A stretch of DNA of 64,000 bases. Source: Escherichia coli O157 typing phage 7. The position numbers were made by a program, and so were the translations under genes. Location of the stretch: sequence record KP869105; one strand, written 5' to 3'. Positions within the stretch are counted from its first letter, which is position 1; each line of letters opens with the position of its first letter. The notes under the pieces are model-generated. The model made no database searches. It was not told where the DNA came from and worked only from the letters and a program-made list of their open reading frames with translations. This document shows, in pieces, positions 1-64,000 of the stretch.

Positions 1-3000
1 ACTAATGACTCATCCAAAATCACAGATAGTTTTAATTTTTAGTAATCGTCTGTGGCAAATGTATGTTGCTGATTATAGCAGAGAAGCGGCAGTTGTAACA
101 CCGGCAAGTCTTTATCAAGCGCAATCAAACGATTTTATCGTGTGTAGATTTACTTCTGCTTCAGCAATTAATATTAAACTTCCTAGATTTGCTAATCATG
201 GGGATATTATTAATTTTGTTGATTTAGATAAATTAAATCCGTTATATCATACTATCGTTACTACATACGATGAAACTACTTCTGTNNNNNNNNNNCGTAG
301 ATTTACTTCTGCTTCAGCAATTAATATTAAACTTCCTAGATTTGCTAATCATGGGGATATTATTAATTTTGTTGATTTAGATAAATTAAATCCGTTATAT
401 CATACTATCGTTACTACATACGATGAAACTACTTCTGTACAAGAAGTTGGAACTCATTCCATTGAAGGTCGTACATCTATTGATGGTTTCTTGATGTTTG
501 ATGATAATGAGAAATTGTGGAGATTGTTTGACGGGGATAGTAAAGCACGTTTACGCATTATAACGACTAATTCTAATATTCGTCCAAATGAAGAAGTCAT
601 GGTATTTGGCGCGAATAATGGAACAACCCAAACAATTGAACTTCAGCTTCCAACTGATATTTCTATCGGTGATACTGTTAAGATTTCCATGAATTATATG
701 AGAAAAGGACAAACAGTTAAAATCAAAGCTGCCGGTGAAGATAAAATTGCTTCTTCAGTTCAATTGCTGCAATTTCCAAAACGTTCAGAATACCCACCTG
801 AAACTAAATGGGTGACTGTTCAAGAATTAGTTTTTAATGGCGAAACCAATTATGTTCCAGTTTTACAGCTTGCTTATATCGAAGATTCTGACGGAAAATA
901 TTGGGTTGTACAGCAAAACGTTCCAACTGTAGAAAGAGTAGACTCTTTAAATAATTCTACTAGAGCAAGATTAGGGGTAATTGCTTTAGCTACACAAGCT
1001 CAAGCTAATGCTGATTTAGAAAATTCTCCACAAAAAGAATTGGCAATTACTCCAGAAACGTTAGCTAATCGTACTGCTACAGAAACTCGTAGAGGTATTG
1101 CAAGAATAGCAACTACTGCTCAAGTTAACCAGGATACTACATTCTCTTTTGCTGATGATATTATCATCACTCCTAAAAAGCTGAATGAAAGAACAGCTAC
1201 TGAAACTCGTAGGGGTGTCGCTGAAATTGCTACGCAACAGGAAACTAATACAGGTACTGATGATACGACAATCATCACTCCTAAAAAGCTTCAAGCTCGC
1301 CAAGGTTCTGAATCATTATCTGGTATTGTAACTTTTGTATCTACTGCAGGTGCTACTCCAGCTTCTAGCCGTGAATTAAATGGTACGAATGTTTATAATA
1401 AAAACACTAATAATTTAGTTGTTTCACCTAAAGCTTTGGATCAGTATAAAGCTACTCCAACACAGCAAGGTGCAGTAATTTTAGCAGTTGAAAGTGAAGT
1501 AATTGCTGGTCAAAGTCAAGAAGGATGGGCAAATGCTGTTGTAACTCCAGAAACGTTACACAAAAAGACATCAACTGATGGAAGAATTGGATTAATTGAA
1601 ATTGCTACGCAAAGTGAAGTTAATACAGGAACTGATTATACTCGTGCAGTCACTCCTAAAACTTTAAATGACCGTAGAGCAACTGAAAGTTTAAGTGGTA
1701 TAGCTGAAATTGCTACACAAGTTGAATTCGACGCGGGCGTCGACGATACTCGTATCTCTACACCATTAAAAATTAAAACCAGATTTAATAGTACTGATCG
1801 TACTTCTGTTGTTGCTCTATCTGGATTAGTTGAATCAGGAACTCTCTGGGACCATTATACCCTTAATATTCTTGAAGCAAACGAGACACAACGTGGTACA
1901 CTTCGTGTAGCTACACAAGTCGAAGCTGCTGCAGGAACATTAGATAATGTTTTAATAACTCCTAAAAAGCTTTTAGGTACTAAATCTACTGAAGCGCAAG
2001 AAGGTGTTATTAAAGTTGCAACACAAACCGAAACTGTTGCTGGTACATCATCTAATACTGCTGTATCTCCAAAGAATTTAAAATGGATCGTGCAGAGTGA
2101 ACCTACTTGGGCAGCTACTACTACAGTAAGAGGCTTTGTTAAAACTTCATCTGGTTCAATTACATTCGTTGGTAATGATACAGCCGGTTCTACTCAGGAC
2201 TTAGAGCTATACGAGAAAAATAGCTATGCAGTATCACCATACGAATTAAACCGTGTATTAGCAAATTATTTGCCATTAAAAGCAAAAGCTGCAGATAGTA
2301 ATTTATTGGATGGTCTAGATTCATCTCAGTTCATTCGTAGGGATATTGCACAGACGGTTAATGGTTCACTAACCTTAACCCAACAAACGAATCTGAGTGC
2401 CCCTCTTGTATCATCTAGTACTGCTACGTTTGGTGGATCAGTTTCGGCAAATAGTACATTAACTATTTCTAATACTGGAACGGCAACTCGTCTGATTTTT
2501 GAGAAAGGACCTCAAACTGGAACAAACCCAGCCCAAACGATGACTGTTAGAGTGTGGGGAAATCAATTTAGTGGGGAATTAGATACAACACGTTCTACCG
2601 TATTTGAAGTTAGTGATGAAACATCTAGTCATTTTTATTCTCAGCGCAATAAAGCTGGAAATATAACATTTAATATCAACGGTACAGTAACACCTATAAA
2701 TGTTAATGCTTCAGGAACATTGAATGCAAATGGTGTAGCAACATTTGGTAATTCAGTCACTGCAACTGGTGAAATTATTTCTCGAAGCGCAAATGCTTTC
2801 CGTGCTATTAACGGAAATTACGGTTTCATTGTTCGCAATGATGGATCAGTAACGAATTTTATGCTTACTGCATCGGGTGATCAGACTGGTGGATTTAATG
2901 GATTACGCCCATTAGCTATTAATAATGCATCTGGCCAAGTAACGATTGGTGAAAGCTTAATCATTGCCAAAGGTGCTACTATAAATTCAGGTGGTTTGAC

Positions 3001-3514
3001 TGTTAACTCGAGAATTCGTTCTCAAGGTACTAAAACATCTGACTTATATACACGTGCGCCAACATCTGATACTGTAGGATTCTGGTCAATTGATATTAAC
3101 GATTCAGCTACTTATAACCAGTTCCCAGGTTATTTTAAAATGGTTGAAAAAACTAATGAAGTGACTGGTCTTCCATATTTAGAACGTGGCGAAGAAGTTA
3201 AATCTCCTGGTACACTGACTCAGTTTGGTAACACACTTGATTCGCTTTACCAAGATTGGATTACTTATCCAACGACACCAGAAGCGCGTACCACTCGCTG
3301 GACACGTACATGGCAGAAAACCAAAAACTCTTGGTCAAGTTTTGTTCAGGTATTTGATGGAGGTAACCCTCCTCAGCCATCTGATATTGGTGCTTTACCA
3401 TCTGATAATGCTATAATGGGGAATCTTACTATTCGTGATTTCTTACGAATTGGTAATGTTCGCATTATTCCTGACCCAGTGAATAAAACTGTTAAATTTG
3501 AATGGGTTGAATAA
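1..3514 (+). CDS. 34: Long tail fibre proximal subunit gp34 (5' partial; gene continues upstream of window; contains N-gap and duplicated block at 144-438)
   Basis: ORF track 5..3514 and frame is open to position 1; translation matches remembered T4 gp34 C-terminal two-thirds including repeated TPKKL/ATE(T/S)RRG/IAT motifs; followed by genes 35-36-37 as in T4. Confidence 0.9.
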   Translation, partial: LMTHPKSQIVLIFSNRLWQMYVADYSREAAVVTPASLYQAQSNDFIVCRFTSASAINIKLPRFANHGDIINFVDLDKLNPLYHTIVTTYDETTSXXXXRRFTSASAINIKLPRFANHGDIINFVDLDKLNPLYHTIVTTYDETTSVQEVGTHSIEGRTSIDGFLMFDDNEKLWRLFDGDSKARLRIITTNSNIRPNEEVMVFGANNGTTQTIELQLPTDISIGDTVKISMNYMRKGQTVKIKAAGEDKIASSVQLLQFPKRSEYPPETKWVTVQELVFNGETNYVPVLQLAYIEDSDGKYWVVQQNVPTVERVDSLNNSTRARLGVIALATQAQANADLENSPQKELAITPETLANRTATETRRGIARIATTAQVNQDTTFSFADDIIITPKKLNERTATETRRGVAEIATQQETNTGTDDTTIITPKKLQARQGSESLSGIVTFVSTAGATPASSRELNGTNVYNKNTNNLVVSPKALDQYKATPTQQGAVILAVESEVIAGQSQEGWANAVVTPETLHKKTSTDGRIGLIEIATQSEVNTGTDYTRAVTPKTLNDRRATESLSGIAEIATQVEFDAGVDDTRISTPLKIKTRFNSTDRTSVVALSGLVESGTLWDHYTLNILEANETQRGTLRVATQVEAAAGTLDNVLITPKKLLGTKSTEAQEGVIKVATQTETVAGTSSNTAVSPKNLKWIVQSEPTWAATTTVRGFVKTSSGSITFVGNDTAGSTQDLELYEKNSYAVSPYELNRVLANYLPLKAKAADSNLLDGLDSSQFIRRDIAQTVNGSLTLTQQTNLSAPLVSSSTATFGGSVSANSTLTISNTGTATRLIFEKGPQTGTNPAQTMTVRVWGNQFSGELDTTRSTVFEVSDETSSHFYSQRNKAGNITFNINGTVTPINVNASGTLNANGVATFGNSVTATGEIISRSANAFRAINGNYGFIVRNDGSVTNFMLTASGDQTGGFNGLRPLAINNASGQVTIGESLIIAKGATINSGGLTVNSRIRSQGTKTSDLYTRAPTSDTVGFWSIDINDSATYNQFPGYFKMVEKTNEVTGLPYLERGEEVKSPGTLTQFGNTLDSLYQDWITYPTTPEARTTRWTRTWQKTKNSWSSFVQVFDGGNPPQPSDIGALPSDNAIMGNLTIRDFLRIGNVRIIPDPVNKTVKFEWVE
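144..438 (+). repeat. 142-bp perfect direct duplication flanking the N-gap (copy 144-285 and copy 297-438)
   Basis: Identical nucleotide strings on both sides of the N run; encoded peptide RFTSASAINIKLPRFANHGDIINFVDLDKLNPLYHTIVTTYDETTS appears twice. Confidence 0.9.
286..295. other. Run of 10 N (scaffold/assembly gap) inside gene 34
   Basis: Literal nnnnnnnnnn in sequence; gives XXXX in ORF translation. Confidence 1.
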
Positions 3515-3522
3515 GAGGTATT

Positions 3523-4638
3523 ATGGAAAAATTTATGGCAAAGTTTGGACAAGGATATGTCCAAACGCCATTTTTATCGGAAAGTAATTCAGTAAGATAT
3601 AAAATAAGTATAGCGGGTTCTTGCCCGCTTTCTACAGCAGGACCATATGTCAAATTTCAGGATAATCCTATCGGAAGTCAAACATTTAACGCAGGTCTTC
3701 ATTTAAGAGTTTTTGACCCTTCTACAGGAGCATTGGTTGATAGTAAGTCATATGTTTTTTCTACTTCAAATGATACAACATCTGCTGCTTTTGTTAGTTT
3801 CATGAACTCTTTGACGAATAATAGACTTGTTGCTATATTAACTAGCGGAAAGGTTAATTTTCCTCCTGAGGTAGTATCTTGGCTAAGAGTTGCGGGAACG
3901 TCTGCTTTTCCATCTGATTCTATATTGTCAAGATTTGACGTATCATATGCTGCCTTTTATACTTCTTCTAAAAGAGCTATTGCATTAGAACATGTTAAAC
4001 TGAGTAATAGAAAAAGCACAGATGATTATCAAACTATTTTAGATGTTGTATTTGACAGTTTAGAAGACGTTGGAGCTACCGGGTTTCCAAGAAGAACATA
4101 TGAAAGCGTTGAGCAGTTTATGTCAGCGGTTGGTGGAACTAATAACGAAATTGCACGTCTACCAACTTCATCCGCGATAAGTAAACTTTCTGACTACAAT
4201 TTAATTCCTGGCGATGTTCTTTATCTTAAAGCACAACTATATGCTGATGCCGATTTACTTGCTCTTGGAACTACAAATATATCCATCCGTTTTTATGATG
4301 AATCGGATGGATATATTTCTTCAACACATGCTGAGTTTACTGGACAAGCTGAGTCATGGGAATTAAAGGAAGACTATGTAGTTGTTCCTGAAAATGCAGT
4401 AGGATTTACGATATATGCACAAAGAACTGCACAAGCAGGTCAAGGTGGCATGAGGAATTTAAGTTTTTCTGAAGTATCAAGAAATGGCGGAATTTCAAAA
4501 CCTGCAGAATTTGGCGTCAATGGTATTCGAGTTAATTATGTCTGTGAATCTGCTTCACCTCCAGATATAATGGTATTTCCTACACAAGCATCGTCTAAAA
4601 CTGGTAAAGTGTTTGGACAAGAATTTAGAGAAGTTTAA
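3523..4638 (+). CDS. 35: Long tail fibre hinge connector gp35
   Basis: 371-aa ORF (T4 gp35 about 372 aa), sequence matches remembered T4 gp35 (MEKFMA.FGQGYVQTPFLSESNSVRYKISIAGSCPL...), RBS AAGAGG upstream, position between 34 and 36. Confidence 0.9.
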   Translation: MEKFMAKFGQGYVQTPFLSESNSVRYKISIAGSCPLSTAGPYVKFQDNPIGSQTFNAGLHLRVFDPSTGALVDSKSYVFSTSNDTTSAAFVSFMNSLTNNRLVAILTSGKVNFPPEVVSWLRVAGTSAFPSDSILSRFDVSYAAFYTSSKRAIALEHVKLSNRKSTDDYQTILDVVFDSLEDVGATGFPRRTYESVEQFMSAVGGTNNEIARLPTSSAISKLSDYNLIPGDVLYLKAQLYADADLLALGTTNISIRFYDESDGYISSTHAEFTGQAESWELKEDYVVVPENAVGFTIYAQRTAQAGQGGMRNLSFSEVSRNGGISKPAEFGVNGIRVNYVCESASPPDIMVFPTQASSKTGKVFGQEFREV

Positions 4639-4643
4639 ATTGA

Positions 4644-4670
4644 GGGAGCCTTCGGGTTCCCTTTTTCTTT
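4644..4670 (+). terminator. Stem-loop GGGAGCC-UUCG-GGUUCCC followed by U-run after gene 35
   Basis: 7-bp stem with UUCG tetraloop then TTTTTCTTT on plus strand. Confidence 0.6.
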
Positions 4671-4677
4671 ATAAATA
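4670..4677 (+). promoter_or_regulatory. T4 late promoter consensus TATAAATA upstream of gene 36
   Basis: Exact TATAAATA about 24 nt upstream of gene 36 ATG; gp55-dependent late promoter motif. Confidence 0.6.
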
Positions 4678-4700
4678 CTATTAAAATAAAGGGGCATACA

Positions 4701-5357
4701 ATGGCTGATTTAAAAGTAGGTTCAACAACCGGAGGCTCTGTCATTTGGCATCAAGGAAATTTTCCATTGAATCCAGCCGGTGACGATGTACTCTATAAAT
4801 CATTTAAAATATATTCAGAATATAATAAACCACAAGCTGCTGATAACGATTTCGTTTCTAAAGCTAATGGCGGTACTTATTTAAATAAAGTAATTTTTAA
4901 TAAAGGAATGACTGTTCCTGGCGCAGGGTCAGGTGATAATGGTATTTTTGCTGGTCCTGGTGATAGTGCCACGTATGATACTACAAATATGGATATTGTT
5001 TCGTGGTATGGTATTGGTTTTAAATCATCACAAGGAACAGCAGGTAGAACTGTAGTAATTAACACACGAAATGGAGATATTAGCTCAAAGGGCGTAATTG
5101 AAGCATCACAAATCCGTGTAACTTCGTTATCACCAGTAAATAATTATGACCTTACGCGGAAAGATTATGTTGATGGAGCAATAAATATTGTTACAGCAAA
5201 CGCAAACTCTAGGGTATTACGCTCTGGAGACACTATGACAGGAAATTTAACTGCGCCAAACCTTTTTTCACAGAATCCTGCATCTCAACCCTCGCATGTT
5301 CCACGATTTGACCAAATTGTTATTAAGGATTCTGTTCAAGATTTCGGCTATTATTAA
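4701..5357 (+). CDS. 36: Long tail fibre distal connector gp36
   Basis: 218-aa ORF (T4 gp36 about 221 aa), RBS AAAGGGG, synteny 35-36-37. Confidence 0.9.
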   Translation: MADLKVGSTTGGSVIWHQGNFPLNPAGDDVLYKSFKIYSEYNKPQAADNDFVSKANGGTYLNKVIFNKGMTVPGAGSGDNGIFAGPGDSATYDTTNMDIVSWYGIGFKSSQGTAGRTVVINTRNGDISSKGVIEASQIRVTSLSPVNNYDLTRKDYVDGAINIVTANANSRVLRSGDTMTGNLTAPNLFSQNPASQPSHVPRFDQIVIKDSVQDFGYY

Positions 5358-5365
5358 GAGGACTT

Positions 5366-8300
5366 ATGGCTACTTTAAAACAAATACAATTTAAAAGAAG
5401 CAAAACTGCAGGAGCACGTCCTGCCGCTTCAGTATTAGCCGAAGGTGAATTGGCTATAAACTTAAAAGACCGTGTACTTTTTACTAAAGATGACCAAGGA
5501 AATATTATTGATCTGGGTTTTGCTAAAGGCGGTAGTATTGACGGGAATGTTATTCATACAGGCAATTATAACCAAACTGGCGATTATACTTTAAATGGCA
5601 CATTCACTCAGACAGGTAATTTTAATTTAACTGGTATTGCTCGAGTAACTCGTGATATTATTGCCGCCGGGCAGATTATGACTGAAGGCGGAGAACTTAT
5701 TACAAAAAGTTCAGGTACAGCGCATGTTCGTTTTTTCGATGGCAATAGTCGCGAACGTGGAATCATTTATGCCCCGGCTAATGATGGTTTAACTACACAA
5801 GTACTTAATATCAGGGTTCAAGACTACGCCGCTGGTAGCGAAAGCACTTATGCATTTTCAGGCAGTGGCCTATTTACTTCACCTGAAGTATCAGCATGGA
5901 AATCTATTTCGTCTCCACAAATTCTGACCGATAAAGTTATTACAAATGGGAAGAAGACAGGCGATTATGACATCTATTCATTAGCAAATAACACCCCATT
6001 ATCTGAAAGCACTACTGCTATTAATCATCTTCGTGTCATGCGTAATGCCGTTGGTTCTGGTATTTTCCATGAAGTTAAAGATAATGATGGGATAACCTGG
6101 TATGCCGGTGACGGGTTGGAGGCTTATCTTTGGTCGTTTACGTGGTCCGGTGGGTTGAAAGCGGGTCATTCTATTTCTATAGGTACCCCAGGCGGTCCAA
6201 AAGGATATTCTGAATTAGGAACTGCTTCGATTGCTCTTGGTGATAATGACACCGGGTTAAAATGGCACCATGATGGATATTATTTCAGCGTCAATAATGG
6301 AACGAAAACATTTTTATTTAGTCCTAGCGAAACAACTAGCCTAAGAAAATTTGTAGCTGGATATTCTACTAACGGAACCGATTTAACTACTCCTCCGACT
6401 GAAAACTATGCTCTTGCTACTGTCGTGACATATCACGATAATAACGCGTTTGGAGATGGTCAAACTCTTTTAGGATATTATCAAGGCGGTAACTATCATC
6501 ACTATTTCCGCGGTAAGGGTACCACAAACATTAATACTCATGGCGGTTTGTTAGTTACTCCAGGTAATATTGACGTTATTGGTGGTTCTGTTAATATCGA
6601 TGGTAGAAATAATTCTTCTACACTGATGTTTAGAGGTAACACAACTGGTAGTAGTTCAGTTGATAATATGACAATTTCCGTTTGGGGCAATACGTTTACT
6701 AATCCTAGTGAAGGTACCCGTAAAAATGTTATGGAAATTTCTGATGCAACTAGCTGGATGAGCTATATTCAACGAACAACTGCAGGTAAAGTTGAATCGG
6801 TTATAAATGGCACCCAGATTGTTAATGAAAACTTGACCGTAGTAAAAAATGCTACATTTGATGGTACAATCAGCGCAGCAGGTGAAATTTCATCTGGTGC
6901 AGTGAATGCGCTTCGCATTTGGAACGCAGATTATGGAGCCATTTTTAGACGTTCAGAAGGTAGTCTTCATATTATTCCAACTGCTTATGGTGAAGGCAAA
7001 AATGGTGATATCGGTCCACTTCGCCCGTTTAGTATGGCTTTAGATACTGGTAAAGTTACTATTCCAGATTTACAATCAAGTTACAATACGTTTGCTGCTA
7101 ACGGTTATATTAAATTTGTTGGTCATGGAGCGGGTGCAGGTGGTTATGATATTCAGTATTCACAAGCTGCTCCTATTTTCCAAGAAATCGATGATGCTGC
7201 TGTAAGCAAATATTATCCTATTGTTAAACAGAAGTTTTTAAATGGTAAAGCTGTCTGGTCTTTGGGTACTGAAATTAATTCAGGTACATTTGTTTTACAT
7301 CATTTGAAAGAAGATGGTTCACAAGGCCATACATCAAGATTTAATGCTGATGGTACAGTTAATTTCCCCGATAATGTTCAAGTCGGCGGCGGTGAAGCTA
7401 CTATTGCTAGAAACGGTAATATCTTCTCTGATATTTGGAAAACATTTACTTCTGCCGGAGATACTACAAATATTCACGATGCGATAGCTACTCGTGTTGC
7501 CAAAGAAGGCGATACGATGACTGGCAAATTAATCGTTAGAAGAGGCTCTGACGCTATTAACATTGCTGCCGATGAAAATGATTCTTGCTATTTACTTGGA
7601 ACATCGGGTGGAGCGAATTCATGGTACATCGGTAAAGGAGGAGCAGATGACACTGCTTCATTTTATAATTTCAAAACTACCGCAGGAATTACTCTTAATA
7701 GTGTTGGTGATATTGATTTTAACGTCAAAAATCAAGCTACTGCAGCTTCATTAAATTTTTATCGTTTATATTTAAATGGAAGACAATGGACAGCTACACA
7801 AGGTCACGGCTATAATAATCAATGGCAAACAGAAGCCCCATTCTTCGTTGACTTTGGTGAATCTGTTCCGAAAGATAGTTATATGCCTATAATTAAAGGA
7901 AGAAGCCAAATCATTAACGAAGGATATGCCACAAAGGCAGATTTTGGTATTATTCGATTGGGTGGAAATGCTACTTGGGGAAATGCAGTAATTCGTGTTG
8001 GTTCTGCGGAAAGCGGAGATAGCAGTCATCCTAATGCAATATTTGTGTTTCAGGCTAATGGTGATTTTAAAGCTCCGGCTGGCCTTCGTGCTGGTGTTAA
8101 CTTGGGCGTCGGCACAATTCCAGTATGGGGCGGAGCATCTATCGCCATCGGGGATGATGATACCGGTTTAGTTCATGGCGGCGATGGTCGAATTAATATG
8201 TATGCTAACTCGCAGCATATAGCATCATGGGGCACGATGTATCAATCTCATCCAGGCCTTTGGGATTCAAATGGAGCTTTTTGGACAGAAGTTGGCAAAG

Positions 8301-8710
8301 CAATTATTTCTCATGGCCATTTAGTTCAGGCGAATGACAGCTATTCAACGTATGTCCGCGATGTTTATGTCCGCTCTGATATTCGTGTTAAAAAGGACCT
8401 AGTTAAATTTGAAAATGCTTCTGAGAAGCTTTCAAAAATTAATGGTTACACTTATATGCAGAAGCGAGGCCTAGATGAAGAAGGTAATCAGAAATGGGAA
8501 CCAAACGCTGGGTTAATTGCTCAAGAAGTTCAAGCTATTTTACCTGAATTGGTTGAAGGCGATCAGGATAGTGAAGCTTTACTTCGTTTGAACTATAACG
8601 GTGTAATTGGTTTAAATACAGCTGCAATCAATGAGCATACTGCAGAAATTGCAGAACTTAAGTCAGAGATTGAAGAGCTTAAAAAATTAGTTAAATCATT
8701 GTTAAAATAA
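5366..8710 (+). CDS. 37: Long tail fibre distal subunit gp37, T2-type with C-terminal intramolecular chaperone (S74-like) domain
   Basis: 1114-aa ORF; N-terminus [13 protein letters not shown] as T4 gp37; C-terminus has [11 protein letters not shown]...NYNGVIGL...coiled-coil tail typical of auto-cleaved chaperone domains; lacks T4 His-box tip. Confidence 0.9.
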
Positions 8711-8714
8711 AATG

Positions 8715-8730
8715 AGGGGCTTCGGCCCCT
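8715..8730 (+). promoter_or_regulatory. Stem-loop AGGGGC-UUCG-GCCCCU between gene 37 stop and gene 38 RBS
   Basis: Perfect 6-bp stem with UUCG tetraloop immediately followed by GGAGG RBS; no U-run. Confidence 0.4.
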
Positions 8731-8741
8731 TGGAGGTTTAT

Positions 8742-9536
8742 ATGGCAGTTGAAGGACCGTGGGTAGGATGGTCTGCGAGGGTACAAACTGGAGACCCTTG
8801 GATGGGTGGTGCCGCGCTGAGATTGAGAATGGGAATTCCGTTTTGGATGAGTAATATGATAGGTCGATCTGTTGAAGTAATTCACACCCTTGGAGCGGAC
8901 CATAACTTCAATGGTCAATGGTTCCGAGATAGATGTTTTGAGGCAGGTAGTGCACCTATAGTGTTTAATATTACCGGAAATTTGGTATCATATTCTAGAG
9001 ACGTTCCTTTATTCTTCATGTACGGAGATACACCTAATGAATATGTTCAGTTGAATATTGGTGGCGGCGTCCATATGTGGGGTAGAGGTGGACAAGGTGG
9101 ATGGACTCATTCCGGCGGAGATGGTAATGGTCAACAAGGTGGTCATTGTATTCAAAATGACATCGGTGGACGATTAAGAATTAATAACGGTGGAGTAATT
9201 TGTGGTGGAGGTGGAGGTGGAGGTGGTATCGCTTATCGTCCTCACTCTGGTGCAAATTGGCAAGATATTGGTGGTGGTGGAGGAAGACCATTTGGCCCAG
9301 GAGGAGGCGGAGGTTATTCCGGCGGCGCAGCTTCTTATGATGGCCCAGGAGGTGGTTATAATTATGGTAATGCTCACTCTGGCCAGGGTGGTGATGCTGG
9401 CGCAAATGGACAAAATGCCTGGCATGATGGCGGTAAAGTTCTAAAAGTTGGAGCTGGTGGCGCTGCCGGATATGCTGTTATAGGATCAGCTCCAACATGG
9501 CAAAATGTTGGAGTAATATATGGTCCAAGGGTATAA
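8742..9536 (+). CDS. 38: Tail fibre adhesin gp38 (T2-type, glycine-rich motifs)
   Basis: ORF track start 8712 trimmed to ATG 8742 preceded by GGAGG; protein [10 protein letters not shown]... with poly-Gly blocks ([20 protein letters not shown]) separated by variable segments; 264 aa versus T4 gp38 about 183 aa. Confidence 0.8.
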
Positions 9537-9538
9537 TT

Positions 9539-9546
9539 TTGAATAA
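9539..9546 (+). promoter_or_regulatory. Late-promoter-like AATAAATA upstream of holin t
   Basis: 7/8 match to TATAAATA about 22 nt upstream of t ATG. Confidence 0.35.
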
Positions 9547-9567
9547 ATATCCTTAAAAGGAGGGTCT

Positions 9568-10224
9568 ATGGCAGCACCTAGAATATCATTTTCGCCCTCT
9601 GATATTCTATTTGGTGTTCTAGATCGCTTGTTCAAAGATAACGCTACCGGGAAAGTTCTTGCTTCCCGGGTAGCTGTCGTAATTCTTTTATTTATGATGG
9701 CGATTGTTTGGTATAGGGGAGATAGTTTCTTTGAGTACTATAAGCAATCAAAGTATGAAACATACAGTGAAATTATTGAAAAGGAAAGAAACGCACGCTT
9801 TGAATCTGTCGCCCTGGAACAACTCCAGATAGTTCACATATCATCTGAGGCAGACTTTAGTGCGGTGTATTCTTTCCGCCCTAAAAACTTAAACTATTTT
9901 GTTGATATTATAGCATATGAAGGAAAATTACCTTCAACAATAAGTGAAAAATCACTTGGAGGATATCCTGTTGATAAAACTATGGATGAATATACAGTTC
10001 ATTTAAATGGACGTCATTATTATTCCAACTCAAAATTTGCTTTTTTACCAACTAAAAAGCCTACTCCCGAAATAAACTACATGTACAGTTGTCCATATTT
10101 TAATTTGGATAACATCTATGCTGGAACAATAACCATGTACTGGTATAGAAATGATCATATAAGTAATGACCGCCTTGAATCAATATGTTCTCAGGCGGCC
10201 AGAATATTAGGAAGGGCTAAATAA
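9568..10224 (+). CDS. t: Holin t
   Basis: 218-aa ORF identical in length to T4 holin and matching remembered sequence (MAAPRISFSPSDILFGVLDRLFKDNATGKVLASR...); strong RBS AAAGGAGGG. Confidence 0.95.
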   Translation: MAAPRISFSPSDILFGVLDRLFKDNATGKVLASRVAVVILLFMMAIVWYRGDSFFEYYKQSKYETYSEIIEKERNARFESVALEQLQIVHISSEADFSAVYSFRPKNLNYFVDIIAYEGKLPSTISEKSLGGYPVDKTMDEYTVHLNGRHYYSNSKFAFLPTKKPTPEINYMYSCPYFNLDNIYAGTITMYWYRNDHISNDRLESICSQAARILGRAK

Positions 10225-10497
10225 TTATTTGTTTGTATACATCTCTAGATATCGATATACACCCTCAAAACCCTCGTTGAATTCGTCGATGAGGGTTTTC
10301 TTATCTTCTTGGGTTAATTCAGAAACAATTTTACGGAATGAATTCTGATTTAATTTTCTACCTTCATGCGTTACTCCAATCTCATTCAGAAATGCAATAA
10401 AATTAGCACGATTCTCAACAATATCTTCTCTGGAAAATTTAATCAAAATAGACGCAACAGTAATAATTTCACGAACTGTATCAATATTTTTATTCAT
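10225..10497 (-). CDS. asiA: Anti-sigma-70 protein AsiA
   Basis: 90-aa ORF matching remembered T4 AsiA (MNKNIDTVREIITVASILIKFSREDIVENRANFIAFLNEIGVTHEGRKL...). Confidence 0.95.
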   Translation of the reverse strand: MNKNIDTVREIITVASILIKFSREDIVENRANFIAFLNEIGVTHEGRKLNQNSFRKIVSELTQEDKKTLIDEFNEGFEGVYRYLEMYTNK

Positions 10498-10509
10498 TAA
10501 CTATACCAC

Positions 10510-10662
10510 TCAATTAGTTGACTTTGTTATAATATCATCAGACGCTTGATTTGTAAACTGGTCTGTGTTATTTTCTTCAAAAATTTTTTCTACGAATTCC
10601 TTGAACGACTCACGTTCCTGAGCTACATTATGCTCGATTACCATTTCAAGATTATGACTCAT
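10510..10662 (-). CDS. Small ORF (50 aa) between arn and asiA (asiA.1-like)
   Basis: Manually translated MSHNLEMVIEHNVAQERESFKEF...; ATG overlaps arn stop as ATGA; below ORF-track size cutoff. Confidence 0.4.
   Translation of the reverse strand: MSHNLEMVIEHNVAQERESFKEFVEKIFEENNTDQFTNQASDDIITKSTN
10529..10558 (-). promoter_or_regulatory. T4-type early promoter (GTTTAC -35, TATTAT -10) upstream of asiA
   Basis: Minus strand GTTTAC-N18-TATTAT; member of conserved early promoter family. Confidence 0.55.
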
Positions 10663-10937
10663 TCGAAATAATCTTCAATTTCGTAATCATGGACGTAAAT
10701 CATTATAGTTTTTAATACATCATCAATACTTTTTCCTGGAGCTGGAATTACATAAAAATATCCTGCTTTTGAGAGGTCTTTATAAGTTCCAACCAAGAAA
10801 TCGTTATTCTCAAGATGTAGTTCTTCAACTAATTCATTGACAATTGAGTGGTATAAATTTGGTAGAAACTTATATAGCTTTTCTAGAATATCAATTTTGA
10901 TTGTATATTGAACCACGGATTGAGAATCAATAATCAT
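10659..10937 (-). CDS. arn: Anti-restriction nuclease inhibitor Arn
   Basis: 92-aa acidic ORF, same length and position as T4 Arn (between asiA and motA). Confidence 0.85.
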   Translation of the reverse strand: MIIDSQSVVQYTIKIDILEKLYKFLPNLYHSIVNELVEELHLENNDFLVGTYKDLSKAGYFYVIPAPGKSIDDVLKTIMIYVHDYEIEDYFE

Positions 10938-11020
10938 AGACCTTCCCCTTATGTTTCTGTTTGCGATTAGATTCTTTAAACGCTTTCTTCTTATCCTTAT
11001 GAACAGAAGCTTTATTAAAA

Positions 11021-11239
11021 TTATGTTTTGCGACTAAATTGTTCATAGTGCTGAATTACCTCTCTTAAACATTTGCATGTGAATGAAAACTTTTTAGCTA
11101 CACCACATTCAAATATATGTTCTCTTAAATCACGTGTATCGGTATATCCCATCTCAACAATAAAATGCCGTATTAAATTTTTATCTTTATCATTGAGAGA
11201 ATTAAAATAGTCAGATTTTGAATTAATTTCCCTGGCCAA
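11021..11239 (-). CDS. Hypothetical protein (T4 arn-motA interval)
   Basis: 72-aa ORF in track; Cys-containing small protein. Confidence 0.55.
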   Translation of the reverse strand: MAREINSKSDYFNSLNDKDKNLIRHFIVEMGYTDTRDLREHIFECGVAKKFSFTCKCLREVIQHYEQFSRKT

Positions 11240-11519
11240 ATTGAATCACCTTCAGTTGACGTTTTAATTCTTTTATCATTTCTTCGTTCATCGCAATATA
11301 AAGATCGCGTAAAGCAGGTTTTAGCATTCCATTTATTGGAGAACTAAATGGACATACATAATCTTTTCCTACGAGCTTTTTGGTGAATTCCATATCACAG
11401 AACTTAAATCCCGGCTCATTGGTATAAATTCCCCAATTAGTTGACATCATTTTATTAGCATATTCCAGTGCCTGGATTTGATTCATAATTCCATCAATTT
11501 GAAACTTTTTAATATTCAT
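11223..11519 (-). CDS. Hypothetical protein (T4 arn-motA interval)
   Basis: 98-aa ORF in track. Confidence 0.55.
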   Translation of the reverse strand: MNIKKFQIDGIMNQIQALEYANKMMSTNWGIYTNEPGFKFCDMEFTKKLVGKDYVCPFSSPINGMLKPALRDLYIAMNEEMIKELKRQLKVIQFGQGN

Positions 11520-11980
11520 TAGTAAAGGTCCTCAGAGTAAAGTTCTTTTTCACTACCACCACGTTCAATACGTACTTGTCCAGCGTAAGTTGCAATAATC
11601 ATTGCTTCTTCACGTGTCCAATAATTACTATATTGGTCAATAAACCCTTGGTCATCATCACAAACTTGCTGAGTAACTAATTGAGGTTTAACTACATCTA
11701 AAACTTCTGCCATATCTTTAGAATAATGACGAGCACCTGGAATAACAAGAGTTCGTCCATCTTTTAATTTAAAACGATTAGCTGCACAGACAATTCGTCG
11801 TTGATACTTTTGGTTTTCATCCCAGTACGCAGTCTGCCAACAGATTTCAGGAACTTCTTTCAGAATATCTTCTTCTGTGCATTTATAACCATGCGCTTTA
11901 AATTTTTGAACAAGACTCTCCGGAGTCTCACGAGATAAAGGCACATTCAGCATTTTTAAACGATTAATAAATGGGTTCAT
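11519..11980 (-). CDS. Hypothetical protein (T4 arn-motA interval)
   Basis: 153-aa ORF in track. Confidence 0.6.
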
Positions 11981-12306
11981 TTAAACCATCCTTTAATACG
12001 TTGCCACAAAGTTTTCTGCTGAGCTTTGTTAACACCAATTGAACGAATAACCGGTTGAGATTCCTGGAATTCTTTATAATCGGCAAGGTAAATTTCGTAA
12101 GCTGCATCCGTAAATGAACTTATCGCTGCCATAAAATTATTGCGAATACCTACTGGAGCATCTTTACTTTCACGAATAATCATGTATTTACCAGTCTTAA
12201 TCTTTACAATAGTTCCAAGATAAGCTCCATGGTACCAAATATCCCAACCCTCTTGAGTAGGTTCTGCGCAACGACGAAGTTCATTGACAATTTCTAACTT
12301 GTTCAT
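11977..12306 (-). CDS. Hypothetical protein (T4 arn-motA interval)
   Basis: 109-aa ORF in track, start overlaps upstream stop. Confidence 0.6.
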
Positions 12307-12316
12307 TATTTATTCC

Positions 12317-12952
12317 TCACAGTTCAGATGCTACAGTGATTACAGCTTCAATGTTTTCTACCGAGCGTTTAATGTCAAGATACACATTGCCGTTTTTAGC
12401 GATTTTACAAGACATTCCGATGTCAGTAAATTTCTGAATATGATGTTCCATCATTTTATATCCAAAAATTCGCATATTTCCATTGTTGTTAATTTCAAAA
12501 TTACGAATTCCGTGAGTGCGTTTTTCTAAAATAGCAAGATAGTTACTGCGATAAGTTTCAACCTTTTTAAGAACAAATCCATTTTCATCCAAAAGTTTTA
12601 ACATGAGGTCTTTATCTTCTTCCATATCAGAAGTAATCTCGCGAGCTTTACGAGTTGCTCGTTTTTTCAGCAGTTCCGGAGCATTTTCCTGTGCGTATAA
12701 AGTTGCTGCGTTTGAAATAATATCCTGAGCTTCACCTGTAATGATTAATCCATCACCAGATTTCTCCACCAGGCCTTTTTTAATCAATACCCCAATATTA
12801 CTATTAACTACTGCGTTACCTAAATCTGGATGCACCTCACGAACTTCTGCAGCTGTAATGAAATCTTTCTTAGCAATGGTAATTAAAATCGCAGCAGTTT
12901 TTTCATTCAGAACATCGTTAGAAGCTTTGATGATGTAAGTTACTTTAGACAT
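12317..12952 (-). CDS. motA: Middle transcription activator MotA
   Basis: 211-aa ORF matching remembered T4 MotA (MSKVTYIIKASNDVLNEKTAAILITIAKKDFITAAEVREVHPDLGNAVVNSNIGVLIKKGLVEKSGDGL...). Confidence 0.95.
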   Translation of the reverse strand: MSKVTYIIKASNDVLNEKTAAILITIAKKDFITAAEVREVHPDLGNAVVNSNIGVLIKKGLVEKSGDGLIITGEAQDIISNAATLYAQENAPELLKKRATRKAREITSDMEEDKDLMLKLLDENGFVLKKVETYRSNYLAILEKRTHGIRNFEINNNGNMRIFGYKMMEHHIQKFTDIGMSCKIAKNGNVYLDIKRSVENIEAVITVASEL

Positions 12953-12993
12953 TTTCTAATCTCCGTAATTCTGTATCAGTAGTTGATAGTTGT

Positions 12994-13023
12994 ATAGTAC
13001 CATAGAATGCTTTGGTTGTAAAC
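12994..13023 (-). promoter_or_regulatory. T4-type early promoter upstream of motA
   Basis: Minus strand GTTTAC-N18-TACTAT followed by conserved leader ACAACTATCAACTAC; A/T-rich UP region upstream. Confidence 0.6.
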
Positions 13024-13054
13024 CGTTTTGTGAAAAAATTTTTGAAATAAAAAA

Positions 13055-13074
13055 GGGAGAGCCTCGGCTCTCCC
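13055..13074 (-). terminator. Hairpin GGGAGAGC-CUCG-GCUCUCCC with U-run (minus strand)
   Basis: 8-bp GC-rich stem, tetraloop, followed on minus strand by TTTTTTATTTC. Confidence 0.55.
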
Positions 13075-13079
13075 TAAAA

Positions 13080-13229
13080 TTACTGCATGACTGTGATAAC
13101 TGTCATGATAACACGTTGAATTCCGAACGCAAGAAGACCTCCTGCTACGGCTGGAACAACACCTAAACCCGCCAGTAAAATGCTACCAGATACTAATGCA
13201 GCGCTTGTAATACCTATGAATGGACTCAT
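13080..13229 (-). CDS. Small hydrophobic ORF (49 aa) between 52 and motA (motA.1-like)
   Basis: Manually translated MSPFIGITSAALVSGSILLAGLGVVPAVAGGLLAFGIQRVIMTVITVMQ; ATG overlaps gene 52 stop (ATGA). Confidence 0.4.
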   Translation of the reverse strand: MSPFIGITSAALVSGSILLAGLGVVPAVAGGLLAFGIQRVIMTVITVMQ

Positions 13230-14554
13230 TTGATTTCCTCTAAATCTTTGGTGTATTCTGTAACTACATCAGTAGTTTTCCAATATTCGTTTTCTTCTTT
13301 TTTGGCTTTAGCTTCTTCAGCAAGTTTCTTCGCTTCATCGGAAGTCATATGAAAAATATTCATTCCGACTAGTTTATCAACATAAGAAGAATACATCTCA
13401 ATTTTAGAAAGTTCTTCGGTCAGTTCTTTGCGAGTTTTACCCTGTACAACAATTTCACCTGAAATTACTTTCTTAATGAAATGCGCCTTGGCAAAGGCTA
13501 AACGAAATGCTGACTCAGTTTCTTTGATTTTGTTATCAATTCGTTTTTGGACATAAGTTTTACGAACTTCAACAAAGTCTTTAATTAAATCGACTACGTT
13601 ATCGTAAACTTGTAGTTTTCCTTTCTCATTAATAACCGTAATATTCTGAGAACGACGCTCAATCAACCCGAAGTCTTTCATAATTTTTGCATGACGTTCT
13701 TCTTCATTATCGCTCAAAGAATATTCTTTGCGGAATTTAACTTTGAATCCAAAACCATGCTCACCACAAGCATCATCCCATGTAATGAAGCCTTTATCTT
13801 CAAGTGGGTCTAAGATTTTACTCACATAAGTTTCACGATCATACTTATACGGAATCTCAGTGATATGCATTTGAGTTCGTGAAGTAAACTTATATGTTCC
13901 ACGAATTTCATATTGCCCATCAATTTCAACGACTTCACCACGAAATTCTGGGAATTCTACCTTCGGTTTAGTTACTTTCTTTCCTTGAAGAGCTTGTAGT
14001 ACAGCTTTCTTGACAGAAGAAACGCTATGAGGAAGAATGTAAGTTGCATAACCAGTTGCAATACCGGAAACGCCATTAAGAAGAACAGTAGGAATAATAG
14101 GCAAATAGAAAGCAGGCGGAATGTGTTCTTTATCTTGATGTACCGGAGCATATTCAGTATCTTTATATACGTTATAGAAATTTTTACTTACACGAGCAAA
14201 AATATAACGACTTGCTGCTGCCTTTTGGACAGTACGAGAACCAAAGTTTCCTTGACCATCTAACAGAGGAAAGTTATTATTCCAAGTGTTAGCCATCAAA
14301 GCACCTGCGTCTTGTGCAGAGTTTTCGCCATGATGATATCCAAGGTCCGCTACACCGCCTGCGATAGAAGCGAGTTTGTGAAACTTATCTTTATTTCCTC
14401 GTGCCAAATCAAGAGCTCGAGCAATAACAAATCGTTGAACTGGCTTAAATCCATCAATCATATTTGGAATAGCACGATTTTCAACCGTGTACATAGCATA
14501 AGCCAATGCTTCATTATCAATGATACTTTTTAAATCGCGATTATTCAGTTGCAT
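13226..14554 (-). CDS. 52: DNA topoisomerase II medium subunit gp52 (GyrA-like)
   Basis: 442-aa ORF, same length as T4 gp52; GyrA-type N-terminus with PVQRFVIARALDL motif. Confidence 0.95.
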   Translation of the reverse strand: MQLNNRDLKSIIDNEALAYAMYTVENRAIPNMIDGFKPVQRFVIARALDLARGNKDKFHKLASIAGGVADLGYHHGENSAQDAGALMANTWNNNFPLLDGQGNFGSRTVQKAAASRYIFARVSKNFYNVYKDTEYAPVHQDKEHIPPAFYLPIIPTVLLNGVSGIATGYATYILPHSVSSVKKAVLQALQGKKVTKPKVEFPEFRGEVVEIDGQYEIRGTYKFTSRTQMHITEIPYKYDRETYVSKILDPLEDKGFITWDDACGEHGFGFKVKFRKEYSLSDNEEERHAKIMKDFGLIERRSQNITVINEKGKLQVYDNVVDLIKDFVEVRKTYVQKRIDNKIKETESAFRLAFAKAHFIKKVISGEIVVQGKTRKELTEELSKIEMYSSYVDKLVGMNIFHMTSDEAKKLAEEAKAKKEENEYWKTTDVVTEYTKDLEEIK

Positions 14555-14558
14555 AAAT

Positions 14559-14699
14559 TTACCATACTAGTGAATGTAGTGCCATAATAACATCAGAAAT
14601 GAAAAGCACGACTTGAATTAATCCGAACATTACTCCATAATATAGTGCTACTAATAAAGCAGCAAGGGCTAATGAATAGCCCAAGATTTTCTTAATCAT
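14559..14699 (-). CDS. Small hydrophobic ORF (46 aa) upstream of gene 52 (52.1-like)
   Basis: Manually translated MIKKILGYSLALAALLVALYYGVMFGLIQVVLFISDVIMALHSLVW; overlaps ac stop by ATGATTAA. Confidence 0.4.
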   Translation of the reverse strand: MIKKILGYSLALAALLVALYYGVMFGLIQVVLFISDVIMALHSLVW

Positions 14700-14844
14700 T
14701 TTTATTTAATAGCCAAAACAATAATAAAATTGCTAATACGCCTTGAGCTGTTGCTTGTAAAAATACTGAAGTTTCTCCAGTTATTACTGTTCCGGCGAAT
14801 AAAAAGGACCAGCAGAAAAAGGCTATACCATAAACAAATTTCAT
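14692..14844 (-). CDS. ac: Acriflavine-resistance small membrane protein Ac
   Basis: 50-aa hydrophobic ORF MKFVYGIAFFCWSFLFAGTVITGETSVFLQATAQGVLAILLLFWLLNKND with AGGAAA RBS; size and position between stp and 52 as in T4. Confidence 0.55.
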   Translation of the reverse strand: MKFVYGIAFFCWSFLFAGTVITGETSVFLQATAQGVLAILLLFWLLNKND

Positions 14845-14854
14845 ATTTTCCTCA

Positions 14855-14932
14855 TTAGCGTCCGAAGACGCCTTTAGTTTTAAAATTATTACGATAGAAC
14901 TGCATCACATGTTCGTTATGGAAATTACTCAT
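14855..14932 (-). CDS. stp: Stp peptide (suppressor of three-prime phosphatase; restriction-modification modulator)
   Basis: 25-codon [28 protein letters not shown] matching remembered T4 Stp; starts at TAATG overlap with ndd stop. Confidence 0.6.
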
Positions 14933-15375
14933 TAATATGCCTGCAAAACGAATTTAAAGTTATCAGCCAACATACGGTTCATTTCTTCAAGTGTTTGATA
15001 CTCAGAATGATGATTACGAGTAAACGCTAAAGCTAACTGACCTTTACCAAATCCCGTCGTCAGAGGTTTCATCTTAGAAGCAGGCAGATAAAATACTGTG
15101 TATGCCATATTGTTATTTGCAATAGTACGCGCAAGCTGAGACCGGCGTTGACGAATATGACTTAGAACTGCGCTGAATCCTTGCTTAGAACGCTGATTAC
15201 CAACATAAAATCGTGCAGACACACATGAACCATCGAATTCACTTACTAAAAAGTAAAATCCAGGTTTAGACAAAATGTCTTTATGCGGAGTTCCCAAAAA
15301 CCACTCACCGCCCTTGATTGTACCAATAACAGTAGCGCCTGCATTATTTAGATCAGTAACAGTCATATATTTCAT
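14932..15375 (-). CDS. ndd: Nucleoid disruption protein Ndd
   Basis: ORF track 14932..15429 trimmed to ATG 15375 ([35 protein letters not shown]...) preceded by GAGGAAAT RBS; matches remembered T4 Ndd. Confidence 0.85.
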
Positions 15376-15433
15376 ATTAATTTCCTCTAAATTATTTTCT
15401 ACTCCAAGGCCGCATGAATACGCGGCCATTAAA

Positions 15434-15649
15434 TTAATCGTCGCAGTCGACGCTCAATTCCCAAAACTCTTCTACGGTATAAGTTTCAGTATCATTTTCA
15501 ATACAGAAACGTTCATTACTGTTATTTGCTAAAGTAGCGTTAACTGTCGGTTTCTCGCTAGTGCTCTTAAGAGGTGAAATACGAATTAACTGATCACCGT
15601 TATCTAAACAGAAAATTTCACCAACTTTTACATCTTTAAAACTTTTCAT
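15434..15649 (-). CDS. Hypothetical protein (ndd-denB interval)
   Basis: 71-aa ORF in track with RBS. Confidence 0.55.
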
Positions 15650-15764
15650 AATTCACCTCAAGGAGTATAAAATCCAAATGCAGTTGTTGACCATCCCATC
15701 CAATATGGAAAATTTGCACCAATGTAAAACATAAGAATATAAAACCAACCGCTCAACAAATTCA

Positions 15765-15983
15765 TCATTTTACACCATTCCAAATTGTTTCAACTACGGA
15801 TTTTAAACCATTTTGATGAATATCCATTCCGACTACTGCCATCAAATAGATTCCAACTACAACTGAACCTAAGGCAAAAATCAGCATGAAAATGAATAAA
15901 GCCGGAAAAATATTATCGAAAAACCATTCAATAAATGTAAAAGCACTGCGTTTACGCTTCATATTTTCCTCACATAAATCCAA
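15765..15983 (-). CDS. Hypothetical small membrane protein (ndd-denB interval)
   Basis: 72-aa ORF with two hydrophobic segments. Confidence 0.5.
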   Translation of the reverse strand: MDLCEENMKRKRSAFTFIEWFFDNIFPALFIFMLIFALGSVVVGIYLMAVVGMDIHQNGLKSVVETIWNGVK

Positions 15984-16083
15984 AGTAAACGTTTAATACA
16001 TCAATCATTAAAACGATTGGGAATATACTCAAAACTATTAGTATTATAACTACATTCCATATAGCTTTAACAATCTTTTTCAT
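15970..16083 (-). CDS. Small hydrophobic ORF (37 aa)
   Basis: ORF track 15970..16179 trimmed to ATG 16083 preceded by GGAGGAACAGAAA; upstream part of track ORF is the early promoter leader. Confidence 0.45.
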   Translation of the reverse strand: MKKIVKAIWNVVIILIVLSIFPIVLMIDVLNVYFGFM

Positions 16084-16111
16084 TTTCTGTTCCTCCGTAG
16101 TTGATAGGGTA

Positions 16112-16141
16112 ATAGTACCACGGAAGAACAGTCTTGTAAAC
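16112..16141 (-). promoter_or_regulatory. T4-type early promoter
   Basis: Minus strand GTTTAC-N18-TACTAT, conserved leader, followed by GGAGG RBS. Confidence 0.55.
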
Positions 16142-16325
16142 AACTTTTTAAAAATATTCGTAATAAATGTGAATACCAATCACCACTGCTGAAACCTGTG
16201 CAACCCACCACGCACAAGCAATAAGTACAGAATTCAAAATTTTCATAATAACCTCATCACAAAAGTAAATGTTAAACAAATTAATGGAATACTAATTAAC
16301 CAAACGAAACACCACCATAATGAAC

Positions 16326-16589
16326 TCATAGCTCAATCTCAGCGATTTTCATTTCATTACTATTAATAGCCGCTTTAAGACTATCTGAAAGAATTACATT
16401 CCAGTGGTCATTCATATGACCATTAACTAAGCGTGTAATTTCTTCGGGAGTTGAAAAATAAGGCGTATCAGACTCCCAATGCGATAATCCTAAGCGAGTA
16501 TAAATCATACCTTCATCATCGCTAGAATATTCAACTGACACAAACTCATCAGTTATTTTATGTTTAGCGTAATAAAATTTAAATTTCAT
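16326..16589 (-). CDS. Hypothetical protein (87 aa)
   Basis: ORF track 16326..16682 trimmed to ATG 16589 (MKFKFYYAKHKITDEF...) preceded by GGAGGAGCGGAAA. Confidence 0.55.
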   Translation of the reverse strand: MKFKFYYAKHKITDEFVSVEYSSDDEGMIYTRLGLSHWESDTPYFSTPEEITRLVNGHMNDHWNVILSDSLKAAINSNEMKIAEIEL

Positions 16590-16617
16590 TTTCCGCTCCT
16601 CCGTAGTTGATAGTTGT

Positions 16618-16647
16618 ATATTACCACGGTCCTTGTGGTATGTAAAC
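16618..16647 (-). promoter_or_regulatory. T4-type early promoter
   Basis: Minus strand GTTTAC-N18-TAATAT with conserved leader. Confidence 0.55.
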
Positions 16648-16663
16648 CGTTTTGTGAAAATTT

Positions 16664-17221
16664 TTAAATGGAAAGATACCATCCGCTGTAGTTGCTTTTT
16701 CTTACAACTTTACGAAGGTCTTCTCTGTCACCGATGAACTTCGGAGTGTACTGGATGACACCTGGATGAATTTCTTTAGTGTTGAATATAATTATACAGT
16801 CAGCGACTTGATGATTTAGAATGGGCCCTAGATTTATTCCAGAACCATATGGATACTCTCCGCTGCATCCCGTTGTTACCGAAATCCAACGCGAGTCAGT
16901 TTGATGTGTCTTAACTTCTACACGAAGCCCGCAGTATCTTGGATGCGCCAATACATCCCATGCGTATGTATACGGGTCATTAACGTCCTCTTGGCCTTTG
17001 TTAACATACCCGCTTAGCCAATCTGCTACAAAAAACTCTGCGTACACCGCGATACGGCATCTTTCGATAACTTCTGCTTTATCCTGGTTCGGGTTTTGTT
17101 TTAAAGAGTATCTTGCTGTATCAGCAATTTTGACCTTCATTTCACTAGTCAAATCACTGTTCGATAGGGTAAATGTCGGAATCTGAAATAGTCTCTGTAA
17201 ACCCGGATTCGTTTTCTGCAT
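16664..17221 (-). CDS. denB: Endonuclease IV DenB
   Basis: 185-aa ORF, same length as T4 DenB, position between ndd cluster and rIIB; start overlaps upstream ORF by 68 nt (alternative internal start at 17140 possible). Confidence 0.75.
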   Translation of the reverse strand: MQKTNPGLQRLFQIPTFTLSNSDLTSEMKVKIADTARYSLKQNPNQDKAEVIERCRIAVYAEFFVADWLSGYVNKGQEDVNDPYTYAWDVLAHPRYCGLRVEVKTHQTDSRWISVTTGCSGEYPYGSGINLGPILNHQVADCIIIFNTKEIHPGVIQYTPKFIGDREDLRKVVRKSNYSGWYLSI

Positions 17222-17483
17222 TTAGACTTTCCTTTTTACCGCTGAGATAAGCGTTATATACTTTAAGAGTGCCGTAATAAATTCGGTCATTTTCATCTAA
17301 AGACTCACGGTCAAGTTCATCGAGTTCCTTTTTATCCATGACTATAACATCATTGCAATAAAGAAACCCAAGTTTTTTGTGTCCAAACTCAAATTTATTA
17401 CAGTACACAATATTAGCGTGATGATTACCATGTAGAGAAATTTCTTTTATGTCGGAATCACCGATATTCATACAATAAATCAT
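17154..17483 (-). CDS. Hypothetical protein (denB-rIIB interval)
   Basis: 109-aa ORF, RBS AAGGTGA, downstream of hairpin 17501-17516. Confidence 0.6.
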   Translation of the reverse strand: MIYCMNIGDSDIKEISLHGNHHANIVYCNKFEFGHKKLGFLYCNDVIVMDKKELDELDRESLDENDRIYYGTLKVYNAYLSGKKESLNAENESGFTETISDSDIYPIEQ

Positions 17484-17500
17484 AATTCACCTTAAAACAA

Positions 17501-17516
17501 AAGGGCCGAAGCCCTT
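17501..17516 (-). terminator. Intercistronic hairpin AAGGGC-UUCG-GCCCUU
   Basis: GC stem with UUCG loop followed by U-rich tract on minus strand. Confidence 0.45.
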
Positions 17517-17519
17517 ATT

Positions 17520-17714
17520 TTATTTGAATTGTGCAATTCTTTTCTCTAAACAATCTGCATAAGATTTCATTGAGATGAACTGTGAAAGCAGCAGTTCTTG
17601 CTCAACTGCACTAACCGTTAGAAACTTTGCGCTTTCTAAAAATTTGCTCAGTGCATTAATTTTGAGCATTAATTGATCGTATTCTTCTTTTACTCGTGCT
17701 TGATAACCTAACAT
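17520..17714 (-). CDS. Hypothetical protein (64 aa)
   Basis: ORF in track, RBS AAGGAAAAT, flanked by two hairpins. Confidence 0.55.
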   Translation of the reverse strand: MLGYQARVKEEYDQLMLKINALSKFLESAKFLTVSAVEQELLLSQFISMKSYADCLEKRIAQFK

Positions 17715-17728
17715 AATTTTCCTTAGTT

Positions 17729-17744
17729 AAGGGCCGAAGCCCTT
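17729..17744 (-). promoter_or_regulatory. Hairpin AAGGGC-UUCG-GCCCUU overlapping rIIB stop codon
   Basis: Same hairpin family; sits on the rIIB stop. Confidence 0.45.
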
Positions 17745-18681
17745 ATTTAAATTGTTCAGTAACGTCTTCAATTACTTCGTATTGGCAGGTACGCATTTTA
17801 GCGTCGTTGTAATCAATCGGAATTGATACTACATCACGAGGATGAACTTTAACTTTTACAACTCGGCTGGTTGAACCACCGAAGTGACGAATATAAGATT
17901 TAGAACACACATGCAGACCACGAGAACAAGTTTGTGTATCATCGTCATTCACACGAGTACGCGGCATTTTAACTACTTTACCAGGACTGTTATCAAAGGT
18001 ATTTGAGTGACAGTCAAAGTAATTATTGCGAACTACTTTCCAAGCATAGAAGTAACCATCTTCTGTAATTTCAATATCGTTTGCTACCAAGAAATCAAAA
18101 AGTCGAGATACCGCTTTCTGGCTTGGGTTTTCCAGCAGATTTTCCAAGAACGGAAAATAAAATTCAAAGTTTTCGCCTTTTTCCATCGAATCAAGAATAC
18201 GATCAACCAAACCAGACCGCAATTCAATATTTTGATAGAATAAGCTTCCACCTTCAATTCGAACATCGCCGGAAATATATTTTTCAACAGCGCGACGAAC
18301 ATTAATTTTTTGTGCCGCTTCTTCCAGCTTATCCGCTACAAGCAGATTGAGAATTTCCTGGAAGTTTGAATGAGTATTAGGTGTTGCATTATAAGTTACA
18401 CCATCGACAGTAATCGAAATGAATTTTTTAGATGCATTCCAAATAATGTCAGATTTAGTAACTGGAGCAATAACTGCATCGCTATTAACTTTAACTGTAA
18501 TATCACCGCTAATAGTAACTTTAGAGCGTTTAGCTTCTTCAGCATTTTTCAAAACACGACGGATTGTATCAACCGATACACCTTGCCAATCAGCCAATTC
18601 CTGCTGAGTATAATTACCGCTTGAATACAGTTTAACAATTTCAGCTTGTTCGTTTTTGGTCAGGCATTTAATATTGTACAT
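17743..18681 (-). CDS. rIIB: rIIB rapid-lysis/membrane protein
   Basis: 312-aa ORF, identical length to T4 rIIB; N-terminus MYNIKCLTKNEQAEIVKLYSSGNYTQQELADWQGVS; immediately downstream of rIIA. Confidence 0.95.
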   Translation of the reverse strand: MYNIKCLTKNEQAEIVKLYSSGNYTQQELADWQGVSVDTIRRVLKNAEEAKRSKVTISGDITVKVNSDAVIAPVTKSDIIWNASKKFISITVDGVTYNATPNTHSNFQEILNLLVADKLEEAAQKINVRRAVEKYISGDVRIEGGSLFYQNIELRSGLVDRILDSMEKGENFEFYFPFLENLLENPSQKAVSRLFDFLVANDIEITEDGYFYAWKVVRNNYFDCHSNTFDNSPGKVVKMPRTRVNDDDTQTCSRGLHVCSKSYIRHFGGSTSRVVKVKVHPRDVVSIPIDYNDAKMRTCQYEVIEDVTEQFK

Positions 18682-18692
18682 AATTTTCCTTA

Positions 18693-20870
18693 TTAGGCCG
18701 CAAGGGCCTTCATAGTTTTAGCGATTTGGGAAACTTCATCATCACTTAAAGAATTGCGATAACCGATGAAGTCGGAAACAATACGGAATTTCTTGGTAAA
18801 CTCAGCAACCATTTTATCACTGTTTTTTGAAGCATTATTTGATAATACATCAAAAAGATTAGTTACCGTCCAGATGTCATGACCGATGGTATCTTTTCCA
18901 CCATTAAAATATACACCGCGCAATGAACTAACTATATTAGCGAGTCGTGTATATTCTTCAGAAACTTCATCTGTACTGAAGTACTTCATCATAAAATCTA
19001 GCTCAGGATACTTGATAATTTTATCAATATATCGTTGAGCTGAACTTGAATAACCTACATACTTATCATAATCTACATCATCAAAAGCATCTACATATAA
19101 ATCACGCAAAGCTTCAAAAATACATTGGCACTGACCGAGTTCTTTTACCTTTTTCTGTAAAAGCGGACGAATAACATAAAATTCATTAATGCCAATAAGA
19201 TTAGCCATACGAATCAAAATATTCATAGATGGATGACAAAGTGATGTAGTACCATCCATAGAGAAAATATCAGAACGATGCATATACGCTACATAACCAG
19301 TAATTTCATCTGCTTCTGACGTAAGTGTAAATAGTTCCTCTTTTTCCCAACGCCCATCTTTAATTTCAAATTTAAATGCTGTAGCAGCTTTAGGACGAGG
19401 AGCTTTACTTTTAACTACCTTTGGAATATAGCTTTTAACTAAAGTTTCAATTTCTGACAGATAATGAATGTTAACTTCATCACTTTCAAACATTGCCATA
19501 ATATCAGGTAGTAAATCAATCTGCGATTCTACTTCCGGATTAATAAACAGAAGACGCTCATTGTGATGAATATTCAAAGTGTTATTAAATTCACTATCAT
19601 CTAGCGCATGTGCTAATCCACGGACAATATTAACACGATTTTTAATATTATCAATAACGATATTAATTTTTGTTGTATTAATACCAAACAGACGATAACT
19701 TGATGCAACGGCTGAAGTTTCATGACTTTGCTTAATGCGTTTCAGTCGAGGGTCAAGATTTACTTCATACACCACGCCTGCATTACATAACTTACTGTCA
19801 GGTTCAAACATGCTCTGCATCTTTTTATATGACAGATTTTTAGTCGTGAATTTGACTGAATTACTAATCATATAATCTCGAGCAGAATACCCCATCTTCA
19901 TCAATTCACGATATGTGTGACGGGGAGATGTAGATTCTTTAAATCGTTTTACATCTTCATTAAATGCTTTCTCACTAAGCTCTTTAACTCGTTCAATAAT
20001 ATTTTTACGAGTACGATCATCCAATGAAAGAGCTTCACGTGATGGAGCAATATCAAGTGAACCCATTGGAAACTTAATGTAATTCACTTCATTGCGAATG
20101 CTTAGCCAGTTACGGTCTCTAATAACGCCATCGATAGGATAAACAATACCGCCATAGATAGCATATAATCCACCACGATCAGGCCAGTATCTTTCTGGAT
20201 TTACACCGTAATAATCATCAAAATCCGGAAAATAATCAATTTCACGGTCAAGACCATTAATAATAGCCAAATCTTTGAACGGTCGCATGATATAAGAAAC
20301 TTCATAAGCAAAGTTTCTAAAGTCTTTTTCTTCAACTGGAACTACGATTTCAATACCAGTTTTATCATCTGGACCCATTTCTTTTACGAATGTAGGTTTA
20401 ATCTGTGGGCCATCACCATCCATGTAAGCTACATAACCACGAATTTCACCTTTATGATACGAAGTAATACTAAACGTATCAGTATAACTAAACGGAGATT
20501 TAGAACCTAAACCAAATCCGCCAATGAAATCGTTAGATTCAGCCTTAGATGAACTGAAGTATGAATTATACAAACCAGGAGAATTATCATCACCCTGAAT
20601 ATCAAAATCACTCATACCCGGACCAAAATCTCGGCAAACAAATCGTGGATCTAAACGTCCAGGAACTTGAATGATAAATTTTTCAGGATTTCCATTGAGA
20701 GCATGGGCATCAATCATGTTGGTAATCAATTCACGAACAACTGCGCGAATTTTGTTTGTATACAAATCAGATGACAGAATTTTAAATACTTTAGGAGATG
20801 CTGTGATGCTAAATGCTTTTGATTTAGAACCATTACCAAGAATTGTTTCTTTTTCAGTGGTGATAATCAT
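18693..20870 (-). CDS. rIIA: rIIA protein (GHKL ATPase-like)
   Basis: 725-aa ORF, identical length to T4 rIIA; N-terminal ATPase motifs ([17 protein letters not shown]). Confidence 0.95.
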
Positions 20871-20880
20871 AATTTCCTCA

Positions 20881-21084
20881 TTAATTCATATTACGCTTAA
20901 TAACTTCAGCAACTTCTAGTAGTTCATCTTTAGTTGCGGTGTCGGATTGAATTTTATCTCTAATATCTTTAAAGCGGTTTTTAAATTCTTCGGCTTCTCC
21001 CATATCGAAAAAGCGTTGAATGATTCTATATTCTCGATGAACTGCTTTATCAAAAAGTTCTAAATTTACTTTATATGATTTCAT
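20881..21084 (-). CDS. Hypothetical protein (rIIA.1-like)
   Basis: 67-aa ORF directly upstream of rIIA with RBS. Confidence 0.6.
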
Positions 21085-21109
21085 TCCAATATCCTCATTT
21101 GCCCAATTA

Positions 21110-21139
21110 ATTATACCACATCCTTGTGGTAAAGTAAAC
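21110..21139 (-). promoter_or_regulatory. T4-type early promoter upstream of rIIA.1/rIIA
   Basis: Minus strand GTTTAC-N18-TATAAT; -35 overlaps gene 39 stop codon. Confidence 0.6.
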
Positions 21140-22956
21140 TACTGGCTCATCCATTCTTTACGAAGGTCAGCATTATCTCCCATGAGCATTTCAAAAAGCT
21201 CTTTCCAGTTCTCAGGAAGTTTAACAACATCATATACTGGATTTTGAATCATCTCACGATATTCAGATTTTTCCAAAGAGCCAAGTCCCTTAATATAACG
21301 GATGCTATGTTTAGGTAGAGCATCTTTAGCACTCTCATATTCAGCGACTGTATAAAACCATTCTTGTTTTTTACCGACCTGGGCGATGATTACAGGAGTT
21401 TTGACAAAGCGAATTCGTCCTTGCTCAAACAATTCTGGCCAATTACTAAAAAATCCGAGCAGAGAAGGATAAATGCTTCCTAAACCATCATGGTCAGCAT
21501 CGGTCATAATAGCAATATTATGATAATTCAAGTTTTCAGCTTTTTCACCAAGAACTAATCCAGTGATTGCGCAAATATCAAATAGTTCTTTGTTTTTAAG
21601 CATATCAGCATATGACATACCCCAACTATTGAGAACTTTACCACGCAATGGATAACCACCGTGAAGTTCTTTATCACGAACATCAATAAGATATCCGATA
21701 GCCGAATCACCCTCAGTCAAGAAAAGAGTAGTATCAGCATCTTTACCGCAAAGATTCGCTTTGATATGTTTATGAACCTTAGCTTTAGAAGCCTTTTTAG
21801 CTGCTTTAGTTTCTGCTGCTTTTTCTGCCGCTAATTTACGAGCCAAGGCAGCTTCAATAATTGGCATTAAAATTGCTTCATTGTTTAAAATAGCGCGTGA
21901 AATCTTTTTAGCATCAAGTTGAATATGACTACGAATTTCACCAAATGGAGAAGTCAAACGCTCTTTAGTTTGAGAATCAAATCGCATGTTTTTCATATCA
22001 CGAACAAACATAACGATAGTCAAACATTCTTTAACACGTGCTTTAGTTACATCAATTTTGAACTTACGTTTGATTTGTGGAATAAGGTCTTCACAAATAT
22101 CATCCATAACACAGTCAATGTGATGGCCACCATTCTTAGTATGAATGTTATTGACGTACGTCAACTGACGAAAACCATCCGGTGAACGACCAACCGCAAT
22201 AGAACAATTTTCTTGTTCTTGAACGATAGCATGTTCATCATACTGTCGTGCATATTTCTTAAAATTGCCCTGAACCTTTTTACCATTAAAGGTAAATTGA
22301 ATATCAGGATAAACAACAGCAAGTGTCTGGAGACGATCTAATGTAATGTCAAGATAAACTTGGGACAGCTCATTAGTTTCAAATGACATAAAATCAGGAA
22401 TGAAAGTAACACGAGTTCCTTTCCATTTTCCAGGAATATCTTCCCATGATTTATTTTCCATGCCATTTGAACAACGAACTACAATATTATTTTGACCATC
22501 ACCAGTTTCACCAACAAACATCACAGAAAAAATGTTTGTCAAACTAGAACCAACACCGTTCATACCGCCAGTGACGCGTTCTTTATCATCACCGAAGTTA
22601 CCACCTGCTTTTGGAATAGTCCATGCGGCAACAGGACCAGGAATTTCTTCACCGGTAGGTGTTTTAACCATCGCTTGTGGAATACCACGACCGTTATCTT
22701 CAACTGTTACCTGATTATTTTTAATGGTAACATTAATTTTATTCGCGAATTTAAACTTAGTACGAATACCTTCATCGACTGAGTTATCGATAATTTCATC
22801 AATAAGCTTAACAAGACCAGGTACATACTGAACACTTTCCCATTTACCAAACAGAAAGCGCTCATGCATTTCATTAGCAGAAGAGCCAATATACATGCCG
22901 CTACGCTTTTTGATATGTTCAATATCGCTCAGAATTTTAATTTCATTCTTAATCAT
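21139..22956 (-). CDS. 39: DNA topoisomerase II large subunit gp39, uninterrupted (equivalent to T4 gp39 plus gp60)
   Basis: ORF track 606 aa (GTG) trimmed to ATG 22956 with GAGGA RBS giving 605 aa; GyrB-type ATPase N-terminus and TOPRIM/C-terminal region in one reading frame. Confidence 0.9.
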   Translation of the reverse strand: MIKNEIKILSDIEHIKKRSGMYIGSSANEMHERFLFGKWESVQYVPGLVKLIDEIIDNSVDEGIRTKFKFANKINVTIKNNQVTVEDNGRGIPQAMVKTPTGEEIPGPVAAWTIPKAGGNFGDDKERVTGGMNGVGSSLTNIFSVMFVGETGDGQNNIVVRCSNGMENKSWEDIPGKWKGTRVTFIPDFMSFETNELSQVYLDITLDRLQTLAVVYPDIQFTFNGKKVQGNFKKYARQYDEHAIVQEQENCSIAVGRSPDGFRQLTYVNNIHTKNGGHHIDCVMDDICEDLIPQIKRKFKIDVTKARVKECLTIVMFVRDMKNMRFDSQTKERLTSPFGEIRSHIQLDAKKISRAILNNEAILMPIIEAALARKLAAEKAAETKAAKKASKAKVHKHIKANLCGKDADTTLFLTEGDSAIGYLIDVRDKELHGGYPLRGKVLNSWGMSYADMLKNKELFDICAITGLVLGEKAENLNYHNIAIMTDADHDGLGSIYPSLLGFFSNWPELFEQGRIRFVKTPVIIAQVGKKQEWFYTVAEYESAKDALPKHSIRYIKGLGSLEKSEYREMIQNPVYDVVKLPENWKELFEMLMGDNADLRKEWMSQ

Positions 22957-22983
22957 CACTTATCCTCGTTTGGTTTCGGGAAT

Positions 22984-23009
22984 ATTATACTCCGGCAATC
23001 ATAAAGCTA
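22984..23009 (-). promoter_or_regulatory. Middle-promoter-like element (MotA-box AGCTTTA, 12-bp spacer, TATAAT) upstream of gene 39
   Basis: Minus strand TTAGCTTTATGATTGCCGGAGTATAAT; no GTTTAC -35. Confidence 0.45.
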
Positions 23010-23010
23010 A

Positions 23011-23024
23011 AGGCCCGAAGGCCT
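23011..23024 (-). terminator. Hairpin AGGCC-UUCG-GGCCU
   Basis: GC stem with tetraloop flanked by A/T runs. Confidence 0.4.
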
Positions 23025-23025
23025 T

Positions 23026-23295
23026 TTATTTAAAACGAATAGTTGAATCCTTAAAGAACAGCCCAGAACATACTGTTCCTTCTACTTTCTGCCCAGTAGG
23101 TCCAATAGCACGAAATCCAGTATGTTGGAAATCATTTTCAGAGCAACCGAACCAGTTATATCCAGTGATTTCAATATTCGTAAAACCACTCGATGATAAA
23201 ATTTTAGTTGCATTATCAGCATCAGTACATCCTACTAAAGATACTGCTAATACTAATGCTGCAATAGAACGATTAATATATTTCATAGTTTTCAC
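23026..23295 (-). CDS. Putative lipoprotein (signal peptide with LVGC lipobox)
   Basis: 89-aa ORF MKTMKYINRSIAALVLAVSLVGCTDA... Confidence 0.6.
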   Translation of the reverse strand: MKTMKYINRSIAALVLAVSLVGCTDADNATKILSSSGFTNIEITGYNWFGCSENDFQHTGFRAIGPTGQKVEGTVCSGLFFKDSTIRFK

Positions 23296-23666
23296 TTAAA
23301 TTTAATGGCTTGAAGGAGACTAATAATTCTCAAACGGCTTCTTTCATCTTTAACTGTAAAAGAAAGAGGGTCGCCAGATTTCATAGTGATAGTGCATTCA
23401 AAATCAAAATCTTCAGGAACTTCTTCGAAGAAGTCAAATTCTTCATCATAAATTAGAACTTCACTCCGCAGACTGTGAAGAATTTTTCCAGCATTTCTGC
23501 TAGTTGCTGTACTAATCATTGTAACATTATGACCTTTCATATCTTCAACGATAAATTCGCTTGTAGATATTACGGCATTAATAGAACCATTCCTATTACT
23601 AGCAGAAAGTAGATATTTCTTTTCTTCACCTTCGCGAACACGATATTTCTTACCGATTTTAAACAT
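23292..23666 (-). CDS. Hypothetical protein
   Basis: ORF track 23292..23672 (GTG) trimmed to ATG 23666. Confidence 0.55.
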   Translation of the reverse strand: MFKIGKKYRVREGEEKKYLLSASNRNGSINAVISTSEFIVEDMKGHNVTMISTATSRNAGKILHSLRSEVLIYDEEFDFFEEVPEDFDFECTITMKSGDPLSFTVKDERSRLRIISLLQAIKFK

Positions 23667-23668
23667 AA

Positions 23669-23845
23669 TCACCCTTTAAGTAAATCGTAAAAACCGCCAT
23701 TCACATGCTTAGGAGCAGAAGGCCGACGAGTAGACAAACGATGACATTTAGGGCAAACATCATTTTCTCGTTCAGAAATCTTTTTAATTTTTTCATATTC
23801 ATGCCCGCAATCTTCGGATTGGCATTTATAATCATACATTGGCAT
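23669..23845 (-). CDS. Small zinc-ribbon protein (FmdB-like, 58 aa)
   Basis: Manually translated MPMYDYKCQSEDCGHEYEKIKKISERENDVCPKCHRLSTRRPSAPKHVNGGFYDLLKG; CxxxxC...CxxC; below ORF-track cutoff. Confidence 0.5.
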   Translation of the reverse strand: MPMYDYKCQSEDCGHEYEKIKKISERENDVCPKCHRLSTRRPSAPKHVNGGFYDLLKG

Positions 23846-23847
23846 AA

Positions 23848-24291
23848 TTATTCCTTAAAGTGTGCTTTCAACATCTGATACAAAGACCATGCCTGTTCAT
23901 TATTTTCAATAGTAACTTTCATGACCGGGAATTCTGTGAAATCTTCTATTTGTTCTTGCTCTTTCTCTTCCTGCTCTTGCTCTTCAGCTGCCTGGTATGG
24001 ATTTTCCACTTCATCAAAGAACACGGCTTCACTCGTTGAAAGCCAGATAAAATCTTCATCCAAAATATCTTTACCAGAAGATAACGCCAATTTTCCACTA
24101 GATGTCACAAGTTTAGTAGGACGACCAAGATAGTCAATATCTGTAACTCTAAAAGGTTCCATACCAAGACGTCGTGCATAAATTCCGTTTTCAGTATGGT
24201 CCTTGATAAAATCTTCTTGAGCTTGTTTATTTTTAAATTGATACCATTTATTAACTTCAAATTTAATAGCCATTAATAAGTTTCCTTCCAA
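23848..24291 (-). CDS. Hypothetical acidic protein
   Basis: 147-aa ORF with [11 protein letters not shown] tract; true start may be internal. Confidence 0.55.
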
Positions 24292-24545
24292 TAAGTTGTA
24301 CCATCTTCAGTAATTTCGCGAAACACACCATAAATTGGTTGTTTATCACCAACTTTTTCGTACACATAAACCGAAGTCAAGTGAGTAAACTTATTAGTAT
24401 GTTCCTTTTGAACTACTACAAGATTTGGATCAAATAATACATCTTCAAATTCGTCATTAGTGCAATTCTGAACAATTTTATGTTTCATTACAATTTCCTC
24501 ATTAATTGAACAGTGGAGCGATGCGTTTAAGAAGAGTAGCAGCAC
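24273..24545 (-). CDS. Hypothetical protein
   Basis: 90-aa ORF in track. Confidence 0.5.
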
Positions 24546-24783
24546 CTTTAGCGAATTTTACATCATGAAAAACAGTTTCTTCTTCCGTTACAACACGAGC
24601 TTTAATGTTTTCACAATCCCAATTTTTGCGAACAATCTTCAAAAGCTGCAGTAAATCTTTACATTCAGCAATATCGATAACACATCCACGAGAATCTTCC
24701 ATTATCGCACGATAACCGTAAGCCATACCATAATCGTTAAAAGATTGCTCGATGATAATTAAGTTTTCCATTTTATTCTCCAA
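24502..24783 (-). CDS. Hypothetical protein
   Basis: 93-aa ORF; early-promoter-like element directly upstream (24791-24830). Confidence 0.55.
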   Translation of the reverse strand: MENKMENLIIIEQSFNDYGMAYGYRAIMEDSRGCVIDIAECKDLLQLLKIVRKNWDCENIKARVVTEEETVFHDVKFAKGAATLLKRIAPLFN

Positions 24784-24870
24784 GTTGTTTTCTGTATCAG
24801 TAGTTGATATTGATATAGTACCATAATCAACTACTGATGTATATAGTTTTATGAAAAAAAAATTTAAACT

Positions 24871-25362
24871 TTATGCATAGCGAGCTTTGCTGTAGTGTTT
24901 AATCCAACTTTCAGGAATGACTTTGTATGTTCCTAAAAATACCGCGTTGTATAACTTAACGCCATCTTCTACCCATTGATCAGTAATGTATGCACACATA
25001 GCGCGAGTACGGTTAACAACACCTTCCTCACCTTCAGTAAATTCAAACTCATAAGGAGCAACGAACTTGATAGCTTGACCGAGTTTCCACTTAAAGTCTA
25101 CACCTACATGCGAAGTATCAATCGTTTCAATTCCTTTAGCGGGAACAGCTTTCAAAAACGCAGGCTCAAGAAATTTCCATCGAACATAACCAAACTGAGG
25201 TTTAGACATTCCATCTTTAGGAATGATACGCACTTTTACTTCAGAATCTTCATCTTTAACACCATGTTTAAGCTGAATGCTTACGACTTCAACCAATTTT
25301 CCTGCTGCCTTAGAACGGGATTTATCAGATACACGAGCAATTTCACCGATATTAATATTCAT
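24871..25362 (-). CDS. Hypothetical protein sharing a C-terminal domain with adjacent ORF 25436-25936 (possible MotB-family)
   Basis: 163-aa ORF; C-terminal ITDQWVEDGVKLYNAVFLGTYKVIPESW aligns with VTDQWIEDGVELLNVVHAGEYSVVPRSA of neighbour. Confidence 0.6.
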   Translation of the reverse strand: MNINIGEIARVSDKSRSKAAGKLVEVVSIQLKHGVKDEDSEVKVRIIPKDGMSKPQFGYVRWKFLEPAFLKAVPAKGIETIDTSHVGVDFKWKLGQAIKFVAPYEFEFTEGEEGVVNRTRAMCAYITDQWVEDGVKLYNAVFLGTYKVIPESWIKHYSKARYA

Positions 25363-25405
25363 AATTATCTCTCACTTGTTAAAAAGATTTTATACTCCGC
25401 AGGAC

Positions 25406-25435
25406 CATTATACTCTGGTCCCAAGAGTTTGTAAA
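25406..25435 (-). promoter_or_regulatory. T4-type early promoter
   Basis: Minus strand GTTTAC-N18-TATAAT upstream of ORF 24871-25362. Confidence 0.6.
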
Positions 25436-25936
25436 CTAGCTTACACGAACATTAATCACTGCGCTGCGAGGAACTACAGAGTACTCTCCAGCATGAACTA
25501 CGTTCAGAAGTTCAACACCATCTTCAATCCACTGATCAGTTACCCAACCGCCAATCGGATTCGCGAATGGACGACGAATATAAACTGCCTTACACAACAA
25601 ATCAGTCGGGTCTTCAATTTTTTCAACTGGTGTTACATACATAGAAACTAAATCCATATCAATATGGGATTTTTCTTGTTCTTCTTTTTCAATTTCTGTC
25701 AATAAATTGAAATCTTCTTCATAGATGATGAATGATGATACCCTTCCATAATAGTTTCTAATTTCCATGTACACTGTACCAATGAGAATTCCGCTATTAA
25801 CACTAATAACAGTAAAAGGATATCCGCCAGTTGTACCAAGAAGTTCCCAAAACTTGCTATCAGTCGTATTCGACATTGTCTGGAAATCAATTTCAGATGG
25901 TTTTTTCATTTGATACGTAGTATTAATTTTAATCAT
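25436..25936 (-). CDS. Hypothetical protein, paralog of ORF 24871-25362 (shared C-terminal domain)
   Basis: 166-aa ORF; see C-terminal alignment. Confidence 0.6.
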   Translation of the reverse strand: MIKINTTYQMKKPSEIDFQTMSNTTDSKFWELLGTTGGYPFTVISVNSGILIGTVYMEIRNYYGRVSSFIIYEEDFNLLTEIEKEEQEKSHIDMDLVSMYVTPVEKIEDPTDLLCKAVYIRRPFANPIGGWVTDQWIEDGVELLNVVHAGEYSVVPRSAVINVRVS

Positions 25937-25945
25937 AATTTTCCT

Positions 25946-26458
25946 TTAATCTAAGGTAATAAAGCCTTTTAATTCGGCATGCGATTTGCGAAACATTACT
26001 TGATGCCCACCAATGATAACTTGATCATCTGGCACTTCATAAATCGCAATGTACATTCCACGATCTTTTAAGTCTTCACGCTCTTCTCGAGTAAACCATC
26101 TCATTATATCATATTCACTAGCGAAAGCAAAATGATATAATGCAATAAACCACAATGGAATATAATTTTCAATTCGTGAATAATCTTTATTCCATTTAGT
26201 TTTAATAGCATCATTAGCATTTTCAACTAATAACTTATCATCGTGTGGAATAGGAATACTTTCATGACTTTCATAATCATTGCTATGATGATGAAATGAT
26301 GATGAATTAATACCGCAAAATTTTAGCCAAGTTCGAGTTTTCATAGAATCAAATCCACGATAAGGAGTTGATTGAACACATAACTCTTGCCTAATTTTCA
26401 TTATACCACTATCATCATTTAATGCGCTAAACGATGATTCAACACGATAAATTTTCAT
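25946..26458 (-). CDS. Hypothetical protein
   Basis: ORF track 25946..26497 trimmed to ATG 26458 (MKIYRVESSF...) preceded by GAGGATAATAAA. Confidence 0.55.
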   Translation of the reverse strand: MKIYRVESSFSALNDDSGIMKIRQELCVQSTPYRGFDSMKTRTWLKFCGINSSSFHHHSNDYESHESIPIPHDDKLLVENANDAIKTKWNKDYSRIENYIPLWFIALYHFAFASEYDIMRWFTREEREDLKDRGMYIAIYEVPDDQVIIGGHQVMFRKSHAELKGFITLD

Positions 26459-26485
26459 TTTATTATCCTCAGTAGCTATGGTGTT

Positions 26486-26515
26486 ATAATACCACAACTA
26501 ACCGAGGAAGTAAAC
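26486..26515 (-). promoter_or_regulatory. T4-type early promoter
   Basis: Minus strand GTTTAC-N18-TATTAT. Confidence 0.55.
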
Positions 26516-26521
26516 AACTTT

Positions 26522-27205
26522 TTATCGTTTAGTTGGAAGAGATAGAGGATCGCATTCTTCCTCTGATGGAGCGTCTTCAAGACCCATAGCATAGCGCAAA
26601 GCATACTTCATCATCAGGATGTCTTTCGCACAGTCATGAATAGAATCATGTGCAACGAATCCATCTAAAGTTCCCTTTGGAAGAGGACATGTGGTCATAT
26701 CACGAACAAGTAGAAGTGCTTCAATTCTGGTACGAATATCACGCTGATTCCAGAATTTACACGGTTCTAACTTAAATGTATCAAGCTCATTCTCGGAAAC
26801 GCCATTAAGACGTTGAATATCGCGAATGAGATCGACTAAAATTGGAAAATCAAACGACATTCCACGGCACCAGCCTTGAGATTTCCAAGGATCGATATTA
26901 TGTGCATTGATGTAATCGTTGAATTTTGCAATACCATCAATGGTGCTTACATCTTCATCGGATGGTGCAATATTTTTTCGAGCTTCAGGAGACTGATTTT
27001 TCCACCATTCGATAGTGCTTTTAGTAAAAAGACGATGTCCTTTTTGGCTTTTTAAATCAAATTTGATTTTAATGCCACGTGAAACTAATTCATCAAATGT
27101 TTCAACAACTTCTGGGTTAGGGTCAAAGGCAATAACAGCCAAATCAATAACCGCTGCTTTTTCACCGCTTCCCATTGTTTCAAAATCTATAATAAAATCA
27201 AACAT
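26522..27205 (-). CDS. dexA: Exonuclease A DexA (DEDDh 3'-5' exonuclease)
   Basis: 227-aa ORF, same length as T4 DexA; N-terminal FDFIIDFETMG exonuclease motif. Confidence 0.85.
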   Translation of the reverse strand: MFDFIIDFETMGSGEKAAVIDLAVIAFDPNPEVVETFDELVSRGIKIKFDLKSQKGHRLFTKSTIEWWKNQSPEARKNIAPSDEDVSTIDGIAKFNDYINAHNIDPWKSQGWCRGMSFDFPILVDLIRDIQRLNGVSENELDTFKLEPCKFWNQRDIRTRIEALLLVRDMTTCPLPKGTLDGFVAHDSIHDCAKDILMMKYALRYAMGLEDAPSEEECDPLSLPTKR

Positions 27206-27447
27206 TAAATTTTCCTTGCTAAATCGCGAATTTGACCTACAGTATAGTCTTGAATATAAACTTTATTAATAGGTTCATCAATAAATTTTGCCATAGATTC
27301 AATATCTTTTTGCATCTCTTCAAGACTGTATATTATCTTTAAAGCTTTTTCGCGAATAGTAATATTTTCAGGACCCTGATTTTCTTCAATGACAGCTTTA
27401 ACATTTGTCATAAGAGATTTAAACTGGTACCAACTCAATTCAATCAT
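27205..27447 (-). CDS. Hypothetical protein (80 aa)
   Basis: ORF in track; weakly similar to next ORF (LEEMQKDIESMAKF vs LEEIERDLIALEFF). Confidence 0.5.
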   Translation of the reverse strand: MIELSWYQFKSLMTNVKAVIEENQGPENITIREKALKIIYSLEEMQKDIESMAKFIDEPINKVYIQDYTVGQIRDLARKI

Positions 27448-27700
27448 TAATAATCGCCTTATAAAGATAGCTAATTTCGCCTAAAATATAATCATTGATT
27501 GTAACAGTTTTCACTTCACCACAAAAGAATTCTAACGCAATTAAATCTCGTTCAATTTCTTCTAATTGAAGCATTAACTTTCCAGATTCAATTTTTACAG
27601 TTTCACGATTTTTACCATGAGCAATTTCATAAATTTCGCTAACTTTATCCTGAAGAAGATAAAACTGATCTTTAGTTATTTCCACGAATAGCTTCCTCAA
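27440..27700 (-). CDS. Hypothetical protein (86 aa)
   Basis: ORF in track. Confidence 0.5.
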   Translation of the reverse strand: MRKLFVEITKDQFYLLQDKVSEIYEIAHGKNRETVKIESGKLMLQLEEIERDLIALEFFCGEVKTVTINDYILGEISYLYKAIIND

Positions 27701-27932
27701 ATTTAATTAGTAATTTACAGACACTTTCATCTAGTGTAATTACCGTATCTGTATTACTGTGATATGATTGTTTTTCAATTCGTTTAATTGCTAATATAGT
27801 ATCACTTATAAGATAAAGCTTATGAAGGAGCTCAGCTCCTGTTATCATAACATTAAGATTATCTTGCTTATTAGTATGCTTCCTTATACCATCTATTAGA
27901 CGATTTAAATATTTTGAATTGATGTTAATCAT
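27672..27932 (-). CDS. Hypothetical protein (86 aa)
   Basis: ORF in track. Confidence 0.5.
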   Translation of the reverse strand: MININSKYLNRLIDGIRKHTNKQDNLNVMITGAELLHKLYLISDTILAIKRIEKQSYHSNTDTVITLDESVCKLLIKFEEAIRGNN

Positions 27933-27938
27933 ATATCC

Positions 27939-29258
27939 TCACACATAAAATACGTCATAACGACCACGGGTAACACCAACATAAAGAAGTTGTTGAGCCA
28001 ATTCAGCATCTGCATAATGAATACAAGGCGTATAAATGAAAGCACGGTCTACAGACATACCCTGAGCTTTATGGAATGTTGATGCAGGAAGTGCTTTCAC
28101 TTTACTAAACTGTGATTTAGCATCCCAAAAATCACTCCACGGAGCTTTTCCGCCTTTGTTCCAATTTTTATAAGTTTCTGCCGTTTTACCTAAAAACAGG
28201 TTAAACTTATATAGCTCTTCATCAGATGAAATTATTTTAATCTTTTCACGATAATATTCATCATCGCCATAAGTTTCTACTGTTAAATCCCAATGACGAA
28301 TTAAGTATTCTCCAGGAACACCACGGGCTTTAACAAACGTTGATGTATACTCTGCTTCTATAATACGAACTAATTGTCCGTTATTAAAAATAATTTCTGA
28401 CACAGGCTTTCCATCAATTTTATATGTTTTAATTAATGGTTCCTGCATTACAATAATTTCACCTACAATAAAATCTTTATCAGTTTCAAAAATCTTTTTA
28501 CGAATAATGCTATTTAACTTGTCAACAGATTTATTCGTAAATGCCATTACGCGATTTTCAAACAAATCATCTAGAGATTTGACGATTGAAAAATAATTTA
28601 CCATAAAATCGCGTAAAGCGGTATCACCAGTAAATCCACGTACTCCATGCCCGTCAACAACTTTATCATAAATCCACTTACCGTTACGAACGTCAGTAGC
28701 TACATCAATAATAGGAGCATTACTGCGTTTAACTTCAGTGAGTTCACACTGATAAAAATCTTTGTGTGTAAAGAATGGACTGATATAAGCAGTATTTTCT
28801 CCTGGATCAACAGGTCTAATTTGCTTATTATCACCTATTCCAATTATAGTACACCAAGGTGGAATAGTTGAAAGCAGAATTTTAAATAGCTTTCTATCAT
28901 ACATTGACACTTCGTCGCAGATTAATACCCTGCATTTAGCTAAATCTGGTACTTCCTTCTGTTCAAAAAGAACGTTTTCTTCATACGTAACTGGGTTAAT
29001 TTTAAGAATACTGTGAATAGTACTCGCTTCTTTCCCCGACAGTTTTGAAAGAATCTTTTTAGCTGCATGTGTAGGAGCTGCCAAAATGATACCAGTTTCG
29101 CCTGTTGATATTAAAGCTTCAATGATGAACTTAGTAAGAGTAGTCTTACCAGTACCAGCAGGTCCATTAATAGTTACATGATGTTTCTTTTCTTTAATAG
29201 CCCTCATAACGATGTTAAAGGCATTTTTCTGGCCTTCTGTCAAATCATCAAATGTCAT
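27939..29258 (-). CDS. dda: Dda DNA helicase (SF1B)
   Basis: 439-aa ORF, identical length to T4 Dda; Walker A GPAGTGKTT; matches remembered Dda sequence. Confidence 0.95.
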   Translation of the reverse strand: MTFDDLTEGQKNAFNIVMRAIKEKKHHVTINGPAGTGKTTLTKFIIEALISTGETGIILAAPTHAAKKILSKLSGKEASTIHSILKINPVTYEENVLFEQKEVPDLAKCRVLICDEVSMYDRKLFKILLSTIPPWCTIIGIGDNKQIRPVDPGENTAYISPFFTHKDFYQCELTEVKRSNAPIIDVATDVRNGKWIYDKVVDGHGVRGFTGDTALRDFMVNYFSIVKSLDDLFENRVMAFTNKSVDKLNSIIRKKIFETDKDFIVGEIIVMQEPLIKTYKIDGKPVSEIIFNNGQLVRIIEAEYTSTFVKARGVPGEYLIRHWDLTVETYGDDEYYREKIKIISSDEELYKFNLFLGKTAETYKNWNKGGKAPWSDFWDAKSQFSKVKALPASTFHKAQGMSVDRAFIYTPCIHYADAELAQQLLYVGVTRGRYDVFYV

Positions 29259-29566
29259 CGGAAAGTCCCTGCAATTGGAATACTAACAATACGCCCAGTA
29301 TCTAGAATTCGTTGATATAATCTTTGTGTATCTACATCAGGCTTAACATGTTTAACTTCTATTTTATTAAACCAAAACTTGCGTGGAGTCTCAACTAGTC
29401 TTGGAATTCCCATACCTAAAGCTAGTTTATATTGGTCTTTAAGAGTAGTAAAAACTCTATCAGCAATCTCTCTTTCAAAAAACACAGCAGGACGATGTTC
29501 ATCAAGCGGAACTGGCGCCGTAAATCCGTCTTTGTCTCGGTAAACTATCGCATATACATAAACCAT
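29255..29566 (-). CDS. Hypothetical protein (dda.1-like)
   Basis: 103-aa ORF between srd and dda. Confidence 0.6.
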   Translation of the reverse strand: MVYVYAIVYRDKDGFTAPVPLDEHRPAVFFEREIADRVFTTLKDQYKLALGMGIPRLVETPRKFWFNKIEVKHVKPDVDTQRLYQRILDTGRIVSIPIAGTFR

Positions 29567-29567
29567 A

Positions 29568-30314
29568 TTATCCTCGGATAAGTTTAAAAATTGAACAATT
29601 CAGCGGATATCCTCTTTTCAGTTTAAGTTTATCAATAAAAGACAAGTTTTGATACCGCTCTACACCTTGAATAATTTTATCACACATATCATATTGCATT
29701 TCTGCTTCTGACAACTTTTTCACAGTTTTCCAATCCGAGCCTTTAAGAAGAACGTTCAATTTAACAACTTCAGCGCCTTCTGCTATACGAGAACCATCAA
29801 TACGAGCTTTAAGTGCTATAATTCTTAGCTTAATGTCAGATGTCTGTTTTGATTTAGAAAGCTGAGAAATGTGTTCAATTCGGTTTTCACGTTTTTTCTG
29901 TATAGCTTTAATTTGATTATAAGTCTTTTTGATTTTAGCCCATTTCTTTTCATCTAAATTTAGTTTATGAACTTTTTTCGCAGATGAACGACCAATTCGC
30001 AAAGCAAATAAATCACGCTTTTCAATCAACTCTTCTAAAGTATAATCAGAACGAAATGTATTATACTTTTTCTTTACTGCAATAACATTCCCTTTAATGT
30101 ATCCAATGTTATTATCAAAACGTTCTAATGATAATTTCTCTCCTTCAATACGATTATCAAAAGGTTCTCCCGAGTAAGCACAAACTTTTTGATCTAAAAT
30201 GTTCTTAATGTAATTGAAGTCTAAGTTAAAATCTTTAGAACGTCTTTTTGCAGATGCCTGAGTATGCTCTAAACGACGTTTAATTTTACGAATTTGGTTA
30301 TTAGACAGTTTCAT
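29568..30314 (-). CDS. srd: Srd (sigma-70-like, decoy of sigma factors)
   Basis: 248-aa basic ORF at T4 srd position (between dda and modA); T4 Srd about 250 aa. Confidence 0.7.
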   Translation of the reverse strand: MKLSNNQIRKIKRRLEHTQASAKRRSKDFNLDFNYIKNILDQKVCAYSGEPFDNRIEGEKLSLERFDNNIGYIKGNVIAVKKKYNTFRSDYTLEELIEKRDLFALRIGRSSAKKVHKLNLDEKKWAKIKKTYNQIKAIQKKRENRIEHISQLSKSKQTSDIKLRIIALKARIDGSRIAEGAEVVKLNVLLKGSDWKTVKKLSEAEMQYDMCDKIIQGVERYQNLSFIDKLKLKRGYPLNCSIFKLIRG

Positions 30315-30344
30315 ATTTTTCTCACGGACGGTTAACTTACTTAT

Positions 30345-30374
30345 ACTATATCATTTTTACTTCAGCTTGTAAAC
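30345..30374 (-). promoter_or_regulatory. T4-type early promoter upstream of srd
   Basis: Minus strand GTTTAC-N18-TATAGT. Confidence 0.55.
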
Positions 30375-30430
30375 AACTTTATGTAAAATGCTTTAAAACT
30401 TTCGTGGTATAATGAATCTAAGTCCTTCCA

Positions 30431-31033
30431 TTATAGATTAAATCCTTCAAAATCAAGAGTATAGATAGTGTATGTTGAATACTTTTTATACTCATATCTA
30501 TCTGCAATTCTAAATACACTTCCAGCTGGTATCATTACTTCTTGTTCATCTGAAACTAATTCCATATTACGATAACGATGGCTATCCGGAAACTTAAAGT
30601 TTGGATTGTATTCTTTACAGCGTAGAGCTTTTATAGCATACTCCTGGAAATTGAATACCATAGGAGCTTTGAATTCAAAAATAACCTGTGTGTTATACTC
30701 TAAACCGGAAGCAAAATGTAGAGCTATATTTTTATCATATGAAGCTGATACGACTTTATCAAATGTAATAATATCAATTCCTTGATTTAACACCTGCTTA
30801 GTCTCAGCTGGAACACCTCTCCAAAGAGGTTTATCGTTTGGAACCAAACGAGATTTGATTATTTCATTTAACCAAGTATGGTCATCTGGCTTATTGGTAA
30901 TACAATGAATTAAAAGTTCAATTTCAGATAAATTAAACCCTTCAGAAAGCAATTCTTCACGAATAGAAGCACGCACCGATGCATCCATTGATTTTATTTT
31001 AAAATCTTTTAGTTGCATTACTGAGTATTTCAT
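30431..31033 (-). CDS. modA: ADP-ribosyltransferase ModA
   Basis: 200-aa ORF (T4 ModA 200 aa) with R...S-x-S...E-x-E arrangement (LWRG, SASY, EQEVMIP). Confidence 0.8.
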   Translation of the reverse strand: MKYSVMQLKDFKIKSMDASVRASIREELLSEGFNLSEIELLIHCITNKPDDHTWLNEIIKSRLVPNDKPLWRGVPAETKQVLNQGIDIITFDKVVSASYDKNIALHFASGLEYNTQVIFEFKAPMVFNFQEYAIKALRCKEYNPNFKFPDSHRYRNMELVSDEQEVMIPAGSVFRIADRYEYKKYSTYTIYTLDFEGFNL

Positions 31034-31653
31034 TCAACTACCTCAATATCATAAACTTTAAATGTTCCAAATGAATCGTGTAATTTTTCTTTTGAAATAG
31101 AAGTTATTCTATACTTTCTAATTGGAATCATCCATTCTTGTTCATGTACAATCATCATTAAGTTATCAGTTCTTTCTGAATCTAACCCATCAGTATCTTC
31201 ATACGTGTACTTAAACTCAGTATTAGGAGAAGAAAGTATAATATCGCTGATATGGTCAGAATAATTAAAAGCTTTATCAGTTTTTAAACGAAGTATTGTT
31301 TCAGTGAAATATTCAGCATAAGAAAAAGAACACGCTGTATGCAAACTAGTAGTAAATGAATCTACCCTGTTCGTTGAAAACACTTCTCCAACTTGTAAAT
31401 CTTTAATAAGTTCTTTTGTCGATTTTGATATACCACGATATAGCTGATAAGGTGATTTAGTTAAATGCTTTTTAACGATTTTATTCAACTGCCGATGAAG
31501 AGCTTCATTCTTTTTGGCTTCCATACATTGCCAAAGAACAGACTGCTCAAAGTCAGTAAATTTTTCACAGACCTTTTTATACATATCATATTGAAAATCA
31601 ACGTTTTCAGCTTTTATAGATAACTGTTCAACATCTGCAGGATTAATAATCAT
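31030..31653 (-). CDS. modB: ADP-ribosyltransferase ModB
   Basis: 207-aa ORF (T4 ModB 207 aa) with YRG, STN, EQEW motifs. Confidence 0.8.
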   Translation of the reverse strand: MIINPADVEQLSIKAENVDFQYDMYKKVCEKFTDFEQSVLWQCMEAKKNEALHRQLNKIVKKHLTKSPYQLYRGISKSTKELIKDLQVGEVFSTNRVDSFTTSLHTACSFSYAEYFTETILRLKTDKAFNYSDHISDIILSSPNTEFKYTYEDTDGLDSERTDNLMMIVHEQEWMIPIRKYRITSISKEKLHDSFGTFKVYDIEVVE

Positions 31654-31679
31654 GATAGCCTCCGTATACTTCAGAAGCT

Positions 31680-31709
31680 ATCATATCATCGTTAGAAAGG
31701 AAAGTAAAC
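31680..31709 (-). promoter_or_regulatory. T4-type early promoter upstream of modB
   Basis: Minus strand GTTTAC-N18-TATGAT then GGAGG RBS and modB ATG. Confidence 0.55.
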
Positions 31710-31720
31710 AACTTTTTGAA

Positions 31721-31903
31721 TTATTTTGCCCAGGGAGCCCAAGGCGGAGGGTCAAGATGGTATGAAGCTAGTTCTTCTAGAAGAGCATCTGGGGCTTCAA
31801 TTCCATAATTCTGTAATACTATACGGTACTCTTTCTTATAATCACTAGAATCATTCTGGATATTCGTAGAATGATTATCTTCTAACATCTCAAATAAATC
31901 CAT
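31721..31903 (-). CDS. Hypothetical protein (60 aa)
   Basis: ORF in track. Confidence 0.45.
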   Translation of the reverse strand: MDLFEMLEDNHSTNIQNDSSDYKKEYRIVLQNYGIEAPDALLEELASYHLDPPPWAPWAK

Positions 31904-31911
31904 ACTAATTC

Positions 31912-32382
31912 CTAGCGATAAAAACCAAATTGACGATTAGCTTCAATAATCTTTCTTTCTTCTTCGGACATTCTCCAGCGTAGTCCAACATCAAAATGAG
32001 CCCAGACCATCTTAACAAATGCATTTATATCTTTAATATCTTCAATAATGAATGTTTTACTTTTAAAAGGCTGACTCGCTAATTTAACTTTATCATCTTC
32101 AAACAGGTCAAAAAGACCATATTCATGAGCTCTTTTATAGCCTTTAATAGTTAAAGCTTCAGAAGAAGAAAACGGTGAATCAGTATTCTGCAAAATATCT
32201 TCAGTATGCTTTATAATTAGAATAACATTTTCTGGATATTTTCTTTCTTTTATATCTTTAATTAAAAAATCCGGATTTTCTGCTAAAGGAATAATCAATG
32301 AGCATTTTTTATCAAGTGTATTTACTGATTTACCTTCTTTGGACATAAATTCTATTGAATAATGTTTTGCTACTTCAATCAT
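31912..32382 (-). CDS. Hypothetical protein (156 aa)
   Basis: ORF in track. Confidence 0.55.
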
Positions 32383-32535
32383 GTGATTTCCTTTTGCCTA
32401 CTAATGGACCGTCAGGAATTTTATTTTCCTGGATATATTTCTCATTTTCTTCCATCATTTTACTGCCAATTTTAAGAAGCAAATCCATTGCTTCATTTGC
32501 TTTAGCCTTTGCCTCTTCTAACGTCATATCTTTGG

Positions 32536-32739
32536 TCATGATTTATCACCATAGATGTCTCTCATCAATTTAAGCGCTGAGCGTTCTAATTTCTTTTCTT
32601 TCTCAGCACTAATCATTGATTTCATCCATTCTTCTGACTCGTTCTGCATTTCTTTATTTGCTTGTTCAACCCAACCATCATCAATATACATTGAGTTTGG
32701 TCTATTGAACCATTCAAGCATTTTCTTCAGAACTTTCAT
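32536..32739 (-). CDS. Hypothetical protein (67 aa; T4 srh-like by position)
   Basis: ORF in track in modB-soc interval. Confidence 0.5.
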
Positions 32740-33211
32740 TTGTTTTACCTAAAACAATAGTATGGACACCGTCAAATTCATGAATTTTTAGCAAATTTGG
32801 ATTTAAATTATTCCATAAAGAGGTAATAAAATATGATAGCGCACTTTCGTCCGTAATTATAAATTTATTTCCTTTATCTATTTTCCAATCATATATTGAA
32901 TCATATGAATAGAAGGATAACGGTTTATTATTATAATATGCTTCAGCAACATCAATATAGTTAGATTTAGTAAATGCTTGAATTGCCATAAATGGAGAAT
33001 TTTGTACAGTTTCAATAATTCCGATCTTTTTAAGTTTTATTTCAACATCTTCTGGAACTGGCATTGAAATAAAATCTTCTACTAGATACATGTCATTGTC
33101 ATATCTTTTATCAATCATTACTGCTACTGTAATTGGAACATCCTTGACAAACGCCATACTAATACTATTGATAGACATTTCAAACAAAATTGCTTCCATA
33201 ATTTTCCTCAA
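32714..33211 (-). CDS. Hypothetical protein (165 aa; T4 mrh-like by position and size)
   Basis: ORF in track. Confidence 0.5.
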
Positions 33212-33549
33212 TCACAAGATGTAGATGAACAACTAGAATCACAAGAACTTCCACATGAATCGCCCGTCCATACATGAACAGGAACATTAGTATCATATGA
33301 ATCAGAACTAGACTGTGTATTCTGTGCATTAGATGATGTAGTAGGTACTGACCAGCGCCAAGGATTTTTATAATATTCTTGGGCTTCTTCATAAGTCATA
33401 GTAACTGCTTCTACTGTTCCATCTCCCATATAAACATACTCAACTACAGTTAAAGGAAGATAGTCATTTGAAATAGGAACTACACCTTCCCCCGGAGTTG
33501 TAGAGAAAAAATCTGTAAAGAAATTTTTAAACCAATTAAAGATAAACAT
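33208..33549 (-). CDS. Hypothetical protein with Cys/Ser-rich C-terminal tail
   Basis: 113-aa ORF ending [18 protein letters not shown]. Confidence 0.55.
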
Positions 33550-33755
33550 TACAAAAAGCCTCTTTTGAATTCGACTTGCTTCTCGCCATAATCATATCGA
33601 ATCTCTGCATTAAATTCGACAGAACCATCTGCGTACATCATAAATGAATGCACAACAACTTCTGTGGACCATGGCTGCAGTTCATATTTCTTCATTACAT
33701 GCCGTGAAATGATAATATCTAAATCTTCATTTGGTTTAATCCAACGATTTAACAT
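33549..33755 (-). CDS. Hypothetical protein (68 aa)
   Basis: ORF in track downstream of early promoter 33782-33811. Confidence 0.55.
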   Translation of the reverse strand: MLNRWIKPNEDLDIIISRHVMKKYELQPWSTEVVVHSFMMYADGSVEFNAEIRYDYGEKQVEFKRGFL

Positions 33756-33781
33756 AGTGCTCTCCTCTATAAGATAATTTT

Positions 33782-33811
33782 ATTATACCATACTCATTTT
33801 GGAAAGTAAAC
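33782..33811 (-). promoter_or_regulatory. T4-type early promoter
   Basis: Minus strand GTTTAC-N18-TATAAT. Confidence 0.55.
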
Positions 33812-33826
33812 CGGTAAAATGAAAAA

Positions 33827-33848
33827 AGGACTCCCTAGGGAGTCCTTG
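33827..33848 (-). terminator. Perfect 22-bp palindrome AAGGACTCCCTAGGGAGTCCTT downstream of soc
   Basis: 10-bp stem hairpin preceded by A-run and followed by T-rich tract; can act on either strand. Confidence 0.55.
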
Positions 33849-33853
33849 AATTA

Positions 33854-34090
33854 TTAACCACCTATTTCTGTAGGCGTAAACATTGCAGCATTCTTAGTTT
33901 TCCAAGTTGCTGCATCGGAAACTACATCAGAATAAGCTGCTTTTTCTGACGGAAAGATTTGATAATGAGAATCTGCAATACGATGCTCGTTAGAATAGAT
34001 TTCAAACGGAACAGAAACTTCCATACCTTTAACTTCTTTGCCTTCACCTGCTGGATGAGTAAAGGTCTTGATGTTAACGAAACCACCCAT
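33854..34090 (-). CDS. soc: Small outer capsid protein Soc
   Basis: 78-aa ORF with VNIKTF...HYQIFPSEKAAYS motifs resembling T4 Soc (80 aa); late promoter upstream. Confidence 0.8.
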   Translation of the reverse strand: MGGFVNIKTFTHPAGEGKEVKGMEVSVPFEIYSNEHRIADSHYQIFPSEKAAYSDVVSDAATWKTKNAAMFTPTEIGG

Positions 34091-34121
34091 AATAAACTCC
34101 TTTATTGTTTAATTACAGGTG

Positions 34122-34129
34122 TATTTATA
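34122..34129 (-). promoter_or_regulatory. Late promoter TATAAATA (minus strand) upstream of soc
   Basis: Plus-strand TATTTATA about 32 nt upstream of soc ATG. Confidence 0.55.
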
Positions 34130-34271
34130 ACTTACAATTTAGCGGCTTTCCAGAGTTGTTCAATAATCTCTTGGTCTATTTCTTTAGTTATTTCATTACG
34201 TAATAAAGCAATAAGGGCTTTCGCCCTTTTCTTATTCAACTTTTTGAGTTGACGTTTATTTAAACGAGACA

Positions 34272-34790
34272 TTAATAACCTCGGTCCTGACGAGCAAAGT
34301 TCTCGGCATTTTTCAGATAATAAAGTTTAAAGATTTCTTCTGCTGTAAGACCAAGACCTTGGAACATGTTCAGAACGAAATGGAGAATATCAATCATTTC
34401 AAACTTAATTTCCAGTTGGTCTTGTGGAGACAAATCAGTAATCAGAGTTTCACGACGTTCACCATGCTGCGACTTCCAAGGTTTCCATACAGCAGATGCG
34501 TCTTTTTCACCATTACTCATACCACCAAGAGAAGTCAGAAGTTCACGGAATTCATCATCAATATAATCTTTCTGATTACGCAGCCAATCAACAACTTCAC
34601 CTGCAGTAGCCAAATCATCAGGATGACGGTTATATTCAGGTTTATCTTTAGCTAAACGAACCTGTAAAGATTTCTGCATATCAAGCATAACTTGCAGCGG
34701 GTCTTTTTCATCACCGAGAATATCCCAATATTCATTTTGAGCTTTATCAGCGCCTTCAATCAGTTGTGAACATTCGTTAAAGTAAGCCAT
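34272..34790 (-). CDS. 56: dCTPase/dCDPase gp56
   Basis: ORF track 203 aa trimmed to ATG 34790 (MAYFNECSQ...) with AAAGGAAAAATA RBS giving about 172 aa (T4 gp56 171 aa). Confidence 0.8.
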   Translation of the reverse strand: MAYFNECSQLIEGADKAQNEYWDILGDEKDPLQVMLDMQKSLQVRLAKDKPEYNRHPDDLATAGEVVDWLRNQKDYIDDEFRELLTSLGGMSNGEKDASAVWKPWKSQHGERRETLITDLSPQDQLEIKFEMIDILHFVLNMFQGLGLTAEEIFKLYYLKNAENFARQDRGY

Positions 34791-34861
34791 TATTTTTCCT
34801 TTCAATTCATGGGTTAGTAGATTAATTATACAATAAATATATAAAGCAATAAGGAGGACAT

Positions 34862-35062
34862 ATGGTACAAAAATTAATGGCACTTGTTAATGCCATCAAA
34901 GGTAATAAGAAACGTATAGCTTTTACTATTTCTGCTATGGTAGGAATTTTACTCTGGAACTTTATTTTATCACCAATTGCAATTGCACATGGTGTTAATA
35001 TTCCAGTAGTTACTCTTGATACATTTGTAGATTTAGCATTTGCTTTAGTTGGGTTAATTTAA
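34862..35062 (+). CDS. Small membrane protein on plus strand between genes 56 and 61
   Basis: 66-aa ORF with strong AAGGAGGA RBS 5 nt upstream, two hydrophobic segments; late-promoter-like AATAAATA at 34832-34839; stop overlaps gene 61 stop convergently. Confidence 0.55.
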   Translation: MVQKLMALVNAIKGNKKRIAFTISAMVGILLWNFILSPIAIAHGVNIPVVTLDTFVDLAFALVGLI

Positions 35063-36087
35063 ATCTTAGCATATTTAGATAACCGCATTTTAGCCATCAA
35101 CCCCTGGGCAATATTATTTTTCATATATTCCATAATTTGTTCAGGGGTTGCACCTTCCTTTCTAATCATATCATTAACATCTTTTGATTTCCAGGGAGAT
35201 TTATCCCAAAACATAACCCTTTCTCCTGCATCAACTAATTTAGTCATTCGTTTGATAGTGTCAGGGTGACGAGGTTCATTATCTAAAACCCACACTCGTC
35301 TATCTTTAAATGGAACAATTTCTAGGTCTAATTGACCGCCAGTAATGGCTATACCATTTTCAATAAAAAGTGAATCTATAGGTCCTTCTAGAACATATAC
35401 ATCGCCATCTTTAACTCGTTCGACTCCATATATTTTTGTTGCCTCAGGATAAGCTTTAATGGTGATATATTTTTGAGGAGCATCTTTCTTTAATGCACGT
35501 CCTTGAAAAGACTCAGCTTTTCCATTAGCATTATAAATTGGAATAACAAGACGAGGCTCAGAAATTTCCTTTTTATATGTTCCTGGTGCTATGCTATTAA
35601 CTAATTTAGGCCATTCAGTTGTAAACCAAAGATATTTCCATTTATCCTTTGGAATACAACGAGCTTTTACGTATTTTATAATTGGATGGTCTTCCGCCAG
35701 TTTATCTAATCTAACACATGACGGAAGAGATTTAATTATTTTCTTCTCAGGTTGTTTAGGAAGTTCTTTAGGTTTTTCTACTGGACGACTTTTACCTTTT
35801 TCTTTTCTTATTTCAAAGATATACTCACGATATAAATCAGGTTCAAACTCCTTTAAATATATTCCGATTGGTGCATGATAGTTACAGTTATAACAATGAA
35901 TATTTCCTTCATTATTATCACCATAATACCATCCACGAGCTTTATTCTGGTCGGTTTTTGAATCTCCACAAACAGGGCATCTAAACCGTAATTTAAAAGT
36001 TGAACTATTATTTACTTGTGTGAATTTAGGTAAATGAGCTAATGCACGGTATGCAAACTCATTATCAATCCAAGGTATTGATGACAT
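35059..36087 (-). CDS. 61: DNA primase gp61
   Basis: 342-aa ORF, identical length to T4 gp61; N-terminal zinc ribbon CPVCGDS...CYNCNYH and TOPRIM core. Confidence 0.95.
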   Translation of the reverse strand: MSSIPWIDNEFAYRALAHLPKFTQVNNSSTFKLRFRCPVCGDSKTDQNKARGWYYGDNNEGNIHCYNCNYHAPIGIYLKEFEPDLYREYIFEIRKEKGKSRPVEKPKELPKQPEKKIIKSLPSCVRLDKLAEDHPIIKYVKARCIPKDKWKYLWFTTEWPKLVNSIAPGTYKKEISEPRLVIPIYNANGKAESFQGRALKKDAPQKYITIKAYPEATKIYGVERVKDGDVYVLEGPIDSLFIENGIAITGGQLDLEIVPFKDRRVWVLDNEPRHPDTIKRMTKLVDAGERVMFWDKSPWKSKDVNDMIRKEGATPEQIMEYMKNNIAQGLMAKMRLSKYAKI

Positions 36088-36089
36088 TT

Positions 36090-36254
36090 TTACTCTTCTT
36101 TTTCTTTAGATTCCTCTTTTTTCTTTTTAGGAATCTGTTCAGGACCTTTATTTACTACAGCGCCTGATGTTGTTCCAGTAGAGATATTTTCAGGATTACC
36201 ACCTGAATCTCCAGCGACCATATCTTCTTTGATAAATTCTTTATATGTTTTCAT
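36090..36254 (-). CDS. Small charged ORF (54 aa) immediately upstream of gene 61
   Basis: Manually translated MKTYKEFIKEDMVAGDSGGNPENISTGTTSGAVVNKGPEQIPKKKKEESKEKEE; below ORF-track cutoff. Confidence 0.4.
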   Translation of the reverse strand: MKTYKEFIKEDMVAGDSGGNPENISTGTTSGAVVNKGPEQIPKKKKEESKEKEE

Positions 36255-36300
36255 ATTAACCTCTATTCATAAAAGCATTAAAAATTTGGTCATCAATAGA
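36252..36300. repeat. 49-bp direct repeat copy A (3' end of ORF 36256-36612)
   Basis: 46/49 identical to 36610-36658. Confidence 0.85.
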
Positions 36301-36612
36301 TGGAATAGCAACCTTTTCGGCATCATTTAGCAAATCATTAATTTCATCAGATAACATAACATATGTGCCTTTATTTCCTGTAATTGTTACTGCACAATTA
36401 CGAACGTTTTCTTTATCAAATTTTAGGTTAATATTTTCGTAGTGAAAATCCTTTAATGCCGAATATATCTTTAAAATGAAATTGTCTTTTACTACAATAA
36501 ACCCAACCTCACTATTAAAACATGGTTCATGGAAACTGTAATAAACCTTTTCATCTATAAAATCGTATGAAATTTTTTCCATTTTTAAATATGAAAATTC
36601 AGAACTATACAT
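36256..36612 (-). CDS. Hypothetical protein, one-domain member of a paralog pair (C-terminus PSIDDQIFNAFMNRG)
   Basis: 118-aa ORF; shares FIVVKDN motif and near-identical C-terminal 14 residues with ORF 36614-37255. Confidence 0.6.
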   Translation of the reverse strand: MYSSEFSYLKMEKISYDFIDEKVYYSFHEPCFNSEVGFIVVKDNFILKIYSALKDFHYENINLKFDKENVRNCAVTITGNKGTYVMLSDEINDLLNDAEKVAIPSIDDQIFNAFMNRG

Positions 36613-36658
36613 ATTAACCTTTATTCATAAAAGCATTAAAAATTTGATCGTCAATAGA
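36610..36658. repeat. 49-bp direct repeat copy B (3' end of ORF 36614-37255)
   Basis: 46/49 identical to 36252-36300. Confidence 0.85.
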
Positions 36659-37255
36659 AACATTTACTTTAGACTGTTCTTCAAACGGTAATTCATATCC
36701 ACATATTACAATTTTGTGATCGATACCAAAATACACAGAAGCAATATGATTAATATTATTTTCAGTGAAATCTAAATCAACATCAATATCTTTTTGACTA
36801 ACGCTCAAAGGATAATTAATACGAATAATTCGATTATCTTTAACAAAGATTCCACCGACATACTCTGTGTTGCGTTTAAAGTTTACACGTTTCCTAAATG
36901 AAAAATATTCAGGTTCTTTATGAGCCCGACTCATAGGACACAATGAGTAGCTAGAATAAGAGATGTCAAATCCTACACCTTCAATATGAGCCAACGTGTC
37001 ATGATTAAACCAATTATAATCATATGCCAAATCCATTATATTGTAATATGTGAAAGGCACCGGATTAACATCATGTGTTGTACCTTTAAAATCTGCCCAG
37101 GCAACGATTTCGTTATCTTTAACAATTACAAAAATTGTGCCAATAAGATATCCACGGTTATTTTCATCAGGCGTTATATTATAACATTGCGCATCAGGAA
37201 ATTTACCGTATTTAAACGGTGGATTTTTGTGCATATAATAAATCATATTATTCAC
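36614..37255 (-). CDS. Hypothetical protein, two-domain member of a paralog pair (C-terminus SIDDQIFNAFMNKG)
   Basis: 213-aa ORF with two (I/F)xVKDN(E/R)I motifs. Confidence 0.6.
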   Translation of the reverse strand: MNNMIYYMHKNPPFKYGKFPDAQCYNITPDENNRGYLIGTIFVIVKDNEIVAWADFKGTTHDVNPVPFTYYNIMDLAYDYNWFNHDTLAHIEGVGFDISYSSYSLCPMSRAHKEPEYFSFRKRVNFKRNTEYVGGIFVKDNRIIRINYPLSVSQKDIDVDLDFTENNINHIASVYFGIDHKIVICGYELPFEEQSKVNVSIDDQIFNAFMNKG

Positions 37256-37541
37256 CTGTGATTTCGGTTACGATATTTTTGTTATTAAAGTTTTTATCGC
37301 AATACAGAACATAATTATACTGCATTACACCACCTGATTTAAGCTGTTTTTGTACTTCAACTTTCATATTGGGGCGATCACGCTCAACGATATTCATAAT
37401 ATCCGCTTCAATTTGAGTTTCAACTTCAGTCTGATCTGCAGTCATAGACCATTCACACAAGTCTTTATCATATCCTGCCATAGCAGGCTGAGCAGCACAA
37501 GAAGCCAAAGTAAAAATTGTAGCAAAAATAAATTTTTTCAT
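37248..37541 (-). CDS. sp: Spackle-like periplasmic protein (Sp/61.3)
   Basis: 97-aa ORF (T4 Sp 97 aa) with N-terminal signal peptide MKKFIFATIFTLASCAAQPAMA; located between 61 and 41. Confidence 0.7.
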   Translation of the reverse strand: MKKFIFATIFTLASCAAQPAMAGYDKDLCEWSMTADQTEVETQIEADIMNIVERDRPNMKVEVQKQLKSGGVMQYNYVLYCDKNFNNKNIVTEITGE

Positions 37542-37569
37542 GATAATCTCCTCAGTAGTTTATGTTTAT

Positions 37570-37599
37570 ATAGTATCTCAATTTCCAACAAAAGTAAAC
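37570..37599 (-). promoter_or_regulatory. T4-type early promoter upstream of sp
   Basis: Minus strand GTTTAC-N18-TACTAT then GAGGAG RBS. Confidence 0.55.
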
Positions 37600-37601
37600 A
37601 G

Positions 37602-37913
37602 CTATTTTAAAACTTCTGTGTAATCACATGTTACAAACTGTTTCTCTAGCTTAACGATCTTACGAAAATACCTTTTACACTGACGAATCTGCCTCTTCGT
37701 AGGACGTACAGCAAACTTAATAAATTCCACTCGACCAAATGGAGGACTTTCTTCTGCTGGAATATCTAACACCAATTCCCACGTATCCGCAATAAGTGCT
37801 TTGAATTGAGTATTTTTCCTGACGTTATACGGAGTAGGTTTAAATAAAACAATATGCATATTATCCTCGGCAATCCACTTCGCACACTTTCTTGTCATCA
37901 ATGAAAGCTTCAA
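37602..37913 (-). CDS. Hypothetical basic protein (103 aa)
   Basis: ORF in track. Confidence 0.55.
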   Translation of the reverse strand: MKLSLMTRKCAKWIAEDNMHIVLFKPTPYNVRKNTQFKALIADTWELVLDIPAEESPPFGRVEFIKFAVRPTKRQIRQCKRYFRKIVKLEKQFVTCDYTEVLK

Positions 37914-38043
37914 CTAATGCTTTATTAACTTCAGCATATTGAGTAGTAGCCCATTGAACGTCATCTTTCATCATTGCGATTTCTTTAGTAAACATGCTTT
38001 CATTCTTAAACCACCCCATAAAAACTACCTTTACCAATTCCAT
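37861..38043 (-). CDS. Hypothetical protein (60 aa)
   Basis: ORF in track, RBS GAGGAG, downstream of early promoter. Confidence 0.5.
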   Translation of the reverse strand: MELVKVVFMGWFKNESMFTKEIAMMKDDVQWATTQYAEVNKALVEAFIDDKKVCEVDCRG

Positions 38044-38072
38044 AACAATCTCCTCATTTAACCAACAAGACT

Positions 38073-38102
38073 ACTATACCATAGTCTTGTCAGCTTGTAA
38101 AC
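38073..38102 (-). promoter_or_regulatory. T4-type early promoter
   Basis: Minus strand GTTTAC-N18-TATAGT; -35 overlaps gene 41 stop. Confidence 0.55.
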
Positions 38103-39529
38103 TAAAATTTTAATTCATTTGCCAAAGCATCTAACTGAGCTCGAGCTGATTCGTTTCTTTGATAGCGATTCTGTTCAGCCTGAATCTGTTGTGAACCTGC
38201 TACTTCACTCACTTCGGTTGGAGTAGAATCTTGTTCAATTTCTACCCATTTTTGATTTCCTTTTTGAACACCCATCAAAAACTTATTCCACTTATTCTTA
38301 TCACCATATCGTGATTTGATTTGCTTAATGAGTTGTTGTTCAGCAGCTGCTAGCTCCTCGGTTTCAATGACCGCAAGCATAAAATCAGCTGTTGCTGGAA
38401 GACCAGCAGATTCTGCAATATCGCTCATGTTAACATCGGAAGAGTCCCAAGCTTGTTTACCGACCTGTGCTGCAGTCCAAAGAACAGTTTCGGTTTCAAC
38501 AGCCAGAGCACGCAATTCCTCTGCAATAGCTTTAACAGTTGTGTAACTATTTTCTGAATAAACTCGGATGCGACAAGATTTACAAATACCCAGATAGTCG
38601 ACAATAATGATTGTTGGAACAAAATTCTTTTTGAGCTTCAATTCATTCAAGAGAGACCTGAATGTATTAGCATCTGCTCCACCAGTAGGGTACTGTTTAA
38701 CGATTAAACGACCAAGAGTAGATTTCTCACGCCATTTTTCCATTTTTCCTTTATACTCAGCGTAAGAAATATGTCCATCATCAATATCGTCAAGAGAAAC
38801 ATCGAGCATGTTAGCATCAATACGTTTAGCGCAGACTTCTTCTGCCATTTCCATAGAGATATAAAGAACGTTATGACCAAGCTGCAAATAATCTGCTGCT
38901 AATGAACAAAGTCCTAATGATTTACCAACGTTAACGCCAGCCATTAAAACGTTCAGTGTTCCTGTCTCAGCTCCGCCTTTAGTAATTTTGTTTAGAATTC
39001 TGAGTTTAAATGGAACTTTACGAGCTTTATTCATATAAGATAGCCAGCGTGCTTCGTAGTCATCCATCCAATCATGACCAACGTAGCTATCAAATGAAAT
39101 TGATAATGCTTGACGCATGATGTCAGGAATAGCACCAACATCCGGCATTTTCTTATTTCGTTTTTCCGGAGGAAGCTCAGCATTAGTTTGAATTTCGATT
39201 ATTTTAGACGTAGCATTAAACATCGCCCTTTGCTGAACATATTTTTCTGTTTCTTTTACTAACCAGCTGTGGTCTTCCGGAGAATCAGCTAGTTTTGAAA
39301 TAAGTGTTTTTACACCAGAATATTCTGTTTCAGTAAATGAACTATTTTCTAATGCAACATTTAACGCATTAATAGATGGAACGCTATGATACTCGTTGAC
39401 ATGAGATTTAATTAATTTGAATGTATTTTTAGCTGGACCACTTTCAAAATATTCTGAATCCATATATGGCCAAACTTTTGAAAAATAAGCTTGATCAAAT
39501 ATGAGATGAGAAAGAATAATTTCTACCAC
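38102..39529 (-). CDS. 41: Replicative DNA helicase gp41 (DnaB family)
   Basis: 475-aa ORF, identical length to T4 gp41; Walker A GVNVGKS. Confidence 0.95.
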   Translation of the reverse strand: MVEIILSHLIFDQAYFSKVWPYMDSEYFESGPAKNTFKLIKSHVNEYHSVPSINALNVALENSSFTETEYSGVKTLISKLADSPEDHSWLVKETEKYVQQRAMFNATSKIIEIQTNAELPPEKRNKKMPDVGAIPDIMRQALSISFDSYVGHDWMDDYEARWLSYMNKARKVPFKLRILNKITKGGAETGTLNVLMAGVNVGKSLGLCSLAADYLQLGHNVLYISMEMAEEVCAKRIDANMLDVSLDDIDDGHISYAEYKGKMEKWREKSTLGRLIVKQYPTGGADANTFRSLLNELKLKKNFVPTIIIVDYLGICKSCRIRVYSENSYTTVKAIAEELRALAVETETVLWTAAQVGKQAWDSSDVNMSDIAESAGLPATADFMLAVIETEELAAAEQQLIKQIKSRYGDKNKWNKFLMGVQKGNQKWVEIEQDSTPTEVSEVAGSQQIQAEQNRYQRNESARAQLDALANELKF

Positions 39530-39538
39530 ACTTACTCC

Positions 39539-39901
39539 TTAAAAGAATTTAAACTTTTTCTTTGACCTTTTATTAAATGCATCTTGTAGTTGCATTGTAA
39601 TACATTTTTCTACATGAGGAGCTAACTCAGCTTTTCTTTCTTGGTCAAGAACAGCAAAGTCCATTACGACTTTTCCATCAACCCAATCTAATTTTGTCAC
39701 ATACACAATGTGTGTAGAACCATCTTCTAGTTTAATGACAATCTCCTGGATAACATTTTCCATGGCAGATTTAATTATCTTAAGAGATTCATTAAAAAGA
39801 CGTTCTTTTCTTTCTTCTTCCCCCTCCGAAGAGGGGGATTCATCGATAATTTCTAGATCTAAATCTAAATCATCTTTATTCATTAAATTCTTCCATATCA
39901 C
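39539..39901 (-). CDS. 40: Head vertex assembly chaperone gp40
   Basis: 120-aa ORF between 41 and uvsX as in T4. Confidence 0.75.
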   Translation of the reverse strand: MIWKNLMNKDDLDLDLEIIDESPSSEGEEERKERLFNESLKIIKSAMENVIQEIVIKLEDGSTHIVYVTKLDWVDGKVVMDFAVLDQERKAELAPHVEKCITMQLQDAFNKRSKKKFKFF

Positions 39902-41057
39902 TTAACTGCTCGAGGTCAGTTTCTAAATCAGCAGCTGATTTACTTTTACTTTCTGGAGATTTAAATTTTTCAACCTTTGAGTTAATCAATTCATCAACTT
40001 CAGCTTCAACAATTTCATTACTATCAATAGCACCTAACTGATAAGCACGCTTAATAGCATCTCGGAATGGTTGATGCTTAAATAAAGGACCCCAGAATGT
40101 GGTGCAGTTAGTATCTTTTGCACGCCAAGATTTTTCTTCGCGAATCATCTCACCGGTTTCTTCATCAAGAAATTCACGAGCATACCAACCATTTTTAGGT
40201 TTTACCACGAATCCTAATTCTAGAGCCATATCTAACAATCCAGAATAAGGATCGATACCGCCGTCAAATTTAACATCAATAAAGAATTTACTTTTTTCTT
40301 TAACGGTACGAGATTTTTCTACATTTAGAACAAATTGATACCCTTGAAGATCAGAACCATCTTTAATCTGACGTTTACCGATAATGAATACGGTATCAGC
40401 CGAATACATTACGCCTGTACCACCTGTCATCACGGTTTTACTAAACATTTCAATTGTTTCAATTGTATGGTTAACCGCAACGCATGGAATATTTTTAATG
40501 CTAAAGTAAGGAGTAACAATACGAAATAATGACTTCAGTGATTTAGCACGAGTCATATCTGCCACAGATTTTTCATTCAAGGCATCTTCCGTTTCTTTCT
40601 TAGAAGCCATATTACCGATTGAATCGATGAATACAATGACTTTTTCACCGCGCTCAATAGCTTCAAGCTGATTCACCATATCAATTTTCAGCTGTTCAAC
40701 TGACTGAATCGGCGTATGAATTATTCGTTCCGGGTCAACTCCCATGGATCGCAAATAAGCTGGAGTAATACCAAATTCGCTATCATAGAATAGACAAACC
40801 GCGTCAGGATATTTGTTCAAATATGCCGCAACCATAGTCAAAGACATATTTGATTTAAAGTGTTTAGAAGGCCCTGCGAAAATAGTTAAACCAGACTGCA
40901 TGCCGCCATCAATCGCACCAGAAATAGCAATATTAAGCATTGGAATTTTTGTACGAATTACATCCTTTTCATTAAAGAATTTAGATGTAGTCAGTTCAGC
41001 AGTCATTTTAGAAGTGGAAGCTTTAATCAAACGGGATTTTAAATCTGCAATAGACAT
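39876..41057 (-). CDS. uvsX: UvsX recombinase (RecA-like)
   Basis: 393-aa ORF matching remembered T4 UvsX (MS.DLKSRLIKASTSK...FIDVKFDGGIDPYSGLLDMALELGFV...). Confidence 0.95.
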   Translation of the reverse strand: MSIADLKSRLIKASTSKMTAELTTSKFFNEKDVIRTKIPMLNIAISGAIDGGMQSGLTIFAGPSKHFKSNMSLTMVAAYLNKYPDAVCLFYDSEFGITPAYLRSMGVDPERIIHTPIQSVEQLKIDMVNQLEAIERGEKVIVFIDSIGNMASKKETEDALNEKSVADMTRAKSLKSLFRIVTPYFSIKNIPCVAVNHTIETIEMFSKTVMTGGTGVMYSADTVFIIGKRQIKDGSDLQGYQFVLNVEKSRTVKEKSKFFIDVKFDGGIDPYSGLLDMALELGFVVKPKNGWYAREFLDEETGEMIREEKSWRAKDTNCTTFWGPLFKHQPFRDAIKRAYQLGAIDSNEIVEAEVDELINSKVEKFKSPESKSKSAADLETDLEQLSDMEEFNE

Positions 41058-41134
41058 TCATTTTTTCCATAGGCATCATTATATTTTCCTCACTGGTTAA
41101 AGATAGAGTAATTATAACACAATAAATTTAGGCA

Positions 41135-41983
41135 TTAATCAACTGCTATCGGATGAATAGCATTAAACTTATGAAATGCTTCTGATTTTTCTTTACGCGA
41201 AACGCACATGCGAAGAACCTTTAATGGCTCGTTTTCTTCACCCAACGATTTTCGTTTTTCAATATTAGAAGTTTTCCAACGAGCTTGCTCTGGAAACTCT
41301 CTATTGATTTGCTCAAGCGCTCTATTATGTTTAGAATTACTACGAATTGAACTGCACCCGCCAGGAGCTTGTGCTTTTCCAGATACAACCAGATATTTGA
41401 ACAAGGCCAAATGCGGATAACCTTGATTAATTAAATTGAGAAATGCATACATATCTTCGCACAAATCAATTTTTCCATACCCAATTTGTTCTGTCGTAAG
41501 TTTTCCGAGGTCATACCATGTATTCGTGAATCCATATGAATTTTCACGATAATTACCCCAAGATGAAGTAATTTTAAAAATAGGTAGACGAGCATGGCCA
41601 TGATAATACCCGCAATCCATGGCATCTTCAACGTATTGAATCAATTCATAGAACTGTTCACGGGTTAATTGATTGACTTTATCTACACAACGACGGTCAT
41701 CTCTTTTTCGCATTGAACTCATACGAATAGTAGTATCATCGTCAATCATCCAGATTCGTTGACCTGCATACATATCAGTAATTGCTTTACGAGTACCGGC
41801 AATTCCATTTACGTCATCAGGAATAGTTATAATTTTAGCTCTAGACCCATAGGCATCATAATAAGCTTTTTCTTCATGTTCACGCACTACAATATGGGGT
41901 TCATAATCAGTCGGAAACATATCAAGGGCAGAAACTGCCCCGACACGCTGATAACTTGGAATTACGAATTGAATCATTTCCAC
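41135..41983 (-). CDS. GT-A fold (DxD) glycosyltransferase at the beta-gt locus; candidate beta-glucosyl-HMC-alpha-glucosyltransferase of T2/T6 type
   Basis: 282-aa ORF between uvsX and gene 42 where T4 has 351-aa beta-gt; contains IWMIDDDTTI DxD motif. Confidence 0.65.
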   Translation of the reverse strand: MEMIQFVIPSYQRVGAVSALDMFPTDYEPHIVVREHEEKAYYDAYGSRAKIITIPDDVNGIAGTRKAITDMYAGQRIWMIDDDTTIRMSSMRKRDDRRCVDKVNQLTREQFYELIQYVEDAMDCGYYHGHARLPIFKITSSWGNYRENSYGFTNTWYDLGKLTTEQIGYGKIDLCEDMYAFLNLINQGYPHLALFKYLVVSGKAQAPGGCSSIRSNSKHNRALEQINREFPEQARWKTSNIEKRKSLGEENEPLKVLRMCVSRKEKSEAFHKFNAIHPIAVD

Positions 41984-42714
41984 TCACCTTTATAGTCTTT
42001 TTTCACAATATGAGTTTCTCCAGTATTCCACCAATGATCAACCAAGTAAAAATGACGAGAATATACATGAAGACTTCCGACATTCCATATAATAGAACCT
42101 GCTTTATACTGACGAGTTGAATCGCCTGCATTCAAATCAGATACTAATTTATCTAATACGTATTTTTGCCATGCATAATCATTACGGAATCCGAAGACCA
42201 CGTCATTTGAGCGCATGCTTACTACTGCATTGACTTTCTTATCACGAATCAGGTACTGTACTGTATTAGTACACATGAAATCTGACATACCATCTTTATT
42301 GTAATCAAATTGCATGGATGGACGAGTATAAATCATGATACCACGTCGAGAATCAGGATTTTGACCAAGTTCAGCTAAACACATATCATACTGGGCATAG
42401 TTATCTTCTGACCAAATAGCCCAACCATAATTCGAGTTAATTTCGCCTTTAGAAGATGCTACCTGCTGCCAAATCTTTGGTGTTTCACCTGGAATATCTT
42501 TAACAAACAAACTCTTAGATTTATACCATTCAAGTTCGCGCTGAATGTATTCATCATTAAGAGCGCCAAAAATAAACGGTTCATCTGCTACAAATGATGC
42601 GCCAATAATTTCAATAGTTTTAACACCGGTTTTATCAACTACGAAATCTTTTTCTTTTAATGCAAGCCCCAAATGAAGACGGATTTCTTCAACTGTCATA
42701 GAGTCACTAATCAT
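41974..42714 (-). CDS. 42: dCMP hydroxymethylase gp42
   Basis: 246-aa ORF, identical length to T4 gp42; thymidylate-synthase-like motifs. Confidence 0.95.
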   Translation of the reverse strand: MISDSMTVEEIRLHLGLALKEKDFVVDKTGVKTIEIIGASFVADEPFIFGALNDEYIQRELEWYKSKSLFVKDIPGETPKIWQQVASSKGEINSNYGWAIWSEDNYAQYDMCLAELGQNPDSRRGIMIYTRPSMQFDYNKDGMSDFMCTNTVQYLIRDKKVNAVVSMRSNDVVFGFRNDYAWQKYVLDKLVSDLNAGDSTRQYKAGSIIWNVGSLHVYSRHFYLVDHWWNTGETHIVKKDYKGEWK

Positions 42715-42867
42715 TTAAACCTCAATTGATACATTCATATTTAACTTGTAACAGTAATAAGCTCCAACCTAAAATAATAGTTGGAATCATAAGAGGAACC
42801 GTTACACTATAGTATATACTTATTATAATCATCAAGATTAAAAGCAACACTGTTATAATTTTGCTTT

Positions 42868-43119
42868 TCATTCCTTCTCTCTGATGATAATTACCTGATT
42901 TGGCTGTGCAGACTTTTTAGTTTCACCCGCAATTGACCAAATAAATGTAATAAACCAACCAATAATTGACCAGTTAAACAGTAAAGACGTGAAAAAGATT
43001 CCTACTGTTGATTTTGACCCACGCATCAAGGCGATGAACCATGGAAGCATGTATATAATAATAGCCAACACACCTGAAACTAAAACCATAAAAATTGAAC
43101 CTGCTACTAAAGTTTCCAT
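42868..43119 (-). CDS. imm: Immunity (superinfection exclusion) membrane protein Imm
   Basis: 83-aa hydrophobic ORF, same length and position as T4 Imm. Confidence 0.8.
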   Translation of the reverse strand: METLVAGSIFMVLVSGVLAIIIYMLPWFIALMRGSKSTVGIFFTSLLFNWSIIGWFITFIWSIAGETKKSAQPNQVIIIREKE

Positions 43120-43126
43120 GTTTTCC

Positions 43127-43507
43127 TCACTTAGTCAAATTTTTTACACATGAATTATAAGAATTCACTACATACTCCATCGGAGCATTTTTACCAGTAC
43201 GCCATTGGTAATTATTAGCCCAATTAGCCCAAATTTCGGCGCAGTAGTTTTCAATTTTTTCTTCGCGTGTAATTACATCAGAATTACGATATGCTTGAGC
43301 AGATTCATCTGGACGAATAGCTTCGTCAAAATTTGCCTGCATTTGTTCTACTGTTTGCTTTGGAGCTTCTTTATAACACTTGACATTAGGATTATAAAAC
43401 TTGCTTGAACAGTTTACAATTTTTCCTACATCAGACTGATTTACTACCGGTCCTTGAGCTACACAACCAGTAAGACCTAATGCAATAACCAAAATAGCGA
43501 TTTTCAT
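43127..43507 (-). CDS. Putative lipoprotein (imm.1-like)
   Basis: 126-aa ORF, signal peptide with LGLTGC lipobox. Confidence 0.6.
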   Translation of the reverse strand: MKIAILVIALGLTGCVAQGPVVNQSDVGKIVNCSSKFYNPNVKCYKEAPKQTVEQMQANFDEAIRPDESAQAYRNSDVITREEKIENYCAEIWANWANNYQWRTGKNAPMEYVVNSYNSCVKNLTK

Positions 43508-43517
43508 AATAATTTCC

Positions 43518-43766
43518 TCAAATGCAAGTAGTAATTACTCCAGTAGTGCTTATGCAGGTATTACCCATTTGCACACCTAAAGATCCATTTGTATTCACAT
43601 GAAGATTATCGTCAATTTTAACTGATATTTTACCATTAGTGTGAATAACGGTGCTAGATTTAATCACAGGTTGAGTATCATTTTCAACACTAACAAATGG
43701 AACTGCTACTAATGCAACTAAACAAACTGCTAAGCATCCCATAACAATTTTCATTTTATTCTCCAA
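43518..43766 (-). CDS. Hypothetical secreted/membrane protein (82 aa)
   Basis: N-terminal hydrophobic signal-like segment; early promoter upstream. Confidence 0.55.
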   Translation of the reverse strand: MENKMKIVMGCLAVCLVALVAVPFVSVENDTQPVIKSSTVIHTNGKISVKIDDNLHVNTNGSLGVQMGNTCISTTGVITTCI

Positions 43767-43791
43767 ATCTGTATCAGTAGTTGATAGTTGT

Positions 43792-43821
43792 ATAGTACCA
43801 TAGAAGAACAGGGATGTAAAC
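43792..43821 (-). promoter_or_regulatory. T4-type early promoter
   Basis: Minus strand GTTTAC-N18-TACTAT; near-identical to motA promoter leader. Confidence 0.6.
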
Positions 43822-43908
43822 AGTTTTGTGAAAATTTTTTAGGGAATTCTAAAGGTCCAGAATCATCTGTTTTTCATAAGTATAGATTTATATTACTTGT
43901 ATGAAAAA

Positions 43909-43924
43909 GGGACCCGGAGGTCCC
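43909..43924 (-). terminator. Hairpin GGGACC-loop-GGUCCC downstream of gene 43
   Basis: GC stem-loop just after gene 43 stop on minus strand. Confidence 0.4.
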
Positions 43925-43937
43925 TAGATTTATTCTA

Positions 43938-46634
43938 TCAGCCAAACAGGAAGTCTAACGAAGCTTTTTCTTCATAGTCCATACCAGCCGATTCACACAT
44001 GCCTGCAAGCGGTTTAACAAACGATTTTTGGAACAAAGTTGAGTAGTCAATCCAAGACAGTACGTCAGAACGAATTTCTTTTGGAAGTTCTGTACCCGAC
44101 GGCCAAGCAATGCATTTGTCACCAAATGGATTTCCTTCACGCAATGGAAGAACCATTACTTTATTTCCATCCAAAATTGGAGCTACACCTAAACCGCTAA
44201 CAGCTCGACGATAAGTTAGCACACCACGAATATGGAACGGGCATTTAAATCCTGGCCAACCTTTATCATCATATTTCGCTATATCGTTCGCAGTTTTTAC
44301 TTCAGCAATAACTTTATAGTCGAGTTGACGATATTCTTTCTCGAAGTTCTTGTAATATTCTTGGACAGACTCTTCGCCTTCCTGAAGAATACGACGAATA
44401 CTTTCTTCGAGAGCTTCTTGGACCGCTTTAGGCGTTGAACTCTGCTGAGTTTCCATACCCATGATTTTTAGATGCGGTTCAGCAAATCGCTTATCTTCCA
44501 TATCATAAACGTTCAGAGCATAACGCTTTTTCGCTTTCCAAAATCCACCAACGCCCTTTGAACCAAGTGGAGGGCAAGAAATAGCTTCACGGTCCATATG
44601 CATCAGATGCTCGCGGTTATTCATATAATCACATAACTCACGATATGCAACATCAATCATAGGTTCCATCTTTTTCTTACCGAACTGATTCATGAATTCA
44701 ACTAAATCGTTCTGCTCTTTGAATCGGTCAAGACCAACTTTTTCAATAACTTTATCTACACAAACATATACCGAATCAGTATCACCTGCTGCAATGAAAT
44801 CTTCGCCATTAGTTCCGCACACTTTATTCAGATACTCATTAATTTTACGAGCAATCCACTGAATACCAACTTGGCCGAAAATTGTGATAGCAGTAGCATT
44901 TCGCAAATCATAGTAACGGAAATGAATATTACCAAGAGCACCGTAAAGGCTGTTAATAAGAATTTTACGGTTCAGCTGATTTGTATTAGCAAGTGTAGCC
45001 GCTTTTTCACATTCTTCAATCAAACTATTGAGAACAGATTCAGTATAATTCGATAGTTCATTTAAGAAATCATCACTGAACTTAACATATCGTTCAACTT
45101 CAGGTTTAGTTGAACAAGACCCTGCGCCTTTCATAATAATCTTTTTAATAGCTTCGGCATTCATTTCTTCAGCGAACATTTTCTTTTTCCAATCTTTACG
45201 CTGGAAAAATACTTTAGCGATTTCCTTTGGAATGATACCTTCTTGATGCTTATCGTACATCCATCCATTCGGAGAACAAGAATATTCATCACTCGGTTTA
45301 GGAGCTGTTCCTGCGATATATTCATGAATTGGATGAACTTTAAACTGACCACGAATAGTCTCAGGACTAATGTTAACCTGACGAATAATGCTCGGATACA
45401 GAGACGTCAAGTCAAAACTCATAATATATCGACGAGCAATTGGTTTAGGTTCAAACACAAATGCACCCGGAAAACTCTGTTTAACATGCGAACCTTGTTG
45501 AGGAATAACCTTATGTTCACCTTTCAATGAGTTAAAAATAATAGCATCCCAGGTTTTAATAGGACTCATTACACCAGAAAAAGGCATTTTAGCGTAATAA
45601 GACATACTTAAAACTAGATCGATAAACCCGCGAATTTTATCAATTGCTTGAACTGATTCTACGTCAATGATGTTATAACTAATGTATCGTTGATGATTAG
45701 TCTCACGAAGTTTATTAATAGGACCGTCGTATGGTAATTTACCTTTTTTGGTTTCATGCTGAGCAACTGATTCCAAAGAGAATGACGGCAAATTAGTAAA
45801 TGCGAATTTCTTATACAAATCTAAATAATCAAGAATAGATACGCCATCAATAGAATAAATTTCTTTGCTACCGTACATATTTTGGATAAGTTTAGATTTT
45901 ACTCGACCGATTGGAGAGAAGCGTTTCATACTACGTTCACCGAGAACCATTTTAACGCGATTCATGATATACGGAACGTCAAATCCCTCAATATTCCAAC
46001 CAGTAAAAATAGCAGGTCGTTTCTGTTCCCAGAGATTGATATATTCCATGAGCATATCACGCTCATTATCGAATGGCATATAAATTACTCGGTCAAGAAT
46101 TTCTTGAGGAACTTCATCACCACCTTCACAGTCAAGCTTAGCAGCTAACTTTGCATCCCATTTTGATACTGAACCATACATTGAATTCAAAAGGTCGAAA
46201 ACATAAAAACGATCATCAATTGAATCGTAATGAGTGATAGCATCAATTTCATATTCAGCTTTCATTGGGTCAGGAAATTTATCACCAGTAACCTCAATGT
46301 CACAGTTAGCTACACGAACAAATTTTCGGTCATAAACAATTTCTGAACCGTATGTATCACTGATATAAGCGAGTTTAAAATCGTTCATACCGAGAGCTTC
46401 GAGACCGATGTCTTCCATTCGTTTCATCCAATCTCGAGCATCTTTCATTGATGGAAATTTTTGAGGAGCGCAGTTTTTACCATAGATGTCTTTGTATTTT
46501 GACTCTTCCTTACAATGCCTAAACATAGTCGGAAGATATTCTACTTCACGAGTACGTTCCTTTCCGTTTTCATCAATATAACGTTCAACAATGTTATTTC
46601 CAACTGTTTCGATAGAGATATAAAATTCTTTCAT
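43938..46634 (-). CDS. 43: DNA polymerase gp43 (family B)
   Basis: 898-aa ORF, identical length to T4 gp43 and matching remembered sequence; exo and pol motifs present. Confidence 0.97.
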   Translation of the reverse strand: MKEFYISIETVGNNIVERYIDENGKERTREVEYLPTMFRHCKEESKYKDIYGKNCAPQKFPSMKDARDWMKRMEDIGLEALGMNDFKLAYISDTYGSEIVYDRKFVRVANCDIEVTGDKFPDPMKAEYEIDAITHYDSIDDRFYVFDLLNSMYGSVSKWDAKLAAKLDCEGGDEVPQEILDRVIYMPFDNERDMLMEYINLWEQKRPAIFTGWNIEGFDVPYIMNRVKMVLGERSMKRFSPIGRVKSKLIQNMYGSKEIYSIDGVSILDYLDLYKKFAFTNLPSFSLESVAQHETKKGKLPYDGPINKLRETNHQRYISYNIIDVESVQAIDKIRGFIDLVLSMSYYAKMPFSGVMSPIKTWDAIIFNSLKGEHKVIPQQGSHVKQSFPGAFVFEPKPIARRYIMSFDLTSLYPSIIRQVNISPETIRGQFKVHPIHEYIAGTAPKPSDEYSCSPNGWMYDKHQEGIIPKEIAKVFFQRKDWKKKMFAEEMNAEAIKKIIMKGAGSCSTKPEVERYVKFSDDFLNELSNYTESVLNSLIEECEKAATLANTNQLNRKILINSLYGALGNIHFRYYDLRNATAITIFGQVGIQWIARKINEYLNKVCGTNGEDFIAAGDTDSVYVCVDKVIEKVGLDRFKEQNDLVEFMNQFGKKKMEPMIDVAYRELCDYMNNREHLMHMDREAISCPPLGSKGVGGFWKAKKRYALNVYDMEDKRFAEPHLKIMGMETQQSSTPKAVQEALEESIRRILQEGEESVQEYYKNFEKEYRQLDYKVIAEVKTANDIAKYDDKGWPGFKCPFHIRGVLTYRRAVSGLGVAPILDGNKVMVLPLREGNPFGDKCIAWPSGTELPKEIRSDVLSWIDYSTLFQKSFVKPLAGMCESAGMDYEEKASLDFLFG

Positions 46635-46692
46635 AGATATTCCTTAGTTTATAGCCCGAGTTATTAGGCTCTTGATATATTATACTCCAAAT

Positions 46693-46710
46693 AAGGGGCC
46701 GAAGCCCCTT
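46693..46710 (-). promoter_or_regulatory. Hairpin AAGGGGC-UUCG-GCCCCUU in gene 43 5' leader
   Basis: Strong stem-loop about 60 nt upstream of gene 43 ATG; location consistent with translational operator/terminator. Confidence 0.4.
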
Positions 46711-46714
46711 TGCT

Positions 46715-46951
46715 TTAAATTTCTATTGTACAACGCGATATAACGGACTTGCCATCTTTATTTGTGGTTTTGATAATCGCATGAAATGCGCGTTGGCGTG
46801 GGTAAACTAATCGTTGGAATTCTTTTTGGAATTCTATTTGTTTATCTTCCGGGAGGTCAAAAACCAGTTGGGTAGAAGACAGACCATATGTTTGTTTTAG
46901 ATTTTCGAATATTAGAAAAGCTTCGGTAAACTGAATCTCTGATTGTGTCAT
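46715..46951 (-). CDS. Hypothetical protein (78 aa) between regA and gene 43
   Basis: ORF track 46715..47002 trimmed to ATG 46951 (MTQSEIQF...) just after regA stop, RBS AAGG. Confidence 0.5.
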   Translation of the reverse strand: MTQSEIQFTEAFLIFENLKQTYGLSSTQLVFDLPEDKQIEFQKEFQRLVYPRQRAFHAIIKTTNKDGKSVISRCTIEI

Positions 46952-46961
46952 ATAATTTACC

Positions 46962-47330
46962 TTAATTACCAATCGTATATTTAGGAACGAGTTTCCATTC
47001 ATGTTTTTGTTTAAAAGAAATAACTCGGAAGTTATTAGTTAAATCTTTCATAAAAGTTCTTTGACCAGGAACGATTTCAATCAGTCCCCAATCTTCTAAC
47101 AGCCATGCAATCGAATCACGACGAACTTCATCTTCTTCTGTCATTTCAACTTGACGGCCATCCATACGAAGCATTTCTTTAAAATGAACGATATAGTATA
47201 GTCCTTTTTTCTGAAGAATATGACAGGACTGATACAGAACTTTATCTTTATTATTAGCAATTCCCATACGAGTCAAAGTTTCTTTTACTTTCAGAAAATC
47301 TTCAGGTTTTTTAAGAGTAATTTCAATCAT
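46962..47330 (-). CDS. regA: Translational repressor RegA
   Basis: 122-aa ORF, identical length to T4 RegA, position downstream of gene 62. Confidence 0.9.
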   Translation of the reverse strand: MIEITLKKPEDFLKVKETLTRMGIANNKDKVLYQSCHILQKKGLYYIVHFKEMLRMDGRQVEMTEEDEVRRDSIAWLLEDWGLIEIVPGQRTFMKDLTNNFRVISFKQKHEWKLVPKYTIGN

Positions 47331-47331
47331 T

Positions 47332-47895
47332 TTACCATTCCAATGCTAGTTTTTTGAGTTGTTTCTGTTCTTTTACGTTCTTAGTCACTTCTTTCAAAAA
47401 ATCATCCGTGACTAATCCTTTAAGTTCTTTTAATACTAAAGGTAGTTTTCCATTTTTAGTAAGAATTGATTTATAGTTAATTGCATCATTTGTATTAACT
47501 TGATAACGCTTAGCAAGTAACTTAATAATCAATACTTCGGTGGAATCTTCAACTAGTTTTGCCCATTTACCATATCTTTTACCACGAGGAACTGCAGCCA
47601 TTAGATAATTAAAATGAGCTTCATCACTTAATCCAGAACCGATTAAATTCATAGCATATACAGCTGGCATGCACTCTGGAAATTGTGATAATGCATTTTC
47701 AACCATGAATTTTGAATAATCTTTTTGAGCAATAGAGCATTTAGTTTTATTATTAATAGCTCCAATTATTTCAAAAAACTCATTTTCAGCTTTTTCTTTA
47801 AAAGAATCAGCAGCGGATTGGACAGCTGTCCAATCTTTTGAATACCAAGCAACTTGATGCTCGTTTAATTGAATATCATCTTCAAATAAGCTCAT
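47332..47895 (-). CDS. 62: Clamp loader small subunit gp62
   Basis: ORF track (GTG) trimmed to ATG 47895 giving 187 aa as T4 gp62. Confidence 0.9.
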
Positions 47896-47896
47896 A

Positions 47897-48856
47897 TCAC
47901 TTCCACTGCATTTCACATGCTAACTGAATGAAAAGATAAGCTAAATGCAATTCAGTATTAGCTGCAATACCATGATACTGATTATTTTCGCCGACAATTT
48001 CGTACATACGAATAATACTCTGTGGAGTTACACGTGAATAGATTTCTTCGGCAAGTTTACCCACGAACCACGAATAATCGGCTGCATATTTTGGTGCTAA
48101 AGCTCTGAGTTGTTTAACATCTTTATTTTTGAGAGACTCAAGAACATCATCAATAGCACCACGATCGTTAGTAACCAGTGATAAAATACCAGCATCCAAA
48201 ACACCTTTAGATGAATAACTATCGAGCTCGCCAATAGTTTTACGAAAATCAGGAAAATTCTTTTTAACCAAAGCTGCTACAACTTTCATATCAGCTATAG
48301 CAATTCCTTCATGCTTGCAGATTTCAGTCAATCGACGAATCATCTGCTTCATCATTTCAATTTTATCTTCATCGGTCGGTTGACCGAACGTAATAACTCG
48401 GCAGCGTGACTGAAGTGGTTTAATAATACCATCAATATTGTTAGCAGTAATAATAATACTACAGTTTGAACTATAAGCTTCCATAAAGGAACGAAGATGT
48501 CGCTGAGACTCTGCTAGCCCTGAACGGTCAAATTCATCAATAACGATTACTTTTTGACGACCATCAAATGAAGCTGCGCTGGCAAAATTAGTCAAAGGAC
48601 CGCGAACGAAATCAATTTTACAATCTGACCCATTCACAAACATCATATCAGCATTTACATCATGACACAATGCTTTTGCTACAGTTGTTTTACCTGTTCC
48701 TGGAGAAGGAGAATGAAGAATAATATGTGGAATCTTACCTTTACTTGTAATAGATTTAAAGGTTTCTTTATCAAAGGCGGGAAGAATACATTCATCGATA
48801 GTAGATGGACGATATTTCTGTTCAAGAATGTGTTCTTTTTCATTTACGGTAATCAT
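47897..48856 (-). CDS. 44: Clamp loader ATPase subunit gp44 (AAA+)
   Basis: ORF track 324 aa trimmed to ATG 48856 with GAGGAAAT RBS giving 319 aa as T4 gp44; Walker A GTGKTT. Confidence 0.9.
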
Positions 48857-48889
48857 AATTTCCTCATTCAAGTTTTAGTGTAAATTATA

Positions 48890-48904
48890 AAGGGCCGAAG
48901 CCCT
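48890..48904 (-). terminator. Hairpin AGGGC-CGAA-GCCCU
   Basis: Member of intercistronic hairpin family between 45 and 44. Confidence 0.4.
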
Positions 48905-48907
48905 CTA

Positions 48908-49594
48908 TTAAAAATCGTGGGTAGAATCAGCTTCAAGAGCTACTACATAATTCGCGTGTTCACCTTCAAATTTAGCAGCACCTTGTTTACCTTTTGCCCA
49001 GAGCAGAAGTTTATAATTTCCTGGTTGCATTTTCATATTTGCCATATTGATAATAAAATTAAATGTATTTTCACCATCATAATCACCAAGAGTCAAAGAA
49101 TATTTAACACGGGTCAGAGCAGAATCTTCTACTTTATTAAAACCGTTAATTACGATTTTACCTTCTTTTACCGTGATAGCAATTGTATCAATTTGCAGAC
49201 CACGAGATACACGCAACAGTTGTTGAAGGTCTTCAGCTTTAATTTCAGTAACAACAGATGCTACCGGGAATGGAATTGGTTTATTAGGAGCAACTACTGT
49301 ACTCGGATCGGCTGCTGGCCAAAAAATTGTTGAACGAGCATCAGCAATTTTAATATTACCATCTTCTGACTGGGAAATTTCTGCATCATCATTAACTAGA
49401 GACAGAATACCGAGAAAACCGTTCAAATCGTAAATTGCTACATCAAAATCAATAACGTCAGAAATATTCGCTTCTGCATAAGTTGTACCATTAACCGCAC
49501 GAGTCATAATAAATTGACCGGATTTAAGCATAATACCAGAGTTAATAGTAGCGAAATTTTTCAGCAGAGCAGTAGTATCTTTAGACAGTTTCAT
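48908..49594 (-). CDS. 45: Sliding clamp gp45
   Basis: 228-aa ORF, identical length to T4 gp45. Confidence 0.95.
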   Translation of the reverse strand: MKLSKDTTALLKNFATINSGIMLKSGQFIMTRAVNGTTYAEANISDVIDFDVAIYDLNGFLGILSLVNDDAEISQSEDGNIKIADARSTIFWPAADPSTVVAPNKPIPFPVASVVTEIKAEDLQQLLRVSRGLQIDTIAITVKEGKIVINGFNKVEDSALTRVKYSLTLGDYDGENTFNFIINMANMKMQPGNYKLLLWAKGKQGAAKFEGEHANYVVALEADSTHDF

Positions 49595-49623
49595 GTAATT
49601 TCCTTCAATTCAAATGAGATTTA

Positions 49624-49649
49624 ATTTTATAACTAATTAAATAAAGCAA
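49624..49649 (-). promoter_or_regulatory. Middle promoter (MotA box TTGCTTTA, 12-bp spacer, TAAAAT) upstream of gene 45
   Basis: Minus strand TTGCTTTATTTAATTAGTTATAAAAT; exact MotA-box consensus. Confidence 0.5.
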
Positions 49650-50039
49650 TTAACGATTAAAATCAGCTGCGATTGTTTCGGCAACAATTTGAGCAGCAAC
49701 AATTAGACGTTCATCTGCATTACCGCAATATTCATCTTCAAGGCGTTCACCACATGAAGTCATAATAAATTTAGCACCGGCGTTTAGGGATTCTGTAGTA
49801 TGTTTGCGCATTAGTTCAATCCATTTATTACTTACTTCACGATCGATAGCTTCATAATACGCATGACGAGCAGGTGCAGATTTAATTTTATTCTGAATAA
49901 CTTCCATTGCGTTATCAGAAAGAGACAAAACCCATGCTCGACGAATTTTATTTTGGTTTTGCGGATTTGAGTCAGAACGCACGTGTTTTGGCTGAATATC
50001 TTTTACATCAACAGTATAATTCACAGTAATTTTAGTCAT
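49650..50039 (-). CDS. rpbA: RNA polymerase binding protein RpbA
   Basis: 129-aa ORF, identical length and position to T4 RpbA. Confidence 0.85.
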
Positions 50040-50048
50040 AATACACCT

Positions 50049-50237
50049 TTAGTCATAATAATCAGTAACAGTCCAAGCTTCATTTCTATTGGACATTATT
50101 TTTGTATATTCTGCTTTAAATGCATTCCTAAGCATAGATTCAGTAACTATATGCTCTTCATTAGAAAAATTATTTCTCAGAATATATCGTTTTATTTCAG
50201 GAATAGTTAATAGATGTTGTCCAGTTGAATATTCCAT
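50049..50237 (-). CDS. Hypothetical protein (62 aa; 45.2-like)
   Basis: ORF in track between 46 and rpbA. Confidence 0.5.
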   Translation of the reverse strand: MEYSTGQHLLTIPEIKRYILRNNFSNEEHIVTESMLRNAFKAEYTKIMSNRNEAWTVTDYYD

Positions 50238-50292
50238 GTTTTTCCTCCATAGAGATTATACTCTAATAAATTAAAGCATAATCTCTTATAAA

Positions 50293-51975
50293 TTAAACCA
50301 TTACAGTAAATCGACCAACTTTCTTCATTTGAAGATGCTGACCGTATGCTTGCGGGTCATGGTCTCTATGCGAAATAACAAAAACATTAGTATTTTTTAA
50401 ACTATCTAAAATAGTTGAAATAGCTTTTACACCTTCAACGTCGGTCGCTGAATCAAAAACTTCATCAAGAATTAGTGTGTTTATTTTAACACCTGAAACT
50501 TTTTCAGCAATATCACGCCAAGTAAATAAAAGAGCAATATCAATTCGCGCTTTTTCACCTTGACTGAATGAAGCATAACTAAAATCTTCACGACCACGGG
50601 ATTTAATTGTCTCATTAAATTCTTCATCTAATGTAAACACATAATCCGCTTCCATTATTTTAAGATAATGGTTAATCTGCTTATTAAATAATGGAATGTA
50701 CTTTTTAATAATAGCACCTTTAATACCAGAATCTTTGAGCATATCAGTCAAAATTCCTCGGTGGTATTTTTCCATTACTAAATTAGTTTTTGTCTTAACA
50801 ATTTTATCAAGTTCTTCTTGAAGCAGTGCTATTTCATCAGCATGGTCAATAAACTCAGAAGATGCTTTTTCTATAGCTGCTTTAACTTTTTTAGCTTTAT
50901 CTACCGTCGTGATTAGAGATTGCTTTTTATTGCGAATATCATTTGCCAACGACTGCTGAGTTTTAATATTATCTCGGTATTCATCAACAAGAACTTTTAA
51001 ATTATCACGGTGTGTTGAAAGCTGTTCAAACGAATGCGTACATTCAGAAACTTTATCTTTAATTTTAGAAACAACTTTATCACCGGAACTTAATTGTGAC
51101 AAACAGGTTGGACATAATCCACCTTCGTGATACATATTAATGACTTTATTGTACGAGTCAATTTTTGATTTAATTAAAACTGCTTCTTGACCGATTTTAT
51201 TAAATGCATCAGTCGGGTCTTCGTCTAAAACAATATTAACTAATCTTTCATTAGCTTCTTCTATTTCCGATTTTAGCGTTCTAGCTTCTTTTGCCAAATC
51301 ATCGTACATATTCTGCAGACGAGTAAGATTGTCACCCGTTAATTTTTTCTGGCGTTCAACGTTATCATTATATATTTTAATTTGTTGGATAATACTATCT
51401 TTTTTAACATCAAGCACTTGGTTCTGCGAATTTAATTCGCGTATTAGTGCTTTATTAAGCTTATCCATTTCAGCTAATGTTCCTACCTCAAGCAGGTCTT
51501 CCACAAGCTTTCTTCGTGCAGGGGTCGACAAACCCATGAAAGGGGTATACCCTGCTGTACCAAGGACAACAATCTGCTTGAAACTGGCATATGACATTCC
51601 GATAAGCTGTTCAAATTCTGCTTGGAAATCTTTACTGCTGGCAGATTCATTAAGACGTGTACCATTAATGGTGATTTCGAAAACGTTTGGTTTTTGTCCT
51701 CTTTTGATATAGTACTTTTTCTCATCATATTCCATCCACAGTTCAACTAAAAGTTCTTTCTTATTTGTGCTGTTTATTAATTGACCTTTCTTTACATCAC
51801 GAAATGGCTTGCCAAAAAGCCCAAATGTGATGGCTTCTAACATAGTAGACTTACCACCGCCATTTCGTCCAGTAATAAGAGTTTTTTGAACCTTATCTAA
51901 TTGAATGTCAATAGGATTTCCACCTACTGACATTATATTTTGATACCTAACTCGGTTTAGTTTAAAATTCTTCAC
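50293..51975 (-). CDS. 46: Recombination endonuclease subunit gp46 (Rad50/SbcC-like ATPase)
   Basis: 560-aa ORF, identical length to T4 gp46; Walker A GRNGGGKST, coiled coil with CPTC zinc hook. Confidence 0.95.
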   Translation of the reverse strand: MKNFKLNRVRYQNIMSVGGNPIDIQLDKVQKTLITGRNGGGKSTMLEAITFGLFGKPFRDVKKGQLINSTNKKELLVELWMEYDEKKYYIKRGQKPNVFEITINGTRLNESASSKDFQAEFEQLIGMSYASFKQIVVLGTAGYTPFMGLSTPARRKLVEDLLEVGTLAEMDKLNKALIRELNSQNQVLDVKKDSIIQQIKIYNDNVERQKKLTGDNLTRLQNMYDDLAKEARTLKSEIEEANERLVNIVLDEDPTDAFNKIGQEAVLIKSKIDSYNKVINMYHEGGLCPTCLSQLSSGDKVVSKIKDKVSECTHSFEQLSTHRDNLKVLVDEYRDNIKTQQSLANDIRNKKQSLITTVDKAKKVKAAIEKASSEFIDHADEIALLQEELDKIVKTKTNLVMEKYHRGILTDMLKDSGIKGAIIKKYIPLFNKQINHYLKIMEADYVFTLDEEFNETIKSRGREDFSYASFSQGEKARIDIALLFTWRDIAEKVSGVKINTLILDEVFDSATDVEGVKAISTILDSLKNTNVFVISHRDHDPQAYGQHLQMKKVGRFTVMV

Positions 51976-52235
51976 AAAAGATTCCTTTTAATGTATCTTT
52001 TAGACCATTCTATCATATCATCATAATCTAAAAAGTATTCATCAAATTCAGCCATGCAAACAACGCCTTGTGCTGCTTTTGATGTGATATAAATTATTCC
52101 AACATATCTAGAATCTTCTTCTGTATAATCAATGTTTGCTATGAATTCATCATTAATGTCAAATGTCGAAAACTTCACAGTATGCATCCTTAATACAAGA
52201 TACAGCCATATCTCGTAATGATTTAGGTGTGTCAT
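51972..52235 (-). CDS. Hypothetical protein (87 aa; 46.1-like)
   Basis: ORF in track. Confidence 0.55.
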   Translation of the reverse strand: MTHLNHYEIWLYLVLRMHTVKFSTFDINDEFIANIDYTEEDSRYVGIIYITSKAAQGVVCMAEFDEYFLDYDDMIEWSKRYIKRNLL

Positions 52236-52422
52236 TATCTAAAATGTTGAAGTTAAAAGATACAGCCCAGTCAGTGCAGACTGTAACCTTTTTAATACAA
52301 TTATCTTCAACCTCTAACGGTTCAAACCAATATTCAATAATTTCTTTATGCCCAATATCATCTTTTACTTCGCATTCAAAATGCTGACTCATCATAACAT
52401 TTTTAAATTCATCAAAAGTCAT
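52159..52422 (-). CDS. Hypothetical protein (87 aa; 46.2-like)
   Basis: ORF in track. Confidence 0.55.
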   Translation of the reverse strand: MTFDEFKNVMMSQHFECEVKDDIGHKEIIEYWFEPLEVEDNCIKKVTVCTDWAVSFNFNILDNDTPKSLRDMAVSCIKDAYCEVFDI

Positions 52423-53438
52423 TGTGTTGCCTCTACATATAGCTGATTTGCATATTGAATAAGTGCTTCGCGGTCAGAATCAGTGATGTCTGGAATTGCA
52501 TTAATGTATTCTTCCATTAATGTCTGAAGCGATTGAACTTCAACTTCTTCACTGTCATCTGACTCGACAGAGTTATCAATCTTTGACACAACTCGTAATG
52601 AATGCACAACTTTTTCTAGTTCAGATTCGAACTTCGTCAGATTTTTGTCTACTTCAGTTACTATAACACGTACTGATAGATTTGTAAAATCTTTATAGTC
52701 AATTTTTCCTTTAAATGGATAATGAATTCTACGATGCCAGGTAGTATTGTTTGGAATAAATTCCATTCGTTCTGTTTCTGTATCAAACATCCAGAACCCG
52801 CGAGGGTCATTCTCGTCACCTGCAGTTAGTGTCCATGGTGTCCCAATATATCTGACGTTTGCAGCCTCAGAAATAGTATGGAAGTGACCAGACCACACTT
52901 CTTTATAAGTCTTAAGGAAATCAGGTTCAAGACCGTGAGATTTCATTCCTTTATAAAAATAAAATCCATTCAGTTCCCAGTGACCAACACAAAAAGAAGC
53001 AGATGAAGTTTTGATGTGTTCAAGAATTTCACCAGTATTTTCTTCACACATCCAAGGAATTAAATCAATCAAACATCCGTCAAAATCTACTGTAGTAGGC
53101 TTATCATATACTTTAACATTAGGATATTTAGCCAAAAGCTCAGTAGAGGCATTTGGATGCATTACATTTTTGTAGTGGAGATCGTGATTTCCTACAATAG
53201 TATGTAATGTGATTCCAGCATCATCAAGCATTTGAACTATTTCACGAGCAAACTCCATAGTTTTATGCGTGATTGCTTTTCGCACATCAAAAATATCACC
53301 GTATTGAATCCAGGTAGTAATTCCATTTTTCTTAGAATATTCTATCGCTTGCTTAATTCCATCCAACTGAATGGATTGAACCCACTCATCATCGGCTTTA
53401 ACGCCTAAATGCCAATCACCTAAATTTAAAATTTTCAT
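52419..53438 (-). CDS. 47: Recombination endonuclease subunit gp47 (Mre11/SbcD-like)
   Basis: 339-aa ORF, identical length to T4 gp47; phosphoesterase motifs GDWH, GNHD. Confidence 0.95.
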   Translation of the reverse strand: MKILNLGDWHLGVKADDEWVQSIQLDGIKQAIEYSKKNGITTWIQYGDIFDVRKAITHKTMEFAREIVQMLDDAGITLHTIVGNHDLHYKNVMHPNASTELLAKYPNVKVYDKPTTVDFDGCLIDLIPWMCEENTGEILEHIKTSSASFCVGHWELNGFYFYKGMKSHGLEPDFLKTYKEVWSGHFHTISEAANVRYIGTPWTLTAGDENDPRGFWMFDTETERMEFIPNNTTWHRRIHYPFKGKIDYKDFTNLSVRVIVTEVDKNLTKFESELEKVVHSLRVVSKIDNSVESDDSEEVEVQSLQTLMEEYINAIPDITDSDREALIQYANQLYVEATQ

Positions 53439-53575
53439 ATATCAAGAACCGTCATTGAAATGCAAAATAAAATTATTGAAATAAATCCATCTGGAGTGCT
53501 AAAGAACCCAATCCAACATGCTCTAGTGAATAGATAAAATGCAAGAAAAAGTATCACATATCCAAGAAATATCAT
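53435..53575 (-). CDS. Possible small hydrophobic ORF (46 aa) upstream of gene 47
   Basis: Manually translated MIFLGYVILFLAFYLFTRACWIGFFSTPDGFISIILFCISMTVLDI; stop overlaps gene 47 ATG; its ATG overlaps a -10 box so expression is uncertain. Confidence 0.3.
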   Translation of the reverse strand: MIFLGYVILFLAFYLFTRACWIGFFSTPDGFISIILFCISMTVLDI

Positions 53576-53616
53576 TATATCAAACTCCGTATAAAGCTAA
53601 AGGGCCGAAGCCCTTT
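53574..53616 (-). promoter_or_regulatory. Hairpin terminator plus MotA-box-like AGCTTTA and TATAAT (module also seen upstream of gene 39)
   Basis: Minus strand AAAGGGCTTCGGCCCTTTAGCTTTATACGGAGTTTGATATAAT. Confidence 0.45.
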
Positions 53617-54817
53617 ATTTTGTAATAATGTCAAACTGTTCTTTAAAGCAGAAGCTTGAATCTTGATGCTGATACAAAAATTCATATGCTTTTTCTCGCT
53701 CACGGTCATAAAGAGCTCGGTCAGATGACAGTTCTTTAATACGTTCAAACGTTGATTCCATATCATTTTCATCAAACCAAACGATACCGCTATCATGCGA
53801 AATTAGCGGAGTATTATCAACACGGAATTTTAAATTTTCGCCAGTAGATTTCCAAAATACCGGAATTGTTCCACATGCACCAAGCTCGAGATGAGTATAT
53901 TCTAAAGAACGCTGTAGATATTTTTTATCCAACTTACTCAGCTGATAACCAAATCCGGATTTACTCATGCGTTCAAGCATTTCGCTATTTACATAACGGT
54001 CAAGAATTTGCGTTGGCAAATTAGGAGCAATTTTAATTTGGTCTACTTGATGAAGACGATAATACTCGTATGGAATTCCTTTTTCTTTAATAGGAATGAA
54101 CGCTGGAGAACGTTCCAGACCTTCCATAATAGTACTTAGTCCTGCAGGTTTAAGATGTTTTTCGTGAAAATCAAACATCTGATAAAAACCTTTCCATGTA
54201 GTCGTACGACCAATCCAACGGTTGATATTCATGTTAATTTCAGAAACATCTTTCCAGTAGGTTGATCGAACCTTCGCAATATCCATAGGAGGCTGAAAGT
54301 TGTATACGGTCGGTGCTTCTTCAATATCATCAAACAGAGAAACTGTTTCTGGATACCATTCTTTCATCAGAACTTTATTAAAATCGCCATTATCAGAATG
54401 ACTAAAAATAACATCAGCTCGACGAACAGTTTCTTCTAATCCCAAATTTCGGCGCAAAGAAAGAGAAGAATGGTCATGTTGATAAACTACAACACGAACC
54501 GAAGGTTTAATGTTATCAATAATTTTTTTATAGTTATTAATGGTGTCTTCTTCTACTGAAGTAGCAGGAACTGAATTGATAATTAGAATATCACAATCAT
54601 TTACCAGCTTAAGTGTTTTATCGTATTCTTTTGCCAATAAAACTGGAATTGAAAATGACTTATAATCATGCGCGCAATTACGAGTAAATGATTTATCTTT
54701 AGCATAAACCAAAGTTACTTCATGACCATTTTTAATAAACCAATCACGCTGCTCAAGAGAAAATTTAGTTACACCGCAACCTTCAAGACCTCGAGCCATA
54801 AAAATACATACTTTCAT
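53615..54817 (-). CDS. agt: DNA alpha-glucosyltransferase (alpha-gt)
   Basis: 400-aa ORF, identical length to T4 AGT; N-terminus M.ICIFMARGLEGCGVTKFSLEQRDWFIKNGHEVTLVYAKDKSF. Confidence 0.9.
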   Translation of the reverse strand: MKVCIFMARGLEGCGVTKFSLEQRDWFIKNGHEVTLVYAKDKSFTRNCAHDYKSFSIPVLLAKEYDKTLKLVNDCDILIINSVPATSVEEDTINNYKKIIDNIKPSVRVVVYQHDHSSLSLRRNLGLEETVRRADVIFSHSDNGDFNKVLMKEWYPETVSLFDDIEEAPTVYNFQPPMDIAKVRSTYWKDVSEINMNINRWIGRTTTWKGFYQMFDFHEKHLKPAGLSTIMEGLERSPAFIPIKEKGIPYEYYRLHQVDQIKIAPNLPTQILDRYVNSEMLERMSKSGFGYQLSKLDKKYLQRSLEYTHLELGACGTIPVFWKSTGENLKFRVDNTPLISHDSGIVWFDENDMESTFERIKELSSDRALYDREREKAYEFLYQHQDSSFCFKEQFDIITK

Positions 54818-54870
54818 TTAATATCCTCTTTGTTTTGGTTTATTTTACCAAAAATTTATAAAGCAATATA

Positions 54871-54888
54871 GGAGCCGAAGCTCCTATC
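54871..54888 (-). terminator. Hairpin UAGGAGC-CGAA-GCUCCUA
   Basis: 7-bp stem with GNRA-like loop upstream of alpha-gt. Confidence 0.4.
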
Positions 54889-55060
54889 CGCATAATACGC
54901 CATACAGAGGCTCATTAGAGCTTCTAAATTTTATGCGCTTATATGTTATAGTTCCTTCTGCTTTAGCTTTATCATGAGACTCTTTAAAGCGTCTCATCAT
55001 TTCCTCTTTAGAGGAACGAATTTTATTATAATCTATTTCAGAAGTCTGGATGTTCATCTT

Positions 55061-55267
55061 TCACAGTTGCCACCATTTTTTGACTTGATAAGAATCAACC
55101 CACACTTTCATATTAGGGTCTGCTCTTACAATAGGAGGATTAACTTCTTTAATTGAACTATCATGGTATTCTTTTTCAGAAATTTTCACACAAAGATGAC
55201 CATTCAAAGATTCAGTAAATCCTGCATTAATTTTAAGACGCTTGAATTTTACGTGTGTAAGCATCAA
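55061..55267 (-). CDS. Hypothetical protein (68 aa)
   Basis: ORF in track. Confidence 0.5.
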   Translation of the reverse strand: MMLTHVKFKRLKINAGFTESLNGHLCVKISEKEYHDSSIKEVNPPIVRADPNMKVWVDSYQVKKWWQL

Positions 55268-55550
55268 TCATATCCTCAATCTGCGATCTAGTAGTCTTCC
55301 AAAGAATACTGATGAGTTCATCGTTATATGGCTGTTTTAGAATATCCCGACTTTTCTTGATAGCATATTCGTATTGAGCAAAATTATTGTTTTCAGCTGC
55401 AATCTGAGCGTGCTTATAAAGACGATTCAGTTCACGTTTGTTTTTAGACAATAACTTATTTGCTTTTCTTTCTGCTTCAAGACGGTTCTTTTCTTCAATA
55501 GAAGAAATAAGCTTTTCCACTTCATCATTAATTTCGGGTTTATCAGTCAT
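55233..55550 (-). CDS. Hypothetical protein (105 aa)
   Basis: ORF in track. Confidence 0.55.
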   Translation of the reverse strand: MTDKPEINDEVEKLISSIEEKNRLEAERKANKLLSKNKRELNRLYKHAQIAAENNNFAQYEYAIKKSRDILKQPYNDELISILWKTTRSQIEDMIDAYTRKIQAS

Positions 55551-55551
55551 A

Positions 55552-55770
55552 TTATTTCTCTAATATAAAATAAAAATCATCATCTGTTAAATGATACCGA
55601 TAGTTTAATTCTACACCATTAGATTTAAAAGCGGTATCATACGGATTTTCTGGATCAATATCAATGTCAAGAGCTAAAACTTCCCTGAGATACATTTTAA
55701 GTAAATAGGGAATAGCTTCAACTTCAGGTATTTCTTCCAAGAATCCGGAGAGGTTAATCGTTAGCCTCAT
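55552..55770 (-). CDS. Hypothetical protein (72 aa)
   Basis: ORF in track, immediately downstream of gene 55. Confidence 0.55.
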
Positions 55771-56311
55771 ATAAAAAATCCAAACTAGGAGAATCGTCTA
55801 CAACACTTTTCTTTTCAGCCCCTGGTGTTCTATAGGTTGATTCTTCGTAATGCGTCATTTTATCGTAGATGTCTTGAATAAAAGTTTCATCTACTAACGC
55901 AACCATATCGTCGTCACGACTGTCATAGACATTGTGAACGAAGTAACTATATTTCTTTGCAACTTCCTTACGTTCTTTTTTAATACGTTGGACGAATGCA
56001 TTAAAACAAGCTTGAGTTATATATGCATGCGGGTTTTTATATTTCGTTTCATCAAAATTATGAAGCCCCTTAATAGAAGCTTCTATACCATCTGCAATCA
56101 TTTCTTGTTTCCAAGACTGGGTGTATCCTGAAAAGTTGAAACGTTTAGATAAGCCTTCTGCAATAAGCATAATGGCTAATCCGATAGTATCATTCTGACG
56201 AACTACTTTATTTGGGTCTTTATTATTTGCTAATTCTGTTTTCCAATCAATAATAGCTTGTAAAAGCTCTTTATTGTTTACGTAATTATATTTAGGCTTA
56301 GTTTCTGACAT
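55754..56311 (-). CDS. 55: Late sigma factor gp55
   Basis: ORF track (GTG) trimmed to ATG 56311 with AAGAGGTGAAA RBS giving 185 aa as T4 gp55. Confidence 0.9.
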
Positions 56312-56389
56312 TTTCACCTCTTAGCTCAATTCATAGATCTATTATATCATAATATTTGAAGATCTATCTTAAAGCATAGAGGATATCAG

Positions 56390-56659
56390 TTATCTAAGTA
56401 AGCAGTATGCTTGGAACACTTTCTCCATCATCTTTTTAAATTCATGAATATCTATATAATGACTAGTTAAATCAGCATGATATAAAAAGTCTAAAAACTT
56501 TTCATGTGTGCTAACATATTCACTTTCATTTAATTCAGAAATATGACTTTCCCAATATCCAACACCAGTCTTATTTGGGAAAAATGAAATTTTCATGCAT
56601 TGATCAACATAGAAAATGCCATAATTTTCAATAGTAATAGAAATATTAATAAATTTCAT
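56390..56659 (-). CDS. Hypothetical protein (89 aa)
   Basis: ORF in track. Confidence 0.5.
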   Translation of the reverse strand: MKFINISITIENYGIFYVDQCMKISFFPNKTGVGYWESHISELNESEYVSTHEKFLDFLYHADLTSHYIDIHEFKKMMEKVFQAYCLLR

Positions 56660-56871
56660 ACATTCATCAACTTAGCCGCTTCAAGAGCTGCATCTAGTGA
56701 ATCAAATTGGTCAACATATTCAATCAATTCGCCGTAATTGGCATATAACCACCATTGGCTAAATTCATACTCAAGGATGAATCCGTTTCCTTCAATTTGA
56801 GTTAAACCAATGCCATTTGTATTTACTTCATACCCAGCAAGACGTAAATCGTTAATAAGAGCTTCGTTCAT
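56656..56871 (-). CDS. Hypothetical protein (71 aa)
   Basis: ORF in track. Confidence 0.5.
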   Translation of the reverse strand: MNEALINDLRLAGYEVNTNGIGLTQIEGNGFILEYEFSQWWLYANYGELIEYVDQFDSLDAALEAAKLMNV

Positions 56872-56873
56872 AA

Positions 56874-57201
56874 TTATACCTTAGTAATTTTCAGGTCTGC
56901 AAATTTTTTCTTGCGTTGATTTTTCATGCGACGAATAGTCTTATCGGAAATTTCATGCTTTTGATAAGCTTTAGATTCTACGCCAAAAGCTTTAACATCA
57001 AATTCTGACAAGATATATTGAACCAACAATTCACGGACAGTATTGCGTCCAATCTTCTGATCATTCTGTTTCATCATTTGATGAAGATCTTTTTCCCATT
57101 TATCCAAAATTTGAGGAGTTACAATATCGCCTTTTTTCTAGCAAAGAAACTACTTTATCATATGCGTAAGAATTAATGACGTTTTTAATTTGAATAGTCA
57201 T
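56874..57201 (-). pseudogene. Frameshifted gene (about 108 codons if corrected): ATG at 57201, frame break in homopolymer run 57132-57137
   Basis: ATG 57201 with GAGGA RBS reads 23 codons then hits a stop; deleting one T from the T6 run (A6 on coding strand) joins it in frame to ORF 56874..57107, whose annotated start is a TTG. Confidence 0.55.
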
Positions 57202-57254
57202 ACATTATCCTCAATTACGTTAAAATTTTATTATCCAAAAAAGGGCCGAAGCCC

Positions 57255-57455
57255 TTAGCTAAACTTTTTGGCACCCTTCCAGCCTTCGTACATCATTGCG
57301 ACTGACGATGACAAAGCTCCTTCACATGCTGCATACTTATTATTCCAGAACCAATTTAGAAAAACTTCATCCTCAATACCATTGTGTTTCATGTTCTGGA
57401 AAAATTTGGCGCGTTCTTCAGCAATTCGCTGCGATAATTTAGATTCAGGATTCAT
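57255..57455 (-). CDS. Hypothetical protein (66 aa)
   Basis: ORF in track; hairpin 57241-57256 downstream. Confidence 0.5.
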   Translation of the reverse strand: MNPESKLSQRIAEERAKFFQNMKHNGIEDEVFLNWFWNNKYAACEGALSSSVAMMYEGWKGAKKFS

Positions 57456-57587
57456 TTAAATTTCCCAATTACCATTTTCATCAATAAATTTAATCCAGTC
57501 ATTTACTGACCACTTAGTTGTATCGCCTTTTGGAGTAGCATTTAAAGTATATAGCCCTTGCTTAAAAAGCATTCGTTTGATATTCAT
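57456..57587 (-). CDS. Small hypothetical ORF (43 aa)
   Basis: ORF track 57456..57671 trimmed to ATG 57587 with GAGGAAAAT RBS. Confidence 0.4.
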   Translation of the reverse strand: MNIKRMLFKQGLYTLNATPKGDTTKWSVNDWIKFIDENGNWEI

Positions 57588-57594
57588 ATTTTCC

Positions 57595-57888
57595 TCAGCT
57601 GTAACGATAACACTCGTTTGATTTACGTTTAGCAACTCGTTGAGAAGTATTATAATCAAAATCATCATCAATGTAAACTGATTTTTTCAACTTTCTTACT
57701 TCACCGCGTAATTGACGATTTAACTCATCTTTAACTTCTGAATCAATACCTTTCATTCTACGCCATTTATCTGAGCGAAAAATGTTTTCAACCATATCTT
57801 TATGACTTACCCCATCAGGAGCTTTACGCTTTCCGAAATAGTCATAATCACGCACTTTTAAGTCTTTACGACGATACGTTTTACCCAT
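57595..57888 (-). CDS. Hypothetical basic protein (97 aa)
   Basis: ORF track 57595..57933 trimmed to ATG 57888 (MGKTYRRKDLKVRDYDYFGKRK...) with AAGGAAATT RBS. Confidence 0.5.
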   Translation of the reverse strand: MGKTYRRKDLKVRDYDYFGKRKAPDGVSHKDMVENIFRSDKWRRMKGIDSEVKDELNRQLRGEVRKLKKSVYIDDDFDYNTSQRVAKRKSNECYRYS

Positions 57889-58063
57889 GGAGTTTAATTT
57901 CCTTAGCAACTGAACTAAATGCAGCACGATCACAAATCATGTGTTTATGTAACTTAAGTATAAGATAATAAACATCATAACCATTTACGTAAGTAACGCG
58001 AACAGCATTACCATTAATAAGATAATACTGTCCCTTTTTAATTTCTTTATCAACCACAACCAT
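57881..58063 (-). CDS. Hypothetical protein (60 aa)
   Basis: ORF in track downstream of early promoter 58094-58123. Confidence 0.5.
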   Translation of the reverse strand: MVVVDKEIKKGQYYLINGNAVRVTYVNGYDVYYLILKLHKHMICDRAAFSSVAKEIKLHG

Positions 58064-58093
58064 ATCAAATCCTCAAAGGCAATTCATGTGTTA

Positions 58094-58123
58094 ATAATAC
58101 CACGGTTTGAACTTGTTGTAAAC
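58094..58123 (-). promoter_or_regulatory. T4-type early promoter
   Basis: Minus strand GTTTAC-N18-TATTAT. Confidence 0.55.
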
Positions 58124-58221
58124 AACTTTGTGAAAATTATTTTAGGGAATGATAAGAAGGGAACGATAGCTTAGAATGGTAATATACAGAATGTAAGAAA
58201 GAAAGGCCCAGAGGGCCCGTC

Positions 58222-58545
58222 TTAGTCTTCTATGATATCTCTATCATATCCAAGTGAAATGAGAGTTTCTTTGAAGTGTTTAATGTTCTTTTGTCTAGAA
58301 TCATTGATGAAAATGACTGGATAACGAATGTTAAGAGATGTGAATCCGGCGCGTTTAGCAAGAGATACAATCAGTGGACGATCATACTCAATCTTACCAT
58401 TATTTGTAAGAACTTTATAGAAAGTAAAAGGAGCATTGAGCTCCTTTAGAAGTTTTGTAACTGATTGACATCCAGGACAACGACCTACTTCATCTGGAAT
58501 TCCATAGACTTCAATCTTATTCTTTAAGTTCGAGTTTTGTTCCAC
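58222..58545 (-). CDS. nrdH: NrdH-like glutaredoxin (CPGC active site); start uncertain (GTG at 58545)
   Basis: Thioredoxin-fold sequence KIEVYGIPDEVGRCPGCQSVTKLL...; no in-frame ATG near the domain start; GTG preceded by AAGGAA. Confidence 0.5.
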   Translation of the reverse strand: MEQNSNLKNKIEVYGIPDEVGRCPGCQSVTKLLKELNAPFTFYKVLTNNGKIEYDRPLIVSLAKRAGFTSLNIRYPVIFINDSRQKNIKHFKETLISLGYDRDIIED

Positions 58546-58828
58546 GAGAAATAATTCCTTGGTAAGCCCAATAAGGAGGATTAACAGAATCATTACCAGA
58601 ATTTTCTTCAGGGAAATAAACCTGGATAACGAAGCCGGATTCATCAAAGGTGAAATAAGTAGTAGGCAGTTCACCTAACAAATCAGCACGAGCGTTGATT
58701 TCTTCGAGGTCTTGTTCACGTCCAGCCCAGAAGCTTGGGTTCAGACTACATTCATAGAAATAATAGTCATTACCGAACATATCAAAACCATTCCAACTCT
58801 CTACTACATACCGCTCAAAACTAATCAT
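58517..58828 (-). CDS. Hypothetical protein (103 aa)
   Basis: ORF in track. Confidence 0.5.
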   Translation of the reverse strand: MISFERYVVESWNGFDMFGNDYYFYECSLNPSFWAGREQDLEEINARADLLGELPTTYFTFDESGFVIQVYFPEENSGNDSVNPPYWAYQGIISRGTKLELKE

Positions 58829-58830
58829 AA

Positions 58831-59046
58831 TTAAGCCTTTTTATCAAGAACAGCATTCAGCTTGTTAGTAATTTTATCCAGACGCTCATTGAACTCACTA
58901 GAAGATAAGCCTTTTTCTGGAGAAATTAAGCTAATCACGAAAAATACAACAATAAAAGGAATAAGGAAAATAGCTCCAACTGCCATAAACAGAAAGAATG
59001 TTACAGTTGTAAGAAAATCAGCTAAACCTTTACGAAATTTATACAT
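58831..59046 (-). CDS. Hypothetical membrane protein (71 aa)
   Basis: ORF in track with hydrophobic core. Confidence 0.5.
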   Translation of the reverse strand: MYKFRKGLADFLTTVTFFLFMAVGAIFLIPFIVVFFVISLISPEKGLSSSEFNERLDKITNKLNAVLDKKA

Positions 59047-59161
59047 ATTTTACCCTTAATTGATTAACCAAGCATTGATAAGCACTAAACTATATTGGGA
59101 ATAAAATTCTGGACCAAAATGAAAAATCATATCATTTATAGTATCCATAATATAATTCAAT

Positions 59162-59632
59162 TTAATCATGTTTCCACACCCCATCGGTATTTGACCAAAG
59201 TCGCTGATTGTCTGATCCTCGCCACAGCTTTTTGGTCGGAAGATTTTTCTCATACTTCCCATCAATAATAACATCAACATATTTAAGCATTTCTAGTTGT
59301 TTAATATCTTCAAACTTATATCCTGTCCACAACCAAATGCTTTTATTGGGATAAAGATTTTTAATAGTTTGAACCACAGAGTGAATCACGTCTCTGTTAT
59401 CAGGATAAAGAGGGTCTCCTCCAGTTATAGTTAATCCTTCTATATAATCATTATTCAAACACTGAATCAGTTTTTCTAATGTCTCTCCGGTGAATGGAAT
59501 ACCATTTCTAGCATTCCATGTTGATTTATTATAACACCCTTCGCATTTATGCAAACAACCTGTAACGAAAAGAACGACCCTGCAACCAGGGCCATTCACA
59601 AAATCACAAGGATAAAATCTATCATAATTCAT
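59162..59632 (-). CDS. nrdG: Anaerobic ribonucleotide reductase activating protein NrdG (radical SAM)
   Basis: 156-aa ORF, identical length to T4 NrdG; CxxxCxxC motif (CLHKCEGC). Confidence 0.9.
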   Translation of the reverse strand: MNYDRFYPCDFVNGPGCRVVLFVTGCLHKCEGCYNKSTWNARNGIPFTGETLEKLIQCLNNDYIEGLTITGGDPLYPDNRDVIHSVVQTIKNLYPNKSIWLWTGYKFEDIKQLEMLKYVDVIIDGKYEKNLPTKKLWRGSDNQRLWSNTDGVWKHD

Positions 59633-61446
59633 TGATGCTTAACCCTATGCATGATTTCTTTATTTTTACCGAGATTAAATCCGCGCTCGTTCGGATTTCC
59701 CAAATAACCACATGTTCTTCTTATTGTATTCATCTTTTTAGGATCAGTTTCTCCACAAATAGAACAAACAAATCCGTTTTCAGTAGGAGTCATTTCATGG
59801 GTACTTCCGCATGTAAAACATTTATCTACTGGCATATTAACACCAAAATAATCTAAATGTTGTGCAGCATAATCCCATACGGCCTCAAGGCCTTTTAAGT
59901 TATTTTTCATATCAGGAAGTTCAACATAAGAAATGTGACCACCTGTCGCAATGAAATGATATGGCGCTTCACGAGAAATCTTTTCAAACGGAGTAATATT
60001 TTCTTCTACTGAAACATGGAAACTGTTAGTGTACCAACCTTTATCGGTAACATCTTTTACGCTTCCATATTTTTCTGTATCGAGTTTACAGAAGCGATAA
60101 CAAAGGTTTTCAGCAGGAGTCGAATATAAACTAAAAGCAAATCCGGTTCTTTCAGTCCACTGTTTAAGATGAGCATTCATTTTAGTTAAAATTTCTCGTC
60201 CAATATCACGACCGACAAGAATATTCAATTCGTGAATACCAATGTATCCTAAAGACACTGAACTTCTACCATTTTTAAATAACTCAATTATATCGTCATC
60301 AGGTTTAAGACGAACCCCGAATGCACCTTCTTGGTAAAGAATAGGAGCAACAGTAGCTTTAACTCCTTTTAAGGAACTAATTCTACACATCAAAGCTTCA
60401 AAACATAAATCCATTCGTTCATTAAATAGCTCAACAAATTTCTGTTCATTGAACTGTGTTCCAATATAAGAATCTAACGCGATGCGAGGAAGATTCAGTG
60501 TTACAACACCAAGATTATTACGTCCATCAAGAATTTCATTACCAGTCGAATCTTTCCATACGCTCAAGAAACTACGGCAACCCATTGGAGAAACAGGAAC
60601 AGATGAACCAGTGATAGCTTTATTGTTCTTAGCTGAAATAATATCAGGATACATCCTTTTGCTTGCACACTCTAGAGCAAGCTGCTTAATATCATAATTC
60701 GGATCGTCTTTGTAAAGATTAACGCCTTCTTCGACGAACATAACAAGCTTAGGAAAAATAGGAGTTATCCCATCACGACCGAGACCTTTAATGCGGTTTT
60801 TAAGAATTGCCTTCTGAATCATTCGTTCAGTCCAGTCAGTTCCCGTACCAAATGTAATTGTTACAAAAGGCGTTTGTCCGTTTGAACTAAAGAGAGTATT
60901 TACTTCATATTCATAAGCTTGGAATGCATCGTATACATCTTTTTCTGTTTTAGATTGAGCATAATTTAACGCATCAGCGATTTGCCATTTTTCTGCATCC
61001 TCAATATGTTTTGCATAGGTGCGTTTAACATAAGGAGAAAGTACTTTATCTACATTAGCAAAAGTCGTTCCGCCATATTGATGGGAAGCAACTTGCGCAG
61101 TAATTTGTGCCATAATTGCAGTAGCAACGCCAATTGATTTAGGAGTTTCAATCTGTGCATTACCAAGCTTAAATCCGTTCTCAAGCATTCCTTTTAAATC
61201 TACTAAACAGCAATTAGTAAATGGAAGAGCAGGGGAATAATCAATATCATGGAAATGAATAATTCCGCTTTCATGCGCTTTCATAATAAAAGACGGGACC
61301 ATATTTTTGGCAATGTGTTTAGACACAATACCAGCCATAAGGTCCCGTTGAGTTGGAAAAACACGAGAATCTTTATTAGCATTCTCGTTTAAAAGGTCTT
61401 TATTAGTTTTATGAATCAATCCTTCAATTTCTTTTTCAATTGTCAT
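59629..61446 (-). CDS. nrdD: Anaerobic ribonucleoside-triphosphate reductase NrdD, uninterrupted
   Basis: 605-aa continuous ORF, identical length to T4 NrdD; C-terminal glycyl-radical region and CxxC zinc site. Confidence 0.95.
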   Translation of the reverse strand: MTIEKEIEGLIHKTNKDLLNENANKDSRVFPTQRDLMAGIVSKHIAKNMVPSFIMKAHESGIIHFHDIDYSPALPFTNCCLVDLKGMLENGFKLGNAQIETPKSIGVATAIMAQITAQVASHQYGGTTFANVDKVLSPYVKRTYAKHIEDAEKWQIADALNYAQSKTEKDVYDAFQAYEYEVNTLFSSNGQTPFVTITFGTGTDWTERMIQKAILKNRIKGLGRDGITPIFPKLVMFVEEGVNLYKDDPNYDIKQLALECASKRMYPDIISAKNNKAITGSSVPVSPMGCRSFLSVWKDSTGNEILDGRNNLGVVTLNLPRIALDSYIGTQFNEQKFVELFNERMDLCFEALMCRISSLKGVKATVAPILYQEGAFGVRLKPDDDIIELFKNGRSSVSLGYIGIHELNILVGRDIGREILTKMNAHLKQWTERTGFAFSLYSTPAENLCYRFCKLDTEKYGSVKDVTDKGWYTNSFHVSVEENITPFEKISREAPYHFIATGGHISYVELPDMKNNLKGLEAVWDYAAQHLDYFGVNMPVDKCFTCGSTHEMTPTENGFVCSICGETDPKKMNTIRRTCGYLGNPNERGFNLGKNKEIMHRVKHQ

Positions 61447-61916
61447 TTTAAACTCTTTCTAAGCTGCTTCTTAAATGAAGCTATTAATTGTGTTTTAGTG
61501 TCAGATTCATTATATTCAAATCCTCTTTGAAGCATCTCAGCCATCATTTCCTCTTTTCCTAAACGAGAAAATTCCTTTGATTTATCTCCAACAAAGTTAG
61601 GATGAATATTATTTTGGGTGTAATCGGATTTTAAATAAGTAAGTAAATTTTCTAACCATTCAAGATAATCAACACCTTGCCCCTTTAAGCCAGAACGATT
61701 AAATTTATGTTTCATTTGACCTTCTGCGGCATTGCAGAGATTACAAAGCAATCCACGCACCTTTCCTGCTTTTGGTCCATTTAATTCATGGTCATGATCA
61801 AGATGATTAGCTTGAACATCAGGATTTAGTTCTCGTTGGCAAATTAAGCATTTACCGTTTTGTGCATTATAAAATTTTTGTTTTTCTTCTTTGTATAATT
61901 TGCCAGTCAATAACAT
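61443..61916 (-). CDS. 49: Endonuclease VII gp49 (Holliday junction resolvase)
   Basis: 157-aa ORF matching remembered T4 EndoVII (MLLTGKLYKEEKQKFY.AQNGKCLICQRELNPDVQANHLDHDHELNGPKAGKVRGLLCNLCNAAEG...). Confidence 0.92.
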   Translation of the reverse strand: MLLTGKLYKEEKQKFYNAQNGKCLICQRELNPDVQANHLDHDHELNGPKAGKVRGLLCNLCNAAEGQMKHKFNRSGLKGQGVDYLEWLENLLTYLKSDYTQNNIHPNFVGDKSKEFSRLGKEEMMAEMLQRGFEYNESDTKTQLIASFKKQLRKSLK

Positions 61917-61958
61917 AATAAAACCCTTACCTTAAATAGATAAGGGTATTTATTATTT

Positions 61959-62444
61959 TCAAGTATTGAAAAACATTTGATTCAATCGCTTATATTGCCG
62001 AATCTTTTGGTCAGAAAAAGAAATTTGGGTTTCAAGCCATTCAATATATTCTGCCGCAGCTTGCATCAAATTTCCTTCATAGCCATCGTTATTTTCTTGT
62101 GCAGCTAATTTAGCTAATGCGTATGAAATACGTTCACCTTGAAAATCAGCTTTAGGCTTCTGAACAACTTGATTAGTTCTCTCTACAACTTCTTCAATTT
62201 CGCCATTTTCTACTGATTCAGTATTCCACAAGCACCAATACGTAATTGGCTTATCGTAGATGTTAATAATCTTTCCATCAGAAAGTTCAATTTCAATAAT
62301 TCCAGTATCAGGTTCTATATCATCTTCACATTCTTTTGCAAGTTCACGAACTTTAAAGACAGTACCTGCACTAAGTTCCGGCCAGTAATTACACAGCCCT
62401 GTATCAGCACGATTAATTCTAAACCACTTATCTACTGTAATCAT
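61959..62444 (-). CDS. pin: Pin (Lon protease inhibitor)-like protein
   Basis: ORF track (TTG) trimmed to ATG 62444 giving 161 aa as T4 Pin; position downstream of gene 49. Confidence 0.65.
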   Translation of the reverse strand: MITVDKWFRINRADTGLCNYWPELSAGTVFKVRELAKECEDDIEPDTGIIEIELSDGKIINIYDKPITYWCLWNTESVENGEIEEVVERTNQVVQKPKADFQGERISYALAKLAAQENNDGYEGNLMQAAAEYIEWLETQISFSDQKIRQYKRLNQMFFNT

Positions 62445-62567
62445 GTCCCATCTCCATATCAATTAAGTCATTTATCGTTGGTTCATTATATATTGTTTCT
62501 TCATCAGTGTAAACCGGTTCTTCCGGCTCTGGCTCTACAGTTTCCCATCTAGCCGCCCACCAAGGTT

Positions 62568-62888
62568 TTATAGCGTAATCCATTCTCGTACTATCTGAGT
62601 TACTACACGTTCATGGGGCTCGACTAGTTCAACAGTCGGAACTGCATAATACCAGTCAGAATGATAAGAACCTGACCGAGATTCATTTACCGCTACATGT
62701 ACATTATGTTTTGGACTAAAGTAAACACACTGACGATATTGACATTTACCATCTTGCACCCAGTCTTCTATTTCGACAGGTTTAAGATAATCGGAAAAAT
62801 CGAAATCATAGTTTTCCGAAAATGCATCATGGTCTTCAATGATTTCGCTCAGAACTGCATCAACATCTAATTTATTTTCAATAGTCAT
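62568..62888 (-). CDS. Hypothetical acidic protein (106 aa)
   Basis: ORF in track. Confidence 0.5.
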   Translation of the reverse strand: MTIENKLDVDAVLSEIIEDHDAFSENYDFDFSDYLKPVEIEDWVQDGKCQYRQCVYFSPKHNVHVAVNESRSGSYHSDWYYAVPTVELVEPHERVVTQIVREWITL

Positions 62889-63071
62889 TTTTCACCAATT
62901 AATTTCGCAATTTATTAAGTTCTTCATCATCAATCCAGGATTCTAGTCCTGATGGCAGGGCACATTCAATTTCCCAAAGAAGTTCTTCAATTTTCTGAAG
63001 ACGTTCTAGTTCTTCGGCTGGAATAGTAACCATTGACGGAGCTCGTGATACATTAATATCGTAAATCATAT

Positions 63072-63287
63072 TTACCCCAATTTAACCATACAATCGCCGT
63101 ATTTCCACTTAGAAATAGACTTTTCACCATTAGAATAATAAACTTCGAGTTTAGCACGATTATTTTTAATTTGAATAACCTTGGCTGTCATCAAAGTTCC
63201 ATACCCATAATAAACTGCAACTTCATCACCTACATATACCGCGCTTCCGCGGTAATCATGAATATAGTCAGTTCCTTCGAGCATCAT
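63072..63287 (-). CDS. Hypothetical protein (71 aa)
   Basis: ORF in track. Confidence 0.5.
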   Translation of the reverse strand: MMLEGTDYIHDYRGSAVYVGDEVAVYYGYGTLMTAKVIQIKNNRAKLEVYYSNGEKSISKWKYGDCMVKLG

Positions 63288-63547
63288 TTAAAATATTCTC
63301 GCAGTTGGTCAAATCCACCAATATGACTTCCATCAGGAGCAAATACCTGGGGCATTGTCAAGCCGATTTGAGTATCACGACCTAGTTTAGTCAGAAGCTC
63401 AGCGATTTTCTCATCATCAAAAACACCTTTTTCCGGCATAATGTTGATAAATTCAAACGGCTGTTTCTTCACGGTCAAAAGACGTTTTGCATTATCGCAA
63501 TACACACATTTATGAATGTTGCTATCATAACCATATACTTTAAACAT
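63284..63547 (-). CDS. nrdC: Glutaredoxin NrdC
   Basis: 87-aa ORF matching remembered T4 NrdC with CVYC active site. Confidence 0.9.
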   Translation of the reverse strand: MFKVYGYDSNIHKCVYCDNAKRLLTVKKQPFEFINIMPEKGVFDDEKIAELLTKLGRDTQIGLTMPQVFAPDGSHIGGFDQLREYFK

Positions 63548-63548
63548 A

Positions 63549-63791
63549 TTATTCCTTAATTCCTAGTACTTGTTTAAAAGTCTCGTCGTAATCAAGACTT
63601 TGGCCCGTTTGTTCTTTATGTTTGTATATAATATCACTTACTTCTGATAGCATATTTTTATATGAACGAGTTAAAGCAGATTTAAGCACGCTGTATCTAT
63701 CAGGAAATTTACCATGTTCATTATAATAAGCTATTGCTAATTCACGGACTGCCTTTTCAGCAGCCTCCATATATTCTTTACGCTTGGTCAT
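63549..63791 (-). CDS. Hypothetical protein (80 aa)
   Basis: ORF in track. Confidence 0.5.
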
Positions 63792-63793
63792 TT

Positions 63794-64000
63794 TTAATCC
63801 AAAATATTATTAGGCATTGGTTGAACACTCACAAGTTCTTTAAAGAACTCAGTAGAGTCAGGCAATTTAACCATTTCCGGAGCATGCTTACTGAATTTAT
63901 GTTTACATTGACGGCATTTATATTCAAGCTCTGGTTTACGCCAGTTAATCAACTGAACTTGTTCAGTACCGCATTCAGGGCAATTAGGAACGTTTTTAGA
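63794..64000 (-). CDS. Zinc-ribbon protein, 3' portion (start lies beyond window end)
   Basis: Open minus-strand frame to window edge; CPECG...CRQC motif; stop at 63794-63796. Confidence 0.45.

Follow-up and report, generated by a model that had tools for sequence, protein, structure and literature searches.

We analysed a stretch of 64,000 nucleotides from Escherichia coli O157 typing phage 7 (sequence record KP869105), which we call the window. Near its beginning, a run of ten Ns is bracketed by two identical copies of a 142-base sequence that lie within gene 34. We conclude with near certainty that this duplication is an artefact of a scaffold join, at which two contig ends cover one and the same part of gene 34, a single-copy sequence. 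The duplication around the Ns is not a biological feature and is ordinary in kind. The real gene 34 contains the block once and encodes 1289 residues.

The matter is one of sequence quality only. Taken literally, the scaffold leads to a gene 34 that is annotated as 1340 amino acids with an XXXX segment and a false internal repeat, or to one that is broken up or marked as a pseudogene. A gene 34 read in this way would mislead comparative work on the length or the repeats of tail fibres.

The duplicated block in gene 34

Judged by its similarity to database records, the window is part of a T4-type (Tequatrovirus) genome that is nearly identical to that of Escherichia phage wV7. A megablast search with window positions 1-1200 matched 502 phage records, the closest being wV7 (99.9%). 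The 3′ part of gene 34, which encodes the proximal subunit of the long tail fibre, occupies positions 1-3514 on the plus strand, from residue 171 to the stop codon, and this is the gene that holds the artefact. Its product is called gp34 in wV7's own annotation of the same stretch, and it matches the Pfam domains Gp34_trimer and Gp34_2nd (PF21446, PF21560). In addition, residues 218-1289 of a solved gp34 chain of 1289 amino acids (PDB 9x3r_M) are colinear with window positions 296-3511 without insertions or deletions (E=0).

The two copies of the block, at positions 144-285 and 297-438, are identical over 142 nucleotides without a mismatch. A perfect direct repeat of this length in 64 kb cannot be the product of chance. 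Between the copies lie ten Ns (positions 286-295), which are the sole N run in the 64,000 bases, and a real C at position 296. The original prediction described the identical copies and the Ns correctly, although its description lacked this C.

From start to start, the copies are 153 nucleotides apart (142 + 10 + 1), or 51 codons. Translation in the frame of gene 34 reads ...FIVCRFTSAS...YDETTS-XXXX-RRFTSAS...YDETTSVQEV, in agreement with the earlier claim that the frame is kept and that a 47-residue block occurs twice around XXXX. The base that precedes copy 1 (position 143) is T, and the base that precedes copy 2 (position 296) is C. These two positions represent the same genomic site, and the true overlap consists of 143 aligned positions with a single mismatch at the first. 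At this site, the left contig encodes cysteine (TGT) and the right contig encodes arginine (CGT) at residue 218.

When 153 nucleotides are subtracted, the gene in the window is colinear, with no insertion or deletion, with residues 171-1289 of gp34 from T4-type phages (wV7, T4 and the chain in 9x3r_M), and its DNA is 99.9% identical to that of wV7 gene 34. As written, by contrast with the gp34 of 1289 amino acids, the gene has 1340 amino acids, contains XXXX, repeats the 47-residue block (residues 219-265) and has Cys at residue 218 of the first copy, where the known gp34 has Arg. The expectation that the real gp34 would be 51 codons shorter than the written one is borne out by an independent assembly, described below, which encodes 1289 amino acids.

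Gene 34 also contains repeats of a different sort. Between positions 1047 and 2055 there are five diverged copies of a unit of about 71 nucleotides, with 63-76% identity to one another and a spacing in multiples of three. These genuine intragenic repeats encode motifs resembling ITPKKL...ATE..RG.AEIATQ. We take them to be the known repeated motifs of the fibre shaft, with no relation to the 142-nucleotide artefact.

By eye, the N-terminal third of gp34 seems to contain three occurrences of a motif of the form I.x.LPxxxxxGDxI, at residues ~120-155, 224-259 and 335-370. The last two correspond to window positions ~161-268 and 647-754, and one of the three lies within the duplicated block. A blastp comparison of the first 420 residues of gp34 with themselves yielded no off-diagonal alignment at E<=10. 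The block is therefore not a recognizable ancient repeat unit.

Relatives and an independent assembly

A blastn comparison of the whole window with wV7 gives three pieces. Window positions 1-285 align with wV7 148001-148285, positions 296-10193 align from wV7 148143 onward, and positions 10280-64000 align with the rest of the wV7 stretch. On the wV7 reference, the first and second pieces have 143 nucleotides in common, and copy 1 itself corresponds to wV7 148144-148285. Since both flanks map to the same wV7 bases, each side of the Ns is ordinary single-copy sequence. Relative to wV7 or to the independent assembly, nothing is missing at the N run.

The other relatives agree. In an alignment with wV7 and ESh31, the block is present once in each phage. 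In the megablast search, the 1200 query positions spanned 1047 nucleotides (1200 minus 153) in 40 of the 40 matches listed. The block searched on its own was found at 499 places in 499 records at E<=1e-30, always as a single copy. A search in a mode suited to distant matches gave 637 places in 635 records; of the two extra places, one was left at E<=1e-12, and at E<=1e-30 both were gone. We considered whether the two could be second copies and rejected this idea, as both match more weakly and belong to records other than those of the 499 close relatives.

We also scanned viral, genome and metagenome contigs for the junction pattern ACGATGAAACTACTTCTGT N{0,30} GTAGATTTACTTCTGCTTCAGC, with 0 occurrences. 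However, a positive-control 31-mer from the normal right boundary likewise had 0 occurrences, so these collections do not contain a gene 34 like that of wV7 and the junction scans carry no weight.

An independent assembly crosses the region. When a collection of 153 billion gene positions was queried for exact matches to gp37 and to gp38 of the window, each protein led to one contig only, the Logan contig SRR1391166_718. This contig has 16,712 nucleotides and is free of Ns. It is 100.000% identical to window positions 296-12998 (12,703 nucleotides), and it differs from positions 1-285 by one mismatch, namely T at window 143 versus C at contig position 4010. Contig positions 4010-4152 are the target of both window 143-285 and window 296-438, with copy 1 falling on 4011-4152. 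The contig runs through the region without interruption (...ATCGTGCGTAGATTT...ACTTCTGTACAAGAAG...), with a single copy of the block and a gene 34 of 1289 residues. It ends at the equivalent of window position 12998, though the window goes on and is identical to wV7 at that point.

Going by sequence identity and shared private variants, from which we infer that run SRR1391166 represents the same sample, the Logan contig very probably derives from the same phage. A search for papers on run SRR1391166 found none that names it. The contig is the nearest stand-in for mapping reads over the join, and it shows the single copy. Removing window positions 143-295 restores the sequence of this assembly and keeps the C, whereas removing 144-296 keeps the T. 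Both deletions give a gp34 of 1289 amino acids and are equivalent as corrections. Colinearity with wV7, 499 single-copy relatives and a gap-free Logan contig uphold the proposal in the original prediction that the repeat is an unmerged contig overlap and no biological repeat.

These data bear directly on the idea that ~153 bp (51 codons) encoding part of the N-terminal region of gp34 are truly duplicated in tandem and in frame, and that the assembler, unable to resolve the copies, left Ns at their boundary. Tail-fibre genes tolerate such duplications, which are sometimes selected for, and tandem duplications in gene 37 were reportedly described in host-range mutants of T4 by Tetart and colleagues in 1996. 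A real duplication would fit the preserved frame, and the nonsynonymous differences from wV7 in gp37 and gp38 hint at selection on the fibre. Even so, we regard this explanation as very improbable. All 499 relatives have one copy of the block only, and the Logan contig, which has the same private gp37 and gp38 variants, passes through the region uninterrupted with one copy. A tandem duplication at full coverage would produce a cycle in a k-mer graph, and such a cycle would be expected to have broken the Logan contig at the borders of the repeat.

The window itself also speaks against a real duplication. Under a single-copy model, ...ACTTCTGT would lead into ACAAGAAGTTGG, whereas under a duplication model ...ACTTCTGT would be followed by a second CGTAGATTT... 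copy, with GTAGATTTACTTC within ~30 nucleotides. No base in the window represents a junction between the end of one unit and the start of another, and the one place where such a junction could lie is taken up by the Ns. The flanks are wild-type on both sides of the Ns, and a single copy explains every base. Moreover, the Ns directly follow the last base of copy 1, and the mismatch is precisely the first base of the right contig. An overlap of contig ends explains both facts and a duplication explains neither.

The Ns could, in principle, also be masked real bases, such as low-quality calls, in a contiguous sequence whose 153-nucleotide spacing is literal. The shortness of the run and a total length divisible by three are consistent with this. 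However, masking presupposes a real duplication, and both the relatives and the independent contig are at odds with one; we consider masking extremely improbable. Ten Ns are a common placeholder for an unknown or very small gap in assembler output and in sequence archives.

Other differences from wV7

Only three substitutions distinguish the window from wV7 in 64 kb, at positions 143, 8079 and 9257. All three are in long-tail-fibre genes, which make up ~15% of the window. The substitutions at 8079 and 9257 are nonsynonymous and correspond to gp37 V905A and gp38 K182N (gp38 being numbered from an ORF start at 8712). In the large look-up collection, these gp37 and gp38 variants occur only on the Logan contig. 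This pattern of changes in the tail fibre suggests that a wV7-like phage was under selection for host range.

The T-run at positions 57127-57132 has six Ts, one more than in wV7 and in 504 of 504 matching phage records. The extra T splits a homologue of gp55.2 (minus strand, ~56874-57201) into fragments of 33 and 77 amino acids. An exact look-up of the 33-amino-acid fragment (57100-57201) gave no match; short ORFs often go uncalled. Either a private frameshift or an error in sequencing the homopolymer would explain the extra T at 57132, which is another sign of draft quality.

One further difference concerns the wV7 record. A segment of 86 nucleotides at positions 10194-10279, which covers the 3′ ends of the convergent genes for holin t and asiA, is present in the window and in 485 of 488 relatives. 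The wV7 GenBank record is without this segment, and its holin t and asiA coding sequences are annotated as overlapping by 51 nucleotides. The absence is a deletion or a misassembly in the wV7 record. Given that the segment is missing there, the window was not copied from the wV7 record.

Overlapping contig ends

Two contigs of one T4-type phage genome almost certainly both reach into one stretch of gene 34 that exists as a single copy. Position 285 is the end of the left contig, so that copy 1 is its last 142 nucleotides. The right contig starts at position 296, the genomic site also represented by position 143, so that copy 2 is its bases 2-143. The contigs overlap by 143 positions, and the true distance between them is negative (-143). 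A joining step that merges only exact overlaps of contig ends, or that never checks for overlaps, would have abutted the contigs instead of collapsing them. A placeholder of minimum size, ten Ns, would have been put between the contigs as they lay side by side.

The mismatch at the first overlap position is probably behind both the break between the contigs and the failure to merge them. The sole mismatch between the window and the Logan contig in ~13 kb is at position 143, exactly where the overlap has its edge. The mismatch and the break are therefore connected and do not coincide by accident. The prefix of the right flank is absent from the left flank, and the 142-nucleotide suffix of the left flank is found one base into the right flank. 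The mismatch at the first position leaves the left contig without any suffix that is also a prefix of the right contig. The T/C difference is plausibly the reason why the join was left unmerged. In this respect, the window illustrates that an overlap can stay unmerged because of a single base that disagrees at the end of a contig.

We also considered a branch in a word graph with an odd word length of 143 as an assembler signature. It fits 142 identical bases plus a variant base. However, this model leaves unexplained why the left contig has T where the independent assembly has C, and so we do not claim any particular assembler.

The T at position 143 changes Arg218 of gp34 to Cys (CGT to TGT). 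A 59-mer that bears the T has an exact match in 0 of the 499 phage records, and at least 34 of these come closest with one position off. The T is also absent from the Logan contig. The base at this site is C in wV7, in ESh31, in the Logan contig and in at least the 34 closest relatives. Either a polymorphism within the phage stock or an error in sequencing could account for the T.

A polymorphism raises the question of a mixed population. Most phages would then have a single copy of the block with C and a minority would have T (Arg218Cys), perhaps along with a duplication, and both haplotypes would be combined in the scaffold. We view this as possible but doubtful. The T is private to the left contig, while C stands at this site in the right contig, as would be expected of a polymorphic site. 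A T/C polymorphism alone, however, is compatible with the artefact and forms part of its explanation, and the T could equally be an error in sequencing or consensus calling. The same assembly also has the private extra T at 57132. The linked duplication is without support. In its specific form, a subpopulation of the stock would carry an in-frame duplication of 51 codons at gp34 residues ~215-265, linked to Arg218Cys in one copy, and the assembler would have broken there; we judge this highly unlikely. If true, the duplication would slightly lengthen the proximal half-fibre in that subpopulation.

One observation does count against an unmerged overlap. The 153 nucleotides keep the frame, as they would have to if the essential gene were truly duplicated in part. 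If the duplication is an artefact, the kept frame is a one-in-three coincidence.

The duplications in T4 gene 37 that are reported to expand host range (Tetart et al. 1996) resemble the repeat in the window in that they are likewise short, in-frame repeats in a long-tail-fibre gene. However, they are said to have sequenced novel junctions and to lie in the distal adhesin region. Unlike them, the repeat in the window has no junction, brackets an assembly gap and is absent from an independent assembly.

False duplications in assemblies are a closer parallel to the unmerged overlap that we propose. In published work on these, a scaffolded gap between the members of a duplicated pair is one criterion for recognizing them, and heterozygosity and sequencing errors are among the causes given (PMC9516828). 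It has also been described that a scaffolder gives positive minimum gaps to contigs that directly overlap, and that polymorphism is behind many gaps (PMC3528712). In the ARBitR preprint, existing linked-read scaffolders are said to join contigs with a gap and to disregard overlaps. The repeat in the window shares with a published false duplication at a scaffold gap the identical copies that abut the Ns and the single-copy, colinear flanks, and nothing essential is different. As in the published cases, there is a disagreement at the edge of the overlap, and an independent assembly crosses the region without duplication. In contrast to those cases, the duplication here is tiny (143 nucleotides) and occurs in a haploid phage, where the disagreement is a variant in the population or an error, and not a second haplotype of a diploid.

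Follow-up and report, generated by a model that had tools for sequence, protein, structure and literature searches.

A T2/S16-type long-tail-fibre tip in an O157 typing phage: an S74-type gp37, a gp38 adhesin and OmpA as the predicted receptor

Fibre-tip genes of the window

The window, the whole 64,000-nt stretch of DNA analysed here, contains two neighbouring long-tail-fibre genes at positions 5366-9536.

5366..8710, + strand: gp37, distal long-tail-fibre subunit; 1114 aa plus stop, 100% identical to wV7 YP_007004989
8742..9536, + strand: gp38, predicted monomeric receptor-binding adhesin; 264 aa plus stop, with Pfam and PDB matches

In Escherichia phage wV7 (NC_019505 / HM997020), genes 37 and 38 (proteins YP_007004989 and YP_007004990) match this stretch with 100% nucleotide identity and the same gene boundaries, so the open reading frames and glycine pattern of the stretch are not a product of chance. 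A preliminary description, made from the letters alone, had placed gp37 at 5366-8710 and the end of a 264-residue gp38 at 9536, and they are located there. Elsewhere the window departs from the wV7 record: at 144-438 it contains 142 duplicated nt together with a gap of 10 Ns, and at 10194-10279 it carries 86 nt that are missing from the record.

The locus, annotated before, is the ordinary tip of the long tail fibre in the T4-like coliphage wV7 (wV7-type Tequatrovirus), with the T2/S16 build. wV7 is an O157:H7 typing phage (PMC5238451), has been reported lytic on 422 of 422 E. coli O157:H7 isolates and is used within biocontrol cocktails. In the literature searched, no experiments on its receptor or fibre were found, reviews giving host ranges only, and the fibre is not discussed in a wV7-related paper examined for it. 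How adhesins of the gp38 family are built, folded, processed and recombined in modules has been published before, and genes 37 and 38 are publicly annotated; the locus has little basic-science value and modest practical value.

Flanking genes and expression signals

4670..4677, + strand: T4-type late-promoter consensus TATAAATA, 24 nt ahead of gene 36
4701..5357, + strand: gp36, distal hinge connector, 218 aa; Pfam Phage_T4_gp36, E 1.5e-28
8715..8730, + strand: hairpin with a C(UUCG)G tetraloop, between genes 37 and 38; GGAGG comes next, at 8732-8736
9568..10224, + strand: holin t, conserved right-hand flank of the variable cassette; Pfam Phage_holin_T, E 1.9e-117

An exact-match scan for TATAAATA gave only two matches in 64 kb, and the one directly upstream of gene 36 likely acts, by analogy with T4 biology, as the promoter that starts a late 36-37-38(-t) transcript. 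In scans for σ70 promoters and terminators, sites were no more numerous than in shuffled sequence. A 50-nt segment of the 37-38 spacer folds as RNA with -15.1 kcal/mol, and 10 of 10 T-even phages compared have a hairpin at this position, T4 with its unrelated gene 38 among them.

The longest gp38 reading frame begins at 8712. The start ATG at 8742, placed 5 nt after the Shine-Dalgarno GGAGG, gives the 264 aa annotated in the public record; an ATG start at 8712 was rejected, as it overlaps the intergenic hairpin and has no Shine-Dalgarno.

Upstream, gp34 and gp35 are 93 and 96% identical to T4 and 92 and 95% to T2, and gp36 is 81% identical to T4, 82% to T2 and 100% to AV119 and FL08. By these identities, gp34-gp36 appear conserved across the T-even phages compared, T2 being matched as well as T4.

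Shaft and C-terminus of gp37

5366..5532, + strand: conserved gp37 N-terminus, ~55 codons; the only DNA-level homology of gp37 to T4 by blastn
6713..7033, + strand: aa 450-556 of the gp37 shaft, Gp34_trimer-like domain; Pfam PF21446, E 5e-8
7466..8215, + strand: variable distal-shaft patch of gp37; KIT03/e11-2-type, unlike AR1, AV119 and FL08
8372..8377, + strand: predicted autocleavage site between R1003 and S1004, motif DVYVR/SDIRVK (slash at the cut), aligned to the S16 site
8375..8707, + strand: intramolecular chaperone (IMC) domain, aa 1004-1114, with the Pfam S74 core at 1004-1063; PF13884, PDB 6f45_A

Along gp37, DNA homology by blastn stops at 5532 to T4 and at 5598 to T2. The first 50 residues reach 90% identity to T4 and 94% to T2; for residues 1-646 the identity to T4 is 35%, and past 646 nothing aligns with T4. 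The T4-like shaft of the preliminary description thus stands for gp34-gp36 and the first ~50 residues of gp37, but gp34-gp36 match T2 equally well, and the likeness does not extend over the gp37 shaft. Identity over the full protein is 85% to AV119, 84% to FL08, 81% to AR1, 36% to T4, 36% to T2 and 25% to RB32. The Gp34_trimer-like region also matches PDB 4uxe and 5nxf, the C-terminal region of T4 gp34 (E ~1e-16). In the distal-shaft patch, 150-nt windows are 97-99% identical to KIT03 and 90-100% to e11/2, whereas AV119, FL08 and AR1 reach 49-74%.

The gp37 C-terminus is confirmed by domain and structure matches as an S74-type IMC, not a T4 His-box/Collar tip, as had been proposed from the letters. 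Pfam Peptidase_S74 (PF13884) matches residues 1004-1063 of 1114 (E 1.2e-12, 48.3 bits vs a cut-off of 22), aa 921-1114 match PDB 6f45_A, the C-terminal fragment of Salmonella phage S16 gp37 (E 1.2e-44), and the domain ends in a heptad-like helical tail at about aa 1085-1114. No Collar or Phage_fiber domain was matched in wV7 gp37 by the Pfam search; T4 gp37 has both, while T2 and T6 gp37 have Peptidase_S74. HxH motifs number one in wV7 gp37 and eight in T4. The C-terminal 320 aa gave no match to the T4 needle region, a single weak match (E 0.002) falling on T4 residues 693-778, upstream of the needle.

The 12-residue motif noticed in the preliminary description is found at residues 1001-1012. 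Its RSDIRVKK aligns on SSDRRIKK of S16, where the cleavage site (DLNVS/SDRRIKK) and a 113-residue IMC have been described (PMC7917993). The RSDxR(V/L)K core is found in 6 of 6 T2-type gp37 compared (AV119, FL08, RB32, T6, AR1 and T2), and autocleavage between Arg1003 and Ser1004, releasing the IMC, would be expected from the alignment. Within S-D-x-R-x-K (S1004-D-I-R-V-K1009), Lys follows Ser by five residues. This spacing matches that of the Ser/Lys pair to which the endosialidase literature assigns the catalytic role.

Domains of gp38

8742..8876, + strand: gp38 N-terminal gp37-attachment domain, aa 1-45; Gp38_N, with Trp7, Trp20 and Trp35

Two Pfam families cover gp38, namely GP38 (PF05268; E 1.4e-68, 231 bits vs a cut-off of 25, profile positions 1-218 of 218) and, at aa 1-40, Gp38_N (PF21721; E 2.3e-19, 69.5 bits vs 25, profile positions 1-40 of 40). 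Among solved structures, gp38 matches the receptor-binding domain of PP01 gp38 (PDB 9v85, E 1.8e-73) and, over residues 1-261, S16 gp38 (6f45_D, E 3e-48). By these matches gp38 is confirmed as a full-length member of the T2-type tail-fibre adhesin family. Of the two alignments that would have contradicted the preliminary description, gp37 C-terminus to T4 His-box tip and gp38 to T4 gp38, neither was obtained. A T2-type module, as first described, is right as to Pfam architecture, but in sequence gp38 is 40-46% identical to T2 against 92-95% to RB32, AV119 (95%) and FL08 (93%). T2 itself shares the Pfam architecture of both proteins and the gene order with wV7, and differs in gp37 (36%) and in the variable segments described below.

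In an alignment of gp38 from seven phages, W7, W20 and W35 do not vary and line up with tryptophans of S16, pointing to docking of aa 1-45 on the gp37 tip. The C-terminal half consists of five conserved glycine-rich motifs, invariant or nearly so in this alignment, alternating with four hypervariable segments (HVS). Glycine makes up 27% of gp38 and 37% of residues 106-264, with runs at 107-109, 155-162, 177-181, 187-191 and 203-205. Because of the GGN codons of gene 38, GC is high (0.49) and GC skew is +0.35 at 9001-9500. By homology to the solved structures, the C-terminal part would form a β-helix with a polyglycine-II sandwich; AlphaFold2 run on the single sequence gave a mean pLDDT of 31.9. 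Short antisense or alternate-frame ORFs in gene 38 (9174-9425, 9181-9405 and 9202-9444) were judged by-products of GGN-rich coding.

Hypervariable segments and the predicted receptor

9102..9137, + strand: HVS1, aa 121-132; 12/12 identical to RB32, AV119 and FL08, 2-3/12 to T6, AR1 and T2
9228..9269, + strand: HVS2, aa 163-176; 13/14 to RB32 and to AV119, 0-2/14 to AR1, T6 and T2
9315..9380, + strand: HVS3, aa 192-213; 22/22 to RB32, 19/22 to AV119 and FL08, 6-9/22 to T6, AR1 and T2
9402..9455, + strand: HVS4, aa 221-238; 18/18 to RB32, 16/18 to AV119 and FL08, 2-5/18 to T6, AR1 and T2

That the variable segments between glycine blocks determine specificity, as the preliminary description had supposed, is documented (Trojet et al. 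2011; Lutz et al. 2025). Summed over the 66 residues of the four HVS, wV7 is identical to RB32 at 65, AV119 at 60 and FL08 at 59, and to T6, AR1 and T2 at 13-15 (15 for both AR1 and T2). RB32 needs OmpA and is LPS-sensitive, and its four-HVS segment carries the specificity over to RB5 (Trojet et al. 2011). AV119 and FL08, bearing ‘type 1’ Gp38, fail on an ompA deletion mutant (Lutz et al. 2025). They differ from wV7 by 6-7 HVS substitutions but keep the Arg of HVS2, Arg166 of wV7 aligning with R165, a type-1 OmpA contact residue (PMC12032242). T2 recognises FadL (Trojet et al. 2011). The comparisons of gp37 and gp38 took in T2, T6 and T4; K3 and Ox2 were covered indirectly, through Trojet et al. 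2011 and the annotation of RB32 gp38 (‘similar to Ox2, T6, M1’).

Because its four HVS are the type 1 set of RB32, AV119 and FL08, wV7 is predicted to use OmpA as receptor, possibly with a contribution of LPS. Such an assignment, to OmpA instead of OmpC, would be useful for selecting cocktail partners with other receptors.

The sole HVS difference from RB32, residue 172 of HVS2 (N in wV7, K in RB32), counts against OmpA. Single HVS substitutions in Ox2 are known to switch receptors. So does the host count against it, as wV7 types O157:H7 and the O157 phage PP01 uses OmpC (PP01 study). AR1, another O157 phage, has a PP01-like gp38.

It is unlikely that wV7 gp38 recognises OmpC, as do PP01 and S16, the latter targeting loops of its Salmonella receptor (PP01 study), named as OmpC in the title of Marti et al. 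2013. OmpC would suit an O157:H7 typing phage whose best solved-structure match is the OmpC-binding PP01 gp38 and whose gp37 shaft is mostly AR1-like (81%). However, the similarity to PP01 and AR1 is confined to the conserved core and the glycine motifs, the HVS agree with AR1 at 15 of 66 residues against 59-65 for the OmpA phages, and it is Gp38 phylogeny without the N-terminus that predicts the receptor (PMC12032242).

Recombination junctions

8888..8897, + strand: breakpoint at codons 49-52 of gene 38, where the conserved HTLGADH motif lies; identity shifts from AV119 to RB32

By DNA identity, the clearest junction is inside gene 38, at codons 49-52. Positions 8742-8890 are 98.0% identical to AV119 and 61.1% to RB32, whereas over the 646 nt of 8891-9536, from codon 51 to the stop, mismatches number 2 to RB32 and 77 to AV119. 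The final RB32-discordant site is 8888 and the next AV119-discordant site is 8897. Further junctions were mapped to the first glycine motif of gene 38, to codons ~56-78 of gp37 and to several patches within gp37. Thus, the boundary between shaft and receptor module, which the preliminary description had suggested as the recombination point, is not where the junctions map.

The gp37 tip and the gp38 N-terminal domain co-vary, with respective identities of 100% and 44/45 to AV119, 74% and 38/45 to FL08, and 68% and 36/45 to AR1; RB32, which carries a T6-type gp37, has an unalignable tip and 25/45. This agrees with the PP01 study, in which the N-terminal part of gp38 had to be exchanged to fit a foreign gp37. 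The HVS-region DNA is only 86% identical to AV119 and FL08, supporting that the HVS cassette comes from the RB32 lineage. The gene pair 37-38 therefore reads as a recombinational patchwork, in which an AV119-like gp37 tip and gp38 docking domain appear to travel together and the receptor-binding part past codon ~50 appears to be an RB32-type cassette.

We consider it probable that wV7 and KIT03 carry a naturally chimeric gp38, joined by crossover in HTLGADH from a docking domain of the AV119/AR1 lineage and an OmpA-binding domain of the RB32 lineage. If so, a broad O157:H7 typing phage enters via OmpA while the O157 phage PP01 enters via OmpC, a complete four-HVS receptor cassette can move between incompatible gp37 tips, and the crossover point would be nature's equivalent of the N-terminal swaps engineered to retarget T2-type phages. 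The breakpoint at gp38 codon ~50 would be a naturally tolerated splice point for fibre retargeting.

A quite different history, in which a T2 receptor module was recently grafted on a T4 fibre where the gp37 shaft meets the tip, to give an unusual chimera, is very improbable. DNA homology to T4 does stop at 5532 and resume at 9543, so that gp37 from codon ~56 and gp38 behave as a replaced cassette relative to T4, but equally so relative to T2, with homology ending at 5598 and resuming at 9456. Against a graft also stand the low identity to T2 gp38, a shaft that is 81-85% AR1/AV119/FL08-like and 35-36% T4-like, at least 130 phage records encoding a gp38 that covers at least 80% of wV7 gp38, and the presence of many small patches in place of a single junction. 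A T2 module on a T4-like shaft is unsupported as an unusual chimera because gp34-gp36 are conserved across the T-even phages compared, T2 included, and because the gp38-adhesin arrangement is, according to PMC3157838, the predominant one among T4-type phages.

Proposed working of the tip

Taken as a whole, a self-cleaved gp37 IMC, a docked gp38, type-1 loops for OmpA and a patchwork origin by recombination make up an explanation that we hold to be highly likely. gp37 would trimerise with the aid of its own C-terminal S74 IMC, and the IMC (residues 1004-1114) would then cut itself off between Arg1003 and Ser1004, exposing a hydrophobic tip. This tip would receive one copy of gp38 (3:1 stoichiometry) via the Trp-bearing residues 1-45. 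In the remaining part of gp38, the conserved glycine motifs would serve as the scaffold, and the four HVS would be distal loops touching the receptor, the type 1 loop set directing them to OmpA, possibly with LPS.

The S16 gp37-gp38 complex (PDB 6F45; Dunne et al. 2018) has the same two-protein build. In S16 as in wV7, gp37 has an IMC whose cleavage motif aligns between the two, and gp38 combines glycine motifs and variable loops with a docking domain bearing Trp; the differences lie in the loops, in the length of the gp37 shaft and in the residue before the cut (Ser in S16, Arg in wV7). With T4, wV7 has in common gp34-gp36, the start of gp37 (~50 residues), the UUCG hairpin between genes 37 and 38 and the neighbouring t gene. 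In T4, however, receptor binding falls directly to the gp37 tip, made up of a Collar and a His-box needle, and gp38 is an unrelated 183-aa chaperone.

That wV7 gp38 is likewise an assembly chaperone absent from the virion, with the gp37 tip itself binding the receptor, is scarcely credible, as the HM997020 product name (‘distal long tail fiber assembly catalyst’) speaks for it but the best BLASTP match to T4 gp38 has E 0.85, T4 gp38 matches no Pfam family where wV7 gp38 matches the GP38 adhesin, the Collar and His-box needle of T4 are missing from wV7 gp37, and the RefSeq copy names gp38 ‘host specificity’. The HM997020 name seems to have been carried over from T4.

Genes 37 and 38 of the distal fibre

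Genes 37 and 38, for the distal tip of the long tail fibre, lie at 5366-9536 with 100% identity to Escherichia phage wV7 (NC_019505 / HM997020, genus Tequatrovirus). The wV7 record annotates them as 'long tail fiber protein distal subunit' and 'tail fiber protein; host specificity', and both genes, deposited in GenBank and RefSeq, are already known. DNA-level matches were found in 635 phage records, and at least 130 phage records encode a gp38 with ≥80% coverage of wV7 gp38.

Long tail fibre genes and the downstream neighbor
gp34, upstream of gp37, truncated by the window start
3523-4638, gp35, upstream of gp37
4701-5357, gp36, upstream of gp37
5366-8710, + strand, gp37, 1114 aa
8742-9536, + strand, gp38, 264 aa, directly next gene after gp37
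9568-10224, holin t, downstream of gp38

The 264-aa length previously assigned to gp38 is right, with translation starting at ATG 8742, 5 nt after a GGAGG. The longest open reading frame would start at ATG 8712, but this codon overlaps an intergenic hairpin and GGAGG precedes 8742 instead. The hairpin, AGGGGC-UUCG-GCCCCU with a C(UUCG)G tetraloop, occupies 8715-8730, after the stop codon of gene 37 and ahead of the ribosome-binding site of gene 38; hairpins of this kind were originally reported from intercistronic regions of T4. A GC-rich hairpin is present at this junction in 10 of the 10 T-even phages compared, including T4 with its unrelated gene 38, as variants with a UUU loop in RB32 and T6 and a shorter stem in AV119; in a six-phage DNA alignment, different lineages share just 47-68% identity in its flanks. 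It may be an mRNA stabiliser, and it could be a conserved crossover island on the left border of the gene 38 cassette. Further upstream, the T4 late-promoter consensus TATAAATA occurs at 4670-4677, 24 nt upstream of gene 36, and the 64-kb window has just one other exact match.

S74-type end of gp37

The preliminary description proposed a T2-type receptor module, with an S74-type gp37 end and a glycine-block gp38, and both components are present. Pfam Peptidase_S74 matches gp37 residues 1004-1063 (E 1.2e-12), the 12-residue stretch originally cited (1001-1012) falling within this match, and residues 921-1114 align to the C-terminal gp37 fragment (6f45_A, E 1.2e-44) of Salmonella phage S16, whose gp37-gp38 complex has been solved (6F45; Dunne et al. 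2018). T4 gp37 has Collar and Phage_fiber domains, whereas T2 and T6 gp37 have Peptidase_S74. BLASTP against T4 gp37 covers only residues 1-646 of wV7 gp37 at 35% identity, and its last 320 residues have no match in the T4 needle region, the sole weak match (E 0.002) being to T4 residues 693-778, upstream of the needle. HxH motifs number one in wV7 gp37 and eight in T4 gp37.

After trimerisation, S16 gp37 loses its last 113 residues by a cut between the serines of DLNVS/SDRRIKK (PMC7917993). Because DVYVR/SDIRVKK of wV7 falls on this site in a HMMER alignment, gp37 would cut itself at Arg1003/Ser1004, releasing 111 residues. The RSDxR(V/L)K core is common to gp37 of AV119, FL08, RB32, T6, AR1, and T2. 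The S16 and T2 systems supply this mechanism, which is here transferred to the wV7 sequence, and it is by this analogy that we infer cleavage, gp37:gp38 stoichiometry, and fold.

Glycine-rich adhesin gp38

End to end, gp38 matches the Pfam GP38 adhesin profile (E 1.4e-68), and it also matches Gp38_N. Glycine makes up 27% of the whole protein and 37% of residues 106-264, and glycine runs lie at 107-109, 155-162, 177-181, 187-191, and 203-205. Against the chaperone-type gp38 of T4, no significant similarity was found (best E 0.85); GenBank's name for the product, 'assembly catalyst', is a misnomer carried over from T4, which RefSeq has already fixed.

Residues 1-261 align to S16 gp38, and W7, W20, and W35 retain its three N-terminal tryptophans, which serve as prongs in S16 (PMC7917993). 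By these tryptophans gp38 would dock on the gp37 tip. The match to the receptor-binding domain of PP01 gp38 (9v85) has an E of 1.8e-73. The conserved glycine motifs would serve as a scaffold, with distal loops supplied by four hypervariable segments (HVS; aa 121-132, 163-176, 192-213, and 221-238); structure prediction without an alignment gave a pLDDT of 32. Judged by sequence, the wV7 pair is a member of the T2/S16-type system of gp37 with an intramolecular chaperone and gp38 adhesin, every sequence-testable defining feature being present.

Three ORFs of 74-83 aa at 9174-9444, antisense or out of frame within the glycine-rich part of gene 38, look like by-products of GGN codon runs rather than genes (local GC 0.49, GC skew +0.35).

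Fibre mosaicism and a crossover within gene 38

The shaft had been called T4-like, which holds for gp34-36 and the first 50 residues of gp37, but these are equally T2-like and the rest of the gp37 shaft is of the AR1/AV119/FL08/e11-2 type.

Identity of fibre proteins to T4 and T2
gp34: 93% to T4, 92% to T2
gp35: 96% to T4, 95% to T2
gp36: 81% to T4, 82% to T2
gp37, first 50 aa: 90% to T4, 94% to T2

The proximal half-fibre is shared by all eight T-even phages compared, not T4-specific. Beyond its first 50 residues, gp37 is 14-58% identical to T4 and T2 per 50-residue window, the T4 alignment stopping beyond about residue 750, and its shaft falls into the AR1/AV119/FL08/e11-2 lineage, with 81-85% identity. 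DNA homology to T4 stops at 5532 and picks up again at 9543, and that to T2 stops at 5598 and picks up again at 9456; the interval is the well-known hyperplastic region, equally so against either phage. Residues 450-556 of gp37 (6713-7033) match the Gp34_trimer domain as well as the C-terminal region of T4 gp34, whose structure is solved (E ~1e-16), and T2, T6, and T4 gp37 likewise match Gp34_trimer, which points to internal homology of the proximal and distal half-fibres.

Within the variable interval, where junctions were placed by eye, the pattern is a patchwork. Identity of KIT03 to wV7 is 97-100% from 7166 onward and 59-95% upstream; that of e11/2 is 88-100% up to 8965, with a single drop to 68% in the 6116-6265 window, and only 56-75% in the HVS region of gp38; AV119, FL08, and AR1 fall to 49-74% in 7466-8215. 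Residues 706-904 of gp37 (7481-8077) are 44.5% identical to T6 gp37 676-870, the rest of the shaft being hardly alignable to T6, a further sign of patchwise exchange among fibre lineages.

The boundary between shaft and module had been suggested as the recombination point; the sharpest junction lies instead inside gene 38, at 8888-8897, where codons 49-52 fall within the conserved HTLGADH motif. Further junctions in gene 38 were placed at the first and fifth glycine motifs.

Similarity to wV7 on the two sides of the crossover
8742-8890: AV119 98.0%; RB32 61.1%
8891-9536: AV119 77 mismatches in 646 nt; RB32 2 mismatches in 646 nt

This crossover splits the gp37-docking domain, which has to suit the gp37 tip of its own phage, from the body that binds the receptor. 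Among phages, the tip of gp37 and the N-terminal domain of gp38 co-vary, with identities to wV7 of 100% and 44/45 in AV119, 74% and 38/45 in FL08, and 68% and 36/45 in AR1; in RB32 the tip is unalignable and the domain is 25/45. In the PP01 study, the N-terminal 113 residues needed exchange for PP01 gp38 to function on T2 gp37. Recombination in or near conserved gene 38 motifs is already published (Trojet et al. 2011, PMC3157838).

Predicted receptor

OmpA, OmpC, OmpF, FadL, and Tsx had been left as candidates, which HVS comparison over 66 residues narrows to predicted OmpA.

HVS identity to wV7 and receptor
RB32: 65/66, OmpA + LPS
AV119: 60/66, OmpA, type 1
FL08: 59/66, OmpA, type 1
AR1: 15/66, gp38 PP01-like, OmpC used by PP01
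T2: 15/66, FadL
T6: 13/66, Tsx bound by T6 adhesin

RB32 requires OmpA, with LPS changes affecting sensitivity, and its 400-bp four-HVS segment transferred RB32 specificity to phage RB5 (Trojet et al. 2011, PMC3157838). Deletion of ompA in the host makes AV119 and FL08 lose infectivity, and the two phages belong to the 'type 1' OmpA group, which has a broad host range (Lutz et al. 2025, PMC12032242). At the position of the type-1 contact residue R165, wV7 gp38 also has an arginine, R166; T6, AR1, and T2 have another residue there. Because of the HVS near-identity to RB32, AV119, and FL08, their OmpA dependence, and this arginine, OmpA is the likely receptor of wV7, possibly with an LPS contribution. 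The main alternative is OmpC, as in O157 phage PP01, its two supports being the host shared with PP01 and similarity in conserved protein parts. OmpA use would agree with the records of hosts from several genera for KIT03, SH7, and Jbel, whose gp38 is ≥95% identical.

The module as first described was right and well read, yet ordinary; the three additions here, the wV7/KIT03 receptor prediction, one natural crossover position, and the 'assembly catalyst' misnomer, are none of them new in kind.

Assembly differences from the wV7 record

In gene 34, 10 N at 286-295 lie between two identical direct copies of 142 nt (144-285 and 297-438), whereas the wV7 record has a single copy and no gap. The duplication with its gap seems to have arisen in the scaffolding or assembly of the window source rather than in the phage itself, making the gp34 ORF call (5..3514) untrustworthy. 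At the convergent t/asiA junction, 86 nt (10194-10279) are missing from NC_019505, where the annotations of holin (663 nt) and asiA (231 nt) overlap each other. The window has intact, T4-like copies of both genes, t of 218 aa and asiA of 90 aa; a deletion or assembly error is probable at this place in the deposited wV7 record.

Follow-up and report, generated by a model that had tools for sequence, protein, structure and literature searches.

The topoisomerase locus of Escherichia coli O157 typing phage 7 (KP869105) raises the question of whether a gene 39 that runs uninterrupted, where T4 carries gene 39, mobA and gene 60, was never split, was split and later restored, or is only apparently continuous. 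We analysed the locus within a 64,000-nt stretch of the phage DNA (the window). We conclude, with a probability of about 97%, that the window holds the intact, never-invaded ('parental') gene 39 of a wV7-like Tequatrovirus.

The mechanical ORF list places this gene at 21139..22959 on the minus strand, with a GTG start and 606 aa. We set the start at its second codon, the ATG at 22956 (MIKNEIKILSDIEH…), because the N-terminus encoded from there, MIKNEIK…, is that of T4, T2 and T6 gp39. The CDS is then 21139..22956, minus strand, with 605 codons followed by a stop at 21139-21141, which is terminal and the only one in frame. The 1.8-kb gene is 96-100% identical to its counterparts in hundreds of phage records, so the match reflects homology and not chance. 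The gene and its downstream neighbours are as follows.

21139..22956, minus strand: unsplit gene 39, encoding the type II DNA topoisomerase large (GyrB-like ATPase plus TOPRIM) subunit, 605 aa (ORF, Pfam, alignment to the T6 gp39 structure, wV7 CDS)
21085..21138, minus strand: spacer between gene 39 and rIIA.1, 54 nt (sequence)
20881..21084, minus strand: rIIA.1, 67 aa, immediately downstream of gene 39 (Pfam T4_RIIA1, E=1.4e-33)
18693..20870: rIIA, beyond rIIA.1 (ORF list)

The sequence-only reading had described one continuous ORF of about 605 aa at 21139-22956, equivalent to gp39 plus gp60 and followed directly by rIIA.1; the 605 codons, their two-part BLASTP match to T4 (below) and the position of rIIA.1 after the spacer bear it out. 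The interval 20870-23000 is filled entirely by rIIA.1, the spacer and gene 39, with no room for a further gene. A consensus scan of the spacer returned a sigma-70-like promoter, TTTACT-17-TATAAT (10/12, TG extended), which is a consensus match only. Between 39.1 and 39.2 lies a 126-aa ORF (23292..23672) that is absent from T4.

As the T4 reference we used NC_000866, positions 1-8000 with their annotation. T4 and the window agree in the flanking genes and in the 54-nt length of the spacer before rIIA.1. The annotated T4 order, however, is rIIA, rIIA.1, gene 60, 60.1/mobA, gene 39, and the two parts of gene 60 are annotated as a join that skips 2803-2852, a 50-nt 'non-coding translational bypass region'. 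In BLASTP, residues 1-473 of the window protein match T4 gp39 1-473 (466/473 identical, 99%) and residues 472-605 match T4 gp60 27-160 (128/134 identical, 96%), the alignment being collinear throughout. Relative to T4, the gene falls into these segments.

21538..22956, minus strand: codons 1-473, collinear with T4 gp39 1-473, all before the T4 insertion point (BLASTP and DNA HSP)
21484..21537, minus strand: codons 474-491 (ENLNYHNIAIMTDADHDG), the 'parental' segment, in place of which T4 has the cassette's diverged copy, HomR (nucleotide comparison)
21481..21489, minus strand: codons 490-492, GAT GGT TTA (D-G-L), the exact T4 hop position, contiguous here (codon-by-codon comparison)
21142..21483, minus strand: codons 492-605, collinear with T4 gp60 47-160, the post-hop part (BLASTP and DNA HSP)

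The last codon in common with T4 before the insertion is that of Ala473, GCT at 21540-21538. At the DNA level, window 23287..21539 aligns with T4 5660..3911 at 96.3% identity and window 21487..20800 with T4 2806..2119 at 98.5%; between them, window 21530..21485 aligns with T4 2899..2854 at 76% only, and about 1 kb of T4 (3910..2900) has no window counterpart. These breakpoints define T4 3910..2900 as an insertion relative to the window. The ~1-kb insert, placed after codon 473, encodes a 43-aa gp39 tail, mobA (its product in T4T, MobA, has 272 aa) and, for gp60, a 30-aa head. Next in T4 come 46 nt that repeat the displaced codons in diverged form, and after these the 50-nt gap; the window has none of the three. 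Neither the last 43 residues of T4 gp39 (FEEKEDGEW…RKNL) nor the first ~30 residues of T4 gp60 (MKFVKIDSSSVDMKKYKLQNNVRRSIKSSS) have a counterpart in the window. Separately, residues 326-328 of the T4 reference gp39 read 'LIR' where the window and T4T both have 'FDS', a compensated single-base indel pair in the old reference.

The bypass features of T4 comprise a take-off GGA, a UAG, a stem-loop, a 50-nt gap and a landing GGA. At the hop position T4 reads …GAT CAC GAT GGA [TAG CCTTCGGGCTATC…TTATTGGA] TTA GGT TCT…, whereas the window reads …GAC CAT GAT GGT TTA GGA AGC… (D-H-D-G-L-G-S), with GGT as its glycine codon. Codon comparison thus finds no take-off GGA and no UAG at this position, where GAT GGT TTA runs through without a stop. 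Allowing up to 3 mismatches, the hairpin motif GGATAGCCTTCGGGCTATC does not occur anywhere in the 64-kb window, and neither the take-off stem-loop (GGAUAGCCUUCGGGCUAUC) nor the 50-nt gap with its matched landing GGA emerged from the 64-kb motif search and the DNA alignment. RNA folding around the site revealed no take-off hairpin (-16.4 kcal/mol, z=-0.56), while the fold of the T4 segment recovered the stem-loop known at the take-off site (z=-2.2). Missing as well is the nascent-peptide signal that T4 gp60 carries at its N-terminus (KKYKLQNNVRRSIKSSS): tblastn of the 30-aa NTE against the 64 kb gave chance matches only (E>=0.3), and where the T4 gp60 N-terminal extension would stand, the window reads …GEKAENLNYHN…. 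A hidden hop, stop or frameshift was considered and rejected, as none is seen at the codon level or by RNA folding.

For the cassette itself, the query was the intact 272-aa MobA protein from phage T4T. Its best tblastn match in all 64 kb has an E value of 3.1, which is chance level. The insert-encoded gp39 CTE and gp60 NTE were not found in the window by tblastn either, and the T4T insert returned only chance-level hits in blastn-short; across these 64-kb cassette searches the best E values were 0.3 to 5 and the matching words 13-17 nt long. With the MobA, CTE/NTE, insert DNA and hairpin searches of the 64 kb all yielding chance matches only, relocation of the cassette to another place in the window was rejected. 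So was an endonuclease hidden in a different frame: of the alternative-frame ORFs in 20870-23000, the five longest (71-134 aa) have no Pfam match at E<=0.1, and no HNH or GIY-YIG domain was found by Pfam in alternative-frame ORFs of 20670-23300, in a search whose positive control, T4T MobA, itself stayed below threshold (HNH, 20.1 bits against a cutoff of 21.4). Because this control is weak, the tblastn negative is the stronger evidence for the absence of mobA. The sequence-only reading had seen neither a gene 60 bypass element nor a mobA insertion here, and had named GIY-YIG/HNH ORFs and a hidden stop or hop as the things to look for; on both counts it stands.

The extent of the missing DNA agrees with what is known of the element elsewhere. 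According to Manning & Atkins (bioRxiv 10.1101/2022.08.31.505936), the MobA element measures 1097-1106 nt, enters Topo2L at aa 466-473 and has its far end immediately behind D490/G491. With it come a ~44-aa CTE and a 44-45-aa NTE, while 55-75 nt of the host gene are lost; in their place stands a 'HomR' belonging to the element, 67-81% identical to them, and behind it the bypass cassette. Every clade also has 'parental' genomes that are 96-99% identical and lack the element (same source). The breakpoints found here match this element exactly: codon 473 is the last in common, HomR is 76% identical and the insert stops after G491.

Codons 474-491 bear on the polarity of the difference. In the window the junction, aa 466-491, is contiguous, and 53/54 nt over codons 474-491 are those of T2 (1/54 mismatches; 3/54 against T6), whereas the comparison with T4 HomR gives 11/46 mismatches. 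A segment that matches T2 and T6 and not HomR argues for an uninvaded version without a scar; it is the mark of the genomes that Manning & Atkins class as 'parental'. That the unsplit allele would be the 'parental' one or, as the sequence-only reading put it, 'ancestral', is well supported; we infer it from the sequence pattern and the literature.

The opposite history would be that an ancestor carried the MobA/bypass cassette and that the unsplit gene is a reversion, through precise deletion or through gene conversion in which an uninvaded phage infecting the same cell was the donor. T-even phages do recombine freely, and 'hit and run' traces are described for some clades, as is loss of the endonuclease or of the cassette (bioRxiv 10.1101/2022.08.31.505936). 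Were such a loss to have happened here, the gene would record a 'hit-and-run' homing cycle instead of the ancestral state. Yet the gene bears no scar and no trace of the CTE or NTE, the sequence at codons 474-491 is the parental one of T2/T6 and not HomR, and the identity of the flanks is uniform with that of hundreds of unsplit relatives. Conversion of the whole tract would look the same as never having been invaded and adds nothing to the account. Since codons 474-491 are parental and scarless, secondary loss is unnecessary, and we regard it as very unlikely.

The closest relatives point to the same parental gene. Among the comparison records (T2, AP018813; T6, AP018814; wV7, NC_019505/HM997020), T2 and T6 have a gene 39 CDS of 1818 nt, of the same length and relative position as in the window, within the same neighbourhood of 39.1 – 39 – rIIA.1 – rIIA and with identical catalytic motifs. 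T2 gp39 shows 96.9% nucleotide identity and one amino acid difference (F70L), T6 gp39 about 96.8% (96.75%) and two differences (D173T and Q526H); what separates these genes from that of the window is synonymous or near-synonymous polymorphism only. The arrangement is therefore T2/T6-like, as claimed from the letters alone. Escherichia phage wV7 is closer still: its F412_gp271 is 100% identical in nucleotides over the 1818-nt gene and the 2.5 kb around it, and is annotated 'DNA topoisomerase II large subunit; Gp60plus39; similar to RB32'. The match to wV7 is likewise 100% over window 39001-64000. As both the gene and this long tract coincide, the phage is, by its sequence, a wV7-like Tequatrovirus (the taxonomy line of the record gives the species as 'Tequatrovirus vtec') and not T4, which the sequence-only reading had likewise excluded. 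The wV7 record lacks 86 nt present at window 10194-10279, the t/asiA junction. A scaffold join of 10 N at 286-295, inside gene 34 and with 143 nt of duplicated sequence, also sets the window apart from it, and the possibility that the window is simply the wV7 record was rejected on these two grounds.

Could the continuity of gene 39 mask a frameshift, stop or hop, or reflect an assembly error? A 10-N join between duplicated contig ends is a mark of draft-style assembly, but it lies 20 kb from gene 39, whose 1818 nt are 100% identical to the independent wV7 record. The length is that of the T2 and T6 genes, there is no internal stop, a solved structure can be aligned along the whole protein, and the same contiguous junction recurs in 454 independent records. 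Hidden recoding or an artefact is thus so improbable as to be negligible, far more so than secondary loss.

The frequency of the two states was obtained with a 201-nt junction query (window 21420-21620) spanning both insertion boundaries, coverage of >=80% being taken as contiguous. The junction is contiguous in 454/498 matching phage records (~91%); the rest, including T4, match on one side only. With the T4 insert plus gap as a 1108-nt query, 43 phage records were found to bear the cassette, among them T4 strains, RB55, RB59, HY01, HY03, vB_EcoM_112 and others. An earlier count of 521 records at >=80% coverage was discarded as unreliable, as it had joined separate BLAST pieces into one place. 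The unsplit gene 39 is thus the majority state and the T4 split the exception. Being the majority arrangement, the unsplit state is diagnostic of very little; nor is the split state unique to T4, as some cassette-bearing phages are not T4 strains.

Together, the data fit a model in which a ~1.1-kb MobA homing-endonuclease cassette entered gene 39 after codon 473 in T4 and a minority of its relatives, splitting the gene and bringing along its own recoded copy of codons ~476-491 and the 50-nt bypass gap. In this model the phage studied here kept the uninvaded gene, decoded by ordinary triplet translation. Its locus is a textbook case of an unoccupied site for a homing-endonuclease cassette. MobA nicking of T2 and high-frequency inheritance of the cassette in mixed infection were reported by Bonocora et al. 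(2011), as cited in bioRxiv 10.1101/2022.08.31.505936, where the nick site is placed within the HomR segment, to which codons 474-491 of the window gene correspond. Given its near-identity to the nicked T2 site, the allele is presumably a MobA-sensitive homing target, and we predict that, in a mixed infection with T4-type phages, MobA would nick it and the split hop form would take its place.

In practical terms, gene 39 should be annotated as a single CDS without programmed bypass, and the phage typed as wV7-like and not as T4. The unsplit arrangement is already known: it is annotated in wV7 ('Gp60plus39'), and the literature describes it both as a target for MobA homing and as the 'parental' allele. 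Its 96-99% identical flanks make the locus a useful comparator for the exact extent of the MobA and bypass DNA, though for many phages this comparison is already in print, and beyond correct annotation its significance is small.

The encoded protein has the makeup of a complete subunit. Pfam places HATPase_c at aa 47-149 (E=2e-9), DNA_gyraseB (transducer) at aa 250-384 (E=1.4e-13) and TOPRIM_C at aa 519-604. A motif search of the translation, together with Pfam for the partner gene, located the following.

22684..22797, minus strand: GHKL N-box EIIDNSVDE, aa 54-62, and G1 box DNGRG, aa 87-91
22549-22566, minus strand: GHKL G2 box GMNGVG, aa 131-136
21964..21972, minus strand: QTK loop of the transducer domain, aa 329-331
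21700-21714, minus strand: TOPRIM EGDSA, aa 415-419
21484-21501, minus strand: TOPRIM DADHDG, aa 486-491
13226..14554, minus strand: gene 52, for the GyrA-like subunit that cleaves DNA and partners gp39 (Pfam DNA_topoisoIV, E=1e-76)

The hallmarks of a B-type subunit of a type IIA topoisomerase are all present, namely the GHKL boxes, the QTK transducer, a TOPRIM domain on a single chain, collinearity with a characterised member and an encoded A-type partner. The stretch around gene 52 matches wV7 at 100%, and wV7 has gp52 annotated at those very coordinates. The window protein aligns with chain 8ylu_C of the T6 gp39 cryo-EM structure over 1-605 on 1-605 (1385 bits, E=0) and likewise over 1-605 with the further T6 gp39 structures 8yo1, 8yo5, 8yo7, 8yod and 8yon, while against an artificial T4 gp39-gp60 fusion (8yo3) it aligns in two pieces. 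Gene 39 encodes a complete GyrB-like subunit as one 605-residue chain of GHKL ATPase, transducer with QTK loop, and TOPRIM.

T4 departs from this layout. Its TOPRIM domain is split between gp39 and gp60 (PMC11461880), with the EGDSA-type motif in gp39 and the DADHDG-type motif in gp60; the insertion site lies inside TOPRIM, between the catalytic Glu and DxDxD, and the hop comes directly after DADHDG. In the window both motifs, the catalytic Glu and the metal-binding DxD(xD), are on one polypeptide. Topo II of T2 and T6 is built from two types of subunit and that of T4 from three (PMC11461880). By analogy with T6, gp39 and gp52 would make up a type IIA topoisomerase of the two-subunit type, probably an A2B2 enzyme as in T2 and T6, in contrast to the three-subunit type of T4; its activity is likely to be ATP-dependent relaxation, as suggested by the T6 Topo II assays (PMC11461880), T6 gp39 being 2 aa from the window protein. 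The cellular type IIA counterparts are GyrB, ParE and the N-terminal half of eukaryotic Topo II; human Topo II alpha and beta, yeast Topo II, ParE and GyrB show full-length similarity to the window gp39 (E 1e-59 to 1e-36) and the same domain order of GHKL, transducer and TOPRIM. The phage protein is more compact than these, and its phmmer scores put ParE and eukaryotic Topo II closer to it than GyrB.

Gene 39 of the window is preceded by two open reading frames and by short sequence elements.

Features upstream of gene 39 (window coordinates)
23292-23672, minus strand: 126-aa ORF between 39.1 and 39.2, corresponding to F412_gp269 ('RB32orf5c') of Escherichia phage wV7
23026-23295, minus strand: 39.1 homologue, 89 aa from a GTG start (86 aa in the wV7 annotation)
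23012-23023, minus strand: GC hairpin GGCCTTCGGGCC, followed by TTT, just upstream of gene 39; read by eye
23002-23008 and 22984-22989, minus strand: AGCTTTA and TATAAT, separated by a 12-nt spacer, 3' of the GC hairpin; read by eye

T4 has no gene between 39.1 and 39.2, whereas the window carries the 126-aa ORF there, and ORFs of 105 aa and 123 aa occupy the same position in T2 and T6, respectively. As read from these sequences, the 39.1/39.2 interval is a small variable slot adjoining the topoisomerase gene. Pfam searches returned no match for either the 126-aa ORF or the 39.1 homologue. The N-terminus of the latter, MKTMKYINRSIAALVLAVSLVGC, looks like the signal peptide of a lipoprotein, LVGC being the apparent lipobox. 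The AGCTTTA/TATAAT element resembles by eye a T4 MotA-dependent middle promoter; a sigma-70 and terminator scan flagged neither this element nor the hairpin.

A run of 10 Ns at 286-295 lies inside gene 34, which encodes the proximal subunit of the long tail fibre, and the 143 nt on its 5' side (143-285) are duplicated on its 3' side (296-438), as when overlapping contig ends are scaffolded unmerged. The N-run and the 143-nt repeat thus mark the window as a draft-style assembly rather than the finished record of wV7. The start of the gene 34 ORF at position 5 is only apparent, an artefact of the scaffold join. The wV7 record lacks 86 nt found at window 10194-10279, which take in the t/asiA junction together with the 3' end of t, the holin gene, and its annotated 220-aa holin reads through and overlaps asiA. 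Because the window holin (9568..10224) has 218 aa, as in T4-like phages, a deletion or assembly error at t/asiA in the wV7 record is probable.

Directly before the conserved QTK loop, the gp39 sequence around residues 326-328 (window 21973-21981) is MRFDSQTK in the window, T2, T6, and phage T4T, but MRLIRQTK in the T4 reference (NC_000866). The T4 reference DNA there has one T missing and one G added nine bases further, a compensated frameshift whose most likely cause is an old error in the sequencing of NC_000866/AF158101. Gene 39.1 is annotated shorter in the T4 reference (5398-5595) than in T4T (5387-5647). In the mobA region, the T4 reference has 1108 nt in place of the 1097 nt present in the majority of cassette-bearing phages, T4T, RB55, and RB59 among them. 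Its annotation lists mobA as '60.1' together with a 114-nt fragment; MobA of T4T, in contrast, is intact (272 aa). These mobA differences agree with the literature, in which the mobA copy of the laboratory T4 reference is pseudogenised or differs by inserts.

Follow-up and report, generated by a model that had tools for sequence, protein, structure and literature searches.

A conserved, probably late-expressed small membrane protein gene between genes 56 and 61 of a dam-less T4-like phage

Introduction

A close known counterpart of the locus considered here is the soc-segF-56-dam-61 segment of phage T4 (NC_000866 15331-18963), in which the genes stand in that order and dam occupies 16846-17625, between genes 56 and 61. 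T4 late promoters carry a TATAAATA-type box at about -13 to -6 and do not need a -35 element; late transcripts in vivo depend on gp55, gp33 and gp45. Late genes also occur within the T4 early region, and for three of these, soc, 49 and e, an xATAAATA sequence lies 19-32 nt 5' of the Shine-Dalgarno (SD) sequence and ATG. In a list of 50 T4 late promoters the most frequent departure from consensus is an A at -13, a position that is poorly conserved in T4 relatives (PMC2988020; PMC1524935).

Two further comparisons bear on the small open reading frame (ORF) that is the subject of this report. One is with the class II holins, such as S68/S71 of phage 21, which are about 70 aa long and have two transmembrane (TM) domains. 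Holins permeabilise the membrane so that endolysin is released at a programmed time, and they have a hydrophilic, charged C-terminal tail. The other is with the RB32ORF030w family (PHROG 2024) of Tequatrovirus, Mosigvirus and relatives, to which the ORF belongs, with agreement in position, strand and sequence and no difference. Members are labelled 'hypothetical' in all the sources reviewed, except for one label of 'Holin' and one of 'putative head morphogenesis protein'.

We analysed a stretch of 64,000 nucleotides from Escherichia coli O157 typing phage 7 (KP869105), referred to below as the window. A sequence-only reading of this DNA had drawn attention to a 66-aa membrane-protein ORF standing on the opposite strand between genes 56 and 61, where T4 was said to carry segF and dam. 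Our own reading, to which as a whole we give a probability of about 0.8, is that the locus is the dam-less majority form, that the ORF is a genuine, probably late gene whose product is predicted to be an N-in inner-membrane protein, tentatively with an accessory role in the envelope or in lysis, and that the phage has no Dam.

Layout of the gene 56-61 interval

The stretch from 34272 to 36087 is 100% identical to Escherichia phage wV7 (NC_019505 / HM997020, Tequatrovirus), whose record annotates the 66-aa ORF, also a 100% match, as F412_gp242, 'similar to RB32ORF030w'. The features of the interval and its surroundings are as follows.

34132-34272, minus strand: 46-aa ORF (F412_gp244, PHROG 14392), filling the slot between soc and gene 56, the position of segF in T4
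34272-34790, minus strand: gene 56 (dCTPase/dUTPase), from the ORF listing; 77% nucleotide identity to T4 gene 56
34825-34849, minus strand: MotA-dependent middle promoter of gene 56, placed by alignment with features annotated in T4 record X01416; Mot box ATTGCTT at 34843-34849, -10 sequence TATAAT at 34825-34830
34832-34839, plus strand: late-promoter-like box AATAAATA (as the T4 consensus, with A at -13)
34850/34851: dam-less junction, the point at which T4 has 878 bp more, from blastn and direct comparison of T4 with the window
34851-34857, plus strand: SD sequence AAGGAGG, ending 4 nt 5' of the ATG of the 66-aa ORF
34862-35062, plus strand: 66-aa ORF, small membrane protein (F412_gp242; RB32ORF030w family; PHROG 2024), from the ORF listing and homologues
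34874-34899, minus strand: terminator-like hairpin and T-run, within codons 5-13 of the 66-aa ORF
35059-36087, minus strand: gene 61 (DNA primase), convergent with the 66-aa ORF, the stop codons overlapping by 4 nt

Most of what had been described from the letters was borne out by measurement. Genes 56 and 61 are 268 bp apart, for an estimate of about 270 bp, and the 66-aa ORF, reported as the sole ORF of the gap, is the only sizeable one there; the other ORF of at least 25 aa wholly inside the gap is a 25-aa frame on the minus strand (34822-34899). The strong ribosome-binding site, the late-promoter-like sequence and the convergent overlap with gene 61 were all found as described, the stop of the ORF (35060-35062) running across that of gene 61 (35059-35061).

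Lying 3' of gene 61, the minus-strand hairpin has an 11-bp stem with TTTTTGT behind it and may serve as an intrinsic terminator of gene 61 transcripts. Both T4 and wV7 have it, and it was not seen in Mosigvirus or the other genera. A search of the window for a plus-strand terminator after the 66-aa ORF found none, so that the ORF's transcript would have no defined 3' end. Hairpins that are GC-rich or long follow the ORF in Jiaodavirus (KpnM6E1, a Klebsiella phage, locus L020, about 1993-2030) and in Gaprivervirus (TH40, locus L015, after 2692). The convergent genes of Jiaodavirus are 18 bp apart, whereas the stops overlap in Tequatrovirus and Mosigvirus, and the Jiaodavirus hairpin could act as a bidirectional terminator.

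The T4 locus and the dam segment

The placement of T4 dam in this neighbourhood agrees with NC_000866. The accompanying placement of segF does not: segF lies between soc and gene 56. Nor does the 66-aa ORF stand in the place of dam, as had been proposed, since T4 carries the same ORF at 17738-17938, between dam and gene 61, with a 97% identical protein. The sequence-only reading had named a pair of findings that together would refute it, and one of these, the same plus-strand ORF in T4, was made; the other, that T4 dam maps elsewhere, was not. Because the ORF is found in T4 alongside dam it is no replacement for dam, and judged by gene order it is a permanent neighbour of the primase gene.

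The T4 copy of the ORF is unannotated in NC_000866, where it falls in a 309-bp 'empty' interval, in KJ477686 and in the original 1984 record X01416, and a collection of 15 billion proteins held no NCBI protein accession for the exact T4 allele. It is called in a de novo annotated T4 assembly. A conserved, apparently late gene is thus missing from the reference annotation, and proteomic, CRISPRi and transposon screens that use NC_000866 may have missed it.

The comparison of 34272-36087 with T4 that had been proposed as a check gave a clean indel that leaves the ORF untouched. T4 and the window share the order and orientation of soc, gene 56, the small ORF and gene 61; the DNA of the ORF and gene 61 is 97% identical, and the T4 promoter P(M)16.53, the primer promoter of oriA (which is noted in NC_000866), is orthologous to the middle promoter of gene 56 in the window. 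Compared with T4, the window has neither segF, with the 46-aa ORF in its slot, nor the 878-bp dam segment; its gene 56 is a more distant allele, and the late box 5' of the 66-aa ORF is different DNA. The T4 surplus (NC_000866 16847-17724) consists of dam and the 99 bp upstream of it, and these 99 bp carry dam's own promoter together with a substitute late box, GATAAATA. On one side of the indel is the Mot box belonging to the middle promoter of gene 56, on the other the SD sequence of the 66-aa ORF. We also considered loss of dam by recombination between the similar minus-strand -10 regions that flank it in T4, and rejected this because the actual breakpoints are elsewhere, after the Mot box and before the SD sequence.

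Dam and SegF in this genome and its relatives

The window and positions 45000-149000 of wV7 together represent the whole wV7 genome, and this was the space searched for Dam and SegF. With T4 Dam, an N6-adenine GATC methyltransferase with a DPPY motif, as the tblastn query the best E value was 0.89, which we count as no homologue; the absence of a Dam-like ORF from the window, noted earlier, therefore stands, and the genome-wide search places no dam elsewhere in wV7. With T4 SegF, a GIY-YIG homing endonuclease, the best E value was 0.05, for a short, weak match in an unrelated region. Positions 1-149000 of the wV7 record contain no methyltransferase annotation. Matches to the motif [DNS]PP[YFW] were examined as possible cryptic methyltransferases and set aside; they lie in unrelated ORFs, one of them AdfA (gp61.2).

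By homology search, then, the wV7-type phage is without Dam anywhere in its genome. With no phage Dam, the phage DNA should carry no phage-directed GATC methylation, and methylation of GATC by an enzyme of the phage's own should be absent. For phage therapy and typing, this means that no added GATC methylation is to be expected from wV7-type phages.

The dam-less junction occurs in identical form in 293 phage records, and T4-type Dam at an identity of at least 90% in about 182. Phage T6 has neither dam nor segF. Mosigvirus, Gaprivervirus and Jiaodavirus have gene 56, then an ORF of the 66-aa type, then gene 61, and in Karamvirus and Kanagawavirus a different small gene occupies the slot. Most close relatives of the wV7-type phage lack dam, the presence or absence of which is a common polymorphism among T4-like phages; by these record counts, the dam-less form is the majority form of a polymorphic locus. 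Since the dam-less arrangement is found in other genera, it is probably ancestral at the 56-61 locus. The locus is in this sense an ordinary arrangement, and hundreds of genomes already list the ORF's product as a hypothetical protein.

Conservation of the 66-aa ORF

We used conservation across related phages to ask whether the ORF is a gene. The loci compared included T4, T6 and representatives of Tequatrovirus, Mosigvirus, Gaprivervirus, Karamvirus, Kanagawavirus and Jiaodavirus. By tblastn the ORF is present in 692 phage records and intact in 686 of them. The protein of the window is identical to YP_007004774 of wV7 and to the copies in RB68, RB51 and others; orthologues in Mosigvirus and Gaprivervirus are 44-55% identical, and a profile search with follow-up tblastn brought in relatives at 25-30% identity in Karamvirus, Kanagawavirus and Jiaodavirus. 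At every locus examined the ORF, on the plus strand, converges with the primase gene, position and orientation being kept in 7 Tevenvirinae genera, and a strong SD sequence is kept in all seven.

Pairwise dN/dS was 0.10-0.30 for comparisons inside Tequatrovirus, inside Mosigvirus and from one genus to the other, and 0.28-0.54 against Gaprivervirus, where dS is near saturation. As the overlap with gene 61 is just 4 nt, this purifying constraint belongs to the 66-aa ORF itself. The comparisons show, at the level of sequence evolution, a genuine gene under purifying selection.

Database searches placed the protein in its own family. The PHROGs search returned only PHROG 2024, with a full-length match (E=1.5e-31, residues 2-66 against profile positions 1-65 of 65), scans against Pfam (E up to 10) and NCBIfam (E up to 1) gave no match, and Foldseek of the AlphaFold model against BFVD retrieved orthologues only. 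A profile search of 1.84 billion representative proteins gave 10 matches, all of them small proteins of the same kind or artefacts. One of the artefacts, a 61-aa 'homologue' in the public assembly P0076, departs from the T4-type protein only where codons have gone from C to T (A>V, T>I, P>L, H>Y and R>C), and the copy almost certainly derives, by this pattern of substitutions, from a bisulfite-converted library assembled as native. Escherichia phage vB_EcoM_Shinka (MZ502379, 17356-17505) retains only residues 17-66 of the ORF, adjoining dam and a 'putative restriction endonuclease'. This copy may be a natural N-terminal truncation, which would hint that the gene can be dispensed with.

Two accounts would deny the locus the significance of a conserved gene, and both are met by the comparisons above. 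The interval could be a regulatory spacer, holding the terminator of gene 61 and the gene 56/oriA promoter, in which the ORF is an incidental antisense open frame. Both the minus-strand hairpin and the middle promoter of gene 56 do lie in the interval, and the curated T4 reference does not call the ORF. However, dN/dS is far below 1, nearly all records have the frame intact, it is kept in seven genera with its SD sequence and late box while the hairpin is Tequatrovirus-specific, and a 66-codon open frame is improbable by chance at 35% GC, so we give this account very little credence. Still harder to sustain is the proposal that the ORF is a lineage-specific cassette, an alternative cargo standing in place of dam and segF at a swap site. 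It drew on the ORF's being the sole gene in a gap where T4 has dam, and is already refuted, as far as the aligned loci speak, by T4: ORF and dam coexist there and in all dam+ relatives examined, segF maps across gene 56 on the other side, and the T4 difference is a clean 878-bp indel with the 66-aa ORF intact. What remains of mild interest once the locus is read as the dam-less form of a common polymorphism is a conserved, probably late gene that the T4 reference annotation lacks.

The putative late promoter

The ATAAATA heptamer is scarce in the window. Counting both strands there are 8 sites (4671 plus, 5181 plus, 9543 plus, 9689 minus, 12307 minus, 34122 minus, 34833 plus and 61947 minus), compared with 38.4 +/- 6.2 expected from shuffles, an approximately five-fold depletion. 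Five of the eight lie 19-32 nt 5' of an SD sequence and ATG, and the ORFs behind these five are a 218-aa ORF (site 4671), a second 218-aa ORF (site 9543), soc, gene 49 and the 66-aa ORF. The T holin is 218 aa long, and going by length we presume the ORF at 9543 to be holin t. Within this window the heptamer alone thus appears to be a fairly specific predictor of late promoters.

The 66-aa ORF has AATAAATA at 34832-34839, a late-gene box that is non-consensus at -13, and in the spacing of its box from SD and ATG it resembles soc, 49 and e. It differs from soc and 49 in that those genes share the strand of their early neighbours, whereas the 66-aa ORF is on the opposite strand; across wV7 positions 1-74961, about 75 kb, no other coding sequence lies on the plus strand.

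Six of the seven genera have an xATAAATA box 20-30 nt 5' of the ATG, with non-homologous flanking DNA. In wV7 and Mosigvirus the box is AATAAATA, in T4 it is GATAAATA (G at -13), and in Gaprivervirus, Kanagawavirus and Jiaodavirus it is CATAAATA (C at -13 in Gaprivervirus); Karamvirus CkP1 has only ATTAAATA there. The wV7 box is on the opposite strand to the divergent middle promoter of gene 56 and falls within that promoter's spacer. The corresponding T4 spacer is without a late box, and the box of the dam segment stands at an equal distance instead. The late box is thus kept by two DNA solutions, with and without the dam segment, which is good comparative evidence for selection on timing.

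Taken across genera, these boxes give strong comparative evidence for late transcription of the ORF, which is probably late-expressed. RNA polymerase with gp55 would transcribe it late in infection, from a start predicted from the box at about 34845 and with a 17-nt leader. We found no transcript 5' end, peptide or phenotype for the ORF in the literature searched, and work on T4 ribosome profiling, transcription start site mapping, CRISPRi-ART/HIDEN-SEQ and antisense late transcripts contained nothing on it.

Predicted topology and function of the protein

Five Lys/Arg residues lie within residues 4-18 of the protein, and no basic residue follows position 18. A clear TM segment spans residues 19-42 (KD about 2.0, Hessa sum +0.4 kcal/mol). 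Nearer the C-terminus, a second hydrophobic stretch (48-66), in which D53 and D57 fall, scores +6.5 kcal/mol. An AlphaFold model (17-sequence alignment, pLDDT 76) has helices at 2-12, 16-42 and 52-65, the last of only 14 residues, and in the alignment the final stretch of the distant homologues is short and polar. The earlier description of a two-helix membrane protein was therefore upheld by topology prediction for the first helix and not for the second, which on these scores is probably not transmembrane. The most likely topology, as judged from simple scales and a medium-confidence model, is N-in and single-pass with about 24 periplasmic residues, the orientation following from the five Lys/Arg that precede the TM segment.

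Viewed as a step in infection, the product would insert in the inner membrane with its N-terminus inside and expose its C-terminal residues, some 24 of them, at the periplasmic face. The residues that are invariant or near-invariant across the family (W32, N33, P38, G44, P48, an acidic residue at 53 and G64) are concentrated, under the predicted topology, in the periplasmic loop and at the TM segment's outer end. Since they are gathered at the periplasmic face, a partner contact there is probable, and the pattern suggests that the protein touches its partner, late in infection, on the outer side of the inner membrane. We have high confidence in a predicted late-expressed small inner-membrane protein that acts at the periplasmic face, and low confidence in an envelope- or lysis-related accessory role for it. 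A more ambitious version, in which T4 and all its enterobacterial Tevenvirinae relatives would carry a late gene, unannotated in the T4 reference, with a specific late role in the envelope (lysis timing, lysis inhibition or envelope protection), is one we put forward as doubtful speculation; if true, a lysis system that is among the best studied would gain a new component.

Lysis timing is also at the centre of a more specific alternative, in which the protein is a holin- or antiholin-like factor that builds up in the inner membrane and causes lesions there or else modulates the T holin or RI. A late-promoter box before a small hydrophobic product is what such a factor would have, and the protein resembles the class II holins in small size, late signals and hydrophobic core, with at least one TM domain (19-42) as holins have. 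Tequatrovirus copies have two close Met codons, Met1 and Met6 with a Lys between, in a dual-start-like pattern; an orthologue in vB_EcoM_OE5505 is labelled 'Holin' in UniRef/BFVD; and the conserved periplasmic loop could, we infer, contact the periplasmic domains of T or RI. However, the C-terminus, ...DLAFALVGLI, is hydrophobic with no positive charge, so that the hydrophilic, highly charged C-terminal domain of holins is absent, and the second segment is too short or too polar to span the membrane as the second TM domain of a class II holin does. The dual-Met pattern is missing in Mosigvirus, Gaprivervirus and the more distant genera, the gene is not beside the endolysin gene, which is about 47 kb distant, and the window already has a late ORF behind ATAAATA at 9543 of the length of T. 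No match to a PHROG or Pfam holin, and no sequence or profile similarity to class II holins, was found. The 'Holin' label is a depositor's, with no experiment behind it, and we rejected it as evidence when the C-terminal charge was found lacking. The T6 label, 'putative head morphogenesis protein', was likewise set aside; the notes in that record are unreliable, for example in calling gp56 'similar to ferredoxin'. A holin is thus disfavoured, and we regard one as unlikely. Much less probable again is that the main function lies in the RNA, a late antisense run into the 3' end of gene 61 shutting off or destabilising early and middle mRNA, with the peptide secondary. Convergent overlapping stops are kept in Tequatrovirus and Mosigvirus, the window yielded no plus-strand terminator behind the ORF, and at some T4 sites the two strands are known to be transcribed at different times (PMC2988020). 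Yet selection is purifying on the protein sequence, length and residue pattern are kept down to 25-30% identity, a strong SD sequence is present everywhere, and read-through would be limited in Jiaodavirus and Gaprivervirus by a hairpin that lies between the convergent genes or beyond them. Given this constraint at the protein level, an antisense-RNA role is insufficient as an explanation, and antisense RNA against gene 61 may be a side effect of what we read as a late gene for a single-pass inner-membrane protein.

Neighbouring genes

Identity to T4 changes within the locus, from 77% in the DNA of gene 56 to 97% in the adjacent 66-aa ORF and gene 61. Belle et al. are said to have described gene 56, in 2002, as the target region of SegF, subject to segF-linked allele replacement, and the divergence of gene 56 fits such a region. 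The slot between soc and gene 56 is variable in content, holding the 46-aa ORF in the window, segF in T4 and two small ORFs in T6. The 46-aa ORF (34132-34272, minus strand) has a weak match to a 'virion structural protein' PHROG (E=8e-6).

Beyond gene 61, two ORFs lie on the minus strand at 36256-36612 and 36614-37246. They include gp61.2, which is AdfA (anti-DarT factor A, Pfam PF23813, E=8.5e-138), and a 118-aa ORF upstream of it, and the two have in common a C-terminal ...SIDDQIFNAFMN(R/K)G. The shared C-terminus suggests, by similarity alone, a partial duplication or an alternative module.

At the start of the window, positions 144-438 contain a perfect tandem duplication of 153 bp (51 codons, in frame) in gene 34, which encodes the proximal long tail fibre. 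NC_019505 has the 153-bp unit once only, which makes the source of the window either a wV7-like variant or a different assembly.

Follow-up and report, generated by a model that had tools for sequence, protein, structure and literature searches.

The gene that follows adfA in the T4-like phage wV7 appears to be an old, selectively maintained relative of adfA, the gene for anti-DarT factor A, and not a recent copy of it. We consider it likely that four things hold together at this locus: the larger gene of the pair is adfA, the smaller encodes an inhibitor of a different toxin, the 49-bp repeat in which both genes end serves three functions and offers a site for recombination, and the interval that holds the pair is a variable slot.

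The two genes lie in a 64,000-nucleotide stretch of Escherichia coli O157 typing phage 7 (KP869105; hereafter the window). The region is 100% identical to Escherichia phage wV7, a T4-like Tequatrovirus, and every gene at the locus is on the minus strand:

35059-36087, minus strand: primase gene 61
36090-36254, minus strand: gene 61.1, the downstream neighbour, with its ATG within repeat copy R1
36256-36612, minus strand: 118-aa paralog (RB32ORF033c, phrog_4122), single-domain AdfA family
36614-37246, minus strand: adfA (T4 gene 61.2), anti-DarT factor A, 210 aa, ATG at 37246
36614-37255, minus strand: mechanical open reading frame of adfA, 213 aa from a GTG at 37255
37248-37541, minus strand: sp (spackle), the upstream neighbour (Pfam T4_Spackle, E 1.4e-44)

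Both reading frames and the adjoining spackle gene were found where an initial annotation, made from the letters alone, had placed them. The ATG at 37246 is a likelier adfA start than the GTG; the same start is annotated in RB51 and in cluster P0006, and the spackle stop codon is followed by a single T and then by this ATG (TAATATG). The order is syntenic with T4 61-61.1-61.2-sp and continues past spackle with 61.4 (tifA), dmd, and helicase gene 41. That the neighbourhood is a host-interaction region, as had been proposed, agrees with the description of dmd-tifA(61.4)-adfA(61.2) as an anti-toxin-antitoxin island, with dmd directed against RnlA, tifA against ToxN, and adfA against DarT (PMC9391042). 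Elsewhere at the locus, a 66-aa hydrophobic reading frame on the plus strand (window 34862-35062), between gene 56 and the primase gene, is annotated in RB51 as RB32ORF030w and has conserved counterparts in T2 and KMB22.

The larger gene is adfA. Its 210-aa product matched the Pfam profile PF23813 (AdfA) over profile positions 1-211 (E 8.9e-138, 457 bits against a cutoff of 27) and is 75% identical to T4 gp61.2. The gene occupies the position of T4 61.2 between sp and 61.1, and it is annotated as 61.2 in RB51 and AR1. Its identity as the characterized anti-DarT factor had escaped the sequence-only annotation. Work from the LeRoux laboratory established that AdfA (T4 gene 61.2) counters the DarTG1 toxin-antitoxin defence, whose toxin DarT1 is a DNA ADP-ribosyltransferase; that RB69 escapes DarTG1 through the AdfA change R164H; and that in a two-hybrid assay AdfA with His164 binds DarT1 while the Arg164 form does not (PMC11257639). 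The Arg164 of RB69-type AdfA aligns with the His in NNINHIAS of wV7 AdfA, and by this alignment wV7 AdfA carries the residue-164 allele (His) that is reported to bind DarT1. The codon and its counterpart in the small gene map as follows:

36746-36748, minus strand: AdfA His codon, equivalent of residue 164 (position from sequence mapping, role from PMC11257639)
36397-36399, minus strand: paralog codon for Asn72, opposite AdfA residue 164 in the alignments

Among AdfA alleles that are accompanied by the paralog, some (Lutter and L005/Sf21-like; L003 and L005) have neither His nor Arg at the residue 164 equivalent. They carry Asn, a third allele type and the same residue that the paralog has at this position. 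The N half of wV7-type AdfA (window 36940-37246) is ~93% identical in DNA sequence to Mosigvirus copies such as that of JN02, whereas its match to T4 covers 63% of its length at only ~82% identity, a contrast that suggests that this segment may have been exchanged between genera.

The similarity of the 118-aa protein to AdfA extends well past the 14 C-terminal residues that the two share, both in pairwise alignment and in profile searches, so the paralogy that had been proposed is real. In BLASTP the protein matched residues 114-213 of the larger protein (38% identity, E 3e-10), and hhalign aligned it with the C half of AdfA over 82 columns (probability 98%, E 1e-13). It scored 32.6 bits against the Pfam AdfA profile (cutoff 27, E 6.6e-8), at profile positions 129-211 only. 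A counterpart of AdfA residues 1-110 is absent from the alignments and from the structural model, and the protein thus has a single module in place of the two-module, ~210-aa architecture. At the residue-164 equivalent it has Asn72 and not His, and it retains the C-terminal peptide DDQIFNAFM. The gene has its own PHROG (phrog_4122) and is annotated in RB51 as "RB32ORF033c, similar to gp61.2"; by sequence we take it to be a previously annotated, single-module member of the AdfA family.

Structural models of both proteins were of moderate confidence (pLDDT 69 for AdfA and 77 for the paralog) and were built on shallow alignments. In the model of the paralog, strands and helices follow one another as in the C half of AdfA. 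There is one further helix besides, and the tail makes up a terminal helix, which is a low-confidence part of the model. A MAFFT match of paralog residues 6-19 with the AdfA helix at 65-78 was rejected as spurious because the models give a strand in one protein and a helix in the other.

Recent duplication had been put forward as the origin of the pair, and here the evidence points the other way. Outside the tail, only 27 of 78 aligned residues are identical (35%). Third codon positions in the same region are also only 35% identical and are therefore saturated, so the divergence is old, and single-domain relatives with the same tail occur in other T4-like phages. Paralog orthologs from eight genomes gave dN/dS values of 0.08-0.39. 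From these comparisons the 118-aa gene is best described as an anciently diverged member of the AdfA family that appears to be under purifying selection and selectively maintained.

Could the small gene instead be the decaying and non-functional product of a duplication that copied only part of adfA? Its match to the AdfA profile is confined to the C-terminal half, T4 and about one-third of the Tequatrovirus-type records at this locus (~170 of ~470) do not have it, and T2, which has the paralog alone, gains no protection from it against DarTG1. Against decay, the full reading frame is intact and of constant length in 298 phage records, its orthologs show the low dN/dS noted above, 47%-identical orthologs exist in another genus, the paralog is the sole family member in 144 records, and its predicted fold is compact (pLDDT 77). 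We regard a remnant as very improbable and retain the reading of an old gene kept by selection.

The larger protein very probably harbours an internal duplication, and AdfA looks like two tandem modules of the paralog type:

37016-37150, minus strand: AdfA N-terminal module, residues 33-77 (beta-hairpin with VKDNEI, a further strand, helix)
36731-36871, minus strand: AdfA C-terminal module, approximately residues 126-172 (beta-hairpin with VKDNRI, a further strand, His164 helix)

When the profiles of the two halves were compared directly, the alignment was limited to 16 columns about VKDN-I (probability 12%). A C-type module HMM, made from eight diverse sequences with the tail removed, scored 14.6 bits against N-half residues 33-77, a score that was reached by none of 500 shuffles, and the alignment spans the VKDN hairpin through to the next helix (DVNPVPFTYYNIMDLAY versus DVDLDFTENNINHIASVY). 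In the AlphaFold model of AdfA (210 aa), an order of four strands and a helix appears twice, as strands 20-26, 38-43, 46-51, and 57-64 followed by helix 67-77 in the N half and as strands 114-120, 127-136, 139-146, and 151-159 followed by helix 162-173 in the C half. That the larger protein contains the domain twice is therefore supported, though on weaker grounds than the paralogy. Of the motif that had been given for the domain, the VKDN core is right; the E/R position is not, since the 118-aa copy reads VKDNFI, and the accurate form is V-K-D-N-x-I.

Both genes end in a 49-bp direct repeat, as had been noted, and the two copies are 46/49 identical:

36252-36300, no strand assigned: R1, covering the paralog's final 14 codons with their stop codon, the Shine-Dalgarno sequence GAGG, and the 61.1 ATG
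36610-36658, no strand assigned: R2, covering the final 14 adfA codons with their stop codon, AAGG, and the paralog ATG; 46/49 identical to R1

The repeat has no other occurrence in the window, and its match was reproduced in none of 100 shuffles. It encodes the last 14 residues of both proteins, SIDDQIFNAFMN(R/K)G, of which 13 are identical. R1 and R2 differ at three sites, the Lys/Arg codon and two Asp codons, all of which are outside the MotA box and -10 element described below. The tail peptide is invariant in every family member while its synonymous sites vary in distant phages (CAA/CAG, AAT/AAC, GCT/GCC/GCA, TTT/TTC; bases of the MotA box included), and selection therefore acts on the peptide. 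In the models, the tail forms a helix with a hydrophobic face of I, F, F, and M, at low confidence in both proteins, and we infer that it may be an interaction element.

The same bases also carry promoter sequences. On the coding strand, TAATGCTTTT is followed in both repeat copies by 12 nt and TAATAT. A MotA-dependent middle promoter has the box consensus wwwTGCTTtA at a distance of 12 +/- 1 bp from a sigma-70 -10 element (PMC2988021), and both copies fit this pattern with a single mismatch, at the last position of the box. The MotA box lies in the N-A-F codons, and the -10 element spans the stop and start codons:

36253-36277, minus strand: counterpart of T4 promoter P61 in R1 (MotA-box-like TGCTTTT, 12-nt spacer, TAATAT), predicted start 36246, inside 61.1
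36611-36635, minus strand: second P61-like copy, lying within the end of adfA, with transcription predicted to begin at 36604 (paralog codon 3)

The T4 middle promoter P61 has a listed start site at 19122 (PMC2988021, Table 1 in Hinton's review). Two T4 GenBank records carry no promoter features at this locus, and P61 was therefore placed from the review table. Counting from the TAATAT of the repeat copy in T4, base 19122 is exactly 7 nt downstream, and because of this register R1 is the wV7 counterpart of P61. R1 is thus a predicted MotA-dependent promoter in wV7, whose start is mapped in T4. Since the repeat carries the P61 sequence, wV7 has two copies of the promoter sequence; we found no description of the second in the literature searched, and the phage Lutter record annotates promoters at both copies. 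MotA-type patterns were enriched in the window (23 matches versus 7.8 expected). A scan for sigma-70 promoters and terminators gave 16 promoter-like sites versus 12.5 expected and no terminators, and did not help to interpret the locus. The predicted start at 36604 lies downstream of the paralog ATG (window 36604-36612; the Met11 codon is at 36580-36582). If the second copy is active, translation of the paralog from its middle transcripts could begin no earlier than Met11 and might not occur.

At the end of the repeat are the Shine-Dalgarno sequence and start codon (ATG) of the gene that follows, and the stop-T-ATG junction is kept almost everywhere. The tail is conserved for stacked reasons, namely the C-terminal peptide, the P61 promoter, and the ribosome-binding site and start of the next gene.

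An alternative is that the 49-bp identity stems from a recent tandem duplication or from ongoing gene conversion and marks a young recombination cassette. Of the 12 degenerate positions in the tail, 10 have the same codon in both genes, modestly more than the 6.5 expected from codon usage (P 0.03). The excess is clear when set against conserved residues in the rest of the pair, where codons agree at only 8 of 27 (Fisher P 0.0025). The two tails of Gaprivervirus VR20 (L007) do not differ at any synonymous site and use non-preferred codons, and in L005 synonymous variants are shuffled between the two copies. However, the gene bodies are synonymously saturated, family members in single-copy phages end in the same peptide, and the excess identity overlies a mapped promoter, which can explain it. 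The same three differences between R1 and R2 recur, moreover, in the wV7-like genomes with both genes that were examined (the window, L001, L003, and L027), and in L005 only the Lys/Arg difference remains. A recent or continually renewed repeat is in our judgement unlikely, although occasional gene conversion may have added some homogenization of the tail; the preferred reading remains that of an old pair whose tails are held alike by stacked functions.

Gene content between sp and 61.1 was compared across 50,697 GenBank phage records. The small gene was complete in 298 of these. The AdfA-paralog junction, indicating both genes, was found in 157 records, and the spackle-paralog junction, indicating the paralog only (e.g., Shinka and T2), in 144. 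The T4-type AdfA-61.1 junction gave 325 records; this figure includes wV7-type genomes in which two repeat pieces were joined by the search, so the records with AdfA only number ~170. On this evidence the sp-61.1 interval is a variable slot that can hold AdfA alone, AdfA and the paralog, or the paralog alone. The suggestion of a recombination cassette therefore holds as far as the small gene is present in some genomes and absent from others, but its recent origin does not.

T2 (L028, PV648363) has been described as naturally lacking an adfA homolog (PMC11257639). It carries the paralog directly after spackle at 1874-2230, 92% identical to that of wV7. In paralog-only genomes a 12-nt spacer, TTAGAGGTTAGT, precedes the ATG (L004 2486-2503; L026 2162-2173). 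Its similarity to the final bases of the AdfA tail, AGAGGTTAATATG, gives the impression that a two-gene ancestor lost adfA.

The T4 junction consists of the left flank of R1, the repeat, and the right flank of R2, and as a sequence it matches the product that would be expected of recombination between R1 and R2. We rejected the idea that the T4 arrangement arose recently in a wV7-type genome by deletion between R1 and R2, since the AdfA alleles are only 75% identical; the arrangements are therefore haplotypes of long standing rather than new deletions. T4 amplifies and deletes segments of the same island through microhomologies of 6-10 bp (PMC9391042), and because such short matches suffice in T4, a 49-bp repeat is a plausible recombination joint. 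The two repeat copies would offer a ready site for T4-type recombination, with precise loss or amplification of the paralog as the outcome.

Relatives of the family were found within T4-like phages. A profile search of 1.84 billion representative proteins returned 10 hits, all from T4-like phages; no distant family was therefore found, and the family is very narrow. The hits include the ~120-aa single-module proteins P0023, P0024, and P0028, all of which end in DDQIFNAFM and whose genes come immediately after that for spackle in T4-like contigs; P0024 and P0028 are metagenomic. Unclassified, ~173-kb T4-like metagenomic contigs are among the sequences in which single-domain relatives with this tail follow spackle. 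In Gaprivervirus VR25 and VR20, a 145-aa form (phrog_8539) precedes a 119-aa form, and the latter has 47% identity with the wV7 paralog. The family is thus present in other phages, the absence of which would have counted against the proposed relationship. Word-indexed searches returned close relatives only, and IMG/VR scans gave 15 and 7 loci. A profile search against PDB sequences gave nothing below E 0.3, and fold searches found no solved structure or other viral fold that resembles the AdfA family. VR25 and VR20 also have a second DUF7279 (TifA/gp61.4-like) gene of 73 aa directly downstream of the 119-aa AdfA-like gene (L006 2859-3080, L007 3019-3240, L034 1959-2180), beside the copy normally found upstream of spackle; duplication of the island's anti-toxin genes therefore extends to other genera.

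T2 bears on the function of the paralog. Without adfN, T2 cannot form plaques on DarTG1 cells, and native T4 AdfA likewise fails against DarT1 in the same assay (PMC11825919). T2 carries the paralog and nevertheless fails, so the paralog does not neutralize that DarT1 at native levels. The protein keeps the AdfA module with the DarT1-binding determinant, but with different surface residues. Our best inference is that the paralog inhibits a different toxin variant: it would act stoichiometrically to inhibit some defence toxin that is not the E. coli DarT1 used in the published assay, with the variable body setting specificity and the conserved tail helix acting as a common docking or assembly element.

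The paralog might instead be a partner or modulator of AdfA, for instance as a heterodimer formed through the C-terminal helix, or it might have a non-DarT target. Its position directly downstream of adfA, with translational coupling, in 157 genomes would suit a partner, as would the low model confidence of the shared helix in both proteins, which is expected of an interaction element, and nothing indicates that the paralog counters DarTG1. Against this, the paralog occurs without AdfA in 144 records and AdfA without the paralog in ~170. The region aligned with AdfA also includes the helix that bears the DarT1-binding determinant. We find a partner or non-DarT role rather improbable and favour an inhibitor of another toxin.

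In a broader reading, the ~120-aa single-module proteins would form a separate anti-toxin class, in which the invariant helix docks universally, the variable module chooses the target, and the tail is a portable recombination joint. We hold this to be possible but doubtful. If it were true, the target would be a DarT variant or another toxin that is not countered by AdfA or AdfN, and T-even phages would swap, stack, and drop inhibitor modules in the sp-61.1 slot with primase expression undisturbed.

AdfA is one of the few characterized phage inhibitors of DarTG defence, and its distribution has so far been scored as present or absent. Such surveys would miss the paralog, as in T2, and T4-type phages carry AdfA, the half-size gene, or both in roughly equal numbers. 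The paralog is a concrete candidate for unexplained anti-DarT counter-defence specificity, and together with AdfA it provides a natural series of constructs for mapping the toxin-binding part of AdfA. A single 49-bp stretch serves as protein tail, mapped middle promoter, and translation start of the next gene. Because P61 lies inside the 3' end of adfA, deletion of that end removes P61, and any editing or deletion of adfA must reckon with this overlap.

Among known systems, AdfA itself (PF23813; T4 gp61.2 and RB69) is matched by the 210-aa gene in locus, length, and His164, with 75% identity to T4. The 118-aa gene has in common with AdfA the C-terminal module, the residue-164 helix, and the invariant tail; it differs in lacking the N-terminal module (~110 residues), in having Asn at the 164 equivalent, and in being only 35-38% identical to the AdfA C half. 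The single-domain relatives (VR25 gp037 of 119 aa and gp038 of 145 aa; P0024 and P0028) share with the wV7 paralog the position after sp, the DDQIFNAFM tail, the stop-T-ATG junction, and the hairpin motif, but identity is 17-47%, the middle region of the 145-aa form is different, and their Pfam AdfA match is below the cutoff or missing. T2, described as without adfA, carries the paralog yet needs AdfN to resist DarTG1. The T4 promoter P61 and R1 have the same sequence, with the MotA box, the 12-nt spacer, and a -10 element in register with the listed start, whereas wV7 has a second copy upstream of the paralog. Finally, dmd (61.5) and tifA (61.4) are, like adfA and the paralog, neighbouring small early or middle genes. 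Each of their products inhibits one bacterial toxin by direct binding, and their copy number and content shift through short-homology recombination; they differ in being unrelated in sequence and in targeting RNases (RnlA and ToxN) and not DarT.
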